A DNA stretch of 64,000 nt from Candidatus Latescibacterota bacterium (GTDB lineage Bacteria > Latescibacterota > UBA2968 > UBA8231). Below, one piece after another: positions 1 through 64,000 of the stretch. Every line of letters begins with the position of its first letter. Positions within the stretch are counted from its first letter, which is position 1. The notes beneath the pieces are model-generated. The model made no database searches. It was not told the DNA's origin and was given only the letters and a program-made list of their open reading frames with translations. The stretch lies in NCBI GenBank assembly GCA_965248355.1, contig OZ252098.1, positions 2,368,001 through 2,432,000 of the forward strand, read 5' to 3'. Both the position numbers and the translations under genes were made by a program.

Positions 1-967
1 CCCAGCTCAGCTTTCCCTGCAGGTCGCTGTAGCGGGGCACGGCCCCGGTGCCGATGGCGTCGACGATGAGGTCGAGATAGCTGCGCCGCCCCGAGGCGAT
101 CCACGATCCGCGCCCGGCCGGGAGAGGGCCTTCGAGCAGCAGTCCCGCCCCCGCCATGCCGAGCTGCACCTCGCCGTCGATCTCCTCGCGGTTGCCCTCG
201 CGCAGGTCGACGAGCATCACCGACGACAGGCGGTCGCCGTAGGCGGCGGAGAAGCCGCCGGCGTAGAACGCGGCGTCCTCGATGAGATCCGTGTTCAGCA
301 GGCCGATCGGGCCGCCCGAGGCCCCCTGGGTCGGGAAGTGATTGATGTTGGGGATCTCGATGTGGTCGACGAGGACCAGGTTCTCCGTGGGGCTGCCGCC
401 GCGGACGATGAGGTCGTTGCGCTCGTCGGTGTTCATGTTCACCGAGGGCATGGCCTGCAGGAGGCGGCTGATGTCCCCCGCCGATCCCGGGGAGCGCCGC
501 ACCTCCTCGTAGCTGAAGCTCACCCCGCCCACCGCCTCTCCCGCGGCGTCGGAGAAGTAGTCGGCCACGACCACCGTCTCCTCGCCCAGATCCATCACCT
601 CCGCGTCGAGATCCAGCTCGAGATCGGTGACCCGGCGCGGACGCACGACCACGTCGGTACGCACGATGTCGGCGTACCCGATCATGGAGATCCGCAGGCG
701 ATGCACGCCCGCCGGGATGCCGGGCAGGGCGAAGCGTCCCCGCCCGTCGGCCATCGCTCCCCGCTCGGTCCCGAGAACGCGCACGCCGGCCCCGGGCAGA
801 GGCTGTTGGGTGGCCCGGTCGAGGATCTCCCCCCGGATCTCGCCGAGCCCCTGGCCGTGGGCGGGCAGGGCGAGCAGGACGGCGGCGGCCAGAGCCGCCA
901 CGGCAGCGGCGAGGGGCCGCCTGGATGGCAGTCGACAGCCTTGGATAATATGATTCTCCTTGATCAA
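1..967 (-). CDS. TonB-dependent receptor, 5' part (signal peptide, carboxypeptidase-regulatory-like domain, plug); runs off the window start
   Basis: Manual minus-strand translation: ...LPAHGQGLGEIRGEILDRATQQPLPGAGVRVLGT...ISMIGY...DISRLLQAMPSVN...RNDLIVRGGSPTENLVLVDHIEIPNINHF...FYAGGFSAAYGDRLSSV. Start uncertain (TTG at 967 or a downstream GTG near 900). Absent from the ORF track because it is open-ended. Confidence 0.85.
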   Translation of the reverse strand, partial: MIKENHIIQGCRLPSRRPLAAAVAALAAAVLLALPAHGQGLGEIRGEILDRATQQPLPGAGVRVLGTERGAMADGRGRFALPGIPAGVHRLRISMIGYADIVRTDVVVRPRRVTDLELDLDAEVMDLGEETVVVADYFSDAAGEAVGGVSFSYEEVRRSPGSAGDISRLLQAMPSVNMNTDERNDLIVRGGSPTENLVLVDHIEIPNINHFPTQGASGGPIGLLNTDLIEDAAFYAGGFSAAYGDRLSSVMLVDLREGNREEIDGEVQLGMAGAGLLLEGPLPAGRGSWIASGRRSYLDLIVDAIGTGAVPRYSDLQGKLSW

Positions 968-980
968 GATGCCTTCATAT
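948..980. promoter_or_regulatory. Palindromic operator upstream of vapB (ATATGA..CTTGATCAAG..TCATAT)
   Basis: AT-rich nested inverted repeat directly before the AGGAG RBS of the antitoxin, typical of TA autoregulation. Confidence 0.5.
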
Positions 981-994
981 AGGAGATTAGCATC

Positions 995-1198
995 ATGAAA
1001 ACCACTGTCGATATTCCCGACAACGAGCTCGAGGACGCCATCCGATTCACCAAGGCGAAGACCAAGCGCGAGGCCATCGTCGGCGCCGTGGCCGACTTCA
1101 ACCGCCGCATGCGCATGGCCGAGCTCACCCGGCACGCCGGCACCTGCTCGGGTCTGATTACCCCGGAGGAGCTGCAGACCGAGAGGCGGCGGGGCTGA
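995..1198 (+). CDS. vapB: Type II TA antitoxin, VapB family
   Basis: 67 aa, MKTTVDIPDNELEDAIRFTKAKTKREAI ribbon-helix-helix-like N-terminus; AGGAG RBS; upstream of a PIN toxin. Confidence 0.85.
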   Translation: MKTTVDIPDNELEDAIRFTKAKTKREAIVGAVADFNRRMRMAELTRHAGTCSGLITPEELQTERRRG

Positions 1199-1202
1199 GC
1201 CG

Positions 1203-1574
1203 TTGATCCTCGTCGATACGTCGTCCTGGGTCCACATGCTGCGTACGGGCGGAGACCCCGAGGTTCGGGCCCGGGTCGAAGCCGCCCTGACCGCGGGGCA
1301 AGCCTGCTGGTGTCCGCTGGTGCAGCTCGAGCTGTGGAATGGCGCGTCGGGGGCCAAGGAGCAGAGGGTCTTGAGGGAATTCGCCCGCGTCCTGCCGCTG
1401 CTTCCCATCGACGCGGAGGTCTGGCATCGGGCCTGTGACCTGGCGCGGAGGGCGCGCGCCAAGGGCGTCACGGTTCCGGCCACCGACGTGGTCATCGCCG
1501 CCTGCGCCCGACGCCACGGCGTCGCTCTCGAAACCGCGGATACGGACTTCGAGCTTCTTGCATCGGTGGACTGA
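1203..1574 (+). CDS. vapC: PIN-domain toxin, VapC family
   Basis: MILVDTSSW...ELWNG...DVVIAACA...TADTDF acidic PIN motifs. Confidence 0.9.
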   Translation: MILVDTSSWVHMLRTGGDPEVRARVEAALTAGQACWCPLVQLELWNGASGAKEQRVLREFARVLPLLPIDAEVWHRACDLARRARAKGVTVPATDVVIAACARRHGVALETADTDFELLASVD

Positions 1575-1702
1575 CTGCCCAAGGACTACGCCCGCCCAGC
1601 CCTCGACCTGCGGCCAGGAGTCCTCCGACTGGGGCGGCGAGCGGCTGCCGGTCGAAGACAACCTGACGCCGCTGGGATTCGGAGATACTGGTGGGGCAGC
1701 GG

Positions 1703-1739
1703 TTGACAGCAATCCTGGCTAGAGTAACAATCTAGCCAG
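1703..1739 (+). promoter_or_regulatory. Sigma70-like promoter (TTGACA) overlapped by the inverted repeat CTGGCTAGA-N7-TCTAGCCAG
   Basis: Perfect -35 at 1703-1708; 9-bp perfect inverted repeat at 1715-1723/1731-1739 upstream of the Phd antitoxin. Confidence 0.7.
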
Positions 1740-1763
1740 ATCACCTGGACAGGACGAACGCTC

Positions 1764-2018
1764 ATGACCGAGTGGCCATTGCAAGACGCCAAGAATCGCT
1801 TCAGCGCGGTGGTGGAGGCGGCGTTGGGCGGCGAGCCTCAACGCGTGACCCGACGCGGCAGGCCCGCTGTCGTCGTTCTGGCCGTAGAGGAGTACGACCG
1901 CCTGCGGCGTCTGGAGCGCGCAGAGGCCCCCTCCCTCGCGGATCTGATGCTCGCCATGCCGCAGGACGACGGGGAGTTCGAGCGGCTGCCGTTGCCGCTG
2001 CGGCCGCTGGACGTCTGA
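1764..2018 (+). CDS. Phd/YefM family antitoxin
   Basis: WPLQDAKNRFSAVVEAALGGEPQRVTRRGRPAVVV is a Phd signature; TGATG coupling to the toxin. Confidence 0.9.
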   Translation: MTEWPLQDAKNRFSAVVEAALGGEPQRVTRRGRPAVVVLAVEEYDRLRRLERAEAPSLADLMLAMPQDDGEFERLPLPLRPLDV

Positions 2019-2437
2019 TGTACCTCATCGACACCGACGTGCTATCGGCGCTGCGCAGACGGGTCCGCGCCCCCAACCTGCTGGCGTGGATATCGGCCCA
2101 GCGCACGGCGGACCTCTACTTGAGCGTTGTGTCCGTCGGCGAGGTGGAAAGAGGCATTGCCCGGCAGGAGCGCCGAGACCCCACGTTTGCGCGCGCCCTC
2201 GCCCTCTGGCTGGACAGCGTGCTGGCGCTCTACGGCGACCACATCCTTCCCGTCGATGTAGCGTCCGCGCGGCGCTGGGGTCGTCTGTCCAACGTGCTCG
2301 GCCATGACGGCGCCGACCTGCTCATCGCCGCCACTGCGCTGGAGCACGGCCTGACCGTGGTGACCCGCAACGTCAGGCACTTCGAGCCGGCCGGCGTCAA
2401 GGTGCTCGATCCCTTCGGCCGCCGGGAGACGCCGTAG
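2018..2437 (+). CDS. vapC: PIN-domain toxin, VapC family
   Basis: MYLIDTDVLS...SVGEVERG...DLLIAATALEHGLTVVTRNVRHF; ATG overlaps the antitoxin stop. Confidence 0.9.
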   Translation: MYLIDTDVLSALRRRVRAPNLLAWISAQRTADLYLSVVSVGEVERGIARQERRDPTFARALALWLDSVLALYGDHILPVDVASARRWGRLSNVLGHDGADLLIAATALEHGLTVVTRNVRHFEPAGVKVLDPFGRRETP

Positions 2438-2502
2438 CCCCGCTCGGTTGCAGCAAGGAAATCGCACTACTGGCCAGCAACAGGCAGGCGGACCGGCTGG
2501 AC

Positions 2503-2700
2503 TTGCCGCGCCGCTACCGGGACCAGCTTGAGGCGCTGCTGCGCGAGCACGTGCCCGGCGTCGAGGTGTGGGCCTACGGAAGCAGGGCAAACGGCGAGAG
2601 CCACGAGGGCAGGGACCTCGACCTGGTGCTGCGCGGTCCCGCCCTGGAACCGTGTTTGTCCTTGATGCGTGGATCCCGAAGAGACTCTGCACGACCGTAG
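2503..2700 (+). pseudogene. Truncated minimal nucleotidyltransferase (MNT) fragment
   Basis: EVWAYGSRANGESHEGRDLDLVLRG carries the GS...DxD motif, but similarity ends after about 50 aa and there is no partner gene. Confidence 0.65.
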
Positions 2701-2961
2701 CGCAGGCCGATGAAGTACCCCGGCCAGACGAAGACCCCGTCCTCCCGTTCCTATTGATCAGGCGGGGATGGCCCTCACGGTGGTGCCCCGCCTGGCACTA
2801 CCGCGCAGCCCGGTCTGCTCCGGCGCCAGGCGCGGAAGTCGCCGGCCTTCACCTCCATGAACTCACCTTCGGCCAGGACCCGTTCCGCCAGGTGCCAGTC
2901 CGCGCCCGGGACTATGGACCAACCCGGAGTCCGGGCTTTCTCCTGGCCGGGGCCGGCGCCG

Positions 2962-4200
2962 TCAGAAGGCGTCGAGCGGCACCGCGTCCACGGACGAGGT
3001 CAGGCGAAAACGCTCGCGGCAGAGGCAGACCAGCAGGCCGGGCCCCGCACGGTCACCGAAGAGGGCCTGGAAGCGCTCGATCCCCTCGACGTGCTCCCGC
3101 CTGGGCGTGGCCGTGAGCTTGGCCTCGATGGGGATCAGCTGCCGGCCGTCGTCGAGGATGAAGTCCACCTCGTGGCCGCCGGCGGTGCGCCAGAAGTGGA
3201 GGCGCGGCACCTCGCCCCGGTGCACGAGCAGCCGGTACAGGGCGCCCAGAACGGCGCTCTCGATCATGGGGCCCGCGGCCATCCCCTGCAGCACCTGGGC
3301 CGCATCGGTGAGGCCGAGGAGGTAGCCGAGGATGCCGGTGTCCAGGAAGAAGATCTTCGGCCGCTTGACCAGCCGCTTGCCGAGATTCGCGTGGTAGGGC
3401 CTCAGGGTCAGCACCTGCCCGCTCGCCTCCAGGACCGAGACCCAGGCCTTGACCGTCTTCGAGGTCACCCCGAGGTCGCGCGCCAGGTCGGAGAAGTTGA
3501 TGAGCGCTCCCGAGCGGGCGGCCAGCGCGTAGAGCACGCGCTGGAAGTCCCCCAGCTCGCCGACGGCCCGCAGGGAGCGGACGTCGCGCTCGAGATAGGT
3601 CTGGATGTAGCTGCTGAGCCACAGGGCGGGTTCGACACGCGCGTCGAGGGCGGGCTCGGGGAAGCCGCCGCGGAGGAGCCGCCCGGCGATCTCCGCCGGG
3701 TCGCCCGCGGAGCCGCTCTCCGTGCGCCCGGCGCCATCCAGCACCTCCCGCCAGGCGGCGTCGGGCTGGGCGCGGCCCCTCGTTTCGGCCAGCGACATCG
3801 ACTGCAGCGAGAGCACCGCGGCGCGCCCGGCGAGGGACTCCGACACACCCCGCATGAGCGGAAAGGCCTGCGAACCCGTGATCACGTAGCGGCCCTTCTC
3901 CGCCCTGTGCTCGTCCACGTCGATCTTGACGGTGTGGAGCATCTCCGGCGCGTACTGGATCTCGTCGAGGATCACGGGAGGGGGAAAGCGCGAGAGCAGC
4001 AGGGGGGAGTCGCCGCGGGCCTGCTCGCGAAGGCCGATGTCGTCCAGGGTGCAGTAGGAGTGGGTCGCCCCGAAGAGGTGGCGCACGAGGGTGGTCTTGC
4101 CGGACTGGCGGGGGCCGGTGAGGACCACGGCCGGGAACTGCTGTGCGGCCCGGGCCAGGACGCGGGCCAGGGTGCGCTCGGTGTACGGCAGGTCGGCCAT
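2962..4200 (-). CDS. AAA_14 ATPase with DUF4143 C-terminal (wHTH + PD-(D/E)xK-like) domain, paralogue 1
   Basis: GPRQSGKTT Walker A, ILDEIQ Walker B, ITGS, ESLAGR, KIFFLDTG, HFWRT...EVDFI...IEAK. Confidence 0.9.
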   Translation of the reverse strand: MADLPYTERTLARVLARAAQQFPAVVLTGPRQSGKTTLVRHLFGATHSYCTLDDIGLREQARGDSPLLLSRFPPPVILDEIQYAPEMLHTVKIDVDEHRAEKGRYVITGSQAFPLMRGVSESLAGRAAVLSLQSMSLAETRGRAQPDAAWREVLDGAGRTESGSAGDPAEIAGRLLRGGFPEPALDARVEPALWLSSYIQTYLERDVRSLRAVGELGDFQRVLYALAARSGALINFSDLARDLGVTSKTVKAWVSVLEASGQVLTLRPYHANLGKRLVKRPKIFFLDTGILGYLLGLTDAAQVLQGMAAGPMIESAVLGALYRLLVHRGEVPRLHFWRTAGGHEVDFILDDGRQLIPIEAKLTATPRREHVEGIERFQALFGDRAGPGLLVCLCRERFRLTSSVDAVPLDAF

Positions 4201-4236
4201 GCCGGGAAACCAAGGCCGCACGACGGTTTGGCGCAA

Positions 4237-4320
4237 GCAAATCGGGAATTACAATCCAAATTTGCATGGTCTGGACAGGCCAATCATAGGTAAATCAGGG
4301 AATCAAATTCCGAATTTGCA
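4237..4320. promoter_or_regulatory. Two tandem ~30-bp imperfect palindromes upstream of AAA_14 paralogue 1
   Basis: GCAAATCGGGAATTACAATCCAAATTTGC and GTAAATCAGGGAATCAAATTCCGAATTTGC; AT-rich in a GC-rich context. Confidence 0.65.
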
Positions 4321-4402
4321 CATCTCAGGCCCATCTGAGCGCATCCTAGGGGCCGTGCGATCTCCGGTGGGCAGGACGAAGGGGCTCAGCTAGCCGACCG
4401 GC

Positions 4403-4423
4403 CCGGGACGGAATTCGTCCCGG
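4403..4423 (-). terminator. Hairpin after sthA
   Basis: CCGGGACG-gaatt-CGTCCCGG immediately after the sthA stop; no clear U-tract. Confidence 0.4.
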
Positions 4424-4424
4424 C

Positions 4425-5879
4425 TCAGGCGTCCCCGGCGACGGCGGTCGCCGTCTCCTGGGTCATGATGGCGCTGCGCACGAGGGCGAGCTTGTTGGCG
4501 GCGTTGAAGGCGGCCACCTTGTAGCACTCGGCCAGGGTGGGGTAGTTGAAGACCGTGCGGATGAAGTAGTCGAGCCCGCCTCCCAGCCCCAGGACGGCCT
4601 GCCCCACGTGGACCAGCTCGGTGGCCCCCGAGCCGATGCAGTGGGCCCCGAGCAGACGCCCGTCCTCGCGGTGGAAGATCAGCTTCACCATGCCTGAGTC
4701 GTCGCCGAGGATCTGCCCGCGGGCGATCTCCTTGTAGTGGGCGATGCCGGTCTCGTAGGGCACGCGGTCGCGGGTCAGCTCCTGCTCGGTCTCCCCGACC
4801 AGGGAGATCTCCGGGATGGCGTAGAGGCCGATGGGGTAATGGCGGCCCATGGGCTGGGCCTCGACGCCGAACATGTGGCAGGCGGCCAGGCGCCCCTGCT
4901 CGCTGGAGGTGGAGGCCAGGGCGGGAAAGCCGATGACGTCGCCGGCGGCGTAGATGTTCTCCACCGCCGTGCGGTAGTGGTCGTCCACGACCAGGCGGCC
5001 GCGCTCGTCCGCCTGCAGCCCCACGGCTTCGAGGGCGAGATCCTCGGTGGCGCCGATGCGGCCGGCCGAGAACAGGACCACGTCGGCGACGATGTTCTTG
5101 CCCGACTCGAGCTGGATGAGCCCCTTCGGCTGGGGCACCTCCACCACCTCCAGGTGCTCCACCGCCTCGCCGCAGCGAAAGGTGACGTCCGCCTTGCGCA
5201 GCTGGTGGATCAACTCGTCGACGATCTCATGGTCGATGAACTCCAGGGGGCGGGGGCGGCGGTCGATGATCGTCACCTGCACGCCCAGGGCGGCGAACAT
5301 GGAGGCGTACTCGATGCCCACGACGCCGGCCCCGACCACCGCCAGGTTGCGCGGCAGGTTGTCGATGTCGAGGACGTGGTCCGAGGTCATGATCGTCCTG
5401 CCGTCCGGGGGCAGCCCGGGCGGATCGCTGGCGCGGGTGCCCACGGCCACGAGCACCTTGTCCACCGCCAACCGGCGCCGGCCCTGGAGCCCCTCCACCA
5501 GGACGGTGTGGGGATCGACGAAGGAGGCGCGTCCCCGGATGACCTCGACGTCGTTGCGCGCCAGGTTCTCCTGGACCACGGAGAGCTCGCGCTCGATGAC
5601 GCGCTCCACGTGACCCACGAGCTGCTGCATGGTGGGCCTCGAACGGGGCCGGAACTGCTCGTAGGCCTCCAGCCCGGGACGGGAGTAGCCGCGGCGCACG
5701 GCTTCGCGGAACGTCTTGGAGGGGATGGTGCCGCTCTCGATGCAGACGCCGCCGACGATCTGCTGCTTCTCGACGACGCCCACCCTCTTGCCCAGCTTGG
5801 CCGCCTGGATGGCGGCGCGCTGGCCGGCGGGCCCGCTGCCGATGCAGACGAGATCGTAGTCGTGGTGATCATCGCTCAC
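4425..5879 (-). CDS. sthA: Soluble (Si-specific) NAD(P)+ transhydrogenase
   Basis: YDLVCIGSGPAGQRAAIQAAKLG, GGVCIESGTIPSK (single Cys), GDVIGFPALASTS, TVFNYPTLAECYKVAA. Confidence 0.92.
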   Translation of the reverse strand: MSDDHHDYDLVCIGSGPAGQRAAIQAAKLGKRVGVVEKQQIVGGVCIESGTIPSKTFREAVRRGYSRPGLEAYEQFRPRSRPTMQQLVGHVERVIERELSVVQENLARNDVEVIRGRASFVDPHTVLVEGLQGRRRLAVDKVLVAVGTRASDPPGLPPDGRTIMTSDHVLDIDNLPRNLAVVGAGVVGIEYASMFAALGVQVTIIDRRPRPLEFIDHEIVDELIHQLRKADVTFRCGEAVEHLEVVEVPQPKGLIQLESGKNIVADVVLFSAGRIGATEDLALEAVGLQADERGRLVVDDHYRTAVENIYAAGDVIGFPALASTSSEQGRLAACHMFGVEAQPMGRHYPIGLYAIPEISLVGETEQELTRDRVPYETGIAHYKEIARGQILGDDSGMVKLIFHREDGRLLGAHCIGSGATELVHVGQAVLGLGGGLDYFIRTVFNYPTLAECYKVAAFNAANKLALVRSAIMTQETATAVAGDA

Positions 5880-6009
5880 GGATCAGGCTCCCGGGCCTCC
5901 GACGGCGGCAGGCCCCCTGCGGGTTCTACCTGAATATGGGGAATCCGCGGGACAGGGGGGGATTCTTCGTGACGGGGGGATGGCTTTCCGGTGCCCCGGG
6001 GCCATCCCG

Positions 6010-7194
6010 TCACCGCAGCAGGGTCAGCTTGCGCGTCTGCACGACCCCGGTCGTCACCAGCCGGTACACGTAGACCCCGCTGGCCAGGGGGCGGCCCCGG
6101 TCGTCGCGGCCGTCCCAGCGCAGGCGATGGAGGCCCGCCTTCCGCGGCCCCTCGTGCAGCACCGCCACCCGCTGCCCCGTCAGCGCGAACACCTCCAGGC
6201 GCGCCACCCCCGGCTGCAGCTGGAACCAGGAGATCACGGTCCCGCTGTTGAAGGGGTTGGGCGCGTTCTGCTGCAGTTGCGGGCCGTCGGGCAGCCCGAT
6301 CAGCTCTCGCGCCATGGCCACCAGCTTGGCCCGCGCCGGCTGTCCGAAATTCTCGGCGAAGAGGAAGAAGTCGGCGAAATCCACCGAGCCGCTGCCGTCC
6401 AGGTCGAAGCGGGGGTCGCTGCCGCCGAAGGCCTCGGCGAAGAGGAAGAAGTCGGAGAAGCCGACCTCGCCGTCGCCGTCGAAGTCGGGGGTGGCTTTGG
6501 CAGTGGCGGTGAAGGTTACGGGCTCGAGGTCGGACACGGTCACCTCGACGATGATCATCCCAGGCTCGCGCCCCAGGGTCAGGGTGGTGGCCGCCCGGCC
6601 CTCGGCGTCGGTGGTGTCGGTGAGGACTGAGAGGGCGCCGCCCTCGCCGGTGAGCGAAAAGGTGACCTCGGCGCCTTCCAGAGGTTTGCCGTACTGGTCT
6701 CTCACTTCGACCGCGAAGGGATCGTCCAGTGACGAGCCGAGCGGTCCCTCCTGCTCCTCGCCGCCGATCATGTCCAAGACCTGGGGACGCGGCAGGACCA
6801 ACGGCACATCCCACAGCAGGATCGTGCCGTCGTGGGAGGAGGAAGCGAGGATCTCGCCGTCGGGGGAGAACAACACGTCGCCAACGAAGTGCGCGTGTCC
6901 TTCGAGGGTTGCCAGGGCATCGCCTGTCGCCAACTCCCAAAGCCTGACCAGCTTGTCGTCGCCTCCGGTGGCGTAGAGGGTTGCGTCGGGGGAGATGCCA
7001 ATGCCGTCGGCCCCGCTCAATCGCAGGATCCTGATGGAGGCGCTCCTCGCCACATCCCAGAGGTTGACCCGGGTAGTTGACCCGGAGGCCAAGGTCGCGC
7101 CGTCAGGGGAAAAGGCCAGGGCGCGAATCTCGTACTGATGCCCGAAGGCGGCAACGTAGTGCCTGGCCGTCTGCGCCACCGCTTTGAAGTGCAT
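6010..7194 (-). CDS. WD40 repeat + Ig-like (Big_1) + paired Ca-binding/dockerin-like + FlgD-Ig C-terminal domain protein; probably 5'-truncated
   Basis: About three WD40 repeats (FSPDGATLASGS; LEGHAHFVGDVLFSPDGEILASSSHDGTILLWD), DFDGDGEVGFSDF/DLDGSGSVDFADF, QNAPNPFN...SGVYVYRL...RKLTLLR. No signal peptide. Confidence 0.8.
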   Translation of the reverse strand: MHFKAVAQTARHYVAAFGHQYEIRALAFSPDGATLASGSTTRVNLWDVARSASIRILRLSGADGIGISPDATLYATGGDDKLVRLWELATGDALATLEGHAHFVGDVLFSPDGEILASSSHDGTILLWDVPLVLPRPQVLDMIGGEEQEGPLGSSLDDPFAVEVRDQYGKPLEGAEVTFSLTGEGGALSVLTDTTDAEGRAATTLTLGREPGMIIVEVTVSDLEPVTFTATAKATPDFDGDGEVGFSDFFLFAEAFGGSDPRFDLDGSGSVDFADFFLFAENFGQPARAKLVAMARELIGLPDGPQLQQNAPNPFNSGTVISWFQLQPGVARLEVFALTGQRVAVLHEGPRKAGLHRLRWDGRDDRGRPLASGVYVYRLVTTGVVQTRKLTLLR

Positions 7195-7279
7195 TCATCC
7201 CTCCGTTTCGTTCGAGATGGCTCTGCCAGCAAAATACAAGGAACATGCTCCCCTCGCACGAGCTTGCCTCCTGAATCGC

Positions 7280-10200
7280 CTACACCGCCACCCTCGTCTC
7301 CGCGTCCCCCGCGGCCAGGGCATTCATGTACGTCAGGATCAGCTCCCGGGTGCGGTAGCGGCCGAAGACGGCCTCGTCCTCGCGGCGGACGATGGGGAAG
7401 GTGTCGAGCACGTACGCAGCGTCCTCCCTGGTGAGGCCGTAGAGGTGGAAGTAGAGGGCGTCCAGGCGTGCCCGGAGGTGGCGGCGTTCCTCCTCGTCCC
7501 AGGGGAAGGGCGGGCCGTCGTGGCCGAGGTCGCGGGCGAAGGGGGCCATGTCGTGGGCAGTGTACGTGAGGCGGAGGACGTGGTCCCGGGCGAGGTCTCG
7601 GGCGGTGGCGGCGCCGAAGCGGCGGTCGTAGTCGACGGGTACAATGACCGGGAACTGTTCGACGGTGTACCAGGTGAGATGAGTCGCCTGAACCTTCTGG
7701 CGAGCCACGTAGTCGAACGCAAAACTGTTGAGATTTGCGAGGAAGCAGGCTGCGCTCTCGGCGTCCATGCCGTCTTCGGATGGAAGAAGGACCGGTAGTG
7801 TATGCCCGCATCCAACTTTGGGAATGGCGGCTGCAATCATGGTGCGGACATTGGTGGACGCGGTGATGTCCTTGAACGCCAGGAGCCATCGTACGCCTTG
7901 GAGGACATCGCTTTCCTGCTGGTTGACCCAGTAGCGGGGACGAGGTGAGAAGGCGGGGTCTTGGTGTTCTTCTTCAAGGGTTCTGTCCGGCTGTCCGGGT
8001 CGAAACAGGTTTCCTTCCCGAGTGGTTATGCTTGCGGCTCGGTGGTCGAATGCCTGCACCATCTTCCCTTCATACAACGGAAGATACAGTTCCTCCCCTC
8101 GCTTCCAGCGATTGCCCTCCACCGGATAGGCACCCTCGGCTTCCAGCTGTTCGGCAGTGCGGAAGAGGTGGGAGTCCGAGGTCATGTTGAAGTGCCCCTG
8201 CATGAACCGAACCGGCCATGCGCGGCGCTCGTCACCTCCCGAACGGTCAACCAGCACCGGCTGGCGTTCGTAGATCCGTCGGGTGACCTCCGCGTCCCTC
8301 CGAGTGCGAAACATAGGTGCGGTTCCGGAATTTGGATTGACTCGAGCGAAGTCCGCAGGGGTCAATGGAAAGCAACGGTTCGCGTCAGCCAGCGTTCCCG
8401 TGTCGGGCAGAAAGAAAGCGCATTCAGTTTGGTCGAACCTCCGTTCATCGCCGCCGAAGACGAGAGCGCAGAACTTGAAGCGGGAATCCACATCCGGGAA
8501 GAAGGGCGGCAGGCCGGTTCCGAGGCGGCGGTTCTCAAAGTCGAATAACCCGCCCACACGTCCGCTGGTCGAGATCGCCTTGAAGAAGTGGGACGCGGTC
8601 TTGTCCGCGTAGATCCCCGACGGGGTCAGGAGACCCACGAATCCGTCCTGCTTGATCAAACCCATGGCACGCTCTACAAACAGCGAGTAGAGATTGATCC
8701 GGCCTTCGCTCAGGAGGGGATACTCGCCACAGGTACGTACGAACACGCGCACTGCTGCAGCCCGGCCCCGCACCGTTTCGTACTCCAGAGCCAGCCTATC
8801 GCCCGCTTCTCTCTTCTGCTTGATCAGTACCTTGCGATCGGCTCCGGTTACAGCCCCGGCTATCTGTTCGTCTCGGCTTGCGAACCACTCCACTTCCGGC
8901 TGCTCTATCTGGTCCCACGGCGGGTTCCCGATGACGGCATCGAATCCCCCTTGCGGCCGACTCTCCTGCCACCGGCGCCACACCCCCGGGAAGGCCGCCT
9001 CCCAGTGCAGGAAGCCCTCCCGGTCGGCCAGGGCGCGGGCCTCGTTCCAGCGCTCGACGAACCGCGGCCAGTCCTTGTCCTTGGGTGGGTCGCCGTCAAG
9101 AGACTCCGGACCCCGGGCCAGCAGCTTGAAGGCCTCCGCCGAGTGCCGGCCGAGAGTGACGTCCAGCGGCCCCTCGAAGGCCGCACGCTCCTTCTTCTTC
9201 ATGCCCGCGGTGAGCCAGCGCCAGCCGCAGAGGATGTCGAGCAGGCCGCGCAGATCGGAGGTCGTCTTCTCCACCCCGCTGAACAACTCCGCCGACGCCT
9301 GCACTTCCGCCACATCGGAGTCGGACATCTCCTCGATGCGCTGCATGCCCTCGGTGGCGTTTTCGGCGCCCTGGATGGCGCTTTGGGCGAACATCCGGGC
9401 CAGGCGGTGCAGGTCCTGCACGGCCTCCGACACCCGCAGGCCGACAAGCGAGTCCCCGCAGCGCAGGTGGTGGTCGAGGAAGGACAGCGGCGCGCCCACG
9501 GTGAAGCTGTGCAGCCACAGGGAGACCTTGGCCAGCTCCACGGTGAGCGGGTTCTTGTCCACGCCATAGATGCAGCGCTTGAGCACCATGCGGCGGATGA
9601 TGGCCTGGTCGGTGAGCTGGCCCTCGTCGAGGACCCAGTCCGATTCTTTCGCGCGCCGGAGGATCTCCTCGCGGATCCCGGCCACCCGCCCGACCAGCGG
9701 CGACGCGTACTCGCCGTCGAGCCACTCCGGGACCGCGGGGACGTACTCGACCAGGTCGGCGATGTAGTCGGAGAGGAAGTCCACGGCCGTGACCAGGAAG
9801 TGGCCGCTGCCCATGGCCGGGTCCAGGACCTTGAGATCCAGCACCGCCTCGGCTGGATCGAGCTTGAGCAACTCGGCTTGGCGCTGGGCCTTCGGCCGGC
9901 GGTCGCTCTTGAGGGCGTCGGCCTTCTCCTCGAAAGCCTTGAGACGCTCCTCGGCCAGCGGCTTCAGCGTGCGCTCGACGATGAGGTCCACCAGCTCCTG
10001 GGGCGTGTAGAAGCTGCCGCTGTCCTTGCGTGCATAGGGGTTGGGGCGGATCTCGATGCCGTCGCCGCCCCGCACCGGCTCGCGCTCGAGGAGGCGTTCG
10101 TAGATGGAGCCGAGCTGCTGCACGGACATGTCGCGGTAGTTGACGAAGTGTCGCTTGCCCTCGGCGTCCCTGGCGTGGCTCAGGTCGTGGATCAGGGGAG

Positions 10201-11341
10201 CCACCTCGGCGTCGGCGAGGCGGACCGTCTCCAGCAGCGGCGCGGCCTCCCGGGCGAAGAGGCCCCCGTTGTAGGGAGGCAGACCGATGGAGGGGTCGCC
10301 CTGGTCGATGATGCGGAAGAGATTGAGGAGGCGGTCGTAGTAGTTGCTGGCCGCCGCCGAGAAGGTGTCGGTCTCCTCCATCCTGCGGGCGACGTCGTCG
10401 CGCACGCGCTTGCGCAGGCCGTAGTCGTCGTAGCGGGAGTCGTTGACCGGCAGCAGCCCCCGGTCCTCGGCGTAGAGCACGAAGAGCAGGCGGTAGAGGA
10501 AGATGAGGGCCGCCTTGTGGACCTCCGGCAGGCTGGCCCCGGAGCCTCTCTTCTGCGCTGCGTCGGCGAGGGCCTGGACGAGCGCCGGGAAGACGCTCTC
10601 GAAGACCACCCCCGACAGATCCTGGGCGACCTGCTCCTCGTAGCGGCGCCCCTCGGCCAGGGCCGCTTCGAGGAAGGACTCGGCGGCGCCTTCTTGGGGC
10701 GTGAAGGATTCGCGGCGGAAGAGCAGGTGGAAGACGCGCAGGTCCTCTTCGCGGCCGGGTTCGAGCAGGTCCGCCAGGTCGGCCTCGAAGTAGCCACTGG
10801 CCCGGGGCCGGGCGCGGTAGTCGTACAGGCGCCAGACGCGGCCGTTGGTGAGCACGCCCCAACGCAGCCGGCTCTCCGACTCGATCTCGGCCGTGGCCAG
10901 GTAGCGGAGGATCTGGCTGTGGGGGGACCGGGCGTGGAACCCGGCCTCCCTGTCGCGCTCGTCCAGGGACAGGCCGAAGCGCTTGCTCTCCTCCAGGGCG
11001 AGGGCGTACCGGGCCCGGGCGCCGGCGTTGCGCTCCGCGGAGGCCCGCTCCTTGGAGCCGGGGTCCGCGAAGAGCAGGTGATCGGGAATGTCCTCGTTGC
11101 CGGCGGTCCTCTGCTGCGGCAGGTAGTCCGCCCACCCGAGCAGCTCCAGAACCGGCCGGATCAGATCCTGCTCGGTGACCGCCTCGTTGGGGTCGGCGGA
11201 ACGGGCGAGGGTTTCGTGGCGCTGGAGGACGGATTCCCGGAAGGCGGAGAAGGCCTGCGGGTCAGCGGCGGATGCCTGCCACTCGGGGGTGGCCCTTATG
11301 CCGTCGGTGAGGAAGTAGTGGGTGAAGAGTTGGCCGGTCAT
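7280..11341 (-). CDS. Type IIG/IIL restriction-modification enzyme (Eco57I-like fused endonuclease + N6-adenine methyltransferase + TRD)
   Basis: N-terminal IPDH...LEESK and WGVLTNGRVWRLY; RKDSGSFYTP; motif I DPAMGSGHFL; motif IV GNPPW; C-terminal TRD (LPLYEGKMV, NLNSFAFDY). Confidence 0.9.
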   Translation of the reverse strand: MTGQLFTHYFLTDGIRATPEWQASAADPQAFSAFRESVLQRHETLARSADPNEAVTEQDLIRPVLELLGWADYLPQQRTAGNEDIPDHLLFADPGSKERASAERNAGARARYALALEESKRFGLSLDERDREAGFHARSPHSQILRYLATAEIESESRLRWGVLTNGRVWRLYDYRARPRASGYFEADLADLLEPGREEDLRVFHLLFRRESFTPQEGAAESFLEAALAEGRRYEEQVAQDLSGVVFESVFPALVQALADAAQKRGSGASLPEVHKAALIFLYRLLFVLYAEDRGLLPVNDSRYDDYGLRKRVRDDVARRMEETDTFSAAASNYYDRLLNLFRIIDQGDPSIGLPPYNGGLFAREAAPLLETVRLADAEVAPLIHDLSHARDAEGKRHFVNYRDMSVQQLGSIYERLLEREPVRGGDGIEIRPNPYARKDSGSFYTPQELVDLIVERTLKPLAEERLKAFEEKADALKSDRRPKAQRQAELLKLDPAEAVLDLKVLDPAMGSGHFLVTAVDFLSDYIADLVEYVPAVPEWLDGEYASPLVGRVAGIREEILRRAKESDWVLDEGQLTDQAIIRRMVLKRCIYGVDKNPLTVELAKVSLWLHSFTVGAPLSFLDHHLRCGDSLVGLRVSEAVQDLHRLARMFAQSAIQGAENATEGMQRIEEMSDSDVAEVQASAELFSGVEKTTSDLRGLLDILCGWRWLTAGMKKKERAAFEGPLDVTLGRHSAEAFKLLARGPESLDGDPPKDKDWPRFVERWNEARALADREGFLHWEAAFPGVWRRWQESRPQGGFDAVIGNPPWDQIEQPEVEWFASRDEQIAGAVTGADRKVLIKQKREAGDRLALEYETVRGRAAAVRVFVRTCGEYPLLSEGRINLYSLFVERAMGLIKQDGFVGLLTPSGIYADKTASHFFKAISTSGRVGGLFDFENRRLGTGLPPFFPDVDSRFKFCALVFGGDERRFDQTECAFFLPDTGTLADANRCFPLTPADFARVNPNSGTAPMFRTRRDAEVTRRIYERQPVLVDRSGGDERRAWPVRFMQGHFNMTSDSHLFRTAEQLEAEGAYPVEGNRWKRGEELYLPLYEGKMVQAFDHRAASITTREGNLFRPGQPDRTLEEEHQDPAFSPRPRYWVNQQESDVLQGVRWLLAFKDITASTNVRTMIAAAIPKVGCGHTLPVLLPSEDGMDAESAACFLANLNSFAFDYVARQKVQATHLTWYTVEQFPVIVPVDYDRRFGAATARDLARDHVLRLTYTAHDMAPFARDLGHDGPPFPWDEEERRHLRARLDALYFHLYGLTREDAAYVLDTFPIVRREDEAVFGRYRTRELILTYMNALAAGDAETRVAV

Positions 11342-11347
11342 GGTGGC

Positions 11348-14300
11348 TCACGCCTCGGGTCGGCTCACGTCGACGACGCAGATCGAGATCTTGCGCGCCT
11401 CGACGGGGGACAGATTCGCTTCCGCTGCCAGCCTCTCGCTCAACTCCTCTGGGTCAGCGGGGCGGCCTCCGGAAGGGGGCGGTTGGGTGTATTCCCTGCC
11501 GAACCAGAATACAAGGTAGATCCCGTAACCGCCGGTGGCCGGGTCAGTGGTGTAGCTGGAGATCAACTGATCTCGAAGGGCGCGCCACAAGTCCCGGTGC
11601 ATGTTCTTCTTGATCTCCACCGGCACCTGGAAGTCCCCGCAGGAAACCCGTATGTCGGCCCTCTTGTCGTTGGCGTACTGCCCCTCGGGCTGAGCGTCGA
11701 CTCCTTCTCCCAGGAGGCGCCGCAGAGCATCGACCAGAGCGTCACGGCACACGTCCTCGTGTCTCGGTCCCGTGGGGCTCCCGTTCGAATCTACATTCCA
11801 GTACTGACGCCAGCCGTCGGTATTGCCCCGGATCTGCAGGGCGAGCGGCACACCTCGAACAGAGCCTTGTGCAGGCGCCTCGGCTCGTCCGCGTGGGCAC
11901 CCAGGGCGCTCAGGTGGCCCCTGGAGCAAGTCCATCAAGAGAGCTGCGAGATCCGCGGCGTTGGCGGGTGTACCGCCGTCCAACGTCTTGCAGATCTGCG
12001 CGATATCGGGATGCTGATAGCCGGCGTCACGGCGGATCACGCGTTGTTCATCCTGCGCCCGCGACAGCACGTCGTGCCACTGTGATAGGGACTCGTCCTC
12101 GAGAAGCCTGGCCAGCGCACCGCTGGCCTCCTTGGCCGGACAGGCAGCGAGGCGCTGGATCAGGCCACTCGCAAGGCGAGAAGCCTCCATTGATGGAGTG
12201 AAGTATCCTCCCTTCCACTGCTCTTCCGGCCCCACGATGCTACCCACAAGGCGCACGAGTAGTTCCAGCGCTGGGCTCCTGAGTCCAGCGGCAACGGATC
12301 TTGCGGAACCTCGAGAGGAGAAGAAGGTCGTCAAGTGCCGCATCCTGCTCTCTCGACCCTCCGAGAACTCTCTCAGCAGATCTTCGTACGCCCCCGGAGA
12401 AACGATGAGGCCCGCTGCCAGCCAGTACACGCGCTGGGAGTCGTTCATGCTCTTCCGGGACAGCTTCGCCTCGATCAATGCCTGCACCGCCTCCCGGTCC
12501 GCATGCTGGATGGCAGCCTTGAGCAGGTGGTCGAGCGCCTCGATCTGCTTCGACTTGCAGCGCGTCGGAAAGGCCCGCAGCAGGGGCAAGCTGGCGTGCC
12601 GGGCCACTTGGACAAGGCCTTTGTCATACGCGAGTTCCGAGATCATTTCGATGTGCTCGCGGCCACTGCGGAACCCGGAGACAGCGGATTCCACCAGCAC
12701 TTGAGCAACCATCTCGGGACGCTCGGACAGGAGCCGCTCGTACCACCGGCAATTGCGGTTCAAGAGGGGCCAGTTGCAGTGGAACGCTATCGCCCGGCAG
12801 ATCAGGTCGTCCTCCAATTGGCATACGTCCGTCGTCTTGGCGGCTTCCTCGATTCCGGCCAGAAACGGTTCGCCGAGATAATGCATCCTGTCCTGCTCCC
12901 TGAGGCGCAGGATTTCCTCCAAGGTCGGAACATCCTCCCGGTGGATCGAGTTCCAGAGGCCGTGGAGGGCCGCATCGATCAGACTGCGTTCGCCTCCGAG
13001 GCTTTCTTCAAGGACCTCGGCTCCCTGCACGTACAGGGTCGCAATGTGGTAGAGCAGCGCGGCTGGTGCCCGGTTCTCGAGGAACGCGGTCTTCCGGGAC
13101 CGGATGTAGTCAAGCTCCTGCTGCCGTTTCTCTTCCTCTTCTTGCCGCAGTTTCTCTTCCTGCTCCAGATGTTCCTGATAGTACCGCGGGGGCGAGAGCA
13201 GTTCTTCCAGCCGCTCTCTCAGCCTCGGGGTCTCCTGCGTCCTTTCCTGCAGGATCTCGAGTGACAGGCCGGCATTGCCGCTGTGTTCGCGATGCGCATG
13301 GACGGCCCAGCCCAACAGGTGCTCCGCAACATGCGGCCTCTCCCCGGCCATGGAGACCGCCTGCTCCAAGCACCAGAGGCCGAAATCAGAGGGCCAGCTT
13401 GCGCCGTACCATCGATGCAAGACGCCAACCATGTGCATACGGGACTCGTCCGATTCCGGGCATCGGCCCATGCCCTCCATGACGATGGCTTTCAGAAGAT
13501 CTGGGCGGTGCTCCAGCCAGGAGCCTATCTGCTGGATGTCCTTCTGGTCGCCCGTCGCGGGCATCGGGCGGTCCTTCGTGAATCCTAGGTCGAGCCAGTC
13601 GTACAGGCGGCCGATGGCCACCTGGTCCCCGTGAGCCTGCAATCCGCGGGCCAGCAGTTTCACGGGAAGGTTCTCCAATCGACTGCTGTTCTCCGCGGTT
13701 GGCCGCAGGCCGCTAAACCGCTCGTTCAGACTATCGAGTAGCTGGGTAACCTGATCATCCGAGGACTTCTCGGGAAGGCCGAGCATGTAGAAGCCGTAGT
13801 ACATGCCGAAGAATGATTCCCTGTCCCTTGTCGCATAGAAGCAGTCCCATACCTCCGAGGGTGACAGGTACCGGGGATAGAGCTCGTATAGCAGGATGCC
13901 TAGTAGTTCGTTGTCGGGATCGGAGACGCGCTCACCGCGAATATCAGCCAGCAGCGATTTCAGTTCGTCGGCTCTATCCCGGCTGTCCGGGGAGTTGTGG
14001 ATGAAGGCATTAAGAGCCGATGTGTTGACACTCGGCCAGCGCGTCTTGTCGCGGACGATCTCCAGCAGAAGCGCGCCAAGGTCCGGGAGAGGTGTGCCCT
14101 CAGACAGAGCTCGCAAGACGAAACCGGTGAACAGCTCATCGTCCCTGCTACGGCCGGGATCCGTCAGGATTTCCCTGAGGACAGGTCCCATCGGCGGCGT
14201 AGCAAGTTCCCCAAAGGCCGCTGCAGAACTCCACAACGAACCAAGCCGGATCCCCTCGCGCTTCAGTGATGCCAGGAGCGCGCGTCTCTCCTCCAAGGAG

Positions 14301-15457
14301 ACCCCCCCGATGTCGCCGTACAGCCCCACGCCAATGGGATCGCGTTCGATGAGGTCCATCCGGGCTACGGGGGATTGAGCCGCGAGCCAGGCGGACAGGC
14401 CTCTCATCTCGGTGACCACGGTGCCATCCTCCCCCTCCATCAGGGCGATGACCCGGCGGGTGGGCAGCCTCTCTTGAATGACCCGGGCCAGATGCCGGGC
14501 GCCGAGGTACTCGGCGATGTGGCGGTGAACCGGGGAGAAGCGGTTGCTGGAAGCGCCCTTGAATAGCTTCGTGGCGAGTGCGAGACGGAGCACCTGACTG
14601 TCGTAGTCACACTGGTCCAGAACGGGATACTCCTCGTCCGGCTGGCCTCGCAACGTGTACCCGGATCCGCCTGAAATCAGCTGTAGTGCGCAGAGGCGTC
14701 CTGCCGCGTCGAGAAGCTGGTCTGGCGGAGGTGGACCGTCCGGCTCCTGCGCAGCTGCATGCTCGTCGTTGTGCTCGCGGACCATCTGACGGCAGGCCAT
14801 CTCGAAGGTCTGCATGCGGCTCTCTGGCCATCCTTCTCCCGCACCGACGACATCGGCCAGCATCTCCAGGGTCTGCGGGTTCGGCAGAAGCCCCTCGACC
14901 CGTCGCTCCTTTGCTGCCTTGATGAATGCATCCGCATCCGGGATGTCGGGCCGGGCATCCAGGATCGAGGCAACATCCCTGTCCGTCAGGGGATCGAGTC
15001 GCAGCACCGTCACGCTGGAATCCGGCGAGACCGCCTCCAGGTGCTTCCGGTCATTCTCCCCCAGCCAGTCCGCCTCCCGGCAGGACAGGCGAAAGCGCGG
15101 CTTGCCCAGCGCATCGAGCCTCCCGCGGATCTCGTGGAAGGGGGTGCGCACGTCCGACGTGCCTGCCCGGATCTCATCGAGTCCGTCGATATAGAGGGTT
15201 TTGCCGCGCCACTCGGGATGGTTCTGTGGGTCGAAGGTCAGGAAGTCACGGGCGGTGACCAGGCACGCCTGCTCCCCGAGCGCCTCACACTCCTCCTCGA
15301 AGGCTGTGGTCTTGCCGGCGCCGGGGTCGCCCACCAGCACATAGGCCGGCGAGTCCCGGAACTCCTCCAGAGGGCGGGACTGACTTTCTTCGTGTTGAGG
15401 CCGCTCGCCATCCTTTTGCGAGATCTCGGTGCAGGTGCGGAGTACTCTCACGCCCAT
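11348..15457 (-). CDS. NACHT/STAND NTPase with helical middle region and C-terminal PD-(D/E)xK nuclease domain
   Basis: LVGDPGAGKTT, LYIDGLDE, RLSCREADW, PVHRHIAEYLGA; C-terminal EDVCRD...KRADIRVS...VPVEIKK...GYGIYLVFWFG; GAGGAGG RBS before ATG 15457. Confidence 0.8.
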   Translation of the reverse strand: MGVRVLRTCTEISQKDGERPQHEESQSRPLEEFRDSPAYVLVGDPGAGKTTAFEEECEALGEQACLVTARDFLTFDPQNHPEWRGKTLYIDGLDEIRAGTSDVRTPFHEIRGRLDALGKPRFRLSCREADWLGENDRKHLEAVSPDSSVTVLRLDPLTDRDVASILDARPDIPDADAFIKAAKERRVEGLLPNPQTLEMLADVVGAGEGWPESRMQTFEMACRQMVREHNDEHAAAQEPDGPPPPDQLLDAAGRLCALQLISGGSGYTLRGQPDEEYPVLDQCDYDSQVLRLALATKLFKGASSNRFSPVHRHIAEYLGARHLARVIQERLPTRRVIALMEGEDGTVVTEMRGLSAWLAAQSPVARMDLIERDPIGVGLYGDIGGVSLEERRALLASLKREGIRLGSLWSSAAAFGELATPPMGPVLREILTDPGRSRDDELFTGFVLRALSEGTPLPDLGALLLEIVRDKTRWPSVNTSALNAFIHNSPDSRDRADELKSLLADIRGERVSDPDNELLGILLYELYPRYLSPSEVWDCFYATRDRESFFGMYYGFYMLGLPEKSSDDQVTQLLDSLNERFSGLRPTAENSSRLENLPVKLLARGLQAHGDQVAIGRLYDWLDLGFTKDRPMPATGDQKDIQQIGSWLEHRPDLLKAIVMEGMGRCPESDESRMHMVGVLHRWYGASWPSDFGLWCLEQAVSMAGERPHVAEHLLGWAVHAHREHSGNAGLSLEILQERTQETPRLRERLEELLSPPRYYQEHLEQEEKLRQEEEEKRQQELDYIRSRKTAFLENRAPAALLYHIATLYVQGAEVLEESLGGERSLIDAALHGLWNSIHREDVPTLEEILRLREQDRMHYLGEPFLAGIEEAAKTTDVCQLEDDLICRAIAFHCNWPLLNRNCRWYERLLSERPEMVAQVLVESAVSGFRSGREHIEMISELAYDKGLVQVARHASLPLLRAFPTRCKSKQIEALDHLLKAAIQHADREAVQALIEAKLSRKSMNDSQRVYWLAAGLIVSPGAYEDLLREFSEGRESRMRHLTTFFSSRGSARSVAAGLRSPALELLVRLVGSIVGPEEQWKGGYFTPSMEASRLASGLIQRLAACPAKEASGALARLLEDESLSQWHDVLSRAQDEQRVIRRDAGYQHPDIAQICKTLDGGTPANAADLAALLMDLLQGPPERPGCPRGRAEAPAQGSVRGVPLALQIRGNTDGWRQYWNVDSNGSPTGPRHEDVCRDALVDALRRLLGEGVDAQPEGQYANDKRADIRVSCGDFQVPVEIKKNMHRDLWRALRDQLISSYTTDPATGGYGIYLVFWFGREYTQPPPSGGRPADPEELSERLAAEANLSPVEARKISICVVDVSRPEA

Positions 15458-16731
15458 GCCTCCTCGAACCACTCGCCGGCGGACGCCGTGAAGAACTCGT
15501 TGAGCGGAACCCCATCCACCCCGACAAGCAGCAGGCCACAGGGACTGAAGCGTTCCTCGAAGGCGGCCATCCCGGGCAGTGGCCTCCTGCCTCGCCGGGC
15601 CATCCCCTCCTCCCCGCTCTTCACCTCGATAGCGACAACCCGGCTCCCCCGCTTCAGCACGAAGTCGACCTCGTTCGACCCGTCCCGCCAGTAGTGGAGG
15701 CGCATGTCGGATTCGGCGGTGTTGAACAGGTGCGCGCCCACGGCGCTCTCAACGATGCGGCCCCAGAAGGTGCGGTCGGCCTGGGCCTCCTCGAAGGAGT
15801 ATCCCGAGCCGGCCGTCATCAGGGCGGTGTTGAGCACGTTGAGCTTGGGGATGGAGGCGCGCCTGGAGACGGGGCTGCCGGTGTATTTCTGCAGGCCGGC
15901 GAGCAGGCCGGCGCCGGCGAGGAGGTCGAGGTAGCGCGCCAGGGTGGTCGTGTTCCCGGCGTCGTGGAGCTGACCCAGCATCTTGGTGTACGAGAGGATC
16001 TGGCCGGAGCAGGCGGCGCCCAGCTCCAAGAGACGCTTGAGGAGGGCCGGCTTGTCCACGCGGATCATGGCCAGGAGGTCGCGTTCGATGTTCGGCTCCA
16101 CGAGGGCGCCGAGGACGTAGCCGCGCCAACGGTCGGGGTCACGGACGAGGGGGGCTGCCCCCGGGTACGCCCCGAAGTAGAGGTACTTCGGCAGGTCGAA
16201 GTCGAAGGCCGAGGACATCTCGGCGAAGGACCAGTGGGTGACGCGGATGGTCTCGAAGCGGCCGGCGAGACTCTCGCTCAGCCCGGACTGCATGAGCAGC
16301 GGCGCCGAGCCCAGGATGACCACGCGCAGCGGGCAGTCGCGGAGGCGGTCGGCGTCCCACAGCCCCTTCACGGTCTCCGACCAGTCCGGGATCTTCTGGA
16401 CCTCGTCGAGGACCAGCACGGCCCCGCGCGGAAACCGTTCCGCTTCGGTCCGGGCAGCTTCCCACTGACGCACCAGCCATTGCGTGTCCCGCTCCCGCTG
16501 CGAGGTCGCAGGGAAGGTCACCGCGGTCTCGTCGTACAGGAAAGGGGGGTCGGCAGGATCCGGTTCGTCGATGGCCAGGTAGCGGCTGGGCAGGTCGGTC
16601 CGCGCCAAGGCCTGGCGGGCGATGGTGGTCTTGCCGGTCTGTCGCGGCCCGAAGAGGGCGATGATGTGGCGGGGCGGCTCGGCCAGCCGCTTGACGAGGG
16701 TGTCGACCTGGGGGCGCTGGAAGGACTCCAT
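15448..16731 (-). CDS. AAA_14 ATPase with DUF4143 domain, paralogue 2
   Basis: GPRQTGKTT, VLDEVQK, ILGSA, ESLAGRF, HYWRDGSNEVDFV...IEVKSG; stop overlaps the NACHT start. Confidence 0.9.
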   Translation of the reverse strand: MESFQRPQVDTLVKRLAEPPRHIIALFGPRQTGKTTIARQALARTDLPSRYLAIDEPDPADPPFLYDETAVTFPATSQRERDTQWLVRQWEAARTEAERFPRGAVLVLDEVQKIPDWSETVKGLWDADRLRDCPLRVVILGSAPLLMQSGLSESLAGRFETIRVTHWSFAEMSSAFDFDLPKYLYFGAYPGAAPLVRDPDRWRGYVLGALVEPNIERDLLAMIRVDKPALLKRLLELGAACSGQILSYTKMLGQLHDAGNTTTLARYLDLLAGAGLLAGLQKYTGSPVSRRASIPKLNVLNTALMTAGSGYSFEEAQADRTFWGRIVESAVGAHLFNTAESDMRLHYWRDGSNEVDFVLKRGSRVVAIEVKSGEEGMARRGRRPLPGMAAFEERFSPCGLLLVGVDGVPLNEFFTASAGEWFEEAWA

Positions 16732-16732
16732 G

Positions 16733-16785
16733 CCCGGGAAATTACGCTACTGAGTAAATTTACTCAATAGCGTACATTCCCCGGG
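16733..16785 (-). promoter_or_regulatory. Long palindrome overlapping a leaderless promoter of AAA_14 paralogue 2
   Basis: TACGCTA-c-TGAGTAAATTTACTCA-a-TAGCGTA with a perfect 16-bp core; the minus strand reads TTGAGT-17-TAATTT-7-ATG. Confidence 0.75.
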
Positions 16786-16839
16786 GGCTAGTGCGTGCCG
16801 GGGTGGGCTGACAGGGGCGCCGGATGGGGAGGAAATCCT

Positions 16840-17328
16840 TCACTGGCAGCCGTCGTGAAGCTGCCCCAGCACGCCCTTGAACTCCTGCATCTGCTGCTCC
16901 AGGAGCGGCCACACCTCATCCGCCTCTGCGAGGAGCCCGGTGCTGCGCTCCCAGCGCAACTGTCCGCCGCAGATGTTCAGGAACAGGTGCCGGAAACGCA
17001 GGAACGGCCGCAGCCGTTCCGCGAGGCGGGGGGTCAGGACCCGGGGACGGACCCCCTCGACTTCTTCCTCCATCCGGTTCAGGAGCTGGCTGTGCCAGTC
17101 GCCGCCCCGGGGCAACTCCCCGTCCAGCTCCAACGCGATGCGCTCGAAGACGCGCTCGACCCCCGAGTAGAAGTCGTGCAGGACGCTCGCCACCCCGCGC
17201 ACTTCCAGGCGGCTCGGTATTCCGCCCACGCCTCTCAGATCGCCTCGGGATTCCTCGAGCAGGCGCTCGACCTGCGCCATTTCCCGGTCGATGTCAGCCT
17301 TTAGAAGCAGGAACTTCCGGGCGCCCAT
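16840..17328 (-). CDS. HEPN (HepT-like) toxin
   Basis: LHDFYSGVERVFERIA...LPRGGDWHSQLL...RFRHLFLNICG; downstream of and overlapping the MNT gene. Confidence 0.8.
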   Translation of the reverse strand: MGARKFLLLKADIDREMAQVERLLEESRGDLRGVGGIPSRLEVRGVASVLHDFYSGVERVFERIALELDGELPRGGDWHSQLLNRMEEEVEGVRPRVLTPRLAERLRPFLRFRHLFLNICGGQLRWERSTGLLAEADEVWPLLEQQMQEFKGVLGQLHDGCQ

Positions 17329-17689
17329 GGAGCAGCACTCCTTCCCGTTTCGTGCGGCGGACCAGCTCCGGCGGCGCCTCCTCGAGCAGGATGAGGTCGA
17401 CGTCCCGGCCGGCGATCTCCCCCGCTTCGGACAGGGCCTGGAGGTAGCGGTGCGAGTCGAGGCCCCACACGCAGAGGTCGATGTCGGATCCCTCGTGGAA
17501 GCGCCCGGTGCCCGCGACGGAGCCGATGAGATATACCTCGGAGGCCCCGAACCGCTCCGCCAGCAGCGCGGCACACTCTTTCGCCTTGGCGCGGGCTTCC
17601 GCAAGCGCCCGGTGCAGCTCCGAGGCCTCGCGGCGAAGGCGCTCCCGCCAGGCTTCGATGTAGGAATTGCTGTTCGTGTTCCGGCGCAT
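17294..17689 (-). CDS. Minimal nucleotidyltransferase (MntA-like) antitoxin
   Basis: EVYLIGSVAGTGRFHEGSDIDLCVWG...DVDLI; start taken as ATG 17689. Confidence 0.85.
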   Translation of the reverse strand: MRRNTNSNSYIEAWRERLRREASELHRALAEARAKAKECAALLAERFGASEVYLIGSVAGTGRFHEGSDIDLCVWGLDSHRYLQALSEAGEIAGRDVDLILLEEAPPELVRRTKREGVLLHGRPEVPASKG

Positions 17690-17802
17690 GTCGAAGCGGT
17701 ATGCAAGTGGGGCAGTCTGGCCCTGCAAATCATGGTCAAAAAGGCCCGGGCGCGGTGGAATCGGGCCTGGGCCAGCCAGGGCCAGCAGGCTCATTTTCCT
17801 GA

Positions 17803-18021
17803 TCAGACCGTTGGATAGAGCACGTCAGCACCCAGAGCTCGGGCTGCGAACCTCAGGGCTGCCAGAACGCCTTCCCTGGTCAAACGGGGATGCGCCTCCA
17901 GGACTTGCTCGATCGTCTCGCCTGCGGAGAGCTTCTCCAGGATCAGCTCAACGGTGATGCGCGTTCCTGCGACGACGGGCTTCCCCATCATGACTGCCGG
18001 ATCGGATTGGATGAGTCCCAT
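17803..18021 (-). CDS. DUF433 domain protein (VapB45-type antitoxin)
   Basis: IQSDPAVMMGKPVVAGTRITVELILEKLSAGETIEQVLEAHPRL. Confidence 0.9.
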   Translation of the reverse strand: MGLIQSDPAVMMGKPVVAGTRITVELILEKLSAGETIEQVLEAHPRLTREGVLAALRFAARALGADVLYPTV

Positions 18022-18046
18022 CGCCAGGTATCGGGCCGCGTCCGGA

Positions 18047-18409
18047 TCAGGCTTCGCCGGCCGTGCGCGGCTCCACCTCCCGCTCGATCTGGCGCCGGAT
18101 GGTGCGCTCGGCGACCTCGAGATCGTAGCGGGTCTGAAGGTTGATCCAGAAATCAGGCGTCACGCCGAAGTAGCGTCCCAGGCGCAGAGCGGTCTCCGTC
18201 GTGACCTCTCGCTGCCCCAGCACGATCTCCTTCAGCCGGGACCTGGAAACCCTGATCGCCTGGGCGAGGCGGTACACGCTGATCCCCAGCGGCTCCAGAA
18301 ACTCGTCGCACAGAATCTCTCCCGGGTGCACCGGGGGCAGCCGGCGGCCGGACGCCACATCCGAGAGATCGACTTCCCCTCGGTCCAAATTCCCGCGTTT
18401 GATGGGCAT
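18047..18409 (-). CDS. higA: HigA-family addiction module antitoxin (orphan)
   Basis: PPVHPGEIL.DEFLEPLGIS...TALRLGRYFGVTPDFWINLQTRYDL. Confidence 0.9.
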   Translation of the reverse strand: MPIKRGNLDRGEVDLSDVASGRRLPPVHPGEILCDEFLEPLGISVYRLAQAIRVSRSRLKEIVLGQREVTTETALRLGRYFGVTPDFWINLQTRYDLEVAERTIRRQIEREVEPRTAGEA

Positions 18410-18428
18410 GCTTCTAAATGTAACCCCC

Positions 18429-21400
18429 TCACCGCACCACCACCGTCCCTCCCGCCTTCCGGCCCCGGAAGTCGCGGTCGTACATCGCCTCCACCTGGGT
18501 CGGCGGCCGGGCGAAGGTCCCGCGGGTCACGGCGTTGAGCTTGAGGACGAAGTCGAGGGCCTTGCCGCCGCGGGGCAGGTCGAAGAACCAGTCGGCGCGG
18601 TCGTCGCGCACGTCGAGGTACTCCTCGGCGTTGAGGCGCCACCCCTTCATCCAGGCGGGGCGGGGCCCGGCGCCCAGCCGGGGGCTCTCGATCTCCCAGC
18701 CCGCCGGCAGCATCTGCGTGAGGGCCACCTCCTCGAGGCCGTGGTGGCGGCTGCCGTTCTCCACGCGGATGTGGCACCAGAAGGCGGTTCCCTGGGCCAG
18801 GGTGTCGGGGGCGATGGCCATGCCGTCCTCGTCGAGCCACTCCACGGACAGCTTGATGCGGCCCTCCTCGTCCGGCACCTGCCCCCGCGGCGGCACGCCC
18901 TCCCAGTCGAGGGCGGCGAAGGCCCGCTCCACGGTGACGGCCGAGTCCACCCGCACCTCCACCTGGCCGCCGAAGCCGCCGGCGATCTCCACCTGGTAGC
19001 CCAGGCTCTCGGTGCGGAAGGGCACGGACTCGCCGCCGGGCAGGAGGATGGTGCCGGTGAGCGGCGCCGGGGACCCGTCGCCCTGCAGGGCGCGGACGTA
19101 CTTGCCCAGGGCCAGCAAGGAGACGCTGGTGGTCTGGGTGGAGTGCCAGCCCCGGGTGACGCCGTGGGCCACTTCCAGAGCCAACTCGTCGGCGGCTCTC
19201 CATCGCTGGAAGAGGACCTGGGTGTCGAGGATCAGGGCCTTGTCGCGCAGCCCCGAGCCGTAGGTGTTGCCCAGCTCCCGGTACTCGTCGACCTCGATCC
19301 CGGCGCCGCGGGCGATCTCGTCGGCCGTCCCCTCGATCCCCGCGAGCTGGTAGGCGGAGGCCAGCAGCCACTTGTCGAGGTTGGACATGCTGCCCAGCTC
19401 GTTCTCCTTGAGCAGGTTCATGGCGCCGAGGGCGGGGTCGCCGGCCAGGGCCAGGAGATAGACGCGGTAGACGCGCACCTTCAGGGGGTCCCGGGTCAGG
19501 CTGGACTGGGCGTGCTGATAGCGCAGCCATCCCTGGAGCAGCTCCTCGGGCACGTGGTAGCCGAGGGCGCGGGCCTCGATGAGGAAGTGCCCGGCCCAGG
19601 TGCTGCCCCAGGGCGAGGGCCGGCGCTGCCCCGGCCACAGGCTGAAGGAGGCGTCGGGCAGCCGGTAGCGGCGCAGACGCAGGATCGCCTCGTTGACGCG
19701 CTCGTCGACGTCGGCGGCGACGATGCGGCGCTCCTCCGGCTTCAGGTCGACCAGGTCCTTGAGGTAGAGCTGGGGGAAGACGGAGGAGACGATCTGCTCC
19801 AGGCAGCCGTACGGGTAGCGCATCAGGCGCAGCATCTGGTTGTCGAAGTTGAAGCCGGGCCGCCGGCGCACGCTGACCCGCGCCTTGTTGGTGCCCGGCA
19901 GGCCCTTGTCCGGCACGGTGAAGGTGACGGCCTCTCCGGGCCTCATCCCGCGCTCCTCGCTGTCGTAGACCACCGGCGACGAGGCCCGCACCTCGATGTC
20001 GGTCCGTCGGGAGGCCCGGGCCCCGGAAGCGGAGGAGGCCTCCACCACGATCGTCGCCGGGCCCACGGCCGGGGCGGCCTCCAGCTCGAAAGTGAGGTCC
20101 CGCTCCCCCGGGCCGCTGAGATCCACCTGCCTGCGCGCGGCACCGGCACCGGCCACGGCCAGCGGCCCCTCCACCTGGATGGAGACCTCCAAGGCACCCA
20201 GGCTGTCGGCCATGGCGAAGAGGGAGACCGGCACCTCGACGCGGTCCCCGGGGCCGATGACCCGCGGCAGGGTGGACAGCACCATCAGCTCGCTCTTCAC
20301 CTCCACCGTCTTCTCGGCGCGGCCGAAGCGCCGGCCCCGGGCGCCGACCGCCATGGCCCGCACGGCGCCCACGTAGTTGGGCATGACGAAGCGCACCCGG
20401 GCTCGCCCCGAGGCGTCGGTGCTCAGGGGGCCGGCGAACATGGAGACGGGAGGGAAGCGGCGGCGGCGGGCTTCCTCCTCCCGCCCGGCCCGCTTGGCGG
20501 CCAGGCCGCCCCCGATGGCGAAGACGCGGAAGGGGTCGCCCCGGGCGGCGCCGATGACGTGGGCGAAGAGGTCGAAGGTGCTCACGCCCAGCCGCTGCTT
20601 GCGGAAGAAGGCCTTCCAGGGGTCCGGGGTGACGAAGTCGGTCAGGGCGAGAAGTCCCTCGTCGACCACGGCGAGGGTGAAGGCGGCGGAATCGGCGGCG
20701 CTGACCACCTCCACCTCGAAGGGCTCGCCCGGGCGCAGCAAGTCCGGCATGTGGATGTCCAGGTCGAGACGGGTCTCCGGCTCGTGGACCTCGATGGGGA
20801 CGACGCCGAAGAGGCGCAGGGGCCGGTCGTTGCCGGTCTGGGCGTAGGGCTGGATGAGGGAGACGGTGGCGTACGCCGTGGGGACCATGTCGGCGGTGAC
20901 GGGCACCGGGATGCTGGCCTCCTCGCGGCTGCCGTCGAGACGGTACCAGCGGGAGTCCAGGACCCGTTCGCCCTGCTCGACGGAGAACAGGACCGAGCCC
21001 TCGCCGGGCACGGGGAAGCGGACGACGGCCTCGTCGCCGGGCTGGTAGCGCTCCCGGTCGGTCTTGAGGACCAGGACCCCCTCGTTGCCCTCGGCCGCCG
21101 GGGTGCGGCCCCAGGGATAGGCGCGCACGAAGAAGGCGGCGGCATGGCCCCGGTCGCCGCCGTCGGCGACCTCGATGAGGTACTCGCCCCGCTCCCCCGG
21201 CTCGAAGAGCAGGTCCACCGGGGTGAGGGCGGAGAGGATCCGCTCCTCCGAGACCAGCTCGGTGCGGCGGTCGCTCTTGAAGCGCCGGCGAAAGGCCTGG
21301 CGGTTCTCGTACTCCCACCACCAGTGGGTGGTGCCCCGGTAGACGCGGTAGCGCAGGCCGCGGCCGGCCACGGGGTTGCCGTCGACGTCGGTCACCATCA

Positions 21401-24080
21401 CGGGGATCGCCACCGGCGCCCCGACGCGGGTGTAGCCGTAGTCGAGGTCCGGCTTCTTCAGCCCCACGTAGTGGTCGTAGGGGTCGATGGGGATCCGCTT
21501 GCGGCCGTGGTTGGGGCGTCCCCCCTTCTCCAGCACCCGCGCCGCGAGCAGGGCCTGCAGGGCCGAGGGCGCCCCGGCCATCTCGGGCAACGTCCACTCG
21601 ACGCGGGCCTTGCCCTCGGCGTCGAGGGGGCCCTTGAAGATCACGGCGCTCACGGGCCGGTAGTCGATGGCCTCGTTGGTGAAGGTGAACCCCTGGTAGC
21701 GCGGGAAGCCCTTCGGCGCGCTCTGCAGCGAGACGCTCAGCTCCGCCTGCAGCCCGGCCGCCGGGGTGCCGAAGAGGTAGGCGCTGCGCAGTTCCGCCTT
21801 CAGGACTTCGTCCTCCCGGCCCAGGCGCTCCTTGTCCGGGGCGATCTCGGTCTTGAGCCGGTAGGGGACGACGGTCTCGATCTTGAGGACGTGGTCGAAG
21901 GTGCTGTCGCCGATGCGCACCCGGGCCCGCCAGTTGCCCGTGGGGTCCTCGACGCCGGTGGCGAAGGAGAAGCTGTACAAGCCCTCGCGCGCCCCCCGGC
22001 GGACCTGCTCGAAGACCATCTGGTTCTTGGGGTTGAAGATCCGGCAGGTGGCGGGATGGTCGTCGGGGAAGGTGTAGTCCGGGTGCCGGGCGATGACGGA
22101 GAGGTTGATCTCGTCCCCCGGCCGGTAGACGCCGCGCTCGGTGTAGATGAAGGCCCGGGGCCCCGGACGCGCCTCGGCGCCGCCCACGTCGAAGGTCGAC
22201 AGGTTCCAGGCCATGTCGCCGGGCTTGATCAGGCTGCGCTGCCCCCGGTGCTCGGCCTCGACGAAGAAGATCTCCTCGGTGACTCCCTCGAAGCGCGCCA
22301 AGCCGCGGCCGTCGGTGGTGCCCCGGCCGGCGACCTGGTTCTGGTAGGTGCGCAGGGTCACCTCGACGCCGGGCAGGGGCCGGGCGTCGTCGAGGCGGGT
22401 GGCGTACACGAGGTGCTGGTCGTGGCCGCGCTTGTAGGTCAGCCCGATGTCGCTGACGATCAGGGCCTTGGCGGCCCGGCCGTTGACGCGGACGTAGCCT
22501 CTGGCCGTCGGGTCGGAGTAGTAGTCGCGGCCCCGGCCCTGTCGGCGGCGGCCCTGGCCGTAGTGCCGGCGGATCTCCCCGGCGCCGGCGGCGGCGTTGT
22601 AGAGCATGTCCTCCTGGGCGAAGCGCAACTCCACCAGGAACAGTCCCCGCTCCCCCTCGGCGATGAGGGCCCCCAGGTCCAGCTCGTGCTCCAGCCAGGC
22701 GTTGCGCTGGTCGGGGATCTCGAGGGTGTCGAGGGCGACCCGCACGCCGACGCGGCGGGCGTTGTAGAAGGGGCGGCGGCGCTCCCGGCCGCTGGGCAGG
22801 CTCTCGCTCTGCAGGAACGGCCCCAGGTTGGAGGCGAAGACCTTCTTCACCTCCAGGTAGACGCGGCCCAGGTTGAGGGTGGCGAAGCGCAGCCGCCGGT
22901 CCCGGGAGGACGGCAGGAAGACGCCGTCGCGGGCGAAGCGCAGCTTCGGGTTGCGGTCGGAGAACCCGACCTCCCGCCGCGTGGCTTCCTTGGTGCGGGT
23001 GCCCCAGCGGCTGCGGATGCCGGGGTGGACCACCAGCTCGTAGCCGCGGCCGTGGGCGAACTCCCCGTCCACGAGGATCTCCTTGCCCGAGGCCTTCAGG
23101 CGGACCTCCGCCCCCGGCACCTGCACCAGCCCCTCCACGTCCTGGCGCGGGTCCAGCTCGTCGGAGAACACCAGCACCAGGCGCGGAACGTCTCCCGCCT
23201 CGTCCTTCTCCACCTTCTCCAGCCGCATCTCCTGCAGCGGAGCCAGGGGGATCTCCTTCTCGTACGGGTGGGAGATCTCCAGCTCCCCGTGGTCCACGGC
23301 GAAGACGTAGCGCTGGTCGGTGGTGTCCCGCTTCATGACGGCGCTGGTGAAGGTGAAGACCCGCCCCTCCTCGTCCGCCTCCCAGGCCAGGGGCAGGAGG
23401 TCCGCCCCCCGGCGCAGGGTCGCGGCCCGGCGCACGCGGTCCAGTTCCGCCGCTTCCGTCAGCTCGAGGCGGCCGCGGTAGATCAGGTACTGGGGGTCCC
23501 CGGCGGTGCGCAGGTCGAAGTCGCCTTCGAGGGAGAGGATCTCGCGGCCGGCGACGGTGAAGTCGAAGTCGAGGGGCTCGAGGTCGGGGCGGTCCGGCAG
23601 CAGGGCGGCCAGGTCCAGGCGGCCCCGGTAGGCCCGGCGCGCGGGCAGGGGCCGGTTGGGGCGGAAGACCAGGTCCCGGGTGCTCTCCCACCGGGCCGTG
23701 CCGTCGATGGGCGGGGTGAAGGTGAAGACCCGCTTCTTCAGGGGGTGGTCGAGGAGGCGGCCGTCGACGACGCGCTTTGTGAAGCGGACCTTGACGGGCC
23801 CGCGGGACGACACCGTGCCCGAGGTCACCGTGCTCACCAGCCGCGCCGTCTCGGGCGCTACAGCGGCGGGCAGGTCCTCCACCGGCTCCCGGGCGCAACC
23901 CAGGGCCAGGGCCGCGGGCAGGAGGAAGCCCCAGACCAGCGGACGAGTCCCGCACTCAGGACGCCCGCCAGCCCGGGGACCCGACCCGGGCCGCGAGAAC
24001 GCCGGCCTCGGAGAAGGTCGATGCCGCGGGACCTGCGGACCTCGGCCGCGGGCCTCCGGGACGATCCGTCGCTCGCGCAT
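18429..24080 (-). CDS. Bacterial alpha-2-macroglobulin family lipoprotein
   Basis: Lipobox LALGC; VSDIGL, YTERGVYRPG, TLAVVDEGLL, thioester YPYGCLEQ, DVRDDR, VEAMYD; AGGAGAGG RBS before ATG 24080. Confidence 0.92.
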   Translation of the reverse strand: MRERRIVPEARGRGPQVPRHRPSPRPAFSRPGSGPRAGGRPECGTRPLVWGFLLPAALALGCAREPVEDLPAAVAPETARLVSTVTSGTVSSRGPVKVRFTKRVVDGRLLDHPLKKRVFTFTPPIDGTARWESTRDLVFRPNRPLPARRAYRGRLDLAALLPDRPDLEPLDFDFTVAGREILSLEGDFDLRTAGDPQYLIYRGRLELTEAAELDRVRRAATLRRGADLLPLAWEADEEGRVFTFTSAVMKRDTTDQRYVFAVDHGELEISHPYEKEIPLAPLQEMRLEKVEKDEAGDVPRLVLVFSDELDPRQDVEGLVQVPGAEVRLKASGKEILVDGEFAHGRGYELVVHPGIRSRWGTRTKEATRREVGFSDRNPKLRFARDGVFLPSSRDRRLRFATLNLGRVYLEVKKVFASNLGPFLQSESLPSGRERRRPFYNARRVGVRVALDTLEIPDQRNAWLEHELDLGALIAEGERGLFLVELRFAQEDMLYNAAAGAGEIRRHYGQGRRRQGRGRDYYSDPTARGYVRVNGRAAKALIVSDIGLTYKRGHDQHLVYATRLDDARPLPGVEVTLRTYQNQVAGRGTTDGRGLARFEGVTEEIFFVEAEHRGQRSLIKPGDMAWNLSTFDVGGAEARPGPRAFIYTERGVYRPGDEINLSVIARHPDYTFPDDHPATCRIFNPKNQMVFEQVRRGAREGLYSFSFATGVEDPTGNWRARVRIGDSTFDHVLKIETVVPYRLKTEIAPDKERLGREDEVLKAELRSAYLFGTPAAGLQAELSVSLQSAPKGFPRYQGFTFTNEAIDYRPVSAVIFKGPLDAEGKARVEWTLPEMAGAPSALQALLAARVLEKGGRPNHGRKRIPIDPYDHYVGLKKPDLDYGYTRVGAPVAIPVMVTDVDGNPVAGRGLRYRVYRGTTHWWWEYENRQAFRRRFKSDRRTELVSEERILSALTPVDLLFEPGERGEYLIEVADGGDRGHAAAFFVRAYPWGRTPAAEGNEGVLVLKTDRERYQPGDEAVVRFPVPGEGSVLFSVEQGERVLDSRWYRLDGSREEASIPVPVTADMVPTAYATVSLIQPYAQTGNDRPLRLFGVVPIEVHEPETRLDLDIHMPDLLRPGEPFEVEVVSAADSAAFTLAVVDEGLLALTDFVTPDPWKAFFRKQRLGVSTFDLFAHVIGAARGDPFRVFAIGGGLAAKRAGREEEARRRRFPPVSMFAGPLSTDASGRARVRFVMPNYVGAVRAMAVGARGRRFGRAEKTVEVKSELMVLSTLPRVIGPGDRVEVPVSLFAMADSLGALEVSIQVEGPLAVAGAGAARRQVDLSGPGERDLTFELEAAPAVGPATIVVEASSASGARASRRTDIEVRASSPVVYDSEERGMRPGEAVTFTVPDKGLPGTNKARVSVRRRPGFNFDNQMLRLMRYPYGCLEQIVSSVFPQLYLKDLVDLKPEERRIVAADVDERVNEAILRLRRYRLPDASFSLWPGQRRPSPWGSTWAGHFLIEARALGYHVPEELLQGWLRYQHAQSSLTRDPLKVRVYRVYLLALAGDPALGAMNLLKENELGSMSNLDKWLLASAYQLAGIEGTADEIARGAGIEVDEYRELGNTYGSGLRDKALILDTQVLFQRWRAADELALEVAHGVTRGWHSTQTTSVSLLALGKYVRALQGDGSPAPLTGTILLPGGESVPFRTESLGYQVEIAGGFGGQVEVRVDSAVTVERAFAALDWEGVPPRGQVPDEEGRIKLSVEWLDEDGMAIAPDTLAQGTAFWCHIRVENGSRHHGLEEVALTQMLPAGWEIESPRLGAGPRPAWMKGWRLNAEEYLDVRDDRADWFFDLPRGGKALDFVLKLNAVTRGTFARPPTQVEAMYDRDFRGRKAGGTVVVR

Positions 24081-24233
24081 CTCACCTCTCCTTGTCAGGG
24101 GGTCCGGATGGGCAACTCGATTACAGGAGGCCCGTCCAGGCCTCATGATACACCGTGTTGCGGGCGATCTTCCAGGTGCGGTCCCCCGGGGGCGACTTCC
24201 GTCGGGCGCTCCCGCCGGCGCGGGCGGCGCCGG

Positions 24234-25748
24234 TCAGACGAAGCGGTACCCGTACAGCCGGGCGGCCCCGTAGAGCCAAAAGCGCAGCTTGAAGCGGTTG
24301 CGGCCGATGCCGTCCAGGCCCTTCCCGCCCCACTCCACCGGCCGGCGGAGTCCATCGACGCAGATGTCGCCGCAGTCCTCGCACCCGAACCCGGGGAGGG
24401 GCTCGCCGGAGTCGGCGTCGAGGACCTCCACCTCCACCCAGCTGCGGTCGTTGCGCACGTCGCCGACGTTCACCGTGAGGCGGGTCGAGCGGTCGGTGAG
24501 CTGCAGGGGCGTGGTGGTGGCGTGGCCCGGGGTCTCGCGGTCGGGAGTCTCCAGGCAGGTGAAGCCGTCCTCGCGCAGGGTGGCCAGACCCATGCGCATC
24601 ACCCGGGCGCCGCCGCTGCCCAGCTCGTTGCGGAACTCGGGGCTCTGGTTCTCCGGCGGCCAGCTGGTGAAGTCCTCCCCCGCCCCGCCGTAGAACAGGT
24701 GGATCGTCCCGTCCTTGACCGCCGGCTTGTCGGTGATCACCAGCAGGCCGCCGTCCCACTCGTTGTGGGCGCCGCGGGCGATCACCTTCTGGTGGGGGTT
24801 CACGCGGTCGAAGCGGAGGCCGTCGCCGCTGACGGCCAGACGGATGTCGGCGGCGTACATGCCGTAGAGGCCGTAGCGGTTGGGCACGTACCAGCCGTAC
24901 TCGTAGGCCATGATCCACGCCCCGCCGTAGGGCGACATCATGATGTGGTGGTCCTCGTACTCCAGGCCGTCCGCCGGCGAGATCAGGGGGTTCTCCCCGG
25001 CCCGGCGGAAGTGCTCGATGTCGGGGCCGTAGGCCAGCATCTTGGCGCGCCCCAGCCCCTGGTACTTGTTGGCATGGCGCTTGATGTCCGGCTTGTCGAA
25101 GGGGACCACCTCCTGGAAGACGGCCTTGTAGCGCCGCGAGGGATCGGGGTCCTGGTCGTCGCGCACGAGGACGCCGATGTCGGGCGGTCCGCTCTTGACC
25201 CACTCCGGCAGGTCGATGCGGGGGCCCTCGGTCCAGTGGATGCCGTCGGGCGAGTAGTTGGCCCGGGCGCCGATGGCCACGTACTCGGGGTCGCGCTGGC
25301 CGACGGGCATCGGCTTGGAGAAAGGCCGCTTGATCCCCTTGAAGCGCTTCGCCGGGTCCGGCTCGGCGTCGTCCTTGATGATGGGGCCCCGGCCGTCGAG
25401 GACGATGTTGTTCCTCTTGCTGCCGTTGTACTCGTGCAGCCCGAGGGCGGGCTTGTGCCAGTTGACGCCGTCCTCGCTCTCGGCGTAGCCCATGGCCCAC
25501 CAGCGCCGGGTGGTGATGTCGGAGCCGGCGTACCAGGCCTTGAAGAGCCCGTCCTCCTCGTCGTAGAGCACCGTGGGCGAGGACCAGGGCCCGCAGTGGG
25601 TGGAGTCCCACTCGTGCACGTCGCCCAGGGGCAGGACGGGGTTGAGGGGATGCTTCTCCGCCTCGCACACGGTCTGATCCACGTGATGGGTGGACTCTAC
25701 CCGGTCCATGAGCAGAAAGCCGTCGCCGCTGCCTCGGTTGGTGTTCAT
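24234..25748 (-). CDS. Five-bladed beta-propeller glycoside-hydrolase-like protein (GH32/43/130-like fold)
   Basis: EKHPLNPVL...TVLYDEEDGLFKAWY...YAESEDGVNWHKPALG...GLATLREDGF...ARLYGYRF; ATGA coupling with the upstream gene. Confidence 0.65.
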   Translation of the reverse strand: MNTNRGSGDGFLLMDRVESTHHVDQTVCEAEKHPLNPVLPLGDVHEWDSTHCGPWSSPTVLYDEEDGLFKAWYAGSDITTRRWWAMGYAESEDGVNWHKPALGLHEYNGSKRNNIVLDGRGPIIKDDAEPDPAKRFKGIKRPFSKPMPVGQRDPEYVAIGARANYSPDGIHWTEGPRIDLPEWVKSGPPDIGVLVRDDQDPDPSRRYKAVFQEVVPFDKPDIKRHANKYQGLGRAKMLAYGPDIEHFRRAGENPLISPADGLEYEDHHIMMSPYGGAWIMAYEYGWYVPNRYGLYGMYAADIRLAVSGDGLRFDRVNPHQKVIARGAHNEWDGGLLVITDKPAVKDGTIHLFYGGAGEDFTSWPPENQSPEFRNELGSGGARVMRMGLATLREDGFTCLETPDRETPGHATTTPLQLTDRSTRLTVNVGDVRNDRSWVEVEVLDADSGEPLPGFGCEDCGDICVDGLRRPVEWGGKGLDGIGRNRFKLRFWLYGAARLYGYRFV

Positions 25749-26806
25749 CGCAATGCCATTTCGGTGTAGTCCTCCTTGCACAGCGGAAAACGGTGGACCC
25801 GCATCCTCCGGTCCCGCGAGGTCATGAAGATCCCGTGGGAGGTGGCCCAGTCGCCGATGTTGCGTTCCGGCATCTGCAGGATGCGCCCCGGCGCGTGCAC
25901 GTCGAAGGAGAAGTCCACCAGCTCCTGCATCGTGTGCAGGCTCCGGAACCGGTCCCGGTGCGCGGCCACGTACTGCACCCGGTTCTGCGAGTTGTAGTAG
26001 TAGGGGCCCTCCCACCACTCCGGATTGGCCGCCCGGGACGGCGCCTGCAGGTCGGGGTGCTGCCAGTGGTTGGTCTCGATCACCATTCCCCCCTCGGGCT
26101 CGACGAAGGCGATGTTCTCCGATTCCAGCTCGAAGCCCACCATGTTTCCCGCCGCGTCCACGGCCACGCCGGTGATCCCCTTGATGCCGGAGAGCCGGTA
26201 CTGGTCGAGGAAGTGGCGCACGTCATCGCAGTCGGCGCAGTGCTGGGCGAGGAGATGGATGGTGAAGTAGAGGTTGACGTGCTCCGGGTTCTGGGTGCGG
26301 TTGAACCGGCGGTGCCCGGAGGCCGTGCCCAACAGCAGGCCGGCGTCGTTGACGGCGGTCCCCACTACGACGTTGTACCACTCCCGGACGCCCACGAACC
26401 CGTGGGGGCGGAGGTCGGGCAGCCCCACCAGAACCTTGTCCTTCACGAACTTCCTCACCTTCTCCACCGACCCCGTGTCGTAGGTCCTGAGCATGGCCGG
26501 CCCGTCGTCGAGCAACGCCAGCCCGAAGGCCGTGCATCCCTGCAGCTCGACGCCCGTGTGGTAGAGGTGCAGGTAGTAGGCATGGTCGAAGTCGAGGCCC
26601 GCCGCCTCGCCGTAGGCCTCGATCTGCTCCATCAGGTCGGGGAACTCGCGCCGCATGAAGGCCATGTTCCGCCGGAAGTAGGGGTCCGCGAAGTCGTGAG
26701 GCTGCTGCAGCCGCTTTTCCAGCTCCCCGCGCACCAGCCCGGGGTCCACCAGTCCCAACGCCCGTCCCACCTCGGCCGGGCTGCCCCTGAAGGTGTGCTT
26801 CTCCAC
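25745..26806 (-). CDS. C45 family Ntn-hydrolase/acyltransferase
   Basis: Own RBS (AGGGAGG) and GTG at 26806; autoproteolysis site GCTAF, VNDAGL, ETNHW. Confidence 0.75.
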   Translation of the reverse strand: MEKHTFRGSPAEVGRALGLVDPGLVRGELEKRLQQPHDFADPYFRRNMAFMRREFPDLMEQIEAYGEAAGLDFDHAYYLHLYHTGVELQGCTAFGLALLDDGPAMLRTYDTGSVEKVRKFVKDKVLVGLPDLRPHGFVGVREWYNVVVGTAVNDAGLLLGTASGHRRFNRTQNPEHVNLYFTIHLLAQHCADCDDVRHFLDQYRLSGIKGITGVAVDAAGNMVGFELESENIAFVEPEGGMVIETNHWQHPDLQAPSRAANPEWWEGPYYYNSQNRVQYVAAHRDRFRSLHTMQELVDFSFDVHAPGRILQMPERNIGDWATSHGIFMTSRDRRMRVHRFPLCKEDYTEMALR

Positions 26807-26832
26807 GCCTGCCTCCCTATACCGGTCCGGCG

Positions 26833-27135
26833 CTACAGACGCGCATAGTAGATGATCTCCTTGCGCTCCATGTCGAAGCCCGCCTTCTCGTAGGCCCGCC
26901 GGGCCCCGGCCTGGGCCTCGTTCAGGCCGGTCCGCACCCGGGCGTAGCACAGGCCCGCCTCCCGGAAGCGGTCGAGGACGAAGTCGTACATCATCGTGCC
27001 GATGCCCCGCCCCTGGTACGCCGAGGCCACCGCGTTGAGGCCCAGCGTCCCCAGGCCCCGTTCCTCGTCGAGAAGGTACTGGATGAAGGCGACCACCTCC
27101 CCGCCCTCGCCCTTCTGCACAACGAAGATCCACTG
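26833..27135 (-). pseudogene. GNAT acetyltransferase, C-terminal half only
   Basis: NAVASAYQGRGIGTMMY...ARRAYEKAGF; the N-terminal half is replaced by the Ldh_2 gene. Confidence 0.7.
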
Positions 27136-27976
27136 ACTCGAACTCGGCCCGCGGCATGAAGGCCTCCACGTCGATGGCGATGCAGCAGTGGCTCAGGGCG
27201 CGGGTCTTGTCCCGCAGGTCCTCACCCGGGGGTGTGATGCCGCCGAGGAAGGCGGCGGCGCCGAGCACGCCGGTGAGGACCTCCACCAGGATGGCCAGTC
27301 CGGCGCCCTTGTGGCCGCCGATGGGCAGGGGCGTGCCGCCCACGAGGACGGCCTGCGGATCGTCGGTGGACCGGCCGTCGCCGTCGACCCCCTGCAGGCC
27401 GGCAGGGATGCGCTGGCCCTCGCGGATCAACTGCCGCAGCCGGCCACCCGAGATCGTCAGCGAGGCGTCGAAGAGGATGGGGAAGCCCGCCGCCGTGGGG
27501 ATGCCGAAGCCGAGGGGGCTGTTGCCGATGGCCCGTCCCCGGGCCCCGGGATAGCCCATTCCCGCCTTCGCCGCCTCCAGGCAATATGGCGCGGCCGCGA
27601 GAAAGTGGTTGTTGCGCACCGTGAGGACGATGCCGATCCCGCCCTCGCGCGCCTTCCCGATGGCCAGGCGCATCGCCTTCATGCAGCCCACCATGCCCAC
27701 CCCGTGGTCGCCCTCGATGACGGCGGTCATGCCGTGGTCGCTCAGGACGGGCTGATCGGGCGCGGCGCGGATGCGGCCCTCGCTCAGGCCCTTCAGATTG
27801 AAGTCGACCATGCGCAGGCCGTGGGTGGTGAGGCCGCGGATCTCCTGGCCGACGACGGCGGCGGCGATCGTCTCGGCGTCGTCCCCGGGAACTCCGGCGG
27901 CCTGGAAGAGGTCCCGCACGAACCTCTCCAGCCGGCCGGCGGGCACCCGGCTCTCGACCTGGGTCTCTGCTGTCAT
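27136..27976 (-). pseudogene. Ldh_2 (malate/lactate/ureidoglycolate dehydrogenase) family, internally and 3'-deleted
   Basis: RGLTTHG, RNNHF, GNSPLGFGIP, GGHKGAGLA; the strand after AAKAGM appears missing, and the C-terminal PG-E region is lost after FMPRAEFES. Confidence 0.7.
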
Positions 27977-27994
27977 GGGGACAAGCCGGCGGAG

Positions 27995-28957
27995 CTACTG
28001 CCCCCGCGGCCGGTACCTGGGGGTGAAGGCGCGTCCGTGGAAGAGGGGCATGAGATCGTGGGGCACGTCATCGGTCCGCCCGAGCCATTCGGTGTTGCCG
28101 AACTCGTAGTCGGAGTGGACCATGCGGCAGAGCATGATGAGGCGTTCCCTGTCGCTCTGTATGGGGATGGTCCGGTGCATCAGGGGGCCGTCGGCGAAGA
28201 GCAGCACCGAGCCGCGCCGGGCACTGATCTCGTGAAAGAACTCGGAGTCCGGGTTGTCGGTGATGTACCTCTTCAGATCGTCGAAGGGGAGATGGATGCG
28301 GTGGCTCCCCGCGAAGATCCCGGTGCCCCCGTCGTCGGGGCCCACGTCGGTGAGGTAGAGGATCAGCCCGAGGATCGGCGTGTGGAACCAGCCGTTGGCG
28401 CAGACGGCCCGGTCCTTGTGGCGGCTCACGCCTCCGTGCCAGCCGAGGACGGGATTCTCCGAGCGCCGGTTGAAGCGCACGGCGAGAGAGTGGAACCGGA
28501 AGGTGCCGCCGAGCAGCTCGGTGGCGACGCCCAGCATGCGGGGCTTGGTGAGGACCGAGAGGAAGACGGGGTCGAGGCCGAGGACGCTCTCGATCTCCAG
28601 GCGGTCGAGGTGGAGGCCGCCCGCGGCGGTCCTCGTCCGGTTGCCGCGCCACTTCGCGCCGTCCCGGAAAGGGTGGTACTTCTCCGGCGGCGGCAGCGGC
28701 TCGAAGGGGGCGTCGCCGGCGGCCTCGAGCAGCTCCTCTTTCACTTGGCCGGCCACGCCTTCGATGGAGCCCAGCTCCTCCTCGGTGAACAGGTCCTCGA
28801 CGACGGTGTACCCGAAGAGCTCGAAGCGCATCCTCTGCTCCAGAGTCAGGACCGGGAAGGGATAGTCGTACTCCTTCTCCGGGACATCCGTGAACCCGAA
28901 GCCCGGATTCACCGGGTTGTAGGGGGCCTTCGGAGGGCCTTCCGCGGGGCTGGCCAA
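27995..28957 (-). CDS. PhyH-family Fe(II)/2-oxoglutarate oxygenase, HGG variant
   Basis: FELFGYTVV, GWHGG, YLTDVGPDDGGT.IFAGSH, GSVLLF...LMH...R. Confidence 0.8.
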   Translation of the reverse strand: MASPAEGPPKAPYNPVNPGFGFTDVPEKEYDYPFPVLTLEQRMRFELFGYTVVEDLFTEEELGSIEGVAGQVKEELLEAAGDAPFEPLPPPEKYHPFRDGAKWRGNRTRTAAGGLHLDRLEIESVLGLDPVFLSVLTKPRMLGVATELLGGTFRFHSLAVRFNRRSENPVLGWHGGVSRHKDRAVCANGWFHTPILGLILYLTDVGPDDGGTGIFAGSHRIHLPFDDLKRYITDNPDSEFFHEISARRGSVLLFADGPLMHRTIPIQSDRERLIMLCRMVHSDYEFGNTEWLGRTDDVPHDLMPLFHGRAFTPRYRPRGQ

Positions 28958-28979
28958 GGCAAGGGCCTCCTTCCGTCCC

Positions 28980-30566
28980 TCAGTGCAGCAGGGTCAGCTT
29001 GTGGCTCTCAGCCTCCCCATCGACCGACACCACCAGAAAATACGTCCCCGAGGCCTGCAGCCGCCCCGCCTGGTCGAGCCCGTCCCAGACGAACTGGTAG
29101 GAGCCCGCCGGGCGCTCGGCCTCGGCGGCCAGCACCCGCACCCGCTGCCCCAGCTCGTCGTAGACCCGCACCGATACGGACGCCGGGTGGTCCAACTCGA
29201 AGGCGACGGTGACGGCGGCATTGGAGGGATTCGGGTACAGGCGCAAGGAGGAGGGTGTCGCTCCTGGAGTCGGCACTTCCTCCTCGGCTGCCGCCACGGC
29301 CGTCGGCACGAGGTCGCTGACGCCGCAGATGCGGCGCAGGAAGGAGAACACCCCTCCCACCCAGAAGGCCGACGGCGAATCCACCGTGACCACGAGGAGA
29401 TCACCCTCCGGCGTGAGAAGCACGTGTAAGGCTCCCATCGGTGCCTCCAGGGCCGGCCCTCCATCGCCCATGTTGTCTCTGCAGGTGTGCCGCGACAGCT
29501 GCTTTCCCGCCGCCACCGGTTTGCCCACACAGCCCCTGACGAACTCCGGATGAACCCCGTTGCCGGCGATGGTTTCGAGGACCCCGTCCATGCCCACGCG
29601 GTGGATGCGGTTGTATCCGTAATTGGCAATGTACAGCACGTCCCGGGCATCGATCACGAAGTCTGTGACTGCGAGAGGCGCTTCGGTCGCCGGTCTGCCA
29701 TTGGCGGCATAGTCCGGGGCCCGACGGACGACAAGATGGTTCTCGTCGCCCCAGTCAGATCCGGCGACGACCTCGAGCGTGCCGTCGTCGAGACGGCGAT
29801 ATACCTGTTGACCGTTGGAGAAGTACAGTCTCCCTTGAGCACCCAGCCTCAAGGTCCATACCACACGCTCCTCCAGGAGCCTGGAGATGACTCCTTGCGC
29901 ATCGATGCGCTGGATGCCTCCCTTCCCGGCGACGAGCAGATGGCCCCCGGGCTCGAAGAGCAGCGAAAGGTGGGGGGCAGACTCGACCCGGGCGGCAAAG
30001 GTGGTCACCTGTCCGTCGGCTTCGAGACGCGCGATGCGGGCCTCCGTCCTGCGCCCTCCTGTGACATAGTCGACGAAGTAGAGACGGCCTTCCCGGTCGA
30101 ACGTCATCGGCCCGGGTGCAATACGCGCGTCCAGGGCCGCCACGGTATCCTGGAGGACGTTCGTCTGCTGCAGCAGCGGCGCCCGCCAGACGTCGGCGTC
30201 GTCTTCCTGGACCGAGTACTGGGGCACGCCGACGAGGCGGGTGGCACTGCCGTCGGATTCGAGACGGTAGATGATCGTCGGGTCAGCCACATGGACGCGG
30301 CCCCGGGGTCCCAAGGCCAGGTACTGCGGATAGTAGCTGCGGTACTCCGGCCTGGCCACCAAGTCCCGGCCGCCGCCCACGTTGACCCGCTCGGCCGGGT
30401 AGATCTTGTAGTCGCGGAAGACGGCGATGTAGTCGCCGCCGTCCGGGGCGGTCACGGTGGTGATGGTCCCCGCCGGGCCGCACGGAGGCAGAGCCGAAAG
30501 GGGGAACACCGGGACCAGGAAGCCCAGACCGGAGAGGAGGACACAGTGCCGATGCCTGGCGGTCAT
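28980..30566 (-). CDS. Secreted NHL-repeat protein with FlgD-Ig C-terminal domain
   Basis: Signal-like N-terminus; LYIANYGYNRIHRVGMDGVLETIAGNG, GDGGPALEA; YPNPSN...SGTYFL...HKLTLLH. Confidence 0.8.
   Translation of the reverse strand: MTARHRHCVLLSGLGFLVPVFPLSALPPCGPAGTITTVTAPDGGDYIAVFRDYKIYPAERVNVGGGRDLVARPEYRSYYPQYLALGPRGRVHVADPTIIYRLESDGSATRLVGVPQYSVQEDDADVWRAPLLQQTNVLQDTVAALDARIAPGPMTFDREGRLYFVDYVTGGRRTEARIARLEADGQVTTFAARVESAPHLSLLFEPGGHLLVAGKGGIQRIDAQGVISRLLEERVVWTLRLGAQGRLYFSNGQQVYRRLDDGTLEVVAGSDWGDENHLVVRRAPDYAANGRPATEAPLAVTDFVIDARDVLYIANYGYNRIHRVGMDGVLETIAGNGVHPEFVRGCVGKPVAAGKQLSRHTCRDNMGDGGPALEAPMGALHVLLTPEGDLLVVTVDSPSAFWVGGVFSFLRRICGVSDLVPTAVAAAEEEVPTPGATPSSLRLYPNPSNAAVTVAFELDHPASVSVRVYDELGQRVRVLAAEAERPAGSYQFVWDGLDQAGRLQASGTYFLVVSVDGEAESHKLTLLH
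29047..29206. repeat. ~160-bp near-identical repeat, copy 1 (sorting-domain DNA)
   Basis: Matches 30642-30801 with one mismatch by eye. Confidence 0.9.
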
Positions 30567-30574
30567 GCTGGGTC

Positions 30575-31916
30575 TCAATGCAGCAAGGTCAGCTTGTGGC
30601 TCTCAGGCGTCCCATCGACCGATAGCACCAGAAAGTATGTGCCCGAGGCCTGCAGCCGCCCCGCCTGGTCGAGCCCGTCCCAGACGAACTGGTAGGAGCC
30701 CGCCGGGCGCTCGGCCTCCGCGGCCAGCACCCGCACCCGCTGCCCCAGCTCGTCGTAGACCCGCACCGATACGGACGCCGGGTGGTCCAACTCGAAGGCG
30801 ATCGTGACGGCGGCATTGAAGGGATTCGGCCACAGGCGAAGTGAGGGTAGTCTCCCTGCTTCAGCGCCATTCGCAGGCACCTCCTCCTCGACCGCCTCCA
30901 CCGCCGTGGCCACCATCCACTCGCGGACCCGGCAGATGCGGCGCAGCTGGGAGATGTCGCCCCCGAACCACGTTATGCCCCACGGCTGCATCCCTACGAG
31001 AAGATCGCCGTCCGGTGTCATCTGCAGCAGATGGGGCTCCCAGACCGGGGCATCCACCGCCGGGCCGCCGTCGCCGATATTGTCCAGGCATCTGGGAATG
31101 GGTATGCCCCCTGCCACCCGCTTCTCGGACGCCGCACAACCGGGTGACCCGCCGTAGCCCAACCCGTTGCCGGCGACGGTCTCGATGACGCCGTCGGGAC
31201 GGACCCGATGGACTCGGCGGAAGCGGTGATTGGCTATATACAGCGATCCGTCCGAGTCCAGAGCCAGGGCCGCCAAACCCCAGAAGGGAGCCTCGGTCGC
31301 CGGACCCCCGTTGGCGACATAGTACCCGCCAGGGCGCTCCTCCGACCACCGGCCTGCCAACGCGGCCTCGAGCATGGCCTTGTCGTCCTCCCACGCCGAC
31401 CCGGCGAGGTGCTCGACCGTGCCGTCGGCATTGCGGCGGAAGACCTGGTTACGCGACGTGAAATACAGTCTCCCCTGGTCATCCATTTGCGCTCGGTAAG
31501 CTGACACCATGGGCCCGGAGGGTGCGGGACATCTCCTTGGTCGTCAATGCGCCAGATCCCTCCAAGGCCCGACAACAGCAGATCCCCCTCGAGATCGAAG
31601 ACCAGCGAAGTCACCCAACCAAACGCCTCCGGACCGGCGAAGGTGACGACCCGACCATCGGTTTCCACGCGCGCAATGCGTGACACCGGCGTCGGACCAC
31701 CGACCCTGAGCACCTGCCACCCGTCGACATAGTCGACGAAGTACAGCCGCCCCTGCCGGTCGAAGGCCATCGCCGCCGGCGCAATACGGGCCTCCAGCGC
31801 CGCCACCGTGTCCACGAGGACATTCACCATCTGCAAAGGGGGTGGATGGTACCCGTCGTGGCCTGCTCCGCCGGCGTCATCATCAGGAAGATACTGAGGA
31901 ACACCGACGATGCGGC
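30575..31916 (-). pseudogene. NHL-repeat/FlgD-Ig paralogue, frameshifted (~31510-31530) and 5'-truncated by IS630
   Basis: SRIVGVPQY...NVLVDTVAALEARIAP parallels the neighbour's TRLVGVPQY...NVLQDTVAALDARIAP; split over ORFs 31234-31836 and 30575-31510. Confidence 0.8.
30642..30801. repeat. ~160-bp near-identical repeat, copy 2
   Basis: See 29047-29206. Confidence 0.9.
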
Positions 31917-33091
31917 TAGTGTCCCGTCCGAGAATTAAGAAGAATCAACAAGGGCTGTCCGATGTCGCCGCCACCGTCTCCCGAGCGCGCTGGATCTTGC
32001 GCAGGATGGTCTCGCCGTCGGCCTTCCAGCGGTAGGGTTTGGGGGCCAAGTTCCGCTGCGCCAAGTAGGCTTCGATGTCGCGCACCAACTCCCCGACGCT
32101 GGCAAAGCTGCCGTCCCGAATCACATCCTGCGTCAGCTCGCCGAAGAACCGTTCGACCAAGTTCATCCAGGAGGAACTGGTGGGGGTGAAATGGACATGG
32201 AAGCGCCGATGCCGAGACAACCAATGCTGCACGCTCTCCTCCTTGTGGGGGCCGGCGTTGTCCACGATCAGGTGCAGCGACAGGTTCTTGGGCGTCTCGC
32301 GGTCGATCTGCTTGAGAAAGCGGAGCCATTCGACGTGGGTATGACGCGCCTCCAGACGCGCGATGAGCTTGCCGTCGAGGTAGTTGAGCGCGGCGAACAA
32401 GGTGATCGTACCGTGGCGCTTGTAATCGTGGGTCCGGGTGCGGATGTCGCCGATCCCCAGCGGCAAGCCCGGCTGGGTCCGTTCCAGCGCCTGGCACTGG
32501 CTCTTCTCGTCACAGCACAGCACCAGCGCGCGCTCGGGGGGATCCAGGTAGAGCCCGATCACGTCCCAGAATTTTTCCTCGAAGTGCGGGTCCGTGGAGA
32601 CCTTGAAGGTCTTGGTCAAATGGGGCTTGATGTCGTTGGCCTTCCAGATCCGGTGCACGCTGTCCGGCGACATCCCCGCCGCCTGGGCCATCGAGCGCAC
32701 GCTCCAGCGCGTGCGCGGCTTCGGCGGCTGCGTGACCGCGGTGAGGACCTGCTCGACCTTGTCCGCCGGCAAGCTCGCCGGCCGGCCCCGGCCCTTGGCG
32801 TCGTTCAGTCCCGCCAAACCCTCGCGATCAAAGCGTTGCGACCACTTGTTCACACACGCCACACTGGCGCCCAACTCGGCGGCCACCTGCACCTGCTTGA
32901 TCCCTTCGGCCCGGCGCAGGACGATGGCCGCGCGCAGGCTGTCGCGCTGGGACGCGGAGGGGGCCCTGACGCGACGCTCCAACTCCTGTCGCTCGGACGC
33001 GGTCAACTCAAGGCGGGACACCGGGCGGGCCATGGCCTGAAGATAAGGCCTTGACTCTGTTTTTACAACTCATTTGTCGGACGCGACACTA
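31917..33091 (-). mobile_element. IS630 family insertion sequence
   Basis: Terminal inverted repeats TAGTGTCCCGTCCGAGAATTAAG / TAGTGTCGCGTCCGACAAATGAG; TA within CTAG at both ends; transposase inside. Confidence 0.92.
31945..33033 (-). CDS. IS630 transposase
   Basis: HTH N-terminus; LCCDEKSQCQAL, YKRHGT, LIVDN, FTPTSSSWMNLVERFF (DDE); leaderless promoter TTGTAA-17-TATCTT-6-ATG. Confidence 0.95.
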   Translation of the reverse strand: MARPVSRLELTASERQELERRVRAPSASQRDSLRAAIVLRRAEGIKQVQVAAELGASVACVNKWSQRFDREGLAGLNDAKGRGRPASLPADKVEQVLTAVTQPPKPRTRWSVRSMAQAAGMSPDSVHRIWKANDIKPHLTKTFKVSTDPHFEEKFWDVIGLYLDPPERALVLCCDEKSQCQALERTQPGLPLGIGDIRTRTHDYKRHGTITLFAALNYLDGKLIARLEARHTHVEWLRFLKQIDRETPKNLSLHLIVDNAGPHKEESVQHWLSRHRRFHVHFTPTSSSWMNLVERFFGELTQDVIRDGSFASVGELVRDIEAYLAQRNLAPKPYRWKADGETILRKIQRARETVAATSDSPC

Positions 33092-33331
33092 GGCGTCGCC
33101 ACGTACCTGGTCAAATCCCCTGACGCTCGTGTTCACACCGCCCTCACGATCCACTCGACGCAACAGCGTGAGTCGCGGCAACCCGGGCGGAATCGACCCG
33201 GCGGCCAGCCTGGGCAGTTGACCCGCCTCGGGTGAGATCGGACCCTTGCCCAGGCACACGACTGCCGCTCAGCGAAGGGAGCCCCGGCCTGCTGCTCCCG
33301 GCATGATCCCCCTCCTCCGAAGGAGGCCGAT

Positions 33332-36082
33332 TTGCGCGCCTTCCCGACCTCCCGGACCGCCGCCCTGTTGAGCCTGCTCCCCGCCGGCGCCGTGTCGGCC
33401 CAGGACTACGACGCCGACTATCCACCCGGCACGCTGACGCCGAACATCGACCTGGCCTTGCAGAGGGTCGAGATCCAGGTGCCGGAGAAGTACCGCGACC
33501 ATGTCCCCGAGGGCCTGAGCGTCAACCTGCCCTCGGGCTTCCGCGCCCAGTTGTTCGCCGCCGATCTCGGCGGCCCCCGGGACCTGCGGTTCAGCCCGGA
33601 AGGCGTGCTGCACGCCGTCACTCGCAGGGGCCAGGTCATCGCCCTGCCCGACCGCGACGGCGACGGCGCCGCCGACGAGGAGATCGTCGCCCTCGACGGC
33701 CTGCGCGTCAGCGACGGTCTCGCGTTCTACAAGGGAGACATGTACGTCGGCGAGGAGCACCAGGTGATCAGGGCCATCGACGCCGACGGCGACGGCCTCT
33801 ACGAGGATACCGAGGTGCTCGTCGCCGACCTGCCGTGGGAGGCCTGGCACGACACGAAGACGATCGTCTTCGACGAGCAGAACGAGAAGCTCTACGTGAG
33901 CGTCGGCTCCCCCTGCGACCTGTGCCGCATGGAGCCCGGCCACCAGTTCTCAGGGGCGGCCACGACGGCCGCGCTCCCGTACCGCCCGGAGCGCGGCACC
34001 GTCATGGAGTTCAACGCCGACGGCACGGGCGGGCGCATCTTCGTCACCGGCGTGCGCAACGTCGTCGGCATGGACCTGCACCCGGTGACGAACGAGTTGT
34101 GGGGCACGAACAACGGCCACGACGAGGAGGGCCGCTCCCGGCCCCCGGAGTGGATCGACGTGCTGCGGGACGGCGACTTCCAGGGCTACCCCTTGGTGCA
34201 GAGCCACCAGGCCTGGAACGACTTCACCATCTCCCGCTACCACCCCATGCTGCCGATCACGCGCGAGGACACGCTGCTGGCCATGACCCAGAAGAAGCCG
34301 GCGGTCCTCGTGCCGGCCCACTGGGCGCCGATGCGCATCCACTTCTACACGGGCGAGCAGTTCCCCGCCAGGTACAGGAACGCCGCCTTCGTCGCCTTCC
34401 GCGCCGGCCGCGCCAAGCTCTCCTCCCACCCCGGATACAAGGTGCAGGCCCTGTTCAGCGACCCCGACGGCTCCGATGCCGTCATGGCCGACTTCGTCAC
34501 CGGGTTCCAGACGGGCACGACCACCGGCAGCGTCTGGGGCTTCCCCCACGGCCTCGCCAGCGACGCGGAGGGCAGCCTCTACGTCGGCAGCGACAGCCGC
34601 ACCCCGGTGATCCTGAAGATCACCCACAGCCAGTTGCACGGCGTCTGGGAGCACGACCTGCCGGAGTCGGTGGGGCTCGCCGGGCGGGTGACGCTGCGCG
34701 GCACCGTGCGCCTCGAGCGCCTGGCCGAGGGCGGCGACGAGCCGCGGGTGACCGCCGACCTGAGCGCCTTCGGAGGCCCCGCCGAGGTGGAGCTGACGCC
34801 CCTCGGCGATGGGGAGTACGGCCTGGAGGTCGAGCTCGTCGCCGGCGCCGTGGGCCGCCGCGACATCGTCGTCCGCGTCGAGCAGCGGGCCGGGGAGCGC
34901 ACCGAGTCCCTGCGCTTCGCCACCACCGTGGAGGTGCTGCCTCCGGCCTGGAGCCACGACCTGCCCGGCGGCCTGACCCTCGGGGACCCTCTCGAGCTGC
35001 AGGCCACGGTGCGCATCGAGCCGCTGTCGGCGGACGGCGGGAGTCCGCGTGTGACCGCTGACCTCTCGGCCCTGGGCGGTCCCGGCGAGGTGCCGCTGAG
35101 CCGGGCCGGCGAGGACGTGTACGCGCTGCGGGCGCTCGTCGCCCTCGACGTGCCTGCCGGCACCTACGCGGTCCTCGTGCGCTTCGAGCAGGAGGTTGGG
35201 GGCGTCGTGTTCCGCCACGAGTTCCGCCACGACGTCGTGCTCTCGCCGCCCGACCTGGCCATCCTCGACGACGGGCTCGCCAGCGGCTGGCAGCTGCGCG
35301 GTGAGGGGGGCGCGCAGGTGCTCGGTCCGACGGCCGCGGGACCCGTCTTCAACGGCCGCGAGGCTCTGGAGATACACCTGCAGCCCGAGAACTTCTTCAC
35401 CCTCTGGCAGACGATCCTGCAGCCGCCGTCCGCCGTGGATCCCCTTGGCTTCGCCGGCATCCGCCTCGTCCTCCACACGGGCGCCGCCACGATGCCCGGC
35501 CCCGCCGCCTTGTCGGTGGTCGTCGACGACCTCTCCGTCGACCTGTTGCGCCGGCCGTACGAGGTCGTCGCGGGGCACCCGGAGTGGCAGGTCGTGGAGA
35601 TCGACTTCGACGACTTCACCGTGCCGAACAGGTATTCCGGCCAGGAGGACCGCACCGTCGAGGAGGTCGACGCCATCGTGCTGCGCGGCTCCATGTCCGG
35701 CACGCTCTACCTGGACGACGTGCGCCTCGTCACCCGCATCCCGGCGGCGGACCCGGAGCCCGCGGCGACGGCGATACTCGAGACCTTCGACGACGGCACG
35801 CCGGACGAGTACGCGCTGCGGCCGGGCTACCCGAACCCGTTCAACGCCGAGACCGTTCTGCTCTTCGACCTTCCCATTGCCGCCGAAATCCGGCTGTCCA
35901 TCTACAACCTCGCCGGGCAGCGGGTCGCCGACCTCGTACGCGGCCGCCGCGAGGCCGGCACCCACCGCGTGCATTGGGATGGGCGCGCCGGGGCGGGAGT
36001 CCCGCTGGCTTCCGGGGTCTACCTGGTGCGCCTGTCCGCCGGGCGCTGGGTCGGCACGGAGAAGCTGTTGCTGCTGCGCTGA
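33332..36082 (+). CDS. Secreted PQQ-dependent glucose/sorbosone dehydrogenase-like protein with two Ig-like repeats, a CBM-like region and a FlgD-Ig C-terminus
   Basis: Signal peptide (AVSA-Q); KLYVSVGSPCD, GVRNVVGMDLHP, HWAPM; YPNPFN...SGVYLVRL...EKLLLLR. Confidence 0.8.
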   Translation: MRAFPTSRTAALLSLLPAGAVSAQDYDADYPPGTLTPNIDLALQRVEIQVPEKYRDHVPEGLSVNLPSGFRAQLFAADLGGPRDLRFSPEGVLHAVTRRGQVIALPDRDGDGAADEEIVALDGLRVSDGLAFYKGDMYVGEEHQVIRAIDADGDGLYEDTEVLVADLPWEAWHDTKTIVFDEQNEKLYVSVGSPCDLCRMEPGHQFSGAATTAALPYRPERGTVMEFNADGTGGRIFVTGVRNVVGMDLHPVTNELWGTNNGHDEEGRSRPPEWIDVLRDGDFQGYPLVQSHQAWNDFTISRYHPMLPITREDTLLAMTQKKPAVLVPAHWAPMRIHFYTGEQFPARYRNAAFVAFRAGRAKLSSHPGYKVQALFSDPDGSDAVMADFVTGFQTGTTTGSVWGFPHGLASDAEGSLYVGSDSRTPVILKITHSQLHGVWEHDLPESVGLAGRVTLRGTVRLERLAEGGDEPRVTADLSAFGGPAEVELTPLGDGEYGLEVELVAGAVGRRDIVVRVEQRAGERTESLRFATTVEVLPPAWSHDLPGGLTLGDPLELQATVRIEPLSADGGSPRVTADLSALGGPGEVPLSRAGEDVYALRALVALDVPAGTYAVLVRFEQEVGGVVFRHEFRHDVVLSPPDLAILDDGLASGWQLRGEGGAQVLGPTAAGPVFNGREALEIHLQPENFFTLWQTILQPPSAVDPLGFAGIRLVLHTGAATMPGPAALSVVVDDLSVDLLRRPYEVVAGHPEWQVVEIDFDDFTVPNRYSGQEDRTVEEVDAIVLRGSMSGTLYLDDVRLVTRIPAADPEPAATAILETFDDGTPDEYALRPGYPNPFNAETVLLFDLPIAAEIRLSIYNLAGQRVADLVRGRREAGTHRVHWDGRAGAGVPLASGVYLVRLSAGRWVGTEKLLLLR

Positions 36083-36113
36083 CGGAGGGCCGATGGGCCC
36101 CGCCGACGCCCCC

Positions 36114-37337
36114 TCAGGCGATGAAGGGTCCGTCCCGCACCACGCGCTCCCAGGTCCGGCGGAACTCGTCGGACCCGTCGTCGAGCCAGGCCTCGCTCCG
36201 CAGACCCTGGACCGCCCCCTCCTCCCGCCCCGTGGCGCGGCCGACGTCCCCCGTCGAGAGCCCGTACAGGGTGCGCCCACCCGGCAGGTGCACGCGTTCC
36301 AGGTGCCTCGGGACGGGGGCGGGGGGATTCGCGGCCAGCCGCTCCAGGGCCGCCTCGTCCACGTCGAACCCCAGCCCCGGACGCTCCGGCACGGGAGAGC
36401 ATCCCGCCGCCACCTCGATCCGCCCGGTGGTGATGTCGTCCTCGTACTGGTCGTCGAGATGGATCGAGTGGCCCGTGGCGGTGGGCAGCACGGCGGCCAT
36501 GTGCAGGCCCAGGGCCTTGGTCAGGGTGCCGCCCGTCAGCTGGATCAGGCACTGGGTGTTGAGCCGGGCGCAGGCGGTGCCGTTGGCCAGGGTGCCGCCG
36601 ATGCTGCTGCCGCCGCTGCCGATGAGGTAGGCGTCGGCGGCGCCTCGGCCCAGGGCCGGCAGGCGAGGCTCGCCGGGCGGCACGTGGAACACCAGGGGAA
36701 GGGCGGTCTGCTCGCGCAGCCGGCACCAGGAGTCCAGGTCGTCCTTCGCACACGGATCCTCGATGCAGCCGACCACGGGACGGGTCTCGAGCCAGCGCAC
36801 GATCGGCAGCAGCGTGGCCAGGGTGCGCGAGCCGTTCAGGTCGAGGTGCAGGCGGAACCCCTCCGGGGCCACCTCCTCGGCGGCGCCCACCTGCTCCCGC
36901 AGGTCGTGGACCGGCGCCGTGTGCATCTTGATCACCAGGTATCCCTGCCCCGCCGCGCGCTGCACCTCGGCGGCGAAGTCGGCCGGCGCCGCCTGCCGTG
37001 TCCAGGCGGCCACCGAGACGGCGTCCCTCACCTTCTGCCCCATGAGCCGCCAGGCGGGCACCCCCAGGTGCTTGCCCATCACGTCGTACAGGGCGCCGCC
37101 AACGGCCGGATCGAAGTCGTTGCCGATGAACTCGAAGGGGCTGCGTCCGATCAGCGGCTCCAGGCTCGAAGCGGCGGGGGCCCCGCCCCGGTGGTCCCCG
37201 TAGCCGACCAGACCGTCGTCGGTGCGCACCCGGCAGACGACGCGGTGGTCGATGCCGGCGAAGCGCACCGGATCGTTGCGGTTGCGCTCCGCCAGGCGGG
37301 GATGGATGGGGATGATGTCGACGTCCGTGATCTTCAT
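36114..37337 (-). CDS. Mandelate racemase/muconate lactonizing enzyme (enolase superfamily)
   Basis: MKITDVDII, TDDGLVGYG, ALYDVMGKHLGVPAWRLMG, KMH, DLN, IEDP, PGLGFDVDE. Confidence 0.85.
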   Translation of the reverse strand: MKITDVDIIPIHPRLAERNRNDPVRFAGIDHRVVCRVRTDDGLVGYGDHRGGAPAASSLEPLIGRSPFEFIGNDFDPAVGGALYDVMGKHLGVPAWRLMGQKVRDAVSVAAWTRQAAPADFAAEVQRAAGQGYLVIKMHTAPVHDLREQVGAAEEVAPEGFRLHLDLNGSRTLATLLPIVRWLETRPVVGCIEDPCAKDDLDSWCRLREQTALPLVFHVPPGEPRLPALGRGAADAYLIGSGGSSIGGTLANGTACARLNTQCLIQLTGGTLTKALGLHMAAVLPTATGHSIHLDDQYEDDITTGRIEVAAGCSPVPERPGLGFDVDEAALERLAANPPAPVPRHLERVHLPGGRTLYGLSTGDVGRATGREEGAVQGLRSEAWLDDGSDEFRRTWERVVRDGPFIA

Positions 37338-37350
37338 CTTGACTCCTGGA

Positions 37351-38370
37351 TCAGAACCGGGTGCTCTCGTACCGGGCAAAGGGCGTGTCCACGCCGACTT
37401 CGGCGGCGATCCTCTCGAGCACCTCCCGGTGCTCGGGACCGACGGGGATGCCGTCGCGGGCGTGGTCCCGCTCCCAGCGCCACTCCAGGCCGCCGGGCAG
37501 CTCGGCCCGGTCGACCCCCGGGAAGGGCCGCATGCGGCGCGCCCTGGCCACGTAGCCGTCCATGTCGGCCTTGAACCCGGCCACGGGCATGAACCGCTCG
37601 ATGGCGACGGCGGCGACGAAGCCGCCCTGGTCCGACACCCAGGGCGACCTCGGGGCCTGCAGCTCCGGTCGATGGATGCCGGCCAGCACGCCGCCGAGCA
37701 CCTGCAGCACCGCTCCCAGCCCGAGGCTCTTGAAGAACACCCGCGGGAAGCGCTCGAGCAGTTCCGGCTCGTGAGGCAGCATGTGGGCTCCCATGTCGAG
37801 GACGAGCGGCGGTTGCGCGTCCGTCGGCACGGCCACGCTCAGCGGCGAGGCCCCGGCGGCTCTCAGCACGAGGTCGTCCGGGTCCATGGGGTAGCGCACC
37901 GACGACGCCGCCAGGCCGATGCAGTCGGCCTGAAGGGCCATGCGCGAGTAGAGGCCGGCGGAGCCGATATGGTGATGGTTGCCGGTCGTCACCGCTCCAA
38001 GACCATGGGCGCGGGCCTTGGCCACCGCCATCTCCATCCCCCGATGGCAGGGAAAGTGGCCGAGACCGCCGTCGCCGTCGAGCACGGCCGTGGTCCCGGA
38101 CTCGTCCACGACCCGAACCTCGGGTGCGGGGTTGACGCGGCCGTCGCGCATGAGCCGCACGTAGTGCGCCACGTGCTTCGTGCCGTGGCTGAAGACGCAG
38201 CGCAGGTCGCATTCGACGAGCAGGGCCGCCAGCCGCCCGGCCTGCTCCCGGGGCATGCCGGCCCGGTCGAGGAGGGCCGCCGTCAACCGCCGCATGTCGG
38301 CCGCAGGCACGCGGATGCCATGGGGCGGCGGGTAGTTGGGCAGTTGCAGGGTGGGGGGGTCGGGGCTCAT
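37351..38370 (-). CDS. Ldh_2 family oxidoreductase
   Basis: DLRCVFSHG, DGDGGLGH, NHHHIG, SPLSVAVP, ELPGGLE; ATG 38370. Confidence 0.85.
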   Translation of the reverse strand: MSPDPPTLQLPNYPPPHGIRVPAADMRRLTAALLDRAGMPREQAGRLAALLVECDLRCVFSHGTKHVAHYVRLMRDGRVNPAPEVRVVDESGTTAVLDGDGGLGHFPCHRGMEMAVAKARAHGLGAVTTGNHHHIGSAGLYSRMALQADCIGLAASSVRYPMDPDDLVLRAAGASPLSVAVPTDAQPPLVLDMGAHMLPHEPELLERFPRVFFKSLGLGAVLQVLGGVLAGIHRPELQAPRSPWVSDQGGFVAAVAIERFMPVAGFKADMDGYVARARRMRPFPGVDRAELPGGLEWRWERDHARDGIPVGPEHREVLERIAAEVGVDTPFARYESTRF

Positions 38371-39947
38371 CCGGGATCGCGGGGGTAGCTGACGTGGATC
38401 TCCACGTTGCCCACCACCACCGGCGGCCGCAGGCGCGGGTCCCGCTCGAGGAGGTCGATGCGGACCTCGTGGACGCCCCCGCCGACCTGGGACGGCGCCA
38501 GCGGCCAGACGAGCCACGTGTTCTCCGAGACGTCCGCTGGATTCGTCCCGTCCCCGGCCGCCGGACTGCGGCGCTCCGACTCCCCCAGCCGCTGCCCGTC
38601 CAGCTCCACGGCGACCCGGTCCCGCGGCGACAGGTGGTCGAGGTCGACCTGCAGCTCCAGCGCCGCGTCTTCCGACACGTCCTCGTACACCCCGACGTGG
38701 AACCGGGGGCCGCCGCCCGCTGGCGTGGCCACCAGGTCGACGGGCACCTCTCCGCCCAGCCGGTCGTCCCGCTCGGCGCCATAGCGCAACTCGCTCCGGT
38801 CGCGGATGTGGCGCTTGACGGCGGCGTAGACCTTGGCCGTGCGCCGCAGGGTGTCCGGCGCGCCGAGACTCTGCAGCAGCGGCCGCACGGTGCGCACGTG
38901 GCTGTGCCAGTTGAACAGATGCACGCCAGAGGCGCCGCGCTCGTAGAAGCCGGCGGCCAGGCCCCGAAACCAGGCCTCCCGCCAGCGCCCGGCGGGCAGC
39001 AGGTGGCCCTGCCCCCACTCGCCGTGGCTGTCGAACCCGGGATAGAGCCGCACCTGGGTGCCGCGCATCATCTCCAGGCAGGCCTCCACCTCCACGCCGG
39101 GATCGGTCCCCGAGTTCGCCCCCGTGACGACGATGTCGCACAGGCCCTCCTCGATCCACGCCTCCAGGTCGTAGCCGACTCGCCGGTTCGTCTCCCGGGT
39201 GGCTCCGACGCGCACGATCACGAAGAAGGGCCGTCCGCGCCGCCCGGCGATGGCGTCACCGATGCGGCGCACCTCGCGGTGCAGGTCGGTGAGGGTGTAA
39301 CGCAGTCGCCAGGCGTCCTCCTCGGGCAGGTGGAAGGCGTGGCGCTCCCAGTCGATCTCGACGCCGTCCCAGTCGGCCAGCTCGCAGGCCTCGGCGATGC
39401 GTTGCAGGGTATACTCGCGGACCTCGGGCACCGCCATGTTCCACGACGTGGCCGCCCAGGCCGGCGCCCCCTCGCCGAGGACCCACTCCGGGTGGCTCTT
39501 GCGGAAGGCGGTGAGATGGGGCCTCTCCGTGGCCGCCATCTCTTCGGGCTTCAGCGGTGGGACGCGGCGAGCCTTGTCGGACCAGAAGTGGTTGTCGTTC
39601 ATGCGCACCGAGGCGTACACGCCCAGCCCCAGCTCGTGCCCGCGCTGGACGAGCCGGCCGTAGAGGTCGACGCCGCTCTCGAACATCGCCCGCAGGCTCT
39701 CCGCCCGGCGCATGTCGCTGACGGAGAAGTAGCGGCGCCCTTCCGCCTCGCCGATCATGGACAGCCGCTCCGAGGGCCAGTGGGCCTCCTCGACCCCCAC
39801 GCACCACGACAGGGCGCCGACCTGGGTCCCCGACAGGGGTCCGTAGATCCGCTCCAGCAGATCGTCGACGGAGATGGGGACCTCGGCGTTCTTGAGGTAG
39901 CCGCCGTCGTTGTTCAGGATGATGCCGTAGTCGGGCGCGGCGGTCAT
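38367..39947 (-). CDS. GHL10-like TIM-barrel hypothetical hydrolase
   Basis: IILNNDG, YASVRMND.H, WNMAVPEVR, WDGVEIDWERH, GVHLFNW. Confidence 0.6.
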   Translation of the reverse strand: MTAAPDYGIILNNDGGYLKNAEVPISVDDLLERIYGPLSGTQVGALSWCVGVEEAHWPSERLSMIGEAEGRRYFSVSDMRRAESLRAMFESGVDLYGRLVQRGHELGLGVYASVRMNDNHFWSDKARRVPPLKPEEMAATERPHLTAFRKSHPEWVLGEGAPAWAATSWNMAVPEVREYTLQRIAEACELADWDGVEIDWERHAFHLPEEDAWRLRYTLTDLHREVRRIGDAIAGRRGRPFFVIVRVGATRETNRRVGYDLEAWIEEGLCDIVVTGANSGTDPGVEVEACLEMMRGTQVRLYPGFDSHGEWGQGHLLPAGRWREAWFRGLAAGFYERGASGVHLFNWHSHVRTVRPLLQSLGAPDTLRRTAKVYAAVKRHIRDRSELRYGAERDDRLGGEVPVDLVATPAGGGPRFHVGVYEDVSEDAALELQVDLDHLSPRDRVAVELDGQRLGESERRSPAAGDGTNPADVSENTWLVWPLAPSQVGGGVHEVRIDLLERDPRLRPPVVVGNVEIHVSYPRDPG

Positions 39948-40831
39948 CGCACCGGCTCCGTATCGATGGTCCCCAGGGGCACCTCGAGCAGGTCCTGCCC
40001 GAGGATCACCTGGCCGTCGAAGACCTCCCCCACCTCGTGCAGCATCCGCTCGCGCACGCCGGGCGTCTCCAGCTGCTCCGTCAGGTGAACGAGGACCAGC
40101 GTCTTCACGCCGGCGTCCCGCGCCGTGGCCGCCGCATCGAGGTGGCCGGAGCAGCAAGCGGTCAGGCGCTCGTCCTCCTCGGCGCCGTTGATGAAGTGGC
40201 ACATGTGCAGCAGCACGTCGGCGCCCCGGGACAGCTCCGTGAGCCGTTCCACCGGCGCCGTGTCCCCTCCAAAGACGATCGTCCCGCCGGGTGTGGTCAG
40301 GCGGTAGGCCAGGCAGGTGAGCTGGGGCTGCACGTGGACCACCTCGGCCACGTCGACCTGCCAGCCGCCGGTCTCGACGCGGTCGCCGTGGGCCACCTCG
40401 CGCACCTGCGGCTCGGGCCTGCGCCGGGGCATGACGCCGCCCCGGGCCTCGTACACGAAGTGGCTGCCCGGGTGCACGGTGCGGGCCTCCAGATCGGGGC
40501 CGAAGGCGCCGTCGGCGGCGAGCAGCCGGCGTGACATGTGCGCCGTCGGCGGCGGGCCGTAGACCCGCAGCTCTGGGATGCGGCCGGCGCCCTGGTCCCA
40601 GCGGGTCAGCACCAGGTAGGCGTAGTCGACGCAGTGGTCGTAGTGCAGGTGGGTCAGGAAGAGGTGATCGATGGAGGGCAGCTCGACGCCGGCCTCGAGC
40701 ATGCGCCGCACCGAGGCCGGGCCGCAGTCGAAGACCAGGGTCTCCTCACCGGTCCGGACCAGATAGCTGGACCCGCCCCGGTGGGCCAGGGGCGTGGGCG
40801 TGCCCGTGCACAGGAGCTGGAGCCGTGTCAT
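39944..40831 (-). CDS. MBL-fold metallohydrolase (RNase Z/arylsulfatase-like)
   Basis: LCTGTPTP, FDCG, THLHYDH, GGDT, LVLVH, GQDL. Confidence 0.85.
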   Translation of the reverse strand: MTRLQLLCTGTPTPLAHRGGSSYLVRTGEETLVFDCGPASVRRMLEAGVELPSIDHLFLTHLHYDHCVDYAYLVLTRWDQGAGRIPELRVYGPPPTAHMSRRLLAADGAFGPDLEARTVHPGSHFVYEARGGVMPRRRPEPQVREVAHGDRVETGGWQVDVAEVVHVQPQLTCLAYRLTTPGGTIVFGGDTAPVERLTELSRGADVLLHMCHFINGAEEDERLTACCSGHLDAAATARDAGVKTLVLVHLTEQLETPGVRERMLHEVGEVFDGQVILGQDLLEVPLGTIDTEPVR

Positions 40832-41619
40832 TGGTCCAGCGCCTCCTCGTGCGCCCGCACCGCGGCTTCGACCTCGTCGTCCTCCCACTTCTCCACGAGG
40901 GGGCACTGGTCCTCGGGCCATTCGGGCAGCACGTAGGGGTTGGAGCCGGCCACGTACGCGTAGATGAGGGACCAGCGCGGCTGCTCGCTGAGGTTGGCGT
41001 CCGAGGCGTGGAGGGTGTTGCCGTGGAAGTAGAGGACCGACCCGGGCTGCAGCTGGCAGTGAACCTCCTCCAGCTCCCGCAGCGCCAGCTCGAGGCGGCG
41101 GGGATCGGTGATGAGCTGGGAGCCGGAGGACTGGTGCTCGAGCCGGCCCAGGCGGTTGGACCCGCGCACGACCTTCAGGCAGCCGTTGTCGCGGGTGGCC
41201 GGATCGAGGGCGACCATGACGCTGGCGAAGGCGGGGAAGAGGAACTGCTGGTAGTGGTAGCCGTAGTCCTGGTGATACTGCCAGCCCCCGGTGCGGGGAT
41301 CCTTCAGCATCTGAAGCTGATAGTAGTAGCGCACGCGATCGCTGAACAACTGCTCCAGGGGCTCGACGATGCGGCGGCTGCGGGCCAGGGCGCTGTAGGC
41401 GTCGTCGCCGAGGGCGGACCGGTAGGCCAGGCGGGTGTCGAGCCCCTCGCCCTCGTAGTTCTGGTTGCCTTTGGCGTCGGCCGACAACTGCGGGTCCCGG
41501 CGGGCGATTTCCAGGATCCGCCCGATGAGCTCCGCCTCCAGGTGGTCCTCCAGGATGAGGTAGCCGTCCTCCGCGAACCGGCGGATCTGCTCGGCGCTCA
41601 AGAAGGTGGGAGCGGTCAT
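40828..41619 (-). CDS. PhyH-family Fe(II)/2OG dioxygenase
   Basis: FAEDGY, YHQDYGY (HxD), NGCLKVVRGS, FHGNTLHASDAN...R. Confidence 0.88.
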   Translation of the reverse strand: MTAPTFLSAEQIRRFAEDGYLILEDHLEAELIGRILEIARRDPQLSADAKGNQNYEGEGLDTRLAYRSALGDDAYSALARSRRIVEPLEQLFSDRVRYYYQLQMLKDPRTGGWQYHQDYGYHYQQFLFPAFASVMVALDPATRDNGCLKVVRGSNRLGRLEHQSSGSQLITDPRRLELALRELEEVHCQLQPGSVLYFHGNTLHASDANLSEQPRWSLIYAYVAGSNPYVLPEWPEDQCPLVEKWEDDEVEAAVRAHEEALDQ

Positions 41620-41664
41620 GGTTTCTCCTCAGGATGGACAGGCCGGATCAACAGAAATCCTGTC

Positions 41665-41702
41665 TTGATAACTGACTGAATTTACGTTAATTCGATCAGT
41701 TA
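41665..41702 (+). promoter_or_regulatory. Palindrome overlapping a leaderless promoter of AAA_14 paralogue 3
   Basis: TAACTGA-ct-GAATT-tacgtt-AATTC-ga-TCAGTTA abuts ATG 41703; TTGATA-17-TAATTC. Confidence 0.7.
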
Positions 41703-42376
41703 ATGGATGCGTATTCCTATATACCTCAGGCCCAGATGGCACGGCTCAAAGATCTGGCCGCTCCCGGCAGGGTCGTGGTGGTGTACGGCCCCAGGAGGGT
41801 AGGCAAGACCACCCTCATCCGGCGCTATGCTCAACAGTACGACCGGGAGGCCCTGGTGGTGACCGGCGAGGACATCTCGGTGCGCGAGTACCTGGAGAGC
41901 CAGTCCCTGGCCAGGCTGAAGGCCTTCGTCGGCCGGCGGAGCACACTGATCGTGGACGAGGCCCAGTACGTGCGGCATGTGGGGTTGAATCTGAAGCTGC
42001 TGGCCGATCACGTGGAGGATCTCCGCATCATCGCCACGGGCTCGTCATCCTTCGATCTCGCCCAGCAGACCGGGGAGCCCCTGACGGGCCGCAAGTACAC
42101 CCTGCTCCTCCTGCCCCTCGCGCAGATGGAGCTCCAGGAAGTGGAAGAAGCCCATGAGACAAGGGCCCAGCTCGAGCTGCGGCTGATCTACGGATCCTAT
42201 CCCGAGGTCGTTCTCATGGAATCGAACGAAGATCGCGAGCTCTACATCAAGGAGCTGGTCGCTTCCTATCTCCTGAAGGACATCCTGCAGCTGGAGGACG
42301 GTAGTGTACCCCAAATCCTGGACAGGTGGCTAAGCGAGACTTTGCGTCCACCGACCCACTGTCCGGAGGGGCTTGG

Positions 42377-42670
42377 ATGACGAGGAAACGCAAGACGCAT
42401 TCGGCGCAGTTCAAAGCCAAGGTGGCCTTGGAGGCTCTGCGCGAACGGCAGACGGTCAACGAGCTGGCCCACAAGTTCTCCGTCCACCCCAGCCAGATCC
42501 ACGGCTGGAAGAAGCAGTTGCTGGAGCGGCTGCCCGAGGTCTTCCGGGGCCCCGGGACCCGCCGGGCCGACGACGAGGCCGCCTTGGTGCCCGAGCTCTA
42601 CCAGCAGATCGGGCGGCTGCAGATGGAACTGGAGTGGCTTCAAAAAAAACACGAGGCTCTCGGTGGCTGA
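42377..42670 (+). CDS. IS3 transposase OrfA
   Basis: [17 protein letters not shown]...[19 protein letters not shown]8 slippery run at 42642-42649 for a -1 frameshift. Confidence 0.92.
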
Positions 42671-43490
42671 GCGCCGCGCCCTCATCGAGCCGCACCCCGG
42701 CCCGCTGAGCGTGCATCGGCAGTGCCAACTGCTCGGGCTGGCCCGCTCCAGTTTCTACTACCGCCCGGAGGCGCCGGATCGGCTCACCCTCGACCTGATG
42801 AACGCCATCGACCGGATCTACACCGAGCACCCGGTCTACGGCGTGCGCCGGATCTGCGCGGCCCTGAGGCGGGACGGCTACCCGGTCAATCCCAAGCGCG
42901 TGCACCGCCTGATGAAGGCCCTGGGCCTGCAGGCGATCTATCCCCGGCCGCGACCGACCACCCCCAACCCTCAGCACCGGGTCTATCCGTATCTGCTGCG
43001 AGGGGTGACCGTGAACCGGCCGGACCAGGTGTGGTGCAGCGACATCACCCATCTGCCGATGCCCTCCGGCTTCGTCTACCTGGTGGCGGTCATGGACTGG
43101 TTCAGCCGCTACGTGCTGGCCTGGCGGGTCTCCAACACCCTCGACGCGGCCTTCTGCCTGGAGGCCCTGGAGGAAGCCCTGAGCCAGGGGCGGCCGGAGA
43201 TCTTCAACACCGACCAGGGGGCCCAGTTCACCAGCACCGCCTTCACCGGGCGGGTCGAGGCGGCCGGGGCCCGGGTGAGCATGGACGGCCGCGGCCGGGT
43301 GCTGGACAACATCTTCATCGAGCGGCTGTGGCGCTCCCTGAAGTACGAGGACATCTACCTGAAGGCCTACGACAGCGTCCCCGAGTTGATCGAGGGCGTG
43401 GCGGCCTACTTCCGCTTCTACAACCTCGAGCGGCCGCACCAGGCCTTCGACTACGAGACCCCCAGCGATGTCTACCACCGGGCGGCCTGA
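42663..43490 (+). CDS. IS3 transposase OrfB (DDE integrase core)
   Basis: [32 protein letters not shown]; lies in the -1 frame relative to OrfA. Confidence 0.93.
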
Positions 43491-44190
43491 GCGCGGGGGC
43501 TCCTCACGGCCTCGGTGGCCCGGCCTGGGTGCAAGTCCGGGAGGCGGGGCTTCGGTCCCAGCGCCGGGGCGCAGTACGGCTCCATTACATCTCGAGACTC
43601 TCGCTTGTACAAGCCCAATTCCTGTCCAGTTGACGGGGTACACTTCCGACGTCCGGCATGCTGACAAACTGCAGCGCCTGCTGCAACTGCTCGCCTTTCA
43701 GATCGGCCGGGAGGTCTCGGTCACGGAACTGGGGACTCACCTCGGCATGACCAAGAACACGGTGGATCGCTACCTCGACCTGCTGGAGAAGACCTATGTC
43801 GTCTACAGCCGGCACGGCTTCAGCCGCAATCTCCGCAAGGAGGTCACCAGGAGCCGCCGCTACTACTTCTACGACAACGGCCTCAGGAACGGCCTGATCA
43901 GCAACTTCAACCCCTTGTCCCTGCGGCAGGACACGGGCGCCCTGTGGGAGAACTACGTCCTCGTGGAGCGGCTGAAGCACAATCTGTACACGGGGCGCCT
44001 GGTGGAGAGCCGGTTCTGGCGCACCTACGACCAGCAGGAGATCGACCTGGTCGAGGAGTGGGGCGGGCGCCTGCAGGCCGCGGAGATGAAGTGGTCCACC
44101 CGGGCCGCCGTCCGCGCCCCCGGCGTTGGCGCAAGGCGTATCCGGACGGCTCCTTTCAGGTGGTTCACCCCGAGAACTACCTCGACTTCA

Positions 44191-45801
44191 TCACCGGCTG
44201 ACCGGTCTCCAGTCGTTGTCCCAGAACCCCCAGTCCAGGATCTCGCCCTCGGAGTAGACGAGGTAATCCGGAAGCAACTGCATGTCCAGGTGACCGCCCC
44301 AGCAGATGGCGTCGGGCGCCGTGCCCCCGTGGACGGCGACGTAGCGCCGCGAGTTGCGGGGGTGAGGAAAGAGGGCGAAGAGGGCGGCGCGACCGCCGCG
44401 GTAGAGGTTGCCCCCCAGGCGGACGGCGCCTTCCTCGAAGGCCAAGGGCAGGTGCTCGGCGAACTGGCCCAGCACGGCGTTGCTGGTGGGAGTCCCGTAG
44501 AGCAGCAGGTTGTGGCTGTCGCGGTCCTCGCCGGTCAGGTCCACGTCCCGGACGATGGGGAGATCCACCGTGTTCTCCCCCATGATGACGCCGCGGTGAA
44601 CGCCGCCGTTGCGGCTGCGGAAGTACCCGGCGGCATGGCCGGCCACCCAGTCGTTGAAGAACCCCTCCTCCTCGGAGCCGGAGGTCCCGGGCACCAGCAG
44701 CAGGCCGTCGAAGAACAGGTCGCCCATGGGCCCGGAGCACCCGTGCCGCTTCTGGTTCTCCAGCGAGAAGGTGCCCCTCTGCCAAGCGCCGTCCGGGGGC
44801 CGGCGAAAGGACTGGCGGCGGCCCGGGTCGAGGCGGCCCAGATCCTGCCCGTCGATGACCACCTGCAGGGGAGCGGCCGCATCCAGGGGGCCCAGGGACA
44901 GGGCGCGGACGCCCTCCGTCCTCACCGTCAGACGATCTCCGGACCGGCGGGCGTCCACCTCGCCGGGCGCTCCGTAGCCGGCGAGCTGGTCGATCTCCAC
45001 CCAGTACGAGCGGTTGTGGCGCAGGCCGCGGGCCACCAGGGAGACGTGGTCCGGGCCGTCCGGCCGGCGCTGGTCCAGCAGCCAGGGGATCACCCGCTCC
45101 CAGATCTCCGGCGTGCGGCAGCCGTGGCCGGTGCGGGGCACCTCGGTGTAGGAGTGGGGGAACCCTCTCTCCGCCAGCAACTGAGCCATGCGGCGCGAGT
45201 GCGCCACCGGCACGCCGCCGCCCACGGCCCGGTCCCACTCCCCGTGGACGATCCACAGTGGCGTGTGCCGCAGGTTGTCCACCAGGAAGGCGGCCGAGCG
45301 GGACTGCCAGGAGGGCTCCTCCCAGGGGTGCATGCGGAAGACCAGGCCCCCGGGCTTCTCCCACAGGCGGTAATCGCAGTACCCGCAGAAGGGCGCCGCC
45401 GCGGCGAAGAGGTCGGGATAGTGGGAGACCAGGTACCAGACGGCGGCCCCGCCCATGGAGGAGCCCGTGATGCTGATGCGCGCCCGGTCGATGGCATGGT
45501 GGGCGGCCACGTGCTCGATCGCCTCCAGGACGTCGACCTCCCCGTAGTTCTGGTAGACCGAGCCGGGGCCCCGCCCGGTCGGCCGCAGGACCACGCAGGA
45601 CCGGCCCGAGGCCGCGGCGATGGCGGCCATCTCCTCGGTGAGGGCCACGGCCCCCGGCAGGTCGGTCATGGCGCCGGGGCTGACCTCGAGAATCAGGGGC
45701 TTGGGCTCCGGACCCGTATCGGTGGCGCAGACGGCGCACGGGTGGAGGCGCCCGTCGACGGCGGAGCGGAAGTACTGGAGCTGGCCTGCGGGGGATCTCA
45801 T
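44191..45801 (-). CDS. Alpha/beta-hydrolase (prolyl oligopeptidase/esterase-like)
   Basis: GEVDVLEAI, ITGSSMGG nucleophile elbow, VHGEWD, TGHG. Confidence 0.8.
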   Translation of the reverse strand: MRSPAGQLQYFRSAVDGRLHPCAVCATDTGPEPKPLILEVSPGAMTDLPGAVALTEEMAAIAAASGRSCVVLRPTGRGPGSVYQNYGEVDVLEAIEHVAAHHAIDRARISITGSSMGGAAVWYLVSHYPDLFAAAAPFCGYCDYRLWEKPGGLVFRMHPWEEPSWQSRSAAFLVDNLRHTPLWIVHGEWDRAVGGGVPVAHSRRMAQLLAERGFPHSYTEVPRTGHGCRTPEIWERVIPWLLDQRRPDGPDHVSLVARGLRHNRSYWVEIDQLAGYGAPGEVDARRSGDRLTVRTEGVRALSLGPLDAAAPLQVVIDGQDLGRLDPGRRQSFRRPPDGAWQRGTFSLENQKRHGCSGPMGDLFFDGLLLVPGTSGSEEEGFFNDWVAGHAAGYFRSRNGGVHRGVIMGENTVDLPIVRDVDLTGEDRDSHNLLLYGTPTSNAVLGQFAEHLPLAFEEGAVRLGGNLYRGGRAALFALFPHPRNSRRYVAVHGGTAPDAICWGGHLDMQLLPDYLVYSEGEILDWGFWDNDWRPVSR

Positions 45802-46436
45802 CAGCGCCAGCCTTTCGCCGTCACGATCTGCCCGACCTCTTGCTCCAGTGCCCTGAAGGCGGACAGCTCGCGAAGCGGGGAGTAGTCCTGGATGTCCCAT
45901 GCCAGGCGATGCACGGCTTGGCTCACATTTGAATCTGTGCAATCGTCTCGTCGGGAGGTCGGTAGCGATTCTGAGGAGGTCATTCAGGATCCCTTTGGGA
46001 TCTGGCAGCCCTTCCAGCTGCTGCACCGCCGGCATCGAGAGAGGGACGGAACCTCGTGGATTCCCAGCCGCGCTCCGCAGGGCGGCCTCGTCGATCAGAG
46101 CCAGGCCTCTGTCATCCGCGCCGGCAACACCGCTACCGTGCGTCCACGATCCCAGGAATCCACCTTGGCCAACGCCGTCTCGATCTCCTCGACGCGCCGC
46201 TCCCGCGGCTCTCCCTCCGCGTCTCGGTGCACGAACAGCAGATCGCACGGAAAGAGATCGACCGCCCGCTCTACTTTCTGCGCAAGATCCTTGGGAGGGC
46301 GCGGCAGGCGTCTGAGGTCGGCCCATTCAATGTTCACCCCGAAGGGAACCTGCTGCCGCAGTATCCACTGCAGGATCGGGGGCAGAGCCCGGTCGGTGGG
46401 ACCGTCGGTGAGCAGGGTACAGCGGAGCTCCTTCAC
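45801..46436 (-). pseudogene. DUF4276-like (TOPRIM-like) protein with two frameshifts
   Basis: LLTDGPTD, LFVHRDAE, MTEAWL|LIDEAALR.AAGNP...PDPK|NVSQAV...LSAF pieced over three segments (shifts near 46100 and 45930). Confidence 0.7.
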
Positions 46437-47916
46437 CCTTCGTGCCCGTCGAAGGGCAGCAACATCTGCACCTCGGGGCGGTCGATTACCCTGCGGGCTC
46501 CGGGGAACCCGTCCTGGGCCTGCTTTTGCTCCGGCAGCACCTGATTCAGGTAGGACAGCAGCTTTCCGAGCGGGGCCTCGATCGCATCTGCTTCCCCGGC
46601 TCTCCATGTGTCGGGAAGACAGGAGCAAGAGAGTCTGTCGAACCGTTCTCCTCCGTCCTTGACCGTCTCCCTCGACTCGGCCACCAGAAGGCTGTCTTCG
46701 GGAACCTGGGACACGACGGCTGGTGAATGGGTGTTGACGATCACCTGCCGCAGCGGGTTGTCGTCGCCCACCGGCTCATCCGTGTCCGTGGCGATGTCCT
46801 TGAGAAGGGACAACATCGCCGGAATCCGCTCGGGATGGATCCCGTTCTCCGGCTCCTCCAGGCAGAGGAGCCCCCGGCATTGCGGATCCAGTTCCAGCAC
46901 CGACAGGGCCAGGAAGCGCAAGGTGCCGTCCGAGAGGGCCCGGGCCGGATGCTCGGTCCCGTCCCGCATCCGCACGTTGACCGTGAGGAGTTCCCGCCGC
47001 TCGTCCCGGTCGACGCGCAGTTCGGCGACCTCCTCGACCAACTCCAGCCGGCTGGCGATCTGGCCGTGGACTCTGGATTCCCAATCCTCCCGGCCGTTCC
47101 CCCCTTCCCGCCTGTCGCCACGGCCGAGCCGGTCGAGCGTCCTGGCTAGGACCCGTCGGCCCCCAGCTCGTCGGGGTCGTTGAAGGAGTCGGGCTTCCTC
47201 ATCGCCGAAGGCTCGAGCTGCAGCAGCCGCCAGGACTCCATCTCCCGACGAGCGACAAGCGCCGTGGGACTCTCAGCGGTAGTCGACGACAGTACGGTTC
47301 TCGGCAGAGTGGCGGCCGGGAATGGGACCTGCCTGCCCCGGCTGCCTCCGTCCTGGTGCAGGCGGATGACCCGCTGTCCTTCACCATACGGGGTGGAGAT
47401 GAAAGGTGGTTGCCGCCGGCCATGCAGCACGCTGTCCCTCCACCTCGACTTGCTGTGGGGGAAGGACAAGTGCTTCGGGGCGGTCCCCGTGGGGATGTGC
47501 GTGAGCTCCTCATGGCGGATCTCCAGTCCCGGGCCCCCGGTTCCACCGACATCTCCTCGGAGACCCAACACCAGCCGATAGCGCACGAAGGTCATGGTCG
47601 CCTTGGCCCTCTGACCCAGGTCGTCCCATTCCTCTTTGGGCAGCAGCATCTCCGCTTCCAAGGACATCTCGCCGGCGTAACGCTCGGCAGTACGATGGAA
47701 GAGACTGCGCACATCGGTCGACCTGGCGTCCTCGTCCCGTACTGACAAAGCGGCCTCGGCCAAGGTCATCGTCGAGAGGTTGCTGAGGAACCGGATCGCG
47801 TCGAAGAGGTTGGACTTGCCAACGCCATTGGGACCTGCCACACATGTGAAGGGCCCGAAGCGGACGTCCAGGTCCACCAGGTTCTTGAATCCCGAAACTC
47901 TGAGTCTCGTCAGCAT
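46433..47916 (-). pseudogene. AAA_21/ABC-type ATPase with a frameshift at ~47146
   Basis: LTRLRVSGFKNL, GPNGVGKSN; signature LSDGTLR, LEEPENGIHP, NTHSP in the downstream frame. Confidence 0.85.
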
Positions 47917-48027
47917 GTCAGCGCTCCCCGCTCTCGCCGAATCTAGCCGCCCCCTCTCTCCCCGGCAAAGCACCATCGCCGCCGCCGGATTGCCGGCCTT
48001 CCGCGCCCGCCGTTACCTTCCGCCCCC

Positions 48028-49842
48028 ATGACCAACCTCCGCCAGTTCCTGGACCTGCTGCGGCGCGAGAAGGAGATCGTCGATGTCGAGGCGCCGGTCT
48101 CCGCCGATCTCGAGATCGCCGAGATCCACCGCCGGGTCATCGCCGCCGGCGGGCCGGCGCTGATGTTCCGCAACGTCGAGGGCGCCGACTTCCCCTGCGT
48201 GACCAACCTCTTCGGCACGCCCCGCCGCGTGGAGCTGGCTTTCGGCCCGCGCCCGGGTCGGTTCCTGCGGGAGCTGGTCAGCCTCGCCCAGGACCTGCCC
48301 GACCTCTCGCCGGGAAAGCTGTGGTCGCGGCGCGGGCTGGCCCGCGAGGCCCTGCGGGTGGGCATGAAGTCGGTGCGCTCCGCCCCGGTCACCGAGTGCC
48401 GCCAGCGGTCGCCCGACCTCACGCGGCTGCCCCTGCTCAAGACCTGGCCCGAGGACGGCGGCCACTTCGTCACCCTCCCCCTGGTCTACACCGAGCACCC
48501 GGGGACCGGCCACCACAACCTCGGCATGTACCGCATGCAGCGGTACGACGAGCGCACCCTCGGCGTGCACTGGCAGATCCAGAAGGGGGGCGGCTTCCAC
48601 TACCACGCGGCCGAGCGGGAGGGCCGGCCCCTGCCCCTCACCCTGCTCGTGGGCGGCCCCCCGGCGCTGATCCTGGCGGCGATCGGTCCGCTGCCCGAGA
48701 ACGTGCCCGAGCTGGTGCTGGCCTCGCTGCTGCAGGGCGGCAAGGTGCGCCGCGCCCGCGTCGACGGGCACCCGCATCCCCTCCTGGCCGAGGCCGAGTT
48801 CGCCGTGCAGGGGCACGTCCCGCCCCGGGAGCGCCGGCCGGAGGGCCCCTTCGGCGACCACTTCGGCTACTACTCCCTGCGCCACGACTACCCCTTCCTG
48901 CAGGTGGAGCGCCTCTTCCACCGCCGCGACGCCGTCTTCCCCGCAACGGTGGTGGGCAAGCCGCCCCAGGAGGACCTCTGGCTCGGCAACTACATCCAGG
49001 GGCTGATGGCGCCGCTCACCCGTCTCGTCATGCCCTCCATCCGGTCCGTCTGGAGCTACGGCGAGACCGGCTACCACTGCCTGACCTCGATCGTCGTGGA
49101 GGAGCGCTACAAGCGCGAGGCCATGAAGTTCGCCTTCCGCATCCTCGGCGAGGACGGCGGCCAGCTGGCGCTGACCAAGTTCCTCGTCGTCTACGACGGC
49201 CCGGGCGCCGACCAGACCGACTTCCGGCAGGTCCTGGCCCACGTGCTGGCCCGCTGCCGTTTCGAGACCGACCTCTTCGTCATCGCCAACCTCGCCATGG
49301 ACACCCTCGACTACTCCGGTCCGGCGGTGAACGAGGGCAGCAAGGGGATCCTGCTCGGCATCGGCGATCCGGTGCGCGAGCTGCCGGGCGAGTTCACCGG
49401 CGAGCTGCCCGCCGGCGCCCGCCAGGCGGCCGTCTACTGTCCCGGCGCCCTCGCCGTGGCCGGCCCCTCCTACGCCGAGGACCGGGACTACCCCCAGCGC
49501 CTGGCGCGGGACCCGCGCTCCGCCCCGTGGCCGCTGATCTTCCTCGTGGAGGACACGGCCGTGGTCGAGCGCAACGTCGCCTTCCTGTGGAGCGCCTTCA
49601 CCCGCTTCGAGCCGGCCGCCGACGTCCACGCCGCCGGGTCGCGGATCCACCGCCATCACGAGATCCTCACCCCGCCGGTCGTCTTCGACTGCCGGCTCAA
49701 GCCCGGTTTCCCGGAGGAGTTGTTCCCCGACGAGGAGACGCTGCGAAAGGTGTCGCGCCGCTGGGGGGAGTACTTCCCCGACGGCAACGTCGAGGGCGAG
49801 GAGGACCGGCTCGGGTACGGCGGCTTCACGCGGATGGGGTGA
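48028..49842 (+). CDS. UbiD-family prFMN-dependent decarboxylase (long form)
   Basis: NLFGT, WPEDGG.F.TLP, NLGMYRMQ, EGPFGDHFGYY, GKPPQED, DTLDYSG; leaderless TTGCCG-18-TACCTT-8-ATG. Confidence 0.9.
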   Translation: MTNLRQFLDLLRREKEIVDVEAPVSADLEIAEIHRRVIAAGGPALMFRNVEGADFPCVTNLFGTPRRVELAFGPRPGRFLRELVSLAQDLPDLSPGKLWSRRGLAREALRVGMKSVRSAPVTECRQRSPDLTRLPLLKTWPEDGGHFVTLPLVYTEHPGTGHHNLGMYRMQRYDERTLGVHWQIQKGGGFHYHAAEREGRPLPLTLLVGGPPALILAAIGPLPENVPELVLASLLQGGKVRRARVDGHPHPLLAEAEFAVQGHVPPRERRPEGPFGDHFGYYSLRHDYPFLQVERLFHRRDAVFPATVVGKPPQEDLWLGNYIQGLMAPLTRLVMPSIRSVWSYGETGYHCLTSIVVEERYKREAMKFAFRILGEDGGQLALTKFLVVYDGPGADQTDFRQVLAHVLARCRFETDLFVIANLAMDTLDYSGPAVNEGSKGILLGIGDPVRELPGEFTGELPAGARQAAVYCPGALAVAGPSYAEDRDYPQRLARDPRSAPWPLIFLVEDTAVVERNVAFLWSAFTRFEPAADVHAAGSRIHRHHEILTPPVVFDCRLKPGFPEELFPDEETLRKVSRRWGEYFPDGNVEGEEDRLGYGGFTRMG

Positions 49843-49930
49843 GGAGATGGGTAGAGCGGGATGCGATTGCATCAATGAAATTGTCTAGAATGTGGCATCC
49901 ATTGAGGCTGGCTTTGGAGAAGGAGGTATC

Positions 49931-50935
49931 GTGACCGCACCCTGCCTGAACGTCGCCGTCATCGGCTGCGGCAGCCACGCCCAGGGGCACTTCCGCATGA
50001 TCGCCGCCGAGCCGCGCCTGCGGCTGGCCGGGGTCTGCGACCTCGACCCGGAGAGGCTCGCCCGGGCGGTGGAGGAGCACGGGCCGGTGCCGGGCTTCCA
50101 GGACTACCGCCGGCTGCTCGACGAGGTGGAGCTGGACGTGGTCCACGTGGTCACCATGCCCGGACACCTGTTGCCCATCGTCCTGGAGGTGCTCGACCGC
50201 GGCCTGCACGTGTCGGTGGAGAAGTCGCCCGGCATGACCTCGGAGGAGACGCGGCGCATGGCCGAGGCGGAGGCCGCCTCGAAGGGCCGGGCCATCGTCT
50301 CCCTGAACCGCCGTTACTACCCCGAGGTGCTGGCCGTGCGCCGTCTGGTGCAGGAGCGGGGCGCCGCCGTGCACGTGGCGGCCACCTACAACAAGCCCCT
50401 GATCCGCATCGGCACGCCGGACGTGCCGGGGAGCCCGGACCCGCTGATCTGCGACGCCATCCACCACGTCGACCTGATCCGCTGGCTCGCCGGCGAGGGG
50501 ATGACGGCGGCCCGGCCGGTCGAGGTCCACGGGGAGGTCGCCGACGGCGGGCGCACTACCGACCACCGCCACAACGCCGTGGTCCGCTTCGATTCCGGCG
50601 CCATCGGCGTGCTCATGAGCCACTACGGCGTCGGCTTCCGCATCCAGCGCGCCGAGGTCCACGCCGACGACCTGTCCGCCTACCTCGAGCTGACACGGGG
50701 GCGCCAGGTGGAGCTTTACACGGCCGCCGACACCGGCGACGGCACGACCCGGGGCGGGCGGGTCAGCGACGATCTCGACCTGGAGCCGGTGGGCGGTCCC
50801 GACTTTGACGAGGTGCGCCACTTCACCGACTGCATCCTCGAGGACCGCCAGCCCTGGTCCACCCTGGAGGACGCGGTGCGCACCATGCGCCTGTGCGAGG
50901 CGATCCGCGCCGGGCACCGGGGACCGCTGGCATGA
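49931..50935 (+). CDS. Gfo/Idh/MocA family oxidoreductase
   Basis: VAVIGCG, VEKSP, NRRY, DAIHHVD; AGGAGG RBS with GTG start. Confidence 0.88.
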   Translation: MTAPCLNVAVIGCGSHAQGHFRMIAAEPRLRLAGVCDLDPERLARAVEEHGPVPGFQDYRRLLDEVELDVVHVVTMPGHLLPIVLEVLDRGLHVSVEKSPGMTSEETRRMAEAEAASKGRAIVSLNRRYYPEVLAVRRLVQERGAAVHVAATYNKPLIRIGTPDVPGSPDPLICDAIHHVDLIRWLAGEGMTAARPVEVHGEVADGGRTTDHRHNAVVRFDSGAIGVLMSHYGVGFRIQRAEVHADDLSAYLELTRGRQVELYTAADTGDGTTRGGRVSDDLDLEPVGGPDFDEVRHFTDCILEDRQPWSTLEDAVRTMRLCEAIRAGHRGPLA

Positions 50936-51768
50936 AGCTGTCCCTGTCGACACGGGTGGCCGAGAGCTTCTCCGACAAGCGGCAGGCCGCCATGCCCCTG
51001 GAGCAGCTGGCCGAACTCGCCGCCCACGAGGGCTACCAGGCGATCTGCATGCGCGCCTCCCAGGTCGGGGTCGATTCCTCCCGGGAGGAGGTGGAGGCGG
51101 CACGGGAGCTGCTGGCCGCCCGCGGTCTCGGCGTCTCCATGGTCACCGGCGACTTCCCCATCCCCGAGAACTCCGACGAGGGCCCCGGATCCCTGCGCAA
51201 CATCACCCCCTACCTGGACCTGGCCGACGGCCTCGACTGCGACCTGTTGCGGGTCTGCATGAAGACGGCCGACGACGTCGAGTGGGCGCGCCGGGCCGCC
51301 GACGAGGCCCGCGAGCGCGGCCTGCGGCTCGCCCAGCAGTGCCACACTCGCTCTCTCTTCGAGACCGTCGACGAGTCGGTGCAGGTGCTGCGCAGTGTGG
51401 ACCGGCCCAACTTCGGCGTCACCTACGAGCCGGCGAACCTCGAGCTGTGCGGCCAGGACTACGGCGCGGCAACCCTTCAGGCCCTGGCGCCCTGGATCTT
51501 CAACATCTACGTGCAGAACCAGCGCCTCCACGCCGGCGGCGCCGACCGCATCGAGACCTGGTGCCGCGGCCCCGTCCCCTTCGACCAGATCCCCCTGTGG
51601 GAGGAGGGCGGCATCGACTTCCCCCTGATCTTCGGCCAGCTCTCGGCCCTCGGCTACGATGGCTGGGTCACCGTCCACCAGGCCTCGGCCGGCCTCGGCG
51701 GCGCCGGGGAGGCCGCCCGCCGCAGCGCCGCCTACCTGCGCGGCATCGGCTCCTTCGACGAGGGCTGA
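50932..51768 (+). CDS. Sugar phosphate isomerase/epimerase (xylose-isomerase-like TIM barrel)
   Basis: NFGVTYEPAN, GGIDFP...GYDGWVTV; ATGA coupling. Confidence 0.75.
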   Translation: MKLSLSTRVAESFSDKRQAAMPLEQLAELAAHEGYQAICMRASQVGVDSSREEVEAARELLAARGLGVSMVTGDFPIPENSDEGPGSLRNITPYLDLADGLDCDLLRVCMKTADDVEWARRAADEARERGLRLAQQCHTRSLFETVDESVQVLRSVDRPNFGVTYEPANLELCGQDYGAATLQALAPWIFNIYVQNQRLHAGGADRIETWCRGPVPFDQIPLWEEGGIDFPLIFGQLSALGYDGWVTVHQASAGLGGAGEAARRSAAYLRGIGSFDEG

Positions 51769-51772
51769 CCCC

Positions 51773-53200
51773 TTGGACGACCGGCTTCCCTTCGCGCCGC
51801 TCCACGAGCAGGCCTCCCTCATCTCCCGCGGCGAGTTGCGGGCCGTGGAGCTCGCCGAGCTCTACCTGGGGCGCATCGAGCGCTACGACGGAGCCCTGAA
51901 CGCCTACACCCTGGTCACCCCCGAGCGCGCCCTGGCCATGGCCCGCGCCGCCGACGAGTGGACGGACGCCGGCGTGAGCCGCGGACCCCTGCACGGCCTG
52001 CCGCTGGCCCTCAAGGACCTGATCGACGTCGCCGGGCTGCCCACGGCGGCCGGCTCCCTCATCCTGCGGGACAACGTGGCCTCCCGCGACGCCACGGTGG
52101 CGCGGCGCCTCTTCCAGGCTGGCGCCGTCCTCCTCGGCAAAACCCACACCGTGGAGTTCGCCTTCGGGGGAGCCGGCATCAACCACCACTACGGCACCCC
52201 CTGGAACCCCTGGGACACGGAGGTGCAGCGGCTGCCCGGCGGCTCCAGCAGCGGCTCCGCCGTGGCCGCCGCCGCGGGGCTGGCCGCCGCCGCCATCGGC
52301 AGCGACACGGGCGGCTCGGTGCGCATCCCGGCCTCGTTCTGCGGGCTTGTCGGACTCAAGCCGACCTTCGGCCGCATCAGCAGCGCCGGCGTGCTGCCCC
52401 TGGACCCGCGTCTCGACTCGGTGGGCCCCATGGCCCGGTGCGTGGCCGATGTCGGTTTGCTCTACAGCCTGCTCGCCGGACCCGACCCCGCAGACCCCGA
52501 CACCCTAAGGCAGCCCCCGCTCACCGACGACGACTTCGAGGGCGAGGCCGGCGGCACCCGCCTGTGCATTCCGAGGGAGTACTTCTGGGAGGACGTCGAT
52601 CCCGAGGTCGAGGGCGCCGTGCGGGCTTCGGCGCAGGTCTTCGCCGACCTCGGCGTCCACGTGGACGAAATCTCCATGGAGGAGCTGGACCAGCTCACGG
52701 AGCTGCGGGCCCGCAAGAGCCTGATCGCCGTGCAGACCTACGCCAGCTACCGCGAGTGGCTCGAGCAGCGCCCCGACGACTTCGACCCCATCGTCTACGA
52801 GCGCATGCTCGACGGCCGCGATGTCAGCGCCCACGAGTACGTGGAGATCAGCCGCGCCTGGGAGGCGCTACGCCGCCGCACCGCAGTAGCCATGCGCAAC
52901 GTCGACGCCCTGCTGGCGCCGGCCACCCCCTTCGCGGCGCCGCCGCTGCAGGAGTGCGACGACCGGGGCGAGGCCTACCGGCGCGTCAACGCCCTCTGCC
53001 TGCGCAACACCGCCGCCGCCAACCAGCTCGGCCTGTGCTCGATCTCCCTGCCCTGCGGCTTCACCCGCGGCGGCCTGCCCGTGGGACTCATGCTGATGGG
53101 CCGGCCCTTCGAGGAGGCCGCGCTCCTGCGCCTGGCCCGGGCCTACGAATCGGCCGCCGCCTGGAGCGGCCGCCACCCGGATCTGGCCGGCTTCGAGTGA
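51773..53200 (+). CDS. Amidase signature family protein
   Basis: LKDLID, GKTHTVEFA, PGGSSSGSA, GSDTGGSVRIPAS. Confidence 0.92.
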   Translation: MDDRLPFAPLHEQASLISRGELRAVELAELYLGRIERYDGALNAYTLVTPERALAMARAADEWTDAGVSRGPLHGLPLALKDLIDVAGLPTAAGSLILRDNVASRDATVARRLFQAGAVLLGKTHTVEFAFGGAGINHHYGTPWNPWDTEVQRLPGGSSSGSAVAAAAGLAAAAIGSDTGGSVRIPASFCGLVGLKPTFGRISSAGVLPLDPRLDSVGPMARCVADVGLLYSLLAGPDPADPDTLRQPPLTDDDFEGEAGGTRLCIPREYFWEDVDPEVEGAVRASAQVFADLGVHVDEISMEELDQLTELRARKSLIAVQTYASYREWLEQRPDDFDPIVYERMLDGRDVSAHEYVEISRAWEALRRRTAVAMRNVDALLAPATPFAAPPLQECDDRGEAYRRVNALCLRNTAAANQLGLCSISLPCGFTRGGLPVGLMLMGRPFEEAALLRLARAYESAAAWSGRHPDLAGFE

Positions 53201-53266
53201 GCCGCCGCCGTGTTGCGAAGGTTTGGGGGCGCCCGTAGTTTCGAGCGCCTCCGCAGTACCCGCGTC

Positions 53267-53341
53267 GCTCCCATCGTCTAACGGTCAGGACTCCAGATTT
53301 TCAATCTGGCAACCGGGGTTCAACTCCCCGTGGGAGCACCA
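53267..53341 (+). tRNA. tRNA-Glu (UUC)
   Basis: Acceptor stem GCTCCCA/TGGGAGC, anticodon arm CCAGA-TTTTCAA-TCTGG, T arm CGGGG-TTCAACT-CCCCG, encoded CCA; 75 nt. Confidence 0.97.
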
Positions 53342-53775
53342 TATCTTCTTCTTGGTTGCTTCCTCGCGCCATAGCCACCAGGTAAGTCCATAGTCAGCCA
53401 AGTGGTGCATCCGAGGATCGATCTCAGGCTTGTCTGCCCCCCGGATCGCTCGAAGCGCCCAAGACCCCGCGGAACCCAAAGCCGGCAGGCTTGCTCCTGC
53501 CCATTTGCGCACCTGCCTTCGTTCCACCACCATTGATTCGATTTGGCAGCTGAGGGGAAGGAGGGCAGGCTAGTCTCAAGGCGGCCGGCCCTCTCAAATT
53601 CACTTGGCGGAGATGGCAAATGCAGGTTTACTCACAATGGCACAAAGCTCCACCGAATCCCCTCCTCTCCAGGAGCAAATGGGGATCTCCCTTTCTTTCT
53701 CGGAGACAATGTGATCATCTTCGGCATCTATGCGATGCACCGCAGTCCAGCGGAGACATTGAGCGATGGTGAGTG

Positions 53776-54951
53776 ATGACGAGTCGACGCGCTCAAATAA
53801 CCCTTCAGCCTAGAGTCCTGAGATGGGCACGGGAGCGAGCCGGATTAGACCGGGGCGAACTCGCTGATCGGCTTGGGGTTGGGCCCCAGGTCGTCTCTGA
53901 GTGGGAGAGTTCGGGCAAAATCACCTTGGCTAGGGCCGACGCCCTAGCGAGGCGCACCTATACACCTGTCGGCCATCTCTACTTGGCCGAACCTCCGGAC
54001 GATAGTCTGCCAATCAAGGACTTTCGTGCCCGAGGGGGTACTATGCCCAGCCGCCCAAGTCCCAATCTTCTGGAAACGGTGTTCCAAATGCAGCAGCGGC
54101 AGTTGTGGATGAGAGAGGAGCTGATCTACCAGGAAGCTGCACTTCTGCGATTCGTTGGGGCATTCACCTTGGACTCTGAGCTGAAGCAGGTTGCTGCTGC
54201 CATGAGCGACGCCCTACGCCTCAAGAGCGGGTGGGCGGCAGCTGAAGGAAGTTGGACCAATGCCCTGGGAACGTTGCGAGATTGCATTGAATCCGCTGGC
54301 GCCCTGGTCGTTTTCAATGGAGTTGTGGGTAACGACACTCACCGCAAACTAGATCCTGATGAATTCCAGGGATTTGCCCTAGTAGATGAATACGCTCCAC
54401 TTGTTTTCGTAAACAACGCAGACTACAAGACGGCCCAGATATTCACCCTGGCCCATGAACTCGCTCACGTCTTCGTTAATCAGCCTGGCTTGTCCAAATT
54501 TGAAGACTTGCACTGGACGGGCGATCGGACCGAGGAAGCCTGCAACCACATGGCAGCTGAGTTCTTGGTGCCAGAGAGCGAACTCACCCAACGATGGCAC
54601 TCCGCCAGGAAGGCAGCTGATCCTTACCGGGACTTGGCACGGCACTTCAAAGTAAGCACGGTAGTAGCTGCCCGCCGCGCTCTTGATTGCCAGTTGATAC
54701 CCCGAAGCGTTTTCTTCGAATACTACGAAGAAAACAAGGCAAGGGACGCGAGTAAGACTCCACAAGACGAGCCCCGGCGCGGCGGTGACTTCTGGAAGAA
54801 CCAACACTGGCGATTGGGCGCTCGTCTTGGGGCCGCAGTGAGTCGTGCAGTTAAGGAAGGTCGGTTGTCATACCGCGAGGCATATAACCTTACGGGACTC
54901 AAAGGAGATACCTTTGCCAGGATGCCGGAGGAAATGGGGTTTGTATTGTGA
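53776..54951 (+). CDS. XRE HTH + ImmA/IrrE Zn-metallopeptidase
   Basis: LRWARERAG HTH; EFQGFAL; FTLAHELAH (HExxH); EEACN..AAEFL; lower GC. Confidence 0.9.
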   Translation: MTSRRAQITLQPRVLRWARERAGLDRGELADRLGVGPQVVSEWESSGKITLARADALARRTYTPVGHLYLAEPPDDSLPIKDFRARGGTMPSRPSPNLLETVFQMQQRQLWMREELIYQEAALLRFVGAFTLDSELKQVAAAMSDALRLKSGWAAAEGSWTNALGTLRDCIESAGALVVFNGVVGNDTHRKLDPDEFQGFALVDEYAPLVFVNNADYKTAQIFTLAHELAHVFVNQPGLSKFEDLHWTGDRTEEACNHMAAEFLVPESELTQRWHSARKAADPYRDLARHFKVSTVVAARRALDCQLIPRSVFFEYYEENKARDASKTPQDEPRRGGDFWKNQHWRLGARLGAAVSRAVKEGRLSYREAYNLTGLKGDTFARMPEEMGFVL

Positions 54952-55481
54952 CGGACTCTCCGGCCCGCAGAAGCCCAACGGGGTTGTATGTACTAGACGC
55001 CAATGTACTCATGACTGCTTGGCACGATCATTACCCAATAGACCTGTATCCAGGATTCTGGGATTGCCTTGAACGCTATTGGCGCAAAGGAAGGTTGCGA
55101 AGCATTGATCGAATACGAAGTGAAATAGCCAGTCCCGATGAATTGGTCAAATGGCTAAATGAGAATTGGTCCGGCTCGTTCGCTTTCTCCGGTGAACAGG
55201 AGGTTGTGGAAGTCTACTCAGACATGCAGAATTGGGTCCAAGGCAGTGCCCGCTTCCTTGCTGTAGGGAAGCATGAGTTTGCAGGTAACGCGGACGGATG
55301 GCTGGCGGCGTACGCAAGAGTTCACGGCGCCATCCTAGTCACAAACGAAGTCTTCGACCCAAACGTAAGGAGGCGAGTGCCTCTCCCAAATCTATGCCGA
55401 GAGTTTGACATTACCTGTCGCAACACGGTCGAAATGCTACGGGGGCTTGGCGTTAGGTTCGATCTGAGGCAGACCGTTTGA
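54948..55481 (+). CDS. DUF4411 PIN-like protein
   Basis: YVLDANVL...YP....PGFW...ADGWLAAYA...LVTNE...LPNLC; GTGA coupling. Confidence 0.85.
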   Translation: MTDSPARRSPTGLYVLDANVLMTAWHDHYPIDLYPGFWDCLERYWRKGRLRSIDRIRSEIASPDELVKWLNENWSGSFAFSGEQEVVEVYSDMQNWVQGSARFLAVGKHEFAGNADGWLAAYARVHGAILVTNEVFDPNVRRRVPLPNLCREFDITCRNTVEMLRGLGVRFDLRQTV

Positions 55482-55578
55482 AGTAGAGGAACTCGTAGAG
55501 CCCGGCTAGCGGATCCGTCGGGAGCAGCGAGGCTCCAGCCTCTCTTTGACCCTCCGCCCCCACACCTCCTGTCCCGCC

Positions 55579-57060
55579 ATGACCTGGCCCCCCCCGCCTC
55601 ATCCACAACACCGACGGTCACTGGATCATCAACTACCAGGACCGCCGCGACCCCCGTGACATCGTCCGGCTGATACCCATCCTCGCCGACGCCGGGGTGG
55701 ACGCCCTCTCCGTGCTGGCCGGCATCGACGACGACATCTCCTGGCGGGGCAGCCCGCACGCGCAGGTCTTCGGCGACCACATCACCGAGTGGCAGCCGGA
55801 CCCGGTCCTGCGAGACATCCACGGCCATCCGCTGAAGCAGGATCAGACGCCCCACATCCACGGGCGGCCCATCAAGGAGGTCGGGGGACGCCAGCCGGCC
55901 GATGCCCACGAGTTCCTGCACCTGCTCCTCGACCAGGTGATCGCCGACGGCCACGAGCTGATGCAGATCTACATCGACGGCGCCCGGCGCAGCGGCCTGC
56001 AGGTCTTCGCCGGCTTCCGCATGAACGACGCCCACGCCTGCGACGAGGCCCGGGGCTGGTACGGACGCTCGCGGCAGAAGCAGGACCGCCGCCACCTGCT
56101 CCTCGGCACGCCGGTGCCCTTCGGCTGTCACCACGGCGCCGACTGGTCCTTCTCGTGGGTGTGGAACTACGCCGAGGAGGAGGTGAGGGACCGCTTCCTC
56201 GGGCTCTTCGACGAGACCCTGGAACGCTACGACTTCGACGGCCTGGAGCTGGACTTCAGCCGGGCGCCGCCCTTTTTCCGCAGCGGCGAGAAGTTCGCCA
56301 ACATCCCGGTCATGACCCGCTTCATGGAGCAGGCCCGGCAGGTCGTGGCCCGCCGCGGCGCGAAGGCGGGGCGAGAGCTGCGCGGCGTGGCGGTCTACAC
56401 CGGCTCGACACCAAGACCTACACGGTCTCACCCCAGGAGGGCTGCGAGGAGAGTCCCGCCAGCGTGCTGCGAGCCACGGCCCTCAACGGCTACCGGGACG
56501 GCGCAGCCGGCGTCCACCTCTTCAACTTCGACTACCCCTCCCACCGCGCCGCGCCGGCCGCCAGCGGCGACTTCAACGACTTCGACGACTACCACCTGCG
56601 CATGGTGGCCGAGCTGCGCGATCCGGCGGTCCTGGAGCGGCGCAACCGCTGCTACTACCTGCCCGCTGCCGCCGGCCCCGACCACCGGTCGCAACTGCCG
56701 CGCAAGCTGGCCCTCGCCGGCCGCGGAGCCGGACCGGAGCACGCCCTGCGAATCCGCGTCGACGACGACATCGAGGCGGGGCTCGCCGAGGGACGGATCG
56801 CCCGATGCGAGTTGCGTATGTGTCTTGAGGACTGCGAGGGGTCGGAGGGCCGCCTCCAGCTAACCGTCAACGGCCAGCGGCTGGACCCGTCGCCCGATGG
56901 AGTCGTGGAGAACCGCCGCGGCCGGCGCTGGATGGTCTTCGACGAGCCGCCCCTGCGTCAGGGGATCAACACCGTGCTCGTCATTCTCGACGGCAGCCGG
57001 ACGCCCTCCCCGTGGCCCCGCCTGGAGAGCTGCGAGATCGTGCTGCTGGCCCCGGACTGA
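55579..57060 (+). pseudogene. GHL10-like TIM-barrel paralogue of 38367-39947 with multiple lesions
   Basis: A C8 run breaks the frame after codon 5 (C7 gives RLIHNTDG); FRMNDAH, WNYAEEEVR, FDGLELDF; about 55 aa missing before GVAVYTG and a one-base deletion at GGC-TC-GAC. Confidence 0.75.
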
Positions 57061-57131
57061 GCCGGATCAGCCCTCCGTCAGAATGGCGTAGGGCCTCGAT
57101 CTCGACGCGCAGGTGGGGCATTCCCCGGGGC
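57055..57131. repeat. Degenerate duplicate of the ridA 3' end and flank (57610-57686)
   Basis: GACTGAGCCGG(G)ATCA.CCCTCCGTCAGAATGGCGTAG(G)GCCTCGATCTCGAC.CGCAGGTGGGGC occurs in both places. Confidence 0.9.
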
Positions 57132-57162
57132 CGGCACGAGTATCCCGGAAAGGCAACGAAGG

Positions 57163-57615
57163 ATGGACTACAGGCAGGAACTTGGTTTCGAGTTCTGCTG
57201 CGTCATCGACGCGGCGGTGGACGAAGTCTTCGCGGCCATCACGGACAGGGCTGCGATCAGCACCTTCTTCACCAACGCGTCGAGCGCTTCCCTGGAGGCC
57301 GGGAAGACCGTCTTGTGGCGGTTCGGGGATCTCGAGATCGACATCCACGTCGAGGAGGTCGTCCCCGACGAGAGGATCGTCTGCAGCTGGCCTGCCTCTA
57401 ACGACGTGGGTTACCGGACGCGGTTCGTATTCGCCTTCGAGGCGCAGGATGAGGGCACGAAGATCCTCGTGAGCGAATCCGGGTGGCGGCCCGATGGCGA
57501 GGGGATCGCCAGCGCCTTCGAGCAGTGCTCCGGCTGGACCCATTTCTTCGCCAGCCTCAAGGCGCGTCTCGAGCACCACGTCGACCTGAAGGGCTTCTAC
57601 TGCGCCCACGACTGA
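57163..57615 (+). CDS. SRPBCC/AHSA1 domain protein
   Basis: IDAAVDEVFAAITD, VVPDERIVCSW, GTKILVSESG, GWTHFFASLKARLE. Confidence 0.85.
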   Translation: MDYRQELGFEFCCVIDAAVDEVFAAITDRAAISTFFTNASSASLEAGKTVLWRFGDLEIDIHVEEVVPDERIVCSWPASNDVGYRTRFVFAFEAQDEGTKILVSESGWRPDGEGIASAFEQCSGWTHFFASLKARLEHHVDLKGFYCAHD

Positions 57616-57622
57616 GCCGGGA

Positions 57623-58003
57623 TCATCCCTCCGTCAGAATGGCGTAGGCCTCGATCTCGACTCGCAGGTGGGGCTTTCCCAGGGCCGCCACCTGCACCAG
57701 CGTGGAGGCCGGCTTGACGCCGGCGAAGCGCTCGTGGTGGGCGCGGGCCACCTCCTTCATGTCCGAGATGTCGGTCACGTAGACCACGGTCCGCACCACG
57801 TCCTTCAGGCCCGCCCCCGCCTCGGACAGGGCCGCGGCGATGATGTCGAGGACGGCCGCCGACTGTTCGTAGGTGCCTCCCTCGTCGTGGGGCGGCCGGG
57901 CGCAGGTGCCGGCCACGTGGATGTGGTCGCCGACGCGCACCGCCCGCGAATAGGCGAACTCCTCCTCGAAGGGATTGCGGCTCGATATGTTGCGTCGTGT
58001 CAT
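57623..58003 (-). CDS. RidA/YjgF family protein
   Basis: YSRAVRVG..IHVAGT, DVVRTVVY, PASTLVQVAAL, VEIEA. Confidence 0.9.
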   Translation of the reverse strand: MTRRNISSRNPFEEEFAYSRAVRVGDHIHVAGTCARPPHDEGGTYEQSAAVLDIIAAALSEAGAGLKDVVRTVVYVTDISDMKEVARAHHERFAGVKPASTLVQVAALGKPHLRVEIEAYAILTEG

Positions 58004-58015
58004 GGTCTTCCTCTC

Positions 58016-60439
58016 CTATTTCAACAGCAGCATCTTGCGCACCGCCCTGTGCCCGGGTTGGGACAGGCGATAGAGGTAAACGCCCGTTCCCACCGGATTG
58101 TCGTGATCGTCCGTACCGTCCCATGAGAACACGTGCTCTCCGGGGCCGAGACCTTCCCACGCCTCGGCGAGCACCCGCCGCCCCGACAGATCGTAGATCT
58201 CCAGGCGCACCGGCTGAGGACCGTGTCCGCCGGCGATGCTGATGCGGATGCTGGTCTCCGCGTTGAACGGATTCGGCGTGTTCTGGTGCAGCACCGCCAC
58301 CTCCGGCAGGGCCGGCCCCCGCAGCCGCCAGGCCCGTCCCTCGGCGACCACGATCATCTCCTTCTGGAGGGAGGCGAACCTCTCCAGCTCGGCCGGCGCG
58401 GATAGCGCCGCGGTGTACTCCACCACCGGATCGCCGAAGGTGTACTCGGAATCGATCCACACGCCGCCGCTCAGATAGAAGTCTCTGTCGAACCAGGAGG
58501 CGGTGGCGAGCACTTCCCTGATCCCGGCTGAAAAGCCGCCGGAGTCGCCCACCGCCTCGTCGGAGACCCCCTGTGGCAGGGGCTGGGGCTGCTCCACCCT
58601 GGTAACCTCGGTGCCGTCATTGCGCACCACCCGGTCCACGGCGATGAAGGAGGTGTAGGCGGTGAGCAGGTTGTAGGTCAGACCCAGCTCCAGGATGTGG
58701 CTCTTTACGCGGGCCTCGTCCGCGGATCCCAACCCCGCGTAGTCCCCCAGGGTGGCGATGAGCCGGCGGGCCCAGAGATAGCGCAGCGCCGCGTTGGACT
58801 CGTCGGGGGTCACCTGGGAGACATCGATATCGATGCCGTACTCCCCCTGCCCCGTATGGCCTCGCAGCGACACCGTGCCCTGCCGATCGCCCTGCCACTT
58901 CCCGTAGACCAGGACCGGGCGCTCGGCCAGCAGGTCCGCGATGGAGACCGGCTCCACTTCGTAGATGTCGAATCCATCGGCGGAGAAGGTGGTCCTGGAG
59001 AGGACCGGCGTGCGGATGTACTCCCGGAACCGGGCGGCCGTCTCCGCCGCCTCGGACTCCTCGGTGACGACGAAGGGCTCGCCCGAACCCATGCGCGCCA
59101 TGCCCTCGATGAGGAAGCGGTTGACGGACTTGCCGATGCCGAAGGTGAAGACGTTGGCCTCGCCGAGGTTCTCCCGGATCAGGTCGAAGACCTCGGCCTC
59201 GGCCGAGATGTAGCCATCGGTGGCGATCACGATGGAGCGGGAGGTATTCTCGCTCGGTCTCGGAAGCTGCATGGCCCGCAGGAGGACCGCCCCGAGCCGG
59301 GTTCCGCCCCCTGCCTGCTGGATCTGGATGAGATCGAGAGCCCGCTCCACGTTCTCCTTTGAGGCAGGGAGGGATTCCGCGGAGAGCACGCTGGAGCCGT
59401 GGGCGAAGAGCAGGACGTTGAAGTGATCGGTGGGGCGAAGCGGCTCGATCAGATCTCGCAGCAGAGCCTTCGAGACCTCGATTGGGTAGTCGCTCATCGA
59501 GCCGGAGACGTCGACGACGAAGATGTACTCCCGCGGGGGGATCTCCTCCTCCTCGACGCGTTCGGGCGGCTGGCCCATGAAGAGGAAGAAGTTCTCGTCC
59601 TCCCCTTCGTAGAGCAGCAGGCCGGATTCGATCTTGTCGCCCGCGAGCCGGTAGCGCAGGATGTAGTCCCGGTTGCCCCCGGTCCCGCCCGGATCGGACA
59701 GCTCGACCCGGGCCCGGCCGGGCTCGGGGTAGGAGACCTCGATGTCGTGGGAGATCGAGGACACGGCCTGGATCGGCACCCCCGTGCTCAGCTCGACGTC
59801 GATGTCGAAGCCGTAGGTGGCCGGCTCCCCCTCGTGGGTGTACGGCGACGCCACGAACAGGTCCCTGGAGTCCACTTCGCCCAAGGGGATCTCGGAGTAC
59901 CGCGGCCCGACCACTGTGGGATAGACGAACTCGTACTCACCCTCCGTGGGCACCAGGGTCTCGGTGTACCTCAACTCGACGAAGATCCGGTCCCCGGGCA
60001 GGATGTTGCCCACCGTCATCTGGAAGACGTTGGGCCGCTGCTGCTCCAGAAGCGAGGCGGTGTAGCCCGCTTCGATCGCCTCTTCGTACTCCTCCCGGGC
60101 CTCTTCCCGTTCCCGGATCTCGGCGGTGATCACGCGGTCGCCGATGGTCATCTCCATCCCGTACACCGCGGCCTGCGTGGAGGCGGGGAAGACGTAGGTC
60201 GCCTCCAGGGGTTGGCCGCCTTCGTTGGCGTACTCCTGGCGGATCACCACGTCGGCGATGACCCCGGCGATCCTGACGCTGGCCGAGACCGACTTCAGGG
60301 GCAGCTGGTCCAGCCCCGGATCGTCGGTGACGACGAAGAAGAAGGGGGCCAGGGTCTGGCCCGCCTCCGGGGTCTCGTCCCCCCAGACGTGGGAGACGAG
60401 CAGTGCGAGCGACAGTGGCAAGACCATCCGGAATGTCAT
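58016..60439 (-). CDS. Secreted VIT + VWA domain protein with FlgD-Ig C-terminus
   Basis: Signal peptide; LEATYVFP (VIT), PTVVGPRY, MIDAS VVDVSGSM, ATDG, LLTAYTSFIAVD; NTPNPFN...RKMLLLK. Confidence 0.88.
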   Translation of the reverse strand: MTFRMVLPLSLALLVSHVWGDETPEAGQTLAPFFFVVTDDPGLDQLPLKSVSASVRIAGVIADVVIRQEYANEGGQPLEATYVFPASTQAAVYGMEMTIGDRVITAEIREREEAREEYEEAIEAGYTASLLEQQRPNVFQMTVGNILPGDRIFVELRYTETLVPTEGEYEFVYPTVVGPRYSEIPLGEVDSRDLFVASPYTHEGEPATYGFDIDVELSTGVPIQAVSSISHDIEVSYPEPGRARVELSDPGGTGGNRDYILRYRLAGDKIESGLLLYEGEDENFFLFMGQPPERVEEEEIPPREYIFVVDVSGSMSDYPIEVSKALLRDLIEPLRPTDHFNVLLFAHGSSVLSAESLPASKENVERALDLIQIQQAGGGTRLGAVLLRAMQLPRPSENTSRSIVIATDGYISAEAEVFDLIRENLGEANVFTFGIGKSVNRFLIEGMARMGSGEPFVVTEESEAAETAARFREYIRTPVLSRTTFSADGFDIYEVEPVSIADLLAERPVLVYGKWQGDRQGTVSLRGHTGQGEYGIDIDVSQVTPDESNAALRYLWARRLIATLGDYAGLGSADEARVKSHILELGLTYNLLTAYTSFIAVDRVVRNDGTEVTRVEQPQPLPQGVSDEAVGDSGGFSAGIREVLATASWFDRDFYLSGGVWIDSEYTFGDPVVEYTAALSAPAELERFASLQKEMIVVAEGRAWRLRGPALPEVAVLHQNTPNPFNAETSIRISIAGGHGPQPVRLEIYDLSGRRVLAEAWEGLGPGEHVFSWDGTDDHDNPVGTGVYLYRLSQPGHRAVRKMLLLK

Positions 60440-60463
60440 GGCGCCCCTCCTGGAAAAAGCGGC

Positions 60464-60838
60464 TTACGCCGCGCCGTCGTCCCTCTGGAACATGCCCAGC
60501 ACGTTGCCTTCGGTGTCCCGGAAGTTGGCGAACCAGCCCACCCCGGGGATGGCGGTGCGGGGGGTGACGATGGCGCAGCCGGCGGCGGTCACCCGGGCGA
60601 TACAGGCGTCCAAGTCGTCCACGCCGATGACGAGCTGGGTGCCGCCCCCGTTCGCCGTGCTCTGCCTGGGCGCCAGGGCCCCGCCGATGCCGGGCTCGTC
60701 CTCCGGACCGGTCTGCTGCAGGTAGTACTCCTGCGGACCCTCCCACTTGTGGGACTCCCAGCCGAAGACCTCGGCGTAGAACCGGTTGGCGCGCTCGGCG
60801 TCGTCGAAGGGCAGCTCGAAGTGCACGATCTTGGGCAT
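60464..60838 (-). CDS. VOC/glyoxalase family protein
   Basis: MPKIVHFELPFDD.ERA..FY..VFGW...RDTEGNVLG. Confidence 0.88.
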   Translation of the reverse strand: MPKIVHFELPFDDAERANRFYAEVFGWESHKWEGPQEYYLQQTGPEDEPGIGGALAPRQSTANGGGTQLVIGVDDLDACIARVTAAGCAIVTPRTAIPGVGWFANFRDTEGNVLGMFQRDDGAA

Positions 60839-60989
60839 GGTTGCTCCTAGAAGTAGACGAGGGCGGTCAGCGCGGACCGGAGGGTCCAGTCGACGCCCAG
60901 ACCCAGCCTCCCCCTCCCTGTCGGCAGAGGCACGGGGGGAATATACTCGTCGAGGCCCGAAGGCGGTTCCCACCACCCCGGACAGGTAG

Positions 60990-61667
60990 ATGAGCCATTC
61001 CGTACGGCGCCACCTGCGCGTCGAGATCGAGGCCTACGACCGCACCATCCGCGCCTTCATCCCCTCCTACGAGGAGATGCTGGAGAGAGCGGCCCGGGCC
61101 GTGGCCGAGGCCCGGCCGGGAAGGGTGATCGATCTCGGCGCCGGCACCGGCGCCCTGGCGCAGGCCCTCCTGCGGCGGTGCGAGAAGGCCACCGTCGAGC
61201 TCATCGACGCCGACGCCGAGATGCTCGACCAGGCCCGGGAGCGGCTCGCGCCCTTCGCCTCGCGGGTGAGCTATTCGGTGCGCGACTTCCAGGGGCCGCT
61301 GCCCCCCTGCGACGCGGCGGTCGCCTCCCTCGCCCTGCACCACGTGCCCACCCTCGCCGAGAAACGGGAGATCTTCGGCGCCATCCACGCCGCCCTGCCC
61401 CCCGGCGGAGTCTTCGTCAACGCCGACGCCGTCATGTCCGCCGACCCCGCCGCCCGGCGGGCCGACTACGAGACCTGGGCCGCCCACCTCGTCTCCCGCG
61501 GCATCGAGGAGGAGCGGGCGTACCAGCACTTCCGGGAGTGGTCCGGCGAGGACACCTACTTCCCGCTGGAGGAGGAACTGGCCGCGCTGGAGGAGGTCGG
61601 CTTCGACGCGGTCTGCCTGTGGCGGGTGGTGCCGCTGGCGGTGGTGAGGGCCGGGAAGCGGCCCTGA
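60990..61667 (+). CDS. Class I SAM-dependent methyltransferase
   Basis: FIPSYEEM, VIDLGAGTG, SLALHH, LPPGGVFVNAD. Confidence 0.88.
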   Translation: MSHSVRRHLRVEIEAYDRTIRAFIPSYEEMLERAARAVAEARPGRVIDLGAGTGALAQALLRRCEKATVELIDADAEMLDQARERLAPFASRVSYSVRDFQGPLPPCDAAVASLALHHVPTLAEKREIFGAIHAALPPGGVFVNADAVMSADPAARRADYETWAAHLVSRGIEEERAYQHFREWSGEDTYFPLEEELAALEEVGFDAVCLWRVVPLAVVRAGKRP

Positions 61668-61758
61668 GGGCGGCAGCACCACCACCTTGACCCTGGCGCC
61701 GTCGAGGGGCTTCTATCTCCCGCCGCCCAATCTCCCCAACTCCGGAGGATCGATCCTC

Positions 61759-62127
61759 ATGGCCACCATGTCCTTTCACAAGTCGGCAGATTGGAAGCCC
61801 GGCTTGCGCACCTACTTCGAGTACCGCGACCTCGGCAGCGTCGAGGCCACCAAGGGCAGACTGCTCGCCCACGTCATCCGCGCCACCGAACCTTGCAGCG
61901 GTCCGGGCGGCTATCATTCCCACGATCTCGAGTTCCAGATGAACTACGTGCTGCGCGGCTGGACCCGGGTCGAATTCGAGGACGTCGGTGAGGTGCGCTT
62001 CGAGGCCGGCGACAGCTGGCAGCAGGATCCCGGGGTCCCGCACGAGGTGCTGGAATTCTCCGACGACTTCGAGGTCATCGAGATCTGCATGCCGGCGGAA
62101 TTCCCCACCAGCGACGAGCAACGCTGA
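61759..62127 (+). CDS. Cupin domain protein
   Basis: GLRTYFEYRDLG, HSHDLEFQMNYVLRGW, PGVPHE. Confidence 0.85.
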   Translation: MATMSFHKSADWKPGLRTYFEYRDLGSVEATKGRLLAHVIRATEPCSGPGGYHSHDLEFQMNYVLRGWTRVEFEDVGEVRFEAGDSWQQDPGVPHEVLEFSDDFEVIEICMPAEFPTSDEQR

Positions 62128-62134
62128 TCCCGGG

Positions 62135-62950
62135 ATGGGAAGACTGGACGGCAAGGTCGCGGCGGTCACCGGTGGTGCGTCCGGCATCGGCGAAGCCACG
62201 GTGCGGCGGTTCGTGGATGAGGGCGCACGGGTGGCCTTTGCCGACCGCGACCGCCCCCGCGGCGCCTGCATCGCCGCAGGGATCGAGGCCGGCGGTGGGG
62301 AGGCGCTGTTCGTGGAGGCCCGCATGGACCGCGAAGCCGAGGCCGCCGCCTTCATCCGGCGCGCGGTGGATCACTTCGGTCAGCTCGACATCCTCGTGAA
62401 CAACGCCGCCATCCGTCTCTACAACACCGTGACCGAAGCCAGCGAGGAGAGCTGGGACGCCATCTGGGCGGTGAACGTCAAGGGCTACGCCTTCTGCGCC
62501 AAAGCCGCGATTCCCTTCCTGCGCCAGAGCGGCAAGGGCAGCATCGTCAACATCGCCTCCAACAGCGCGGTGATCGCGAGCCGCAACGCGGTGCAGTACG
62601 ACACCACCAAGGCAGCGGTCACCGGCTTGACCCGGGCCATGGCCCTGGACCATGCCGAAGAAGGCATCCGGGTCAATGCCCTCTGTCCGGGACCGACCTT
62701 CACCCCCTTCCATCAGCGGCGAGCCGCCGCGGCCGGGCAGACCGAGTCATTCAAGGAAGAGTTCGGACGTTCCACCATGCTCAGGCGGGCGGCCAGGCCC
62801 GAGGAGATCGCCGCCTGCGTGCTGTTCCTGGCTTCCGACGACGCCTCCTTCGTCACCGGCACCTGCCTCTTTGCAGACGGCGGCGAGACCTCCATGGGAA
62901 GCAACCGCGCATTGGGTTCCCCGGACCGGGACCGTCGCGACGATGGCTGA
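62135..62950 (+). CDS. Short-chain dehydrogenase/reductase
   Basis: TGGASGIG, LVNNA, YDTTK, IRVNALCPG. Confidence 0.92.
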   Translation: MGRLDGKVAAVTGGASGIGEATVRRFVDEGARVAFADRDRPRGACIAAGIEAGGGEALFVEARMDREAEAAAFIRRAVDHFGQLDILVNNAAIRLYNTVTEASEESWDAIWAVNVKGYAFCAKAAIPFLRQSGKGSIVNIASNSAVIASRNAVQYDTTKAAVTGLTRAMALDHAEEGIRVNALCPGPTFTPFHQRRAAAAGQTESFKEEFGRSTMLRRAARPEEIAACVLFLASDDASFVTGTCLFADGGETSMGSNRALGSPDRDRRDDG

Positions 62951-62955
62951 TCCGG

Positions 62956-63059
62956 TCCAGGAGTGGTCGGGCGAGGACACCCCCTGGAGGAAGCCGGCTT
63001 CGAGACGGTCTGCCTCTGGCGGGCGGTGCACAGGCGGTGGTGAGGGCCAGGAAGAAGCC
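62956..63059 (+). repeat. Degenerate duplicate of the methyltransferase 3' end (61531-61664)
   Basis: GAGTGGTC.GGCGAGGACAC...CTGGAGGA...GGCTTCGA..CGGTCTGCCT.TGGCGGG...GGCGGTGGTGAGGGCC.GGAAG in both copies; the distal copy has an internal deletion between CTGGAGGA repeats. Confidence 0.85.
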
Positions 63060-63133
63060 ATATGCCTAGCACCGGACGCCCCGCAAGCTCGCTCCTCGTG
63101 GACGCCGGCACCACAGCATAGGGCCTCTTTCCC

Positions 63134-63331
63134 TTAGTTGGCTTCTTGCCGCTTCCTGGGAGATGCCGGATTGTGATTCGCTTTCCGAGGTGGAAAGCTG
63201 ACCAGCCTCTTCCCCTTCATGCTCTGGCGTCTCTGGACGTCATCGAATATGGCATCCCGATCGTGGCCGAACTTCGCCGCGTACTCCTCCCGCAGCTTCC
63301 TCGTCTCCTCGACGATGGGATCGCGCTTCAT
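63134..63331 (-). CDS. Small protein of the DPIVEE-R type, usually paired with a PIN toxin (putative antitoxin)
   Basis: MKRDPIVEETRKLREEYAAKFGHDRDAI; GGAGG RBS; PIN tail remnant upstream. Confidence 0.6.
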   Translation of the reverse strand: MKRDPIVEETRKLREEYAAKFGHDRDAIFDDVQRRQSMKGKRLVSFPPRKANHNPASPRKRQEAN

Positions 63332-63332
63332 C

Positions 63333-63375
63333 TCAGTCCTCCATCAACTCCTGAGGTGTGCAGATCGTCGGTGGT
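63333..63375 (-). pseudogene. 3' remnant of a PIN-domain toxin gene
   Basis: Translates PPTICTPQELMED*, the characteristic P.ICTP.EL tail, directly upstream of the small partner gene. Confidence 0.55.
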
Positions 63376-64000
63376 TCAGGGCCGCAGCACCACCACGAAG
63401 CCCACCGAGTCGACCGACGCCGAGGCGAAGATCCCCATCCCTCCCTCCACCGAGAAGAGGGGCCGCTCGAAGTTGTCGCCCGCCAGGCCGCCGGCCCACC
63501 CCCCCTGCTCCTGCGCGTCGGCGCTCGTGCGGGCGTAATCGAACCAGTTGCGGTCGAGGGCGTAGACCTTCACGATGGAACGCCCGGCGTAGTACACGGC
63601 GAACCACGGCCAGCGCAGGATCCCCTCCCTGACCTCCAGGGGAGGCGACTGGTTCCGGCTCGGGTCCGGGTCGTCCTCGTAGAAGGTGTCCAGGTCCTCG
63701 TCGACCTTGTTCGGGTACCGCTCCAGGGTGAAGATCGCCGCCTGGTAACCCTCCGCCTCCACCGCCTCCAGGTGGATCTCGAGCACCCCCTCCAGGTAGA
63801 GGAGCTGGTTCTCCGGCGCCTCGAACACCCCGTCGCCAGCCTCGGCAAAGGACTTGAGGGTGCGCAGGATCTGGCCGGTCTCCCAGTCGATGAGCACCGC
63901 CTGCCGCACCCGCAGCCTGTCCGGCGTGGTCGTACGCCCCCACACGCGCTGCCCCTCCACCTCGACTTCGAGTTGATACTCGGTCCGGGGCTCGACCCGG
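63376..64000 (-). CDS. DUF4249-like protein (TonB receptor-associated), 3' part; runs off the window end
   Basis: VEPRTEYQLEV...VYALDRNWFDY...SVEGGMGIFASASVD C-terminal motif. Confidence 0.6.
   Translation of the reverse strand, partial: RVEPRTEYQLEVEVEGQRVWGRTTTPDRLRVRQAVLIDWETGQILRTLKSFAEAGDGVFEAPENQLLYLEGVLEIHLEAVEAEGYQAAIFTLERYPNKVDEDLDTFYEDDPDPSRNQSPPLEVREGILRWPWFAVYYAGRSIVKVYALDRNWFDYARTSADAQEQGGWAGGLAGDNFERPLFSVEGGMGIFASASVDSVGFVVVLRP

Follow-up and report, generated by a model that had tools for sequence, protein, structure and literature searches.

A coupled ATPase–nuclease and an Erebus-type NACHT protein form a candidate two-gene anti-phage module behind a conserved palindrome

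Erebus was reportedly first described by van den Berg et al. in 2024. In the available text of a 2026 Nature paper (PMC13581612), Erebus, Hypnos (HyoA) and bNACHT64 are grouped as Avs10, a sensor that binds the HK97-fold major capsid protein of phages, with cell death as the outcome. In the published picture, as far as surveyed, Avs proteins are single-protein sensors. A further family, PDC-S01, is catalogued in the accessible part of PMC12988326 as a very common single-gene candidate, one of the commonest candidate prokaryotic defence genes, and validation is described there as pending for most such candidates. Here we describe a locus in which members of these two families are encoded side by side and are followed by a type IIG R-M enzyme.

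Organization of the locus and its gene products

The locus lies in a window of 64,000 nucleotides, the whole stretch of DNA analysed, and is best explained as an anti-phage islet of compact build, carried by an uncultured bacterium of high GC. Its features are as follows.

7260-7244, minus strand: terminator-like hairpin, 20 nt past the R-M stop (consensus match only)
7280-11341, minus strand: type IIG R-M enzyme, 1353 aa, last gene of the unit (Pfam, PADLOC, motif)
11348-11851, minus strand: predicted C-terminal PD-(D/E)xK nuclease domain of the NACHT protein, residues 1201-1367 plus stop (motif, AF2 model)
11852-14251, minus strand: fast-evolving, lower-GC middle region of the NACHT protein, presumed sensor, residues 401-1200 (identity, GC, EruA profile)
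14252-15451, minus strand: STAND/NACHT NTPase module, residues 1-400 (Walker motifs, EruA match)
15448-16731, minus strand: AAA_14 plus DUF4143 ATPase–nuclease, 427 aa, first gene of the operon (Pfam, PADLOC)
16743-16774, minus strand: candidate promoter/operator, 32-bp near-palindrome TACGCTA TTGAGTAAATTTACTCAG TAGCGTA (sequence)
16840-17794, minus strand: toxin–antitoxin pair of MNT (17294-17794) and HepT-like (16840-17328) genes (Pfam)

The open reading frames of the ATPase, the NACHT protein (11348-15451; longest frame 11348-15472) and the R-M enzyme were recovered in the order and at the positions given by an earlier sequence-only reading. At the first junction, the ATPase stop TGA occupies 15450-15448, and the in-frame NACHT starts are ATG 15457 and GTG 15451; the two genes overlap under either start. 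The overlap claimed earlier is therefore real, but its start is likelier GTG 15451 than the ATG 15457 then chosen, because the database copy of the protein, at 1367 aa, fits the GTG start and because in 32 of 34 relatives the two genes meet in ATGA or GTGA, ahead of which a GAGGA(A) Shine-Dalgarno-like stretch is conserved. In the present locus, GTG 15451 and the ATPase stop form a GTGA overlap. At the second junction, the NACHT stop (11350-11348) is separated from the R-M ATG at 11341 by just the 6 nt reported before (gccacc). A scan for minus-strand terminator-like sites found none within 7280-16731; it returned 3 such sites compared with a shuffle mean of 5.3, i.e., fewer than in shuffles. 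The ATPase, NACHT and R-M genes probably constitute one transcription unit with a palindromic control site. Upstream of the palindrome, and in the same orientation, the MNT (Pfam Polbeta/NTP_transf_2) and HepT-like (Pfam HepT-like_2, E 5.7e-30) genes form a separate unit, which occupies the same site in L001 and L004, two loci from genomes of the same genus.

By profile comparison, the NACHT protein is of the Erebus/EruA (Avs10) type, an already named family. Specifically, it matches NCBIfam NF058535, “NACHT domain-containing antiphage protein EruA”, with 919.9 bits (E 3.7e-276), which falls below the curated equivalog cut-off of 1000 bits, and profile positions 10-1158 and 1166-1318 of 1318 align within one open frame, that is, end to end. 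The sequence-only reading had taken the inverted architecture, with an N-terminal NTPase and a nuclease at the extreme C-terminus, to be undescribed, and had named a match to a described system of the same architecture as what would overturn this view. The EruA match is such a case; the arrangement itself is sound and the anti-phage setting is borne out, yet the architecture is not new. The local Pfam NACHT model gave no match at E<=0.1. Relatives from the ATPase-linked clade score 740-987 bits on the EruA profile, and none of the 168 genomes of the phylum yields a match above 1000 bits (best 986.9), whereas a stand-alone Bradyrhizobium plasmid homologue reaches 1189.6 bits, above the cut-off. 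With the score below the cut-off and no above-cut-off match in the phylum, a function shared with the tested Erebus/Avs10 members is an assumption. The size is about 1340-1375 aa among the 120 homologues listed.

The NTPase module carries a Walker A motif, GDPGAGKTT, and a Walker B motif, IDGLDE, the latter fitting the D[GAS]hDE signature as defined in the accessible text of the Kibby preprint. Residues G44, G46, K47, D89, G90, D92 and E93 do not vary across 26 sequences, in line with the NLR-like STAND NTPase recognized earlier. This module is 72-92% identical, in 50-aa blocks, to two syntenic loci of same-genus genomes, in which the flanking genes are 85-92% identical; the middle region is mostly 40-60% identical to the same two loci and is mosaic between loci. 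The GC content of this presumed sensor part is 0.61-0.64 versus about 0.70, which agrees with the lower GC observed before, and an atlas look-up of residues 420-1150 returned unnamed clusters only. In the C-terminal region, residues E1232, D1266, E1279, K1281 and Q1295 (with the E1279-x-K1281 motif) are invariant in 26-28 sequences. The AF2 model of this domain, with a mean pLDDT of 80, aligns with the restriction-endonuclease-fold proteins Can2, PaqCI, OkrAI, BglII, McrC and NucC at Z 6.3-8.0 (Can2: Z 8.0, rmsd 2.8, 114 aligned), and a plain Foldseek search gave no match at E<=0.001. As modelled, the C-terminus is a PD-(D/E)xK nuclease domain.

The ATPase matches Pfam AAA_14 (E 7e-22) and DUF4143 (E 1.2e-26), both above cut-offs, and its residues 4-422 align to positions 2-394 of the 395-position PADLOC profile PDLC04791 (PDC-S01) with E 3.2e-158. 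All of the 33 sequences compared share Walker A G28-T36, D109-E110 and E369-V-K371, and D356 is nearly invariant. The N-terminal half is predicted to adopt an AAA+ fold, and residues 210-298, the middle region and presumed DNA-binding part, are modelled at low confidence (pLDDT <50). Classification as a single-gene PDC-S01 system was considered and set aside, the gene standing directly upstream of NACHT in nearly every locus of its clade (35/36). The role of this partner had been underrated in the sequence-only reading.

By sequence, the R-M enzyme combines an N-terminal nuclease and an Eco57I/MmeI-type N6-adenine methyltransferase with a variable target-recognition part. It matches Pfam Eco57I (E 1.9e-19; 70.8 bits against a cut-off of 25.3), and its MmeI domain matches are weak (E 4e-4 to 0.035) and all below cut-offs. 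In PADLOC, it matches REase_MTase_IIG over residues 50-418 (E 1.5e-71) and DrmMI (E 6.6e-99, 330 bits). The N-terminal PDHLLF...EESK motif is conserved across the 7 R-M enzymes compared, with H replaced by N in one, and residues ~1100-1200 are 36-44% identical among relatives except in L004 (88%). Additionally, a class 1 DISARM system, in which DrmMI is accompanied by DrmA, DrmB and DrmC or DrmD, was set aside, as domains of the DISARM type, such as a helicase or phospholipase D, were absent from the Pfam scan of the flanking genes; the neighbours of the enzyme are the NACHT gene and, on its opposite side, genes for a WD40/Big_1 protein and an oxidoreductase. The three PD-(D/E)xK-type domains proposed earlier are upheld by conserved motifs in the NACHT C-terminus, the ATPase (DUF4143) and the R-M N-terminus.

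The palindromic site upstream of the ATPase gene

A perfect 16-bp palindrome, TGAGTAAATTTACTCA (16751-16766), forms the core of the 32-bp near-palindrome, which stops 11 nt short of the ATPase start codon ATG and is followed by no Shine-Dalgarno sequence. This site corresponds to the single upstream promoter/operator proposed earlier, but a simple consensus scan found no sigma-70 consensus promoter. In the 5.5-Mb genome, the core occurs only once at <=1 mismatch, and a search with the reversed control pattern gave 0 matches. The core regex matches in 30 of 34 related linked loci, in 23 of which it ends 18-20 nt before the start codon, and the palindromic core is conserved across phyla. Judged by eye, it is also present in 11 of 12 unlinked ATPase paralogues. 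At least two half-sites precede 41 of the 47 metagenome ATPases that are >=39% identical, versus 38 of 1580 background windows. On the other hand, 8 of 13 members of an ATPase subfamily at 34-38% identity carry a different palindrome, GAATAAT-N-ATT. Because the palindrome tracks the ATPase family and changes with the ATPase subfamily, these sequence patterns suggest that it is the site of autoregulation by the ATPase; the region may also act as the promoter and give a leaderless transcript.

Pairing across loci and alternative explanations

In 35 of 36 loci, spread over four phyla, the ATPase gene lies directly upstream of NACHT, and the two are inherited together even where identity falls to 37% for NACHT and 54% for the ATPase. 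In a tree, a single 100/100 branch separates the 35 linked ATPases from 12 unlinked paralogues, the two groups being defined by the counted feature itself and the unlinked sample coming from one phylum. These comparisons argue strongly that the ATPase is a constant, dedicated partner of this NACHT clade. One may instead suppose that a PDC-S01 ATPase, an Erebus-type NACHT and an R-M system are independent and merely share one transcript, with the coupling reflecting compaction of the islet rather than joint function. PDC-S01 is, after all, listed as a common single-gene candidate (PMC12988326, in its accessible part), other clades of the ATPase family are unlinked to NACHT, and the palindrome belongs to the ATPase family whether linked or not. 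In particular, no NACHT gene stands beside the ATPase relatives in 80 metagenome loci, and the surroundings of the 12 unlinked same-phylum paralogues are type I R-M operons, DUF1828/1829 genes or housekeeping genes. Since the family is mostly found without NACHT, the ATPase may be an independent defence gene. The ATPase clade is likewise missing from all 8 proteobacterial plasmid loci with EruA homologues, where the EruA-type gene stands alone on 7 plasmids and has a DUF4143 gene downstream on the eighth; such stand-alone homologues indicate that this NLR type needs no partner in general. Against full independence, the start–stop adjacency of ATPase and NACHT persists across the four phyla at the divergence given above, the linked ATPases fall on one side of the 100/100 branch, as expected for a dedicated partner, and the neighbouring R-M, HigBA, Fic and SIR2-like genes change while the pair stays. 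We regard independence as rather unlikely, though it deserves serious weight.

The sequence-only reading had suggested that the NACHT protein guards or backs up the R-M enzyme. In this model, the NLR module would monitor the type IIG enzyme, for instance through an ability to sense phage anti-restriction factors, and the three genes would act as one system. In L002, L003 and the present locus, the R-M gene does begin 6 nt after the NACHT stop, the gap in L112 being 39 nt, and in L087 a divergent EruA-like gene has a different MmeI-type IIG enzyme encoded two genes ahead of it, on the upstream side. The neighbourhood count, however, places a related R-M gene within about 9 kb or less downstream in 7 of 36 loci, all from one taxonomic family of one phylum, with none in the 5 loci outside the phylum and none in the second family sampled. 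Other genes intervene between NACHT and R-M in L004, L090 and L091, and the discordant identities to L004 (R-M 92%, NACHT 67%) suggest separate histories. Furthermore, the tested Avs10 members respond to capsid protein and not to anti-restriction factors, according to the available text of PMC13581612. The recurrent linkage expected earlier is thus not borne out, and guarding seems very improbable; the R-M gene behaves as variable cargo among relatives, with a weak link to NACHT. Equally improbable, in our judgement, is that the pair is non-immune. It would then serve addiction or exclusion on behalf of a mobile island, or would join an ATPase for DNA repair or regulation to a partner that carries a nuclease, and naming this sub-cut-off clade after the family would mislead. 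The EruA score below the curated cut-off, the flanking toxin–antitoxin genes and a clade known from sequence only would fit such a role. Speaking against it are the full-length match to an antiphage family, a fast-diverging and mosaic sensor-like region as expected in an arms race, and a setting of R-M, HepT-MNT, HigBA, Fic and SIR2-like genes that is typical of defence islands; besides, no integrase or transfer gene lies beside the pair within the window.

Proposed mechanism and comparison with known systems

Taken together, we consider it reasonably probable that the locus encodes a two-gene anti-phage module, in which a coupled ATPase–nuclease and an Erebus/Avs10-type NLR nuclease are driven from a palindrome and the R-M enzyme is variable cargo. 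By analogy with Avs10, the NACHT sensor would bind a conserved phage structural protein, for which the tested members use the major capsid protein; binding might release the NACHT switch and lead to oligomerization, and the clustered nuclease domains could then cut DNA so that infection is aborted. The module would be driven from the palindromic promoter/operator of the ATPase family, probably as a leaderless mRNA. The ATPase, through the helical region that links its ATPase part to its nuclease part, may bind the palindrome and autoregulate the operon, so that the toxic NLR nuclease would stay at a low level until it is needed; the ATPase may also contact the NACHT protein physically and serve as a second effector. 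In this genome, the R-M cargo would have come under the same promoter and would add a first, DNA-level barrier, a dependence of the NLR on it being unsupported. More tentatively, and with doubt prevailing, PDC-S01 proteins might be ATP-dependent, sequence-specific autoregulators, each subfamily acting on its own palindrome over a leaderless promoter, with one clade having become an obligate gatekeeper for an NLR nuclease of the Avs10 type and perhaps also its co-effector. If so, this bacterial NLR system would have two components, with a second ATPase licensing its expression or firing, and cargo behind the ATPase, here the type IIG R-M, would fall under the same control.

The large NLR-like gene alone adds nothing new; the dedicated ATPase–nuclease partner and the conserved palindromic site are less ordinary. 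If confirmed, an Erebus/Avs10-type receptor clade in at least four phyla would be tied to a specific ATPase–nuclease. Should the partner be required, the cloning and testing of such receptors would change, as NACHT-only constructs might fail or be toxic. The subfamily-specific palindromes upstream of PDC-S01 genes offer a concrete and cheap autoregulation hypothesis and an experimental handle.

The NACHT protein resembles Erebus in its end-to-end profile match, size, defence-island setting and order of parts, an N-terminal NACHT, a long middle region and a C-terminal nuclease-like domain. Unlike Erebus, the whole sampled clade scores below 1000 bits (best 987), and unlike the above-cut-off plasmid homologue, which has no such ATPase, it carries a translationally coupled AAA_14-DUF4143 ATPase. 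This ATPase shares with PDC-S01 the full-length profile match, the same two Pfam domains and the same family-wide upstream palindromic site, but differs from a single-gene system in that, within the family, one clade has a fixed place ahead of a NACHT gene of the EruA type. The R-M enzyme is like type IIG (Eco57I/MmeI) enzymes in that one polypeptide holds a D...ExK nuclease motif at its N-terminus, a methyltransferase domain of the Eco57I type and a recognition part that varies; it departs from the typical kind in its sub-cut-off MmeI domain matches and in having the DISARM methylase DrmMI as its top PADLOC match. Controller (C) proteins of R-M systems act via C-box operators, and the present site is similar in being a subfamily-specific palindrome just upstream of the regulator's gene, over the promoter and with little or no leader, a likeness that points to a possible mode of action. 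Whereas C proteins are small helix-turn-helix proteins, the presumed binder here, as far as sequence patterns suggest, is a 427-aa ATPase–nuclease.

Gene order and junctions of the probable operon

An ORF scan recovers three ORFs on the minus strand that fill 7280-16731, exactly where the sequence-only reading had placed them, on a single 5.5-Mb contig with a G+C content of ~70%. The genes, and the palindrome ahead of them, are:

16751-16766: 16-bp palindrome, core of a 32-bp near-palindrome, unique in the genome
15448-16731, minus strand: ATPase of 427 aa with Pfam AAA_14 and DUF4143
11348-15451, minus strand: EruA-like NACHT protein
7280-11341, minus strand: type IIG restriction-modification (R-M) enzyme with a Pfam Eco57I methylase domain

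Six bases separate the NACHT stop codon from the R-M ATG, as had been claimed. The claimed overlap of the ATPase stop with the NACHT start (15448/15457) also exists, the ATPase stop TGA 15450-15448 falling within the NACHT start region, but of the two in-frame NACHT starts, ATG 15457 and GTG 15451, the former, chosen in the sequence-only reading, is the less likely. The database copy of the NACHT protein has 1367 residues, consistent with GTG 15451. Because 32/34 relatives show ATGA or GTGA at the junction, preceded by a conserved GAGGA(A), the ATPase and NACHT genes are translationally coupled, with GTG 15451 as the likelier start. The sole terminator-like hairpin on the minus strand of the operon lies 20 nt past the R-M gene, and a promoter consensus scan of the operon found no match. 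Of 23 runs listed, none was an RNA source.

A PIN-domain gene (1203-1574, plus strand) and an XRE-type HTH_3 gene (18047-18409, minus strand) flank the islet in the window; taken with an MNT-HepT pair, they show that toxin-antitoxin-like genes are abundant here. A DDE_3/HTH transposase gene (31945-33033, minus strand) lies ~14 kb from the islet.

The NACHT protein and its sensor part

The NACHT protein matches NCBIfam NF058535 ('NACHT domain-containing antiphage protein EruA') and covers the profile wholly (positions 10-1158 and 1166-1318 of 1318). Since its score of 919.9 bits is below the cut-off of 1000, and the clade in its phylum scores 740-987 bits, the protein falls inside the broad family and is not an NCBI equivalog. 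Elsewhere, the score is 1189.6 bits for a stand-alone plasmid gene from Bradyrhizobium and ~775 for plasmid genes from Vibrio and Pantoea. Homologues number more than 2,300, and the 120 listed are nearly constant in length; PF28130 is listed as a precomputed annotation for homologues, and the local Pfam library gave no family match for the protein. It carries the motifs GDPGAGKTT and IDGLDE, the latter being the NACHT D[GAS]hDE signature. A profile of the full alignment found only chance-level matches among solved structures, and atlas look-ups placed the N-terminus only in generic STAND clusters and the sensor only in unnamed ones.

Within the last ~170 residues, E1232, D1266, E1279, K1281 and Q1295 are invariant. 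This C-terminal part was modelled with a pLDDT of 80 and aligns structurally to restriction-fold nucleases, specifically to Can2 (Z 8.0, rmsd 2.8 Å, 114 residues) and also to PaqCI, OkrAI, BglII, McrC and NucC. Plain Foldseek on the model gave no match at E<=0.001, and a sequence profile of the domain found nothing among solved structures. On the basis of the second-look structural aligner and the motif, the C-terminal domain is predicted to be a restriction-type nuclease fold.

The sensor was compared between the window and L001 and L004, loci of same-genus genomes that share its chromosomal position, with an alpha-2-macroglobulin gene on one side and WD40-repeat genes on the other. Identity to these loci is 77-87% in the flanking genes, 80-86% in the MNT-HepT pair, 86% in the ATPase and 92% in the R-M gene, yet only 66-67% in the NACHT protein. 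Along the latter, residues 1-400 show 72-92% identity (50-aa blocks) and the last 120 residues 72-84%, whereas residues 400-1150 show mostly 40-60%, in a mosaic between loci. The presumed sensor part of the NACHT protein evolves fast. The genome tool assigns the L001 and L004 genomes to the genus of the window, yet their public titles differ in phylum (Gemmatimonadaceae vs Candidatus Latescibacterota).

The window's genome holds further EruA-like pieces outside the window. One copy (L011/L013, G000:C1:2981223-2985460) is broken into two or more pieces, contains an in-frame TGA and matches profile positions 237-602 and 784-1318; a separate N-terminal fragment (L012, G000:C1:2834442-2835134) matches positions 11-238 and is 50% identical.

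The ATPase, its pairing and its palindrome

Across 33 ATPase sequences, there is no variation in Walker A, D109-E110 or E369-V-K371. The predicted model has an AAA+ fold at the front and a low-confidence middle part, and the sequence profile gave only chance-level matches to solved structures. DUF4143 belongs to the PD-(D/E)XK families and is listed as of unknown function in a 2012 survey (PMC3424549). A second AAA_14 and DUF4143 ATPase gene lies in the window at 2962-4236 (minus strand, 424 aa), 3 kb beyond the R-M gene; it is only 27% identical to the operon ATPase. The TGAGTA palindrome does not recur elsewhere in the genome.

Across 36 distinct loci (the window, 9 from a species-genome collection and 26 from same-phylum genomes), whose records are titled Latescibacterota, Gemmatimonadota, Nitrospirales and Acidimicrobiia, the ATPase gene lies directly upstream of the NACHT gene in 35, with a 5'-truncated ATPase in one of them. 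At the sole exception, L087, the NACHT protein is just 35% identical, and a paralogous ATPase lies 1.7 kb downstream, beyond a DUF1828/1829 gene. ATPase identity within the phylum is bimodal, at least 67% beside NACHT and 54-63% elsewhere; 12 of the latter ATPases lie before type I HsdR and YgjP peptidase genes, beside DUF1828/1829 genes, or among housekeeping genes. In a maximum-likelihood tree, whose two groups were defined by linkage itself and whose unlinked rows all come from one phylum, one branch with 100/100 support parts the 35 linked from the 12 unlinked ATPases. No further linked-clade copy was found elsewhere in the window's genome, and in an Actinomycetota sample 1/401 genomes was positive, namely the centre genome itself.

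The divergent L087 (G052:C1:2626027-2644922) has the order MmeI-type IIG enzyme, 467-aa no-family protein, EruA-like NACHT gene and DUF1828/1829 gene, and the ATPase that follows belongs to the unlinked clade. Three pairs are decayed: L113 (G061) has a NACHT protein of 1185 aa that lacks the nuclease domain, L112 (G102) a NACHT gene split into 210 + 1203 aa, and L111 (G103, second copy) a 5'-truncated ATPase and a lost palindrome.

The palindrome core regex matches 30/34 related linked loci, ending 18-20 nt ahead of the start codon in 23. After the core comes a TA-rich hexamer (TAATTT or TAAATT) and no Shine-Dalgarno sequence, from which we infer that the ATPase-NACHT transcript is leaderless. 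The palindrome is also carried by 11/12 unlinked paralogues (by eye), and, among the matches listed, at least two half-sites occur in 41/47 metagenome relatives at least 39% identical, vs 38/1580 background windows. In the metagenome group at 34-38% identity, again among the matches listed, GAATAAT-N-ATT occurs in 8/13 and the TGAGTA type in 1/13. The operator type varies with the ATPase subfamily. Autoregulation is usually marked by a cis element that tracks the subfamily of the protein, and we therefore propose that the ATPase may bind the palindrome and regulate its own operon, although its presumed DNA-binding middle part is poorly folded in the model and the promoter scan found no consensus. 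In the distant DUF4143 subfamily (34-38% identity), the metagenome loci L176 and L179-L187 have their own palindrome, CGAATAAT-N-ATTCG, which abuts the ATG. A CTAGTA-type palindrome occurs at three other loci, L159, L168 and L169.

The R-M gene, rival readings and known systems

PADLOC assigns REase_MTase_IIG to the N-terminal 400 residues of the R-M protein and DrmMI to its methylase part. A PDHLLF...EESK motif is conserved, and a variable segment lies near residues 1100-1200. Readings of the gene as part of DISARM or BREX were rejected because the partner genes are absent among its neighbours. In L003 (22253-22636) and L004 (19404-19884), the C-terminus of the R-M gene is duplicated as short fragments downstream of the complete gene, adjoining a ~1270-aa SIR2_2-domain gene (L003 18317-22144, L004 19903-23718). 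These fragments could be left over from earlier R-M alleles, or they could be spare segments of the recognition domain.

The ATPase and NACHT genes would best be read as a two-gene Erebus/Avs10-type abortive-infection module, which an ATPase-family operator would control and to which the type IIG enzyme would be appended. The main rival takes the ATPase for a self-sufficient PDC-S01 system that merely shares the transcript. The ATPase matches model PDLC04791 of this PADLOC candidate single-gene system over its full length (E 3.2e-158). A complex prediction of the ATPase with NACHT residues 1-400 and 1200-1367 scored 0.00 and favours neither reading. An EruA-like gene stands beside ATPase relatives in 0/80 metagenome loci in an ATPase-alignment scan; these relatives are 24-60% identical, except for an 81-residue fragment at 70% (L188), and none is of the linked clade, all among the matches listed. 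Likewise, this ATPase clade occurs in 0/8 plasmid loci from proteobacteria that carry an EruA-like gene; in one of them, from Paracoccus, the next gene downstream is a different DUF4143 gene. Because of these counts and the unlinked paralogues, the ATPase family as a whole is independent; one clade of it is attached to this NACHT clade.

That the NACHT module guards the R-M enzyme is a doubtful alternative. The two are contiguous in the window, and a similar R-M gene lies within ~9 kb downstream in 7/36 loci, plus one 172-aa fragment, every one of them within a single family of the phylum. In four of these loci it directly adjoins the NACHT gene, and in three other genes lie between (a DUF5678 ORF, Fic and HigBA). 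Its recognition segment is similar between the window and L004 and otherwise differs from locus to locus. Beside the two-gene module, the R-M gene is cargo.

The ATPase pairing and the operator were not found in the searched literature, which did not cover the original Erebus paper or the figures of PMC13581612; we therefore claim only that the pairing was not found, not that it is unpublished. The text of PMC13581612 mentions neither 'DUF4143' nor 'AAA_14', and its 7 supplements in text form contain no 'Avs10', 'Erebus' or 'DUF4143'. One preprint mentions both DUF4143 and NACHT in connection with phage, though not together, and searches on DUF4143, AAA_14 and COG1373 found only the 2012 survey. 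The name 'bNACHT64' does not occur in the text of the Kibby preprint. The NLR architecture, which the sequence-only reading had called inverted, proves to be a described one: the protein matches the EruA profile in full, and PMC13581612 groups Erebus in 'Avs10 (Erebus/Hypnos/bNACHT64)', which senses major capsid proteins.
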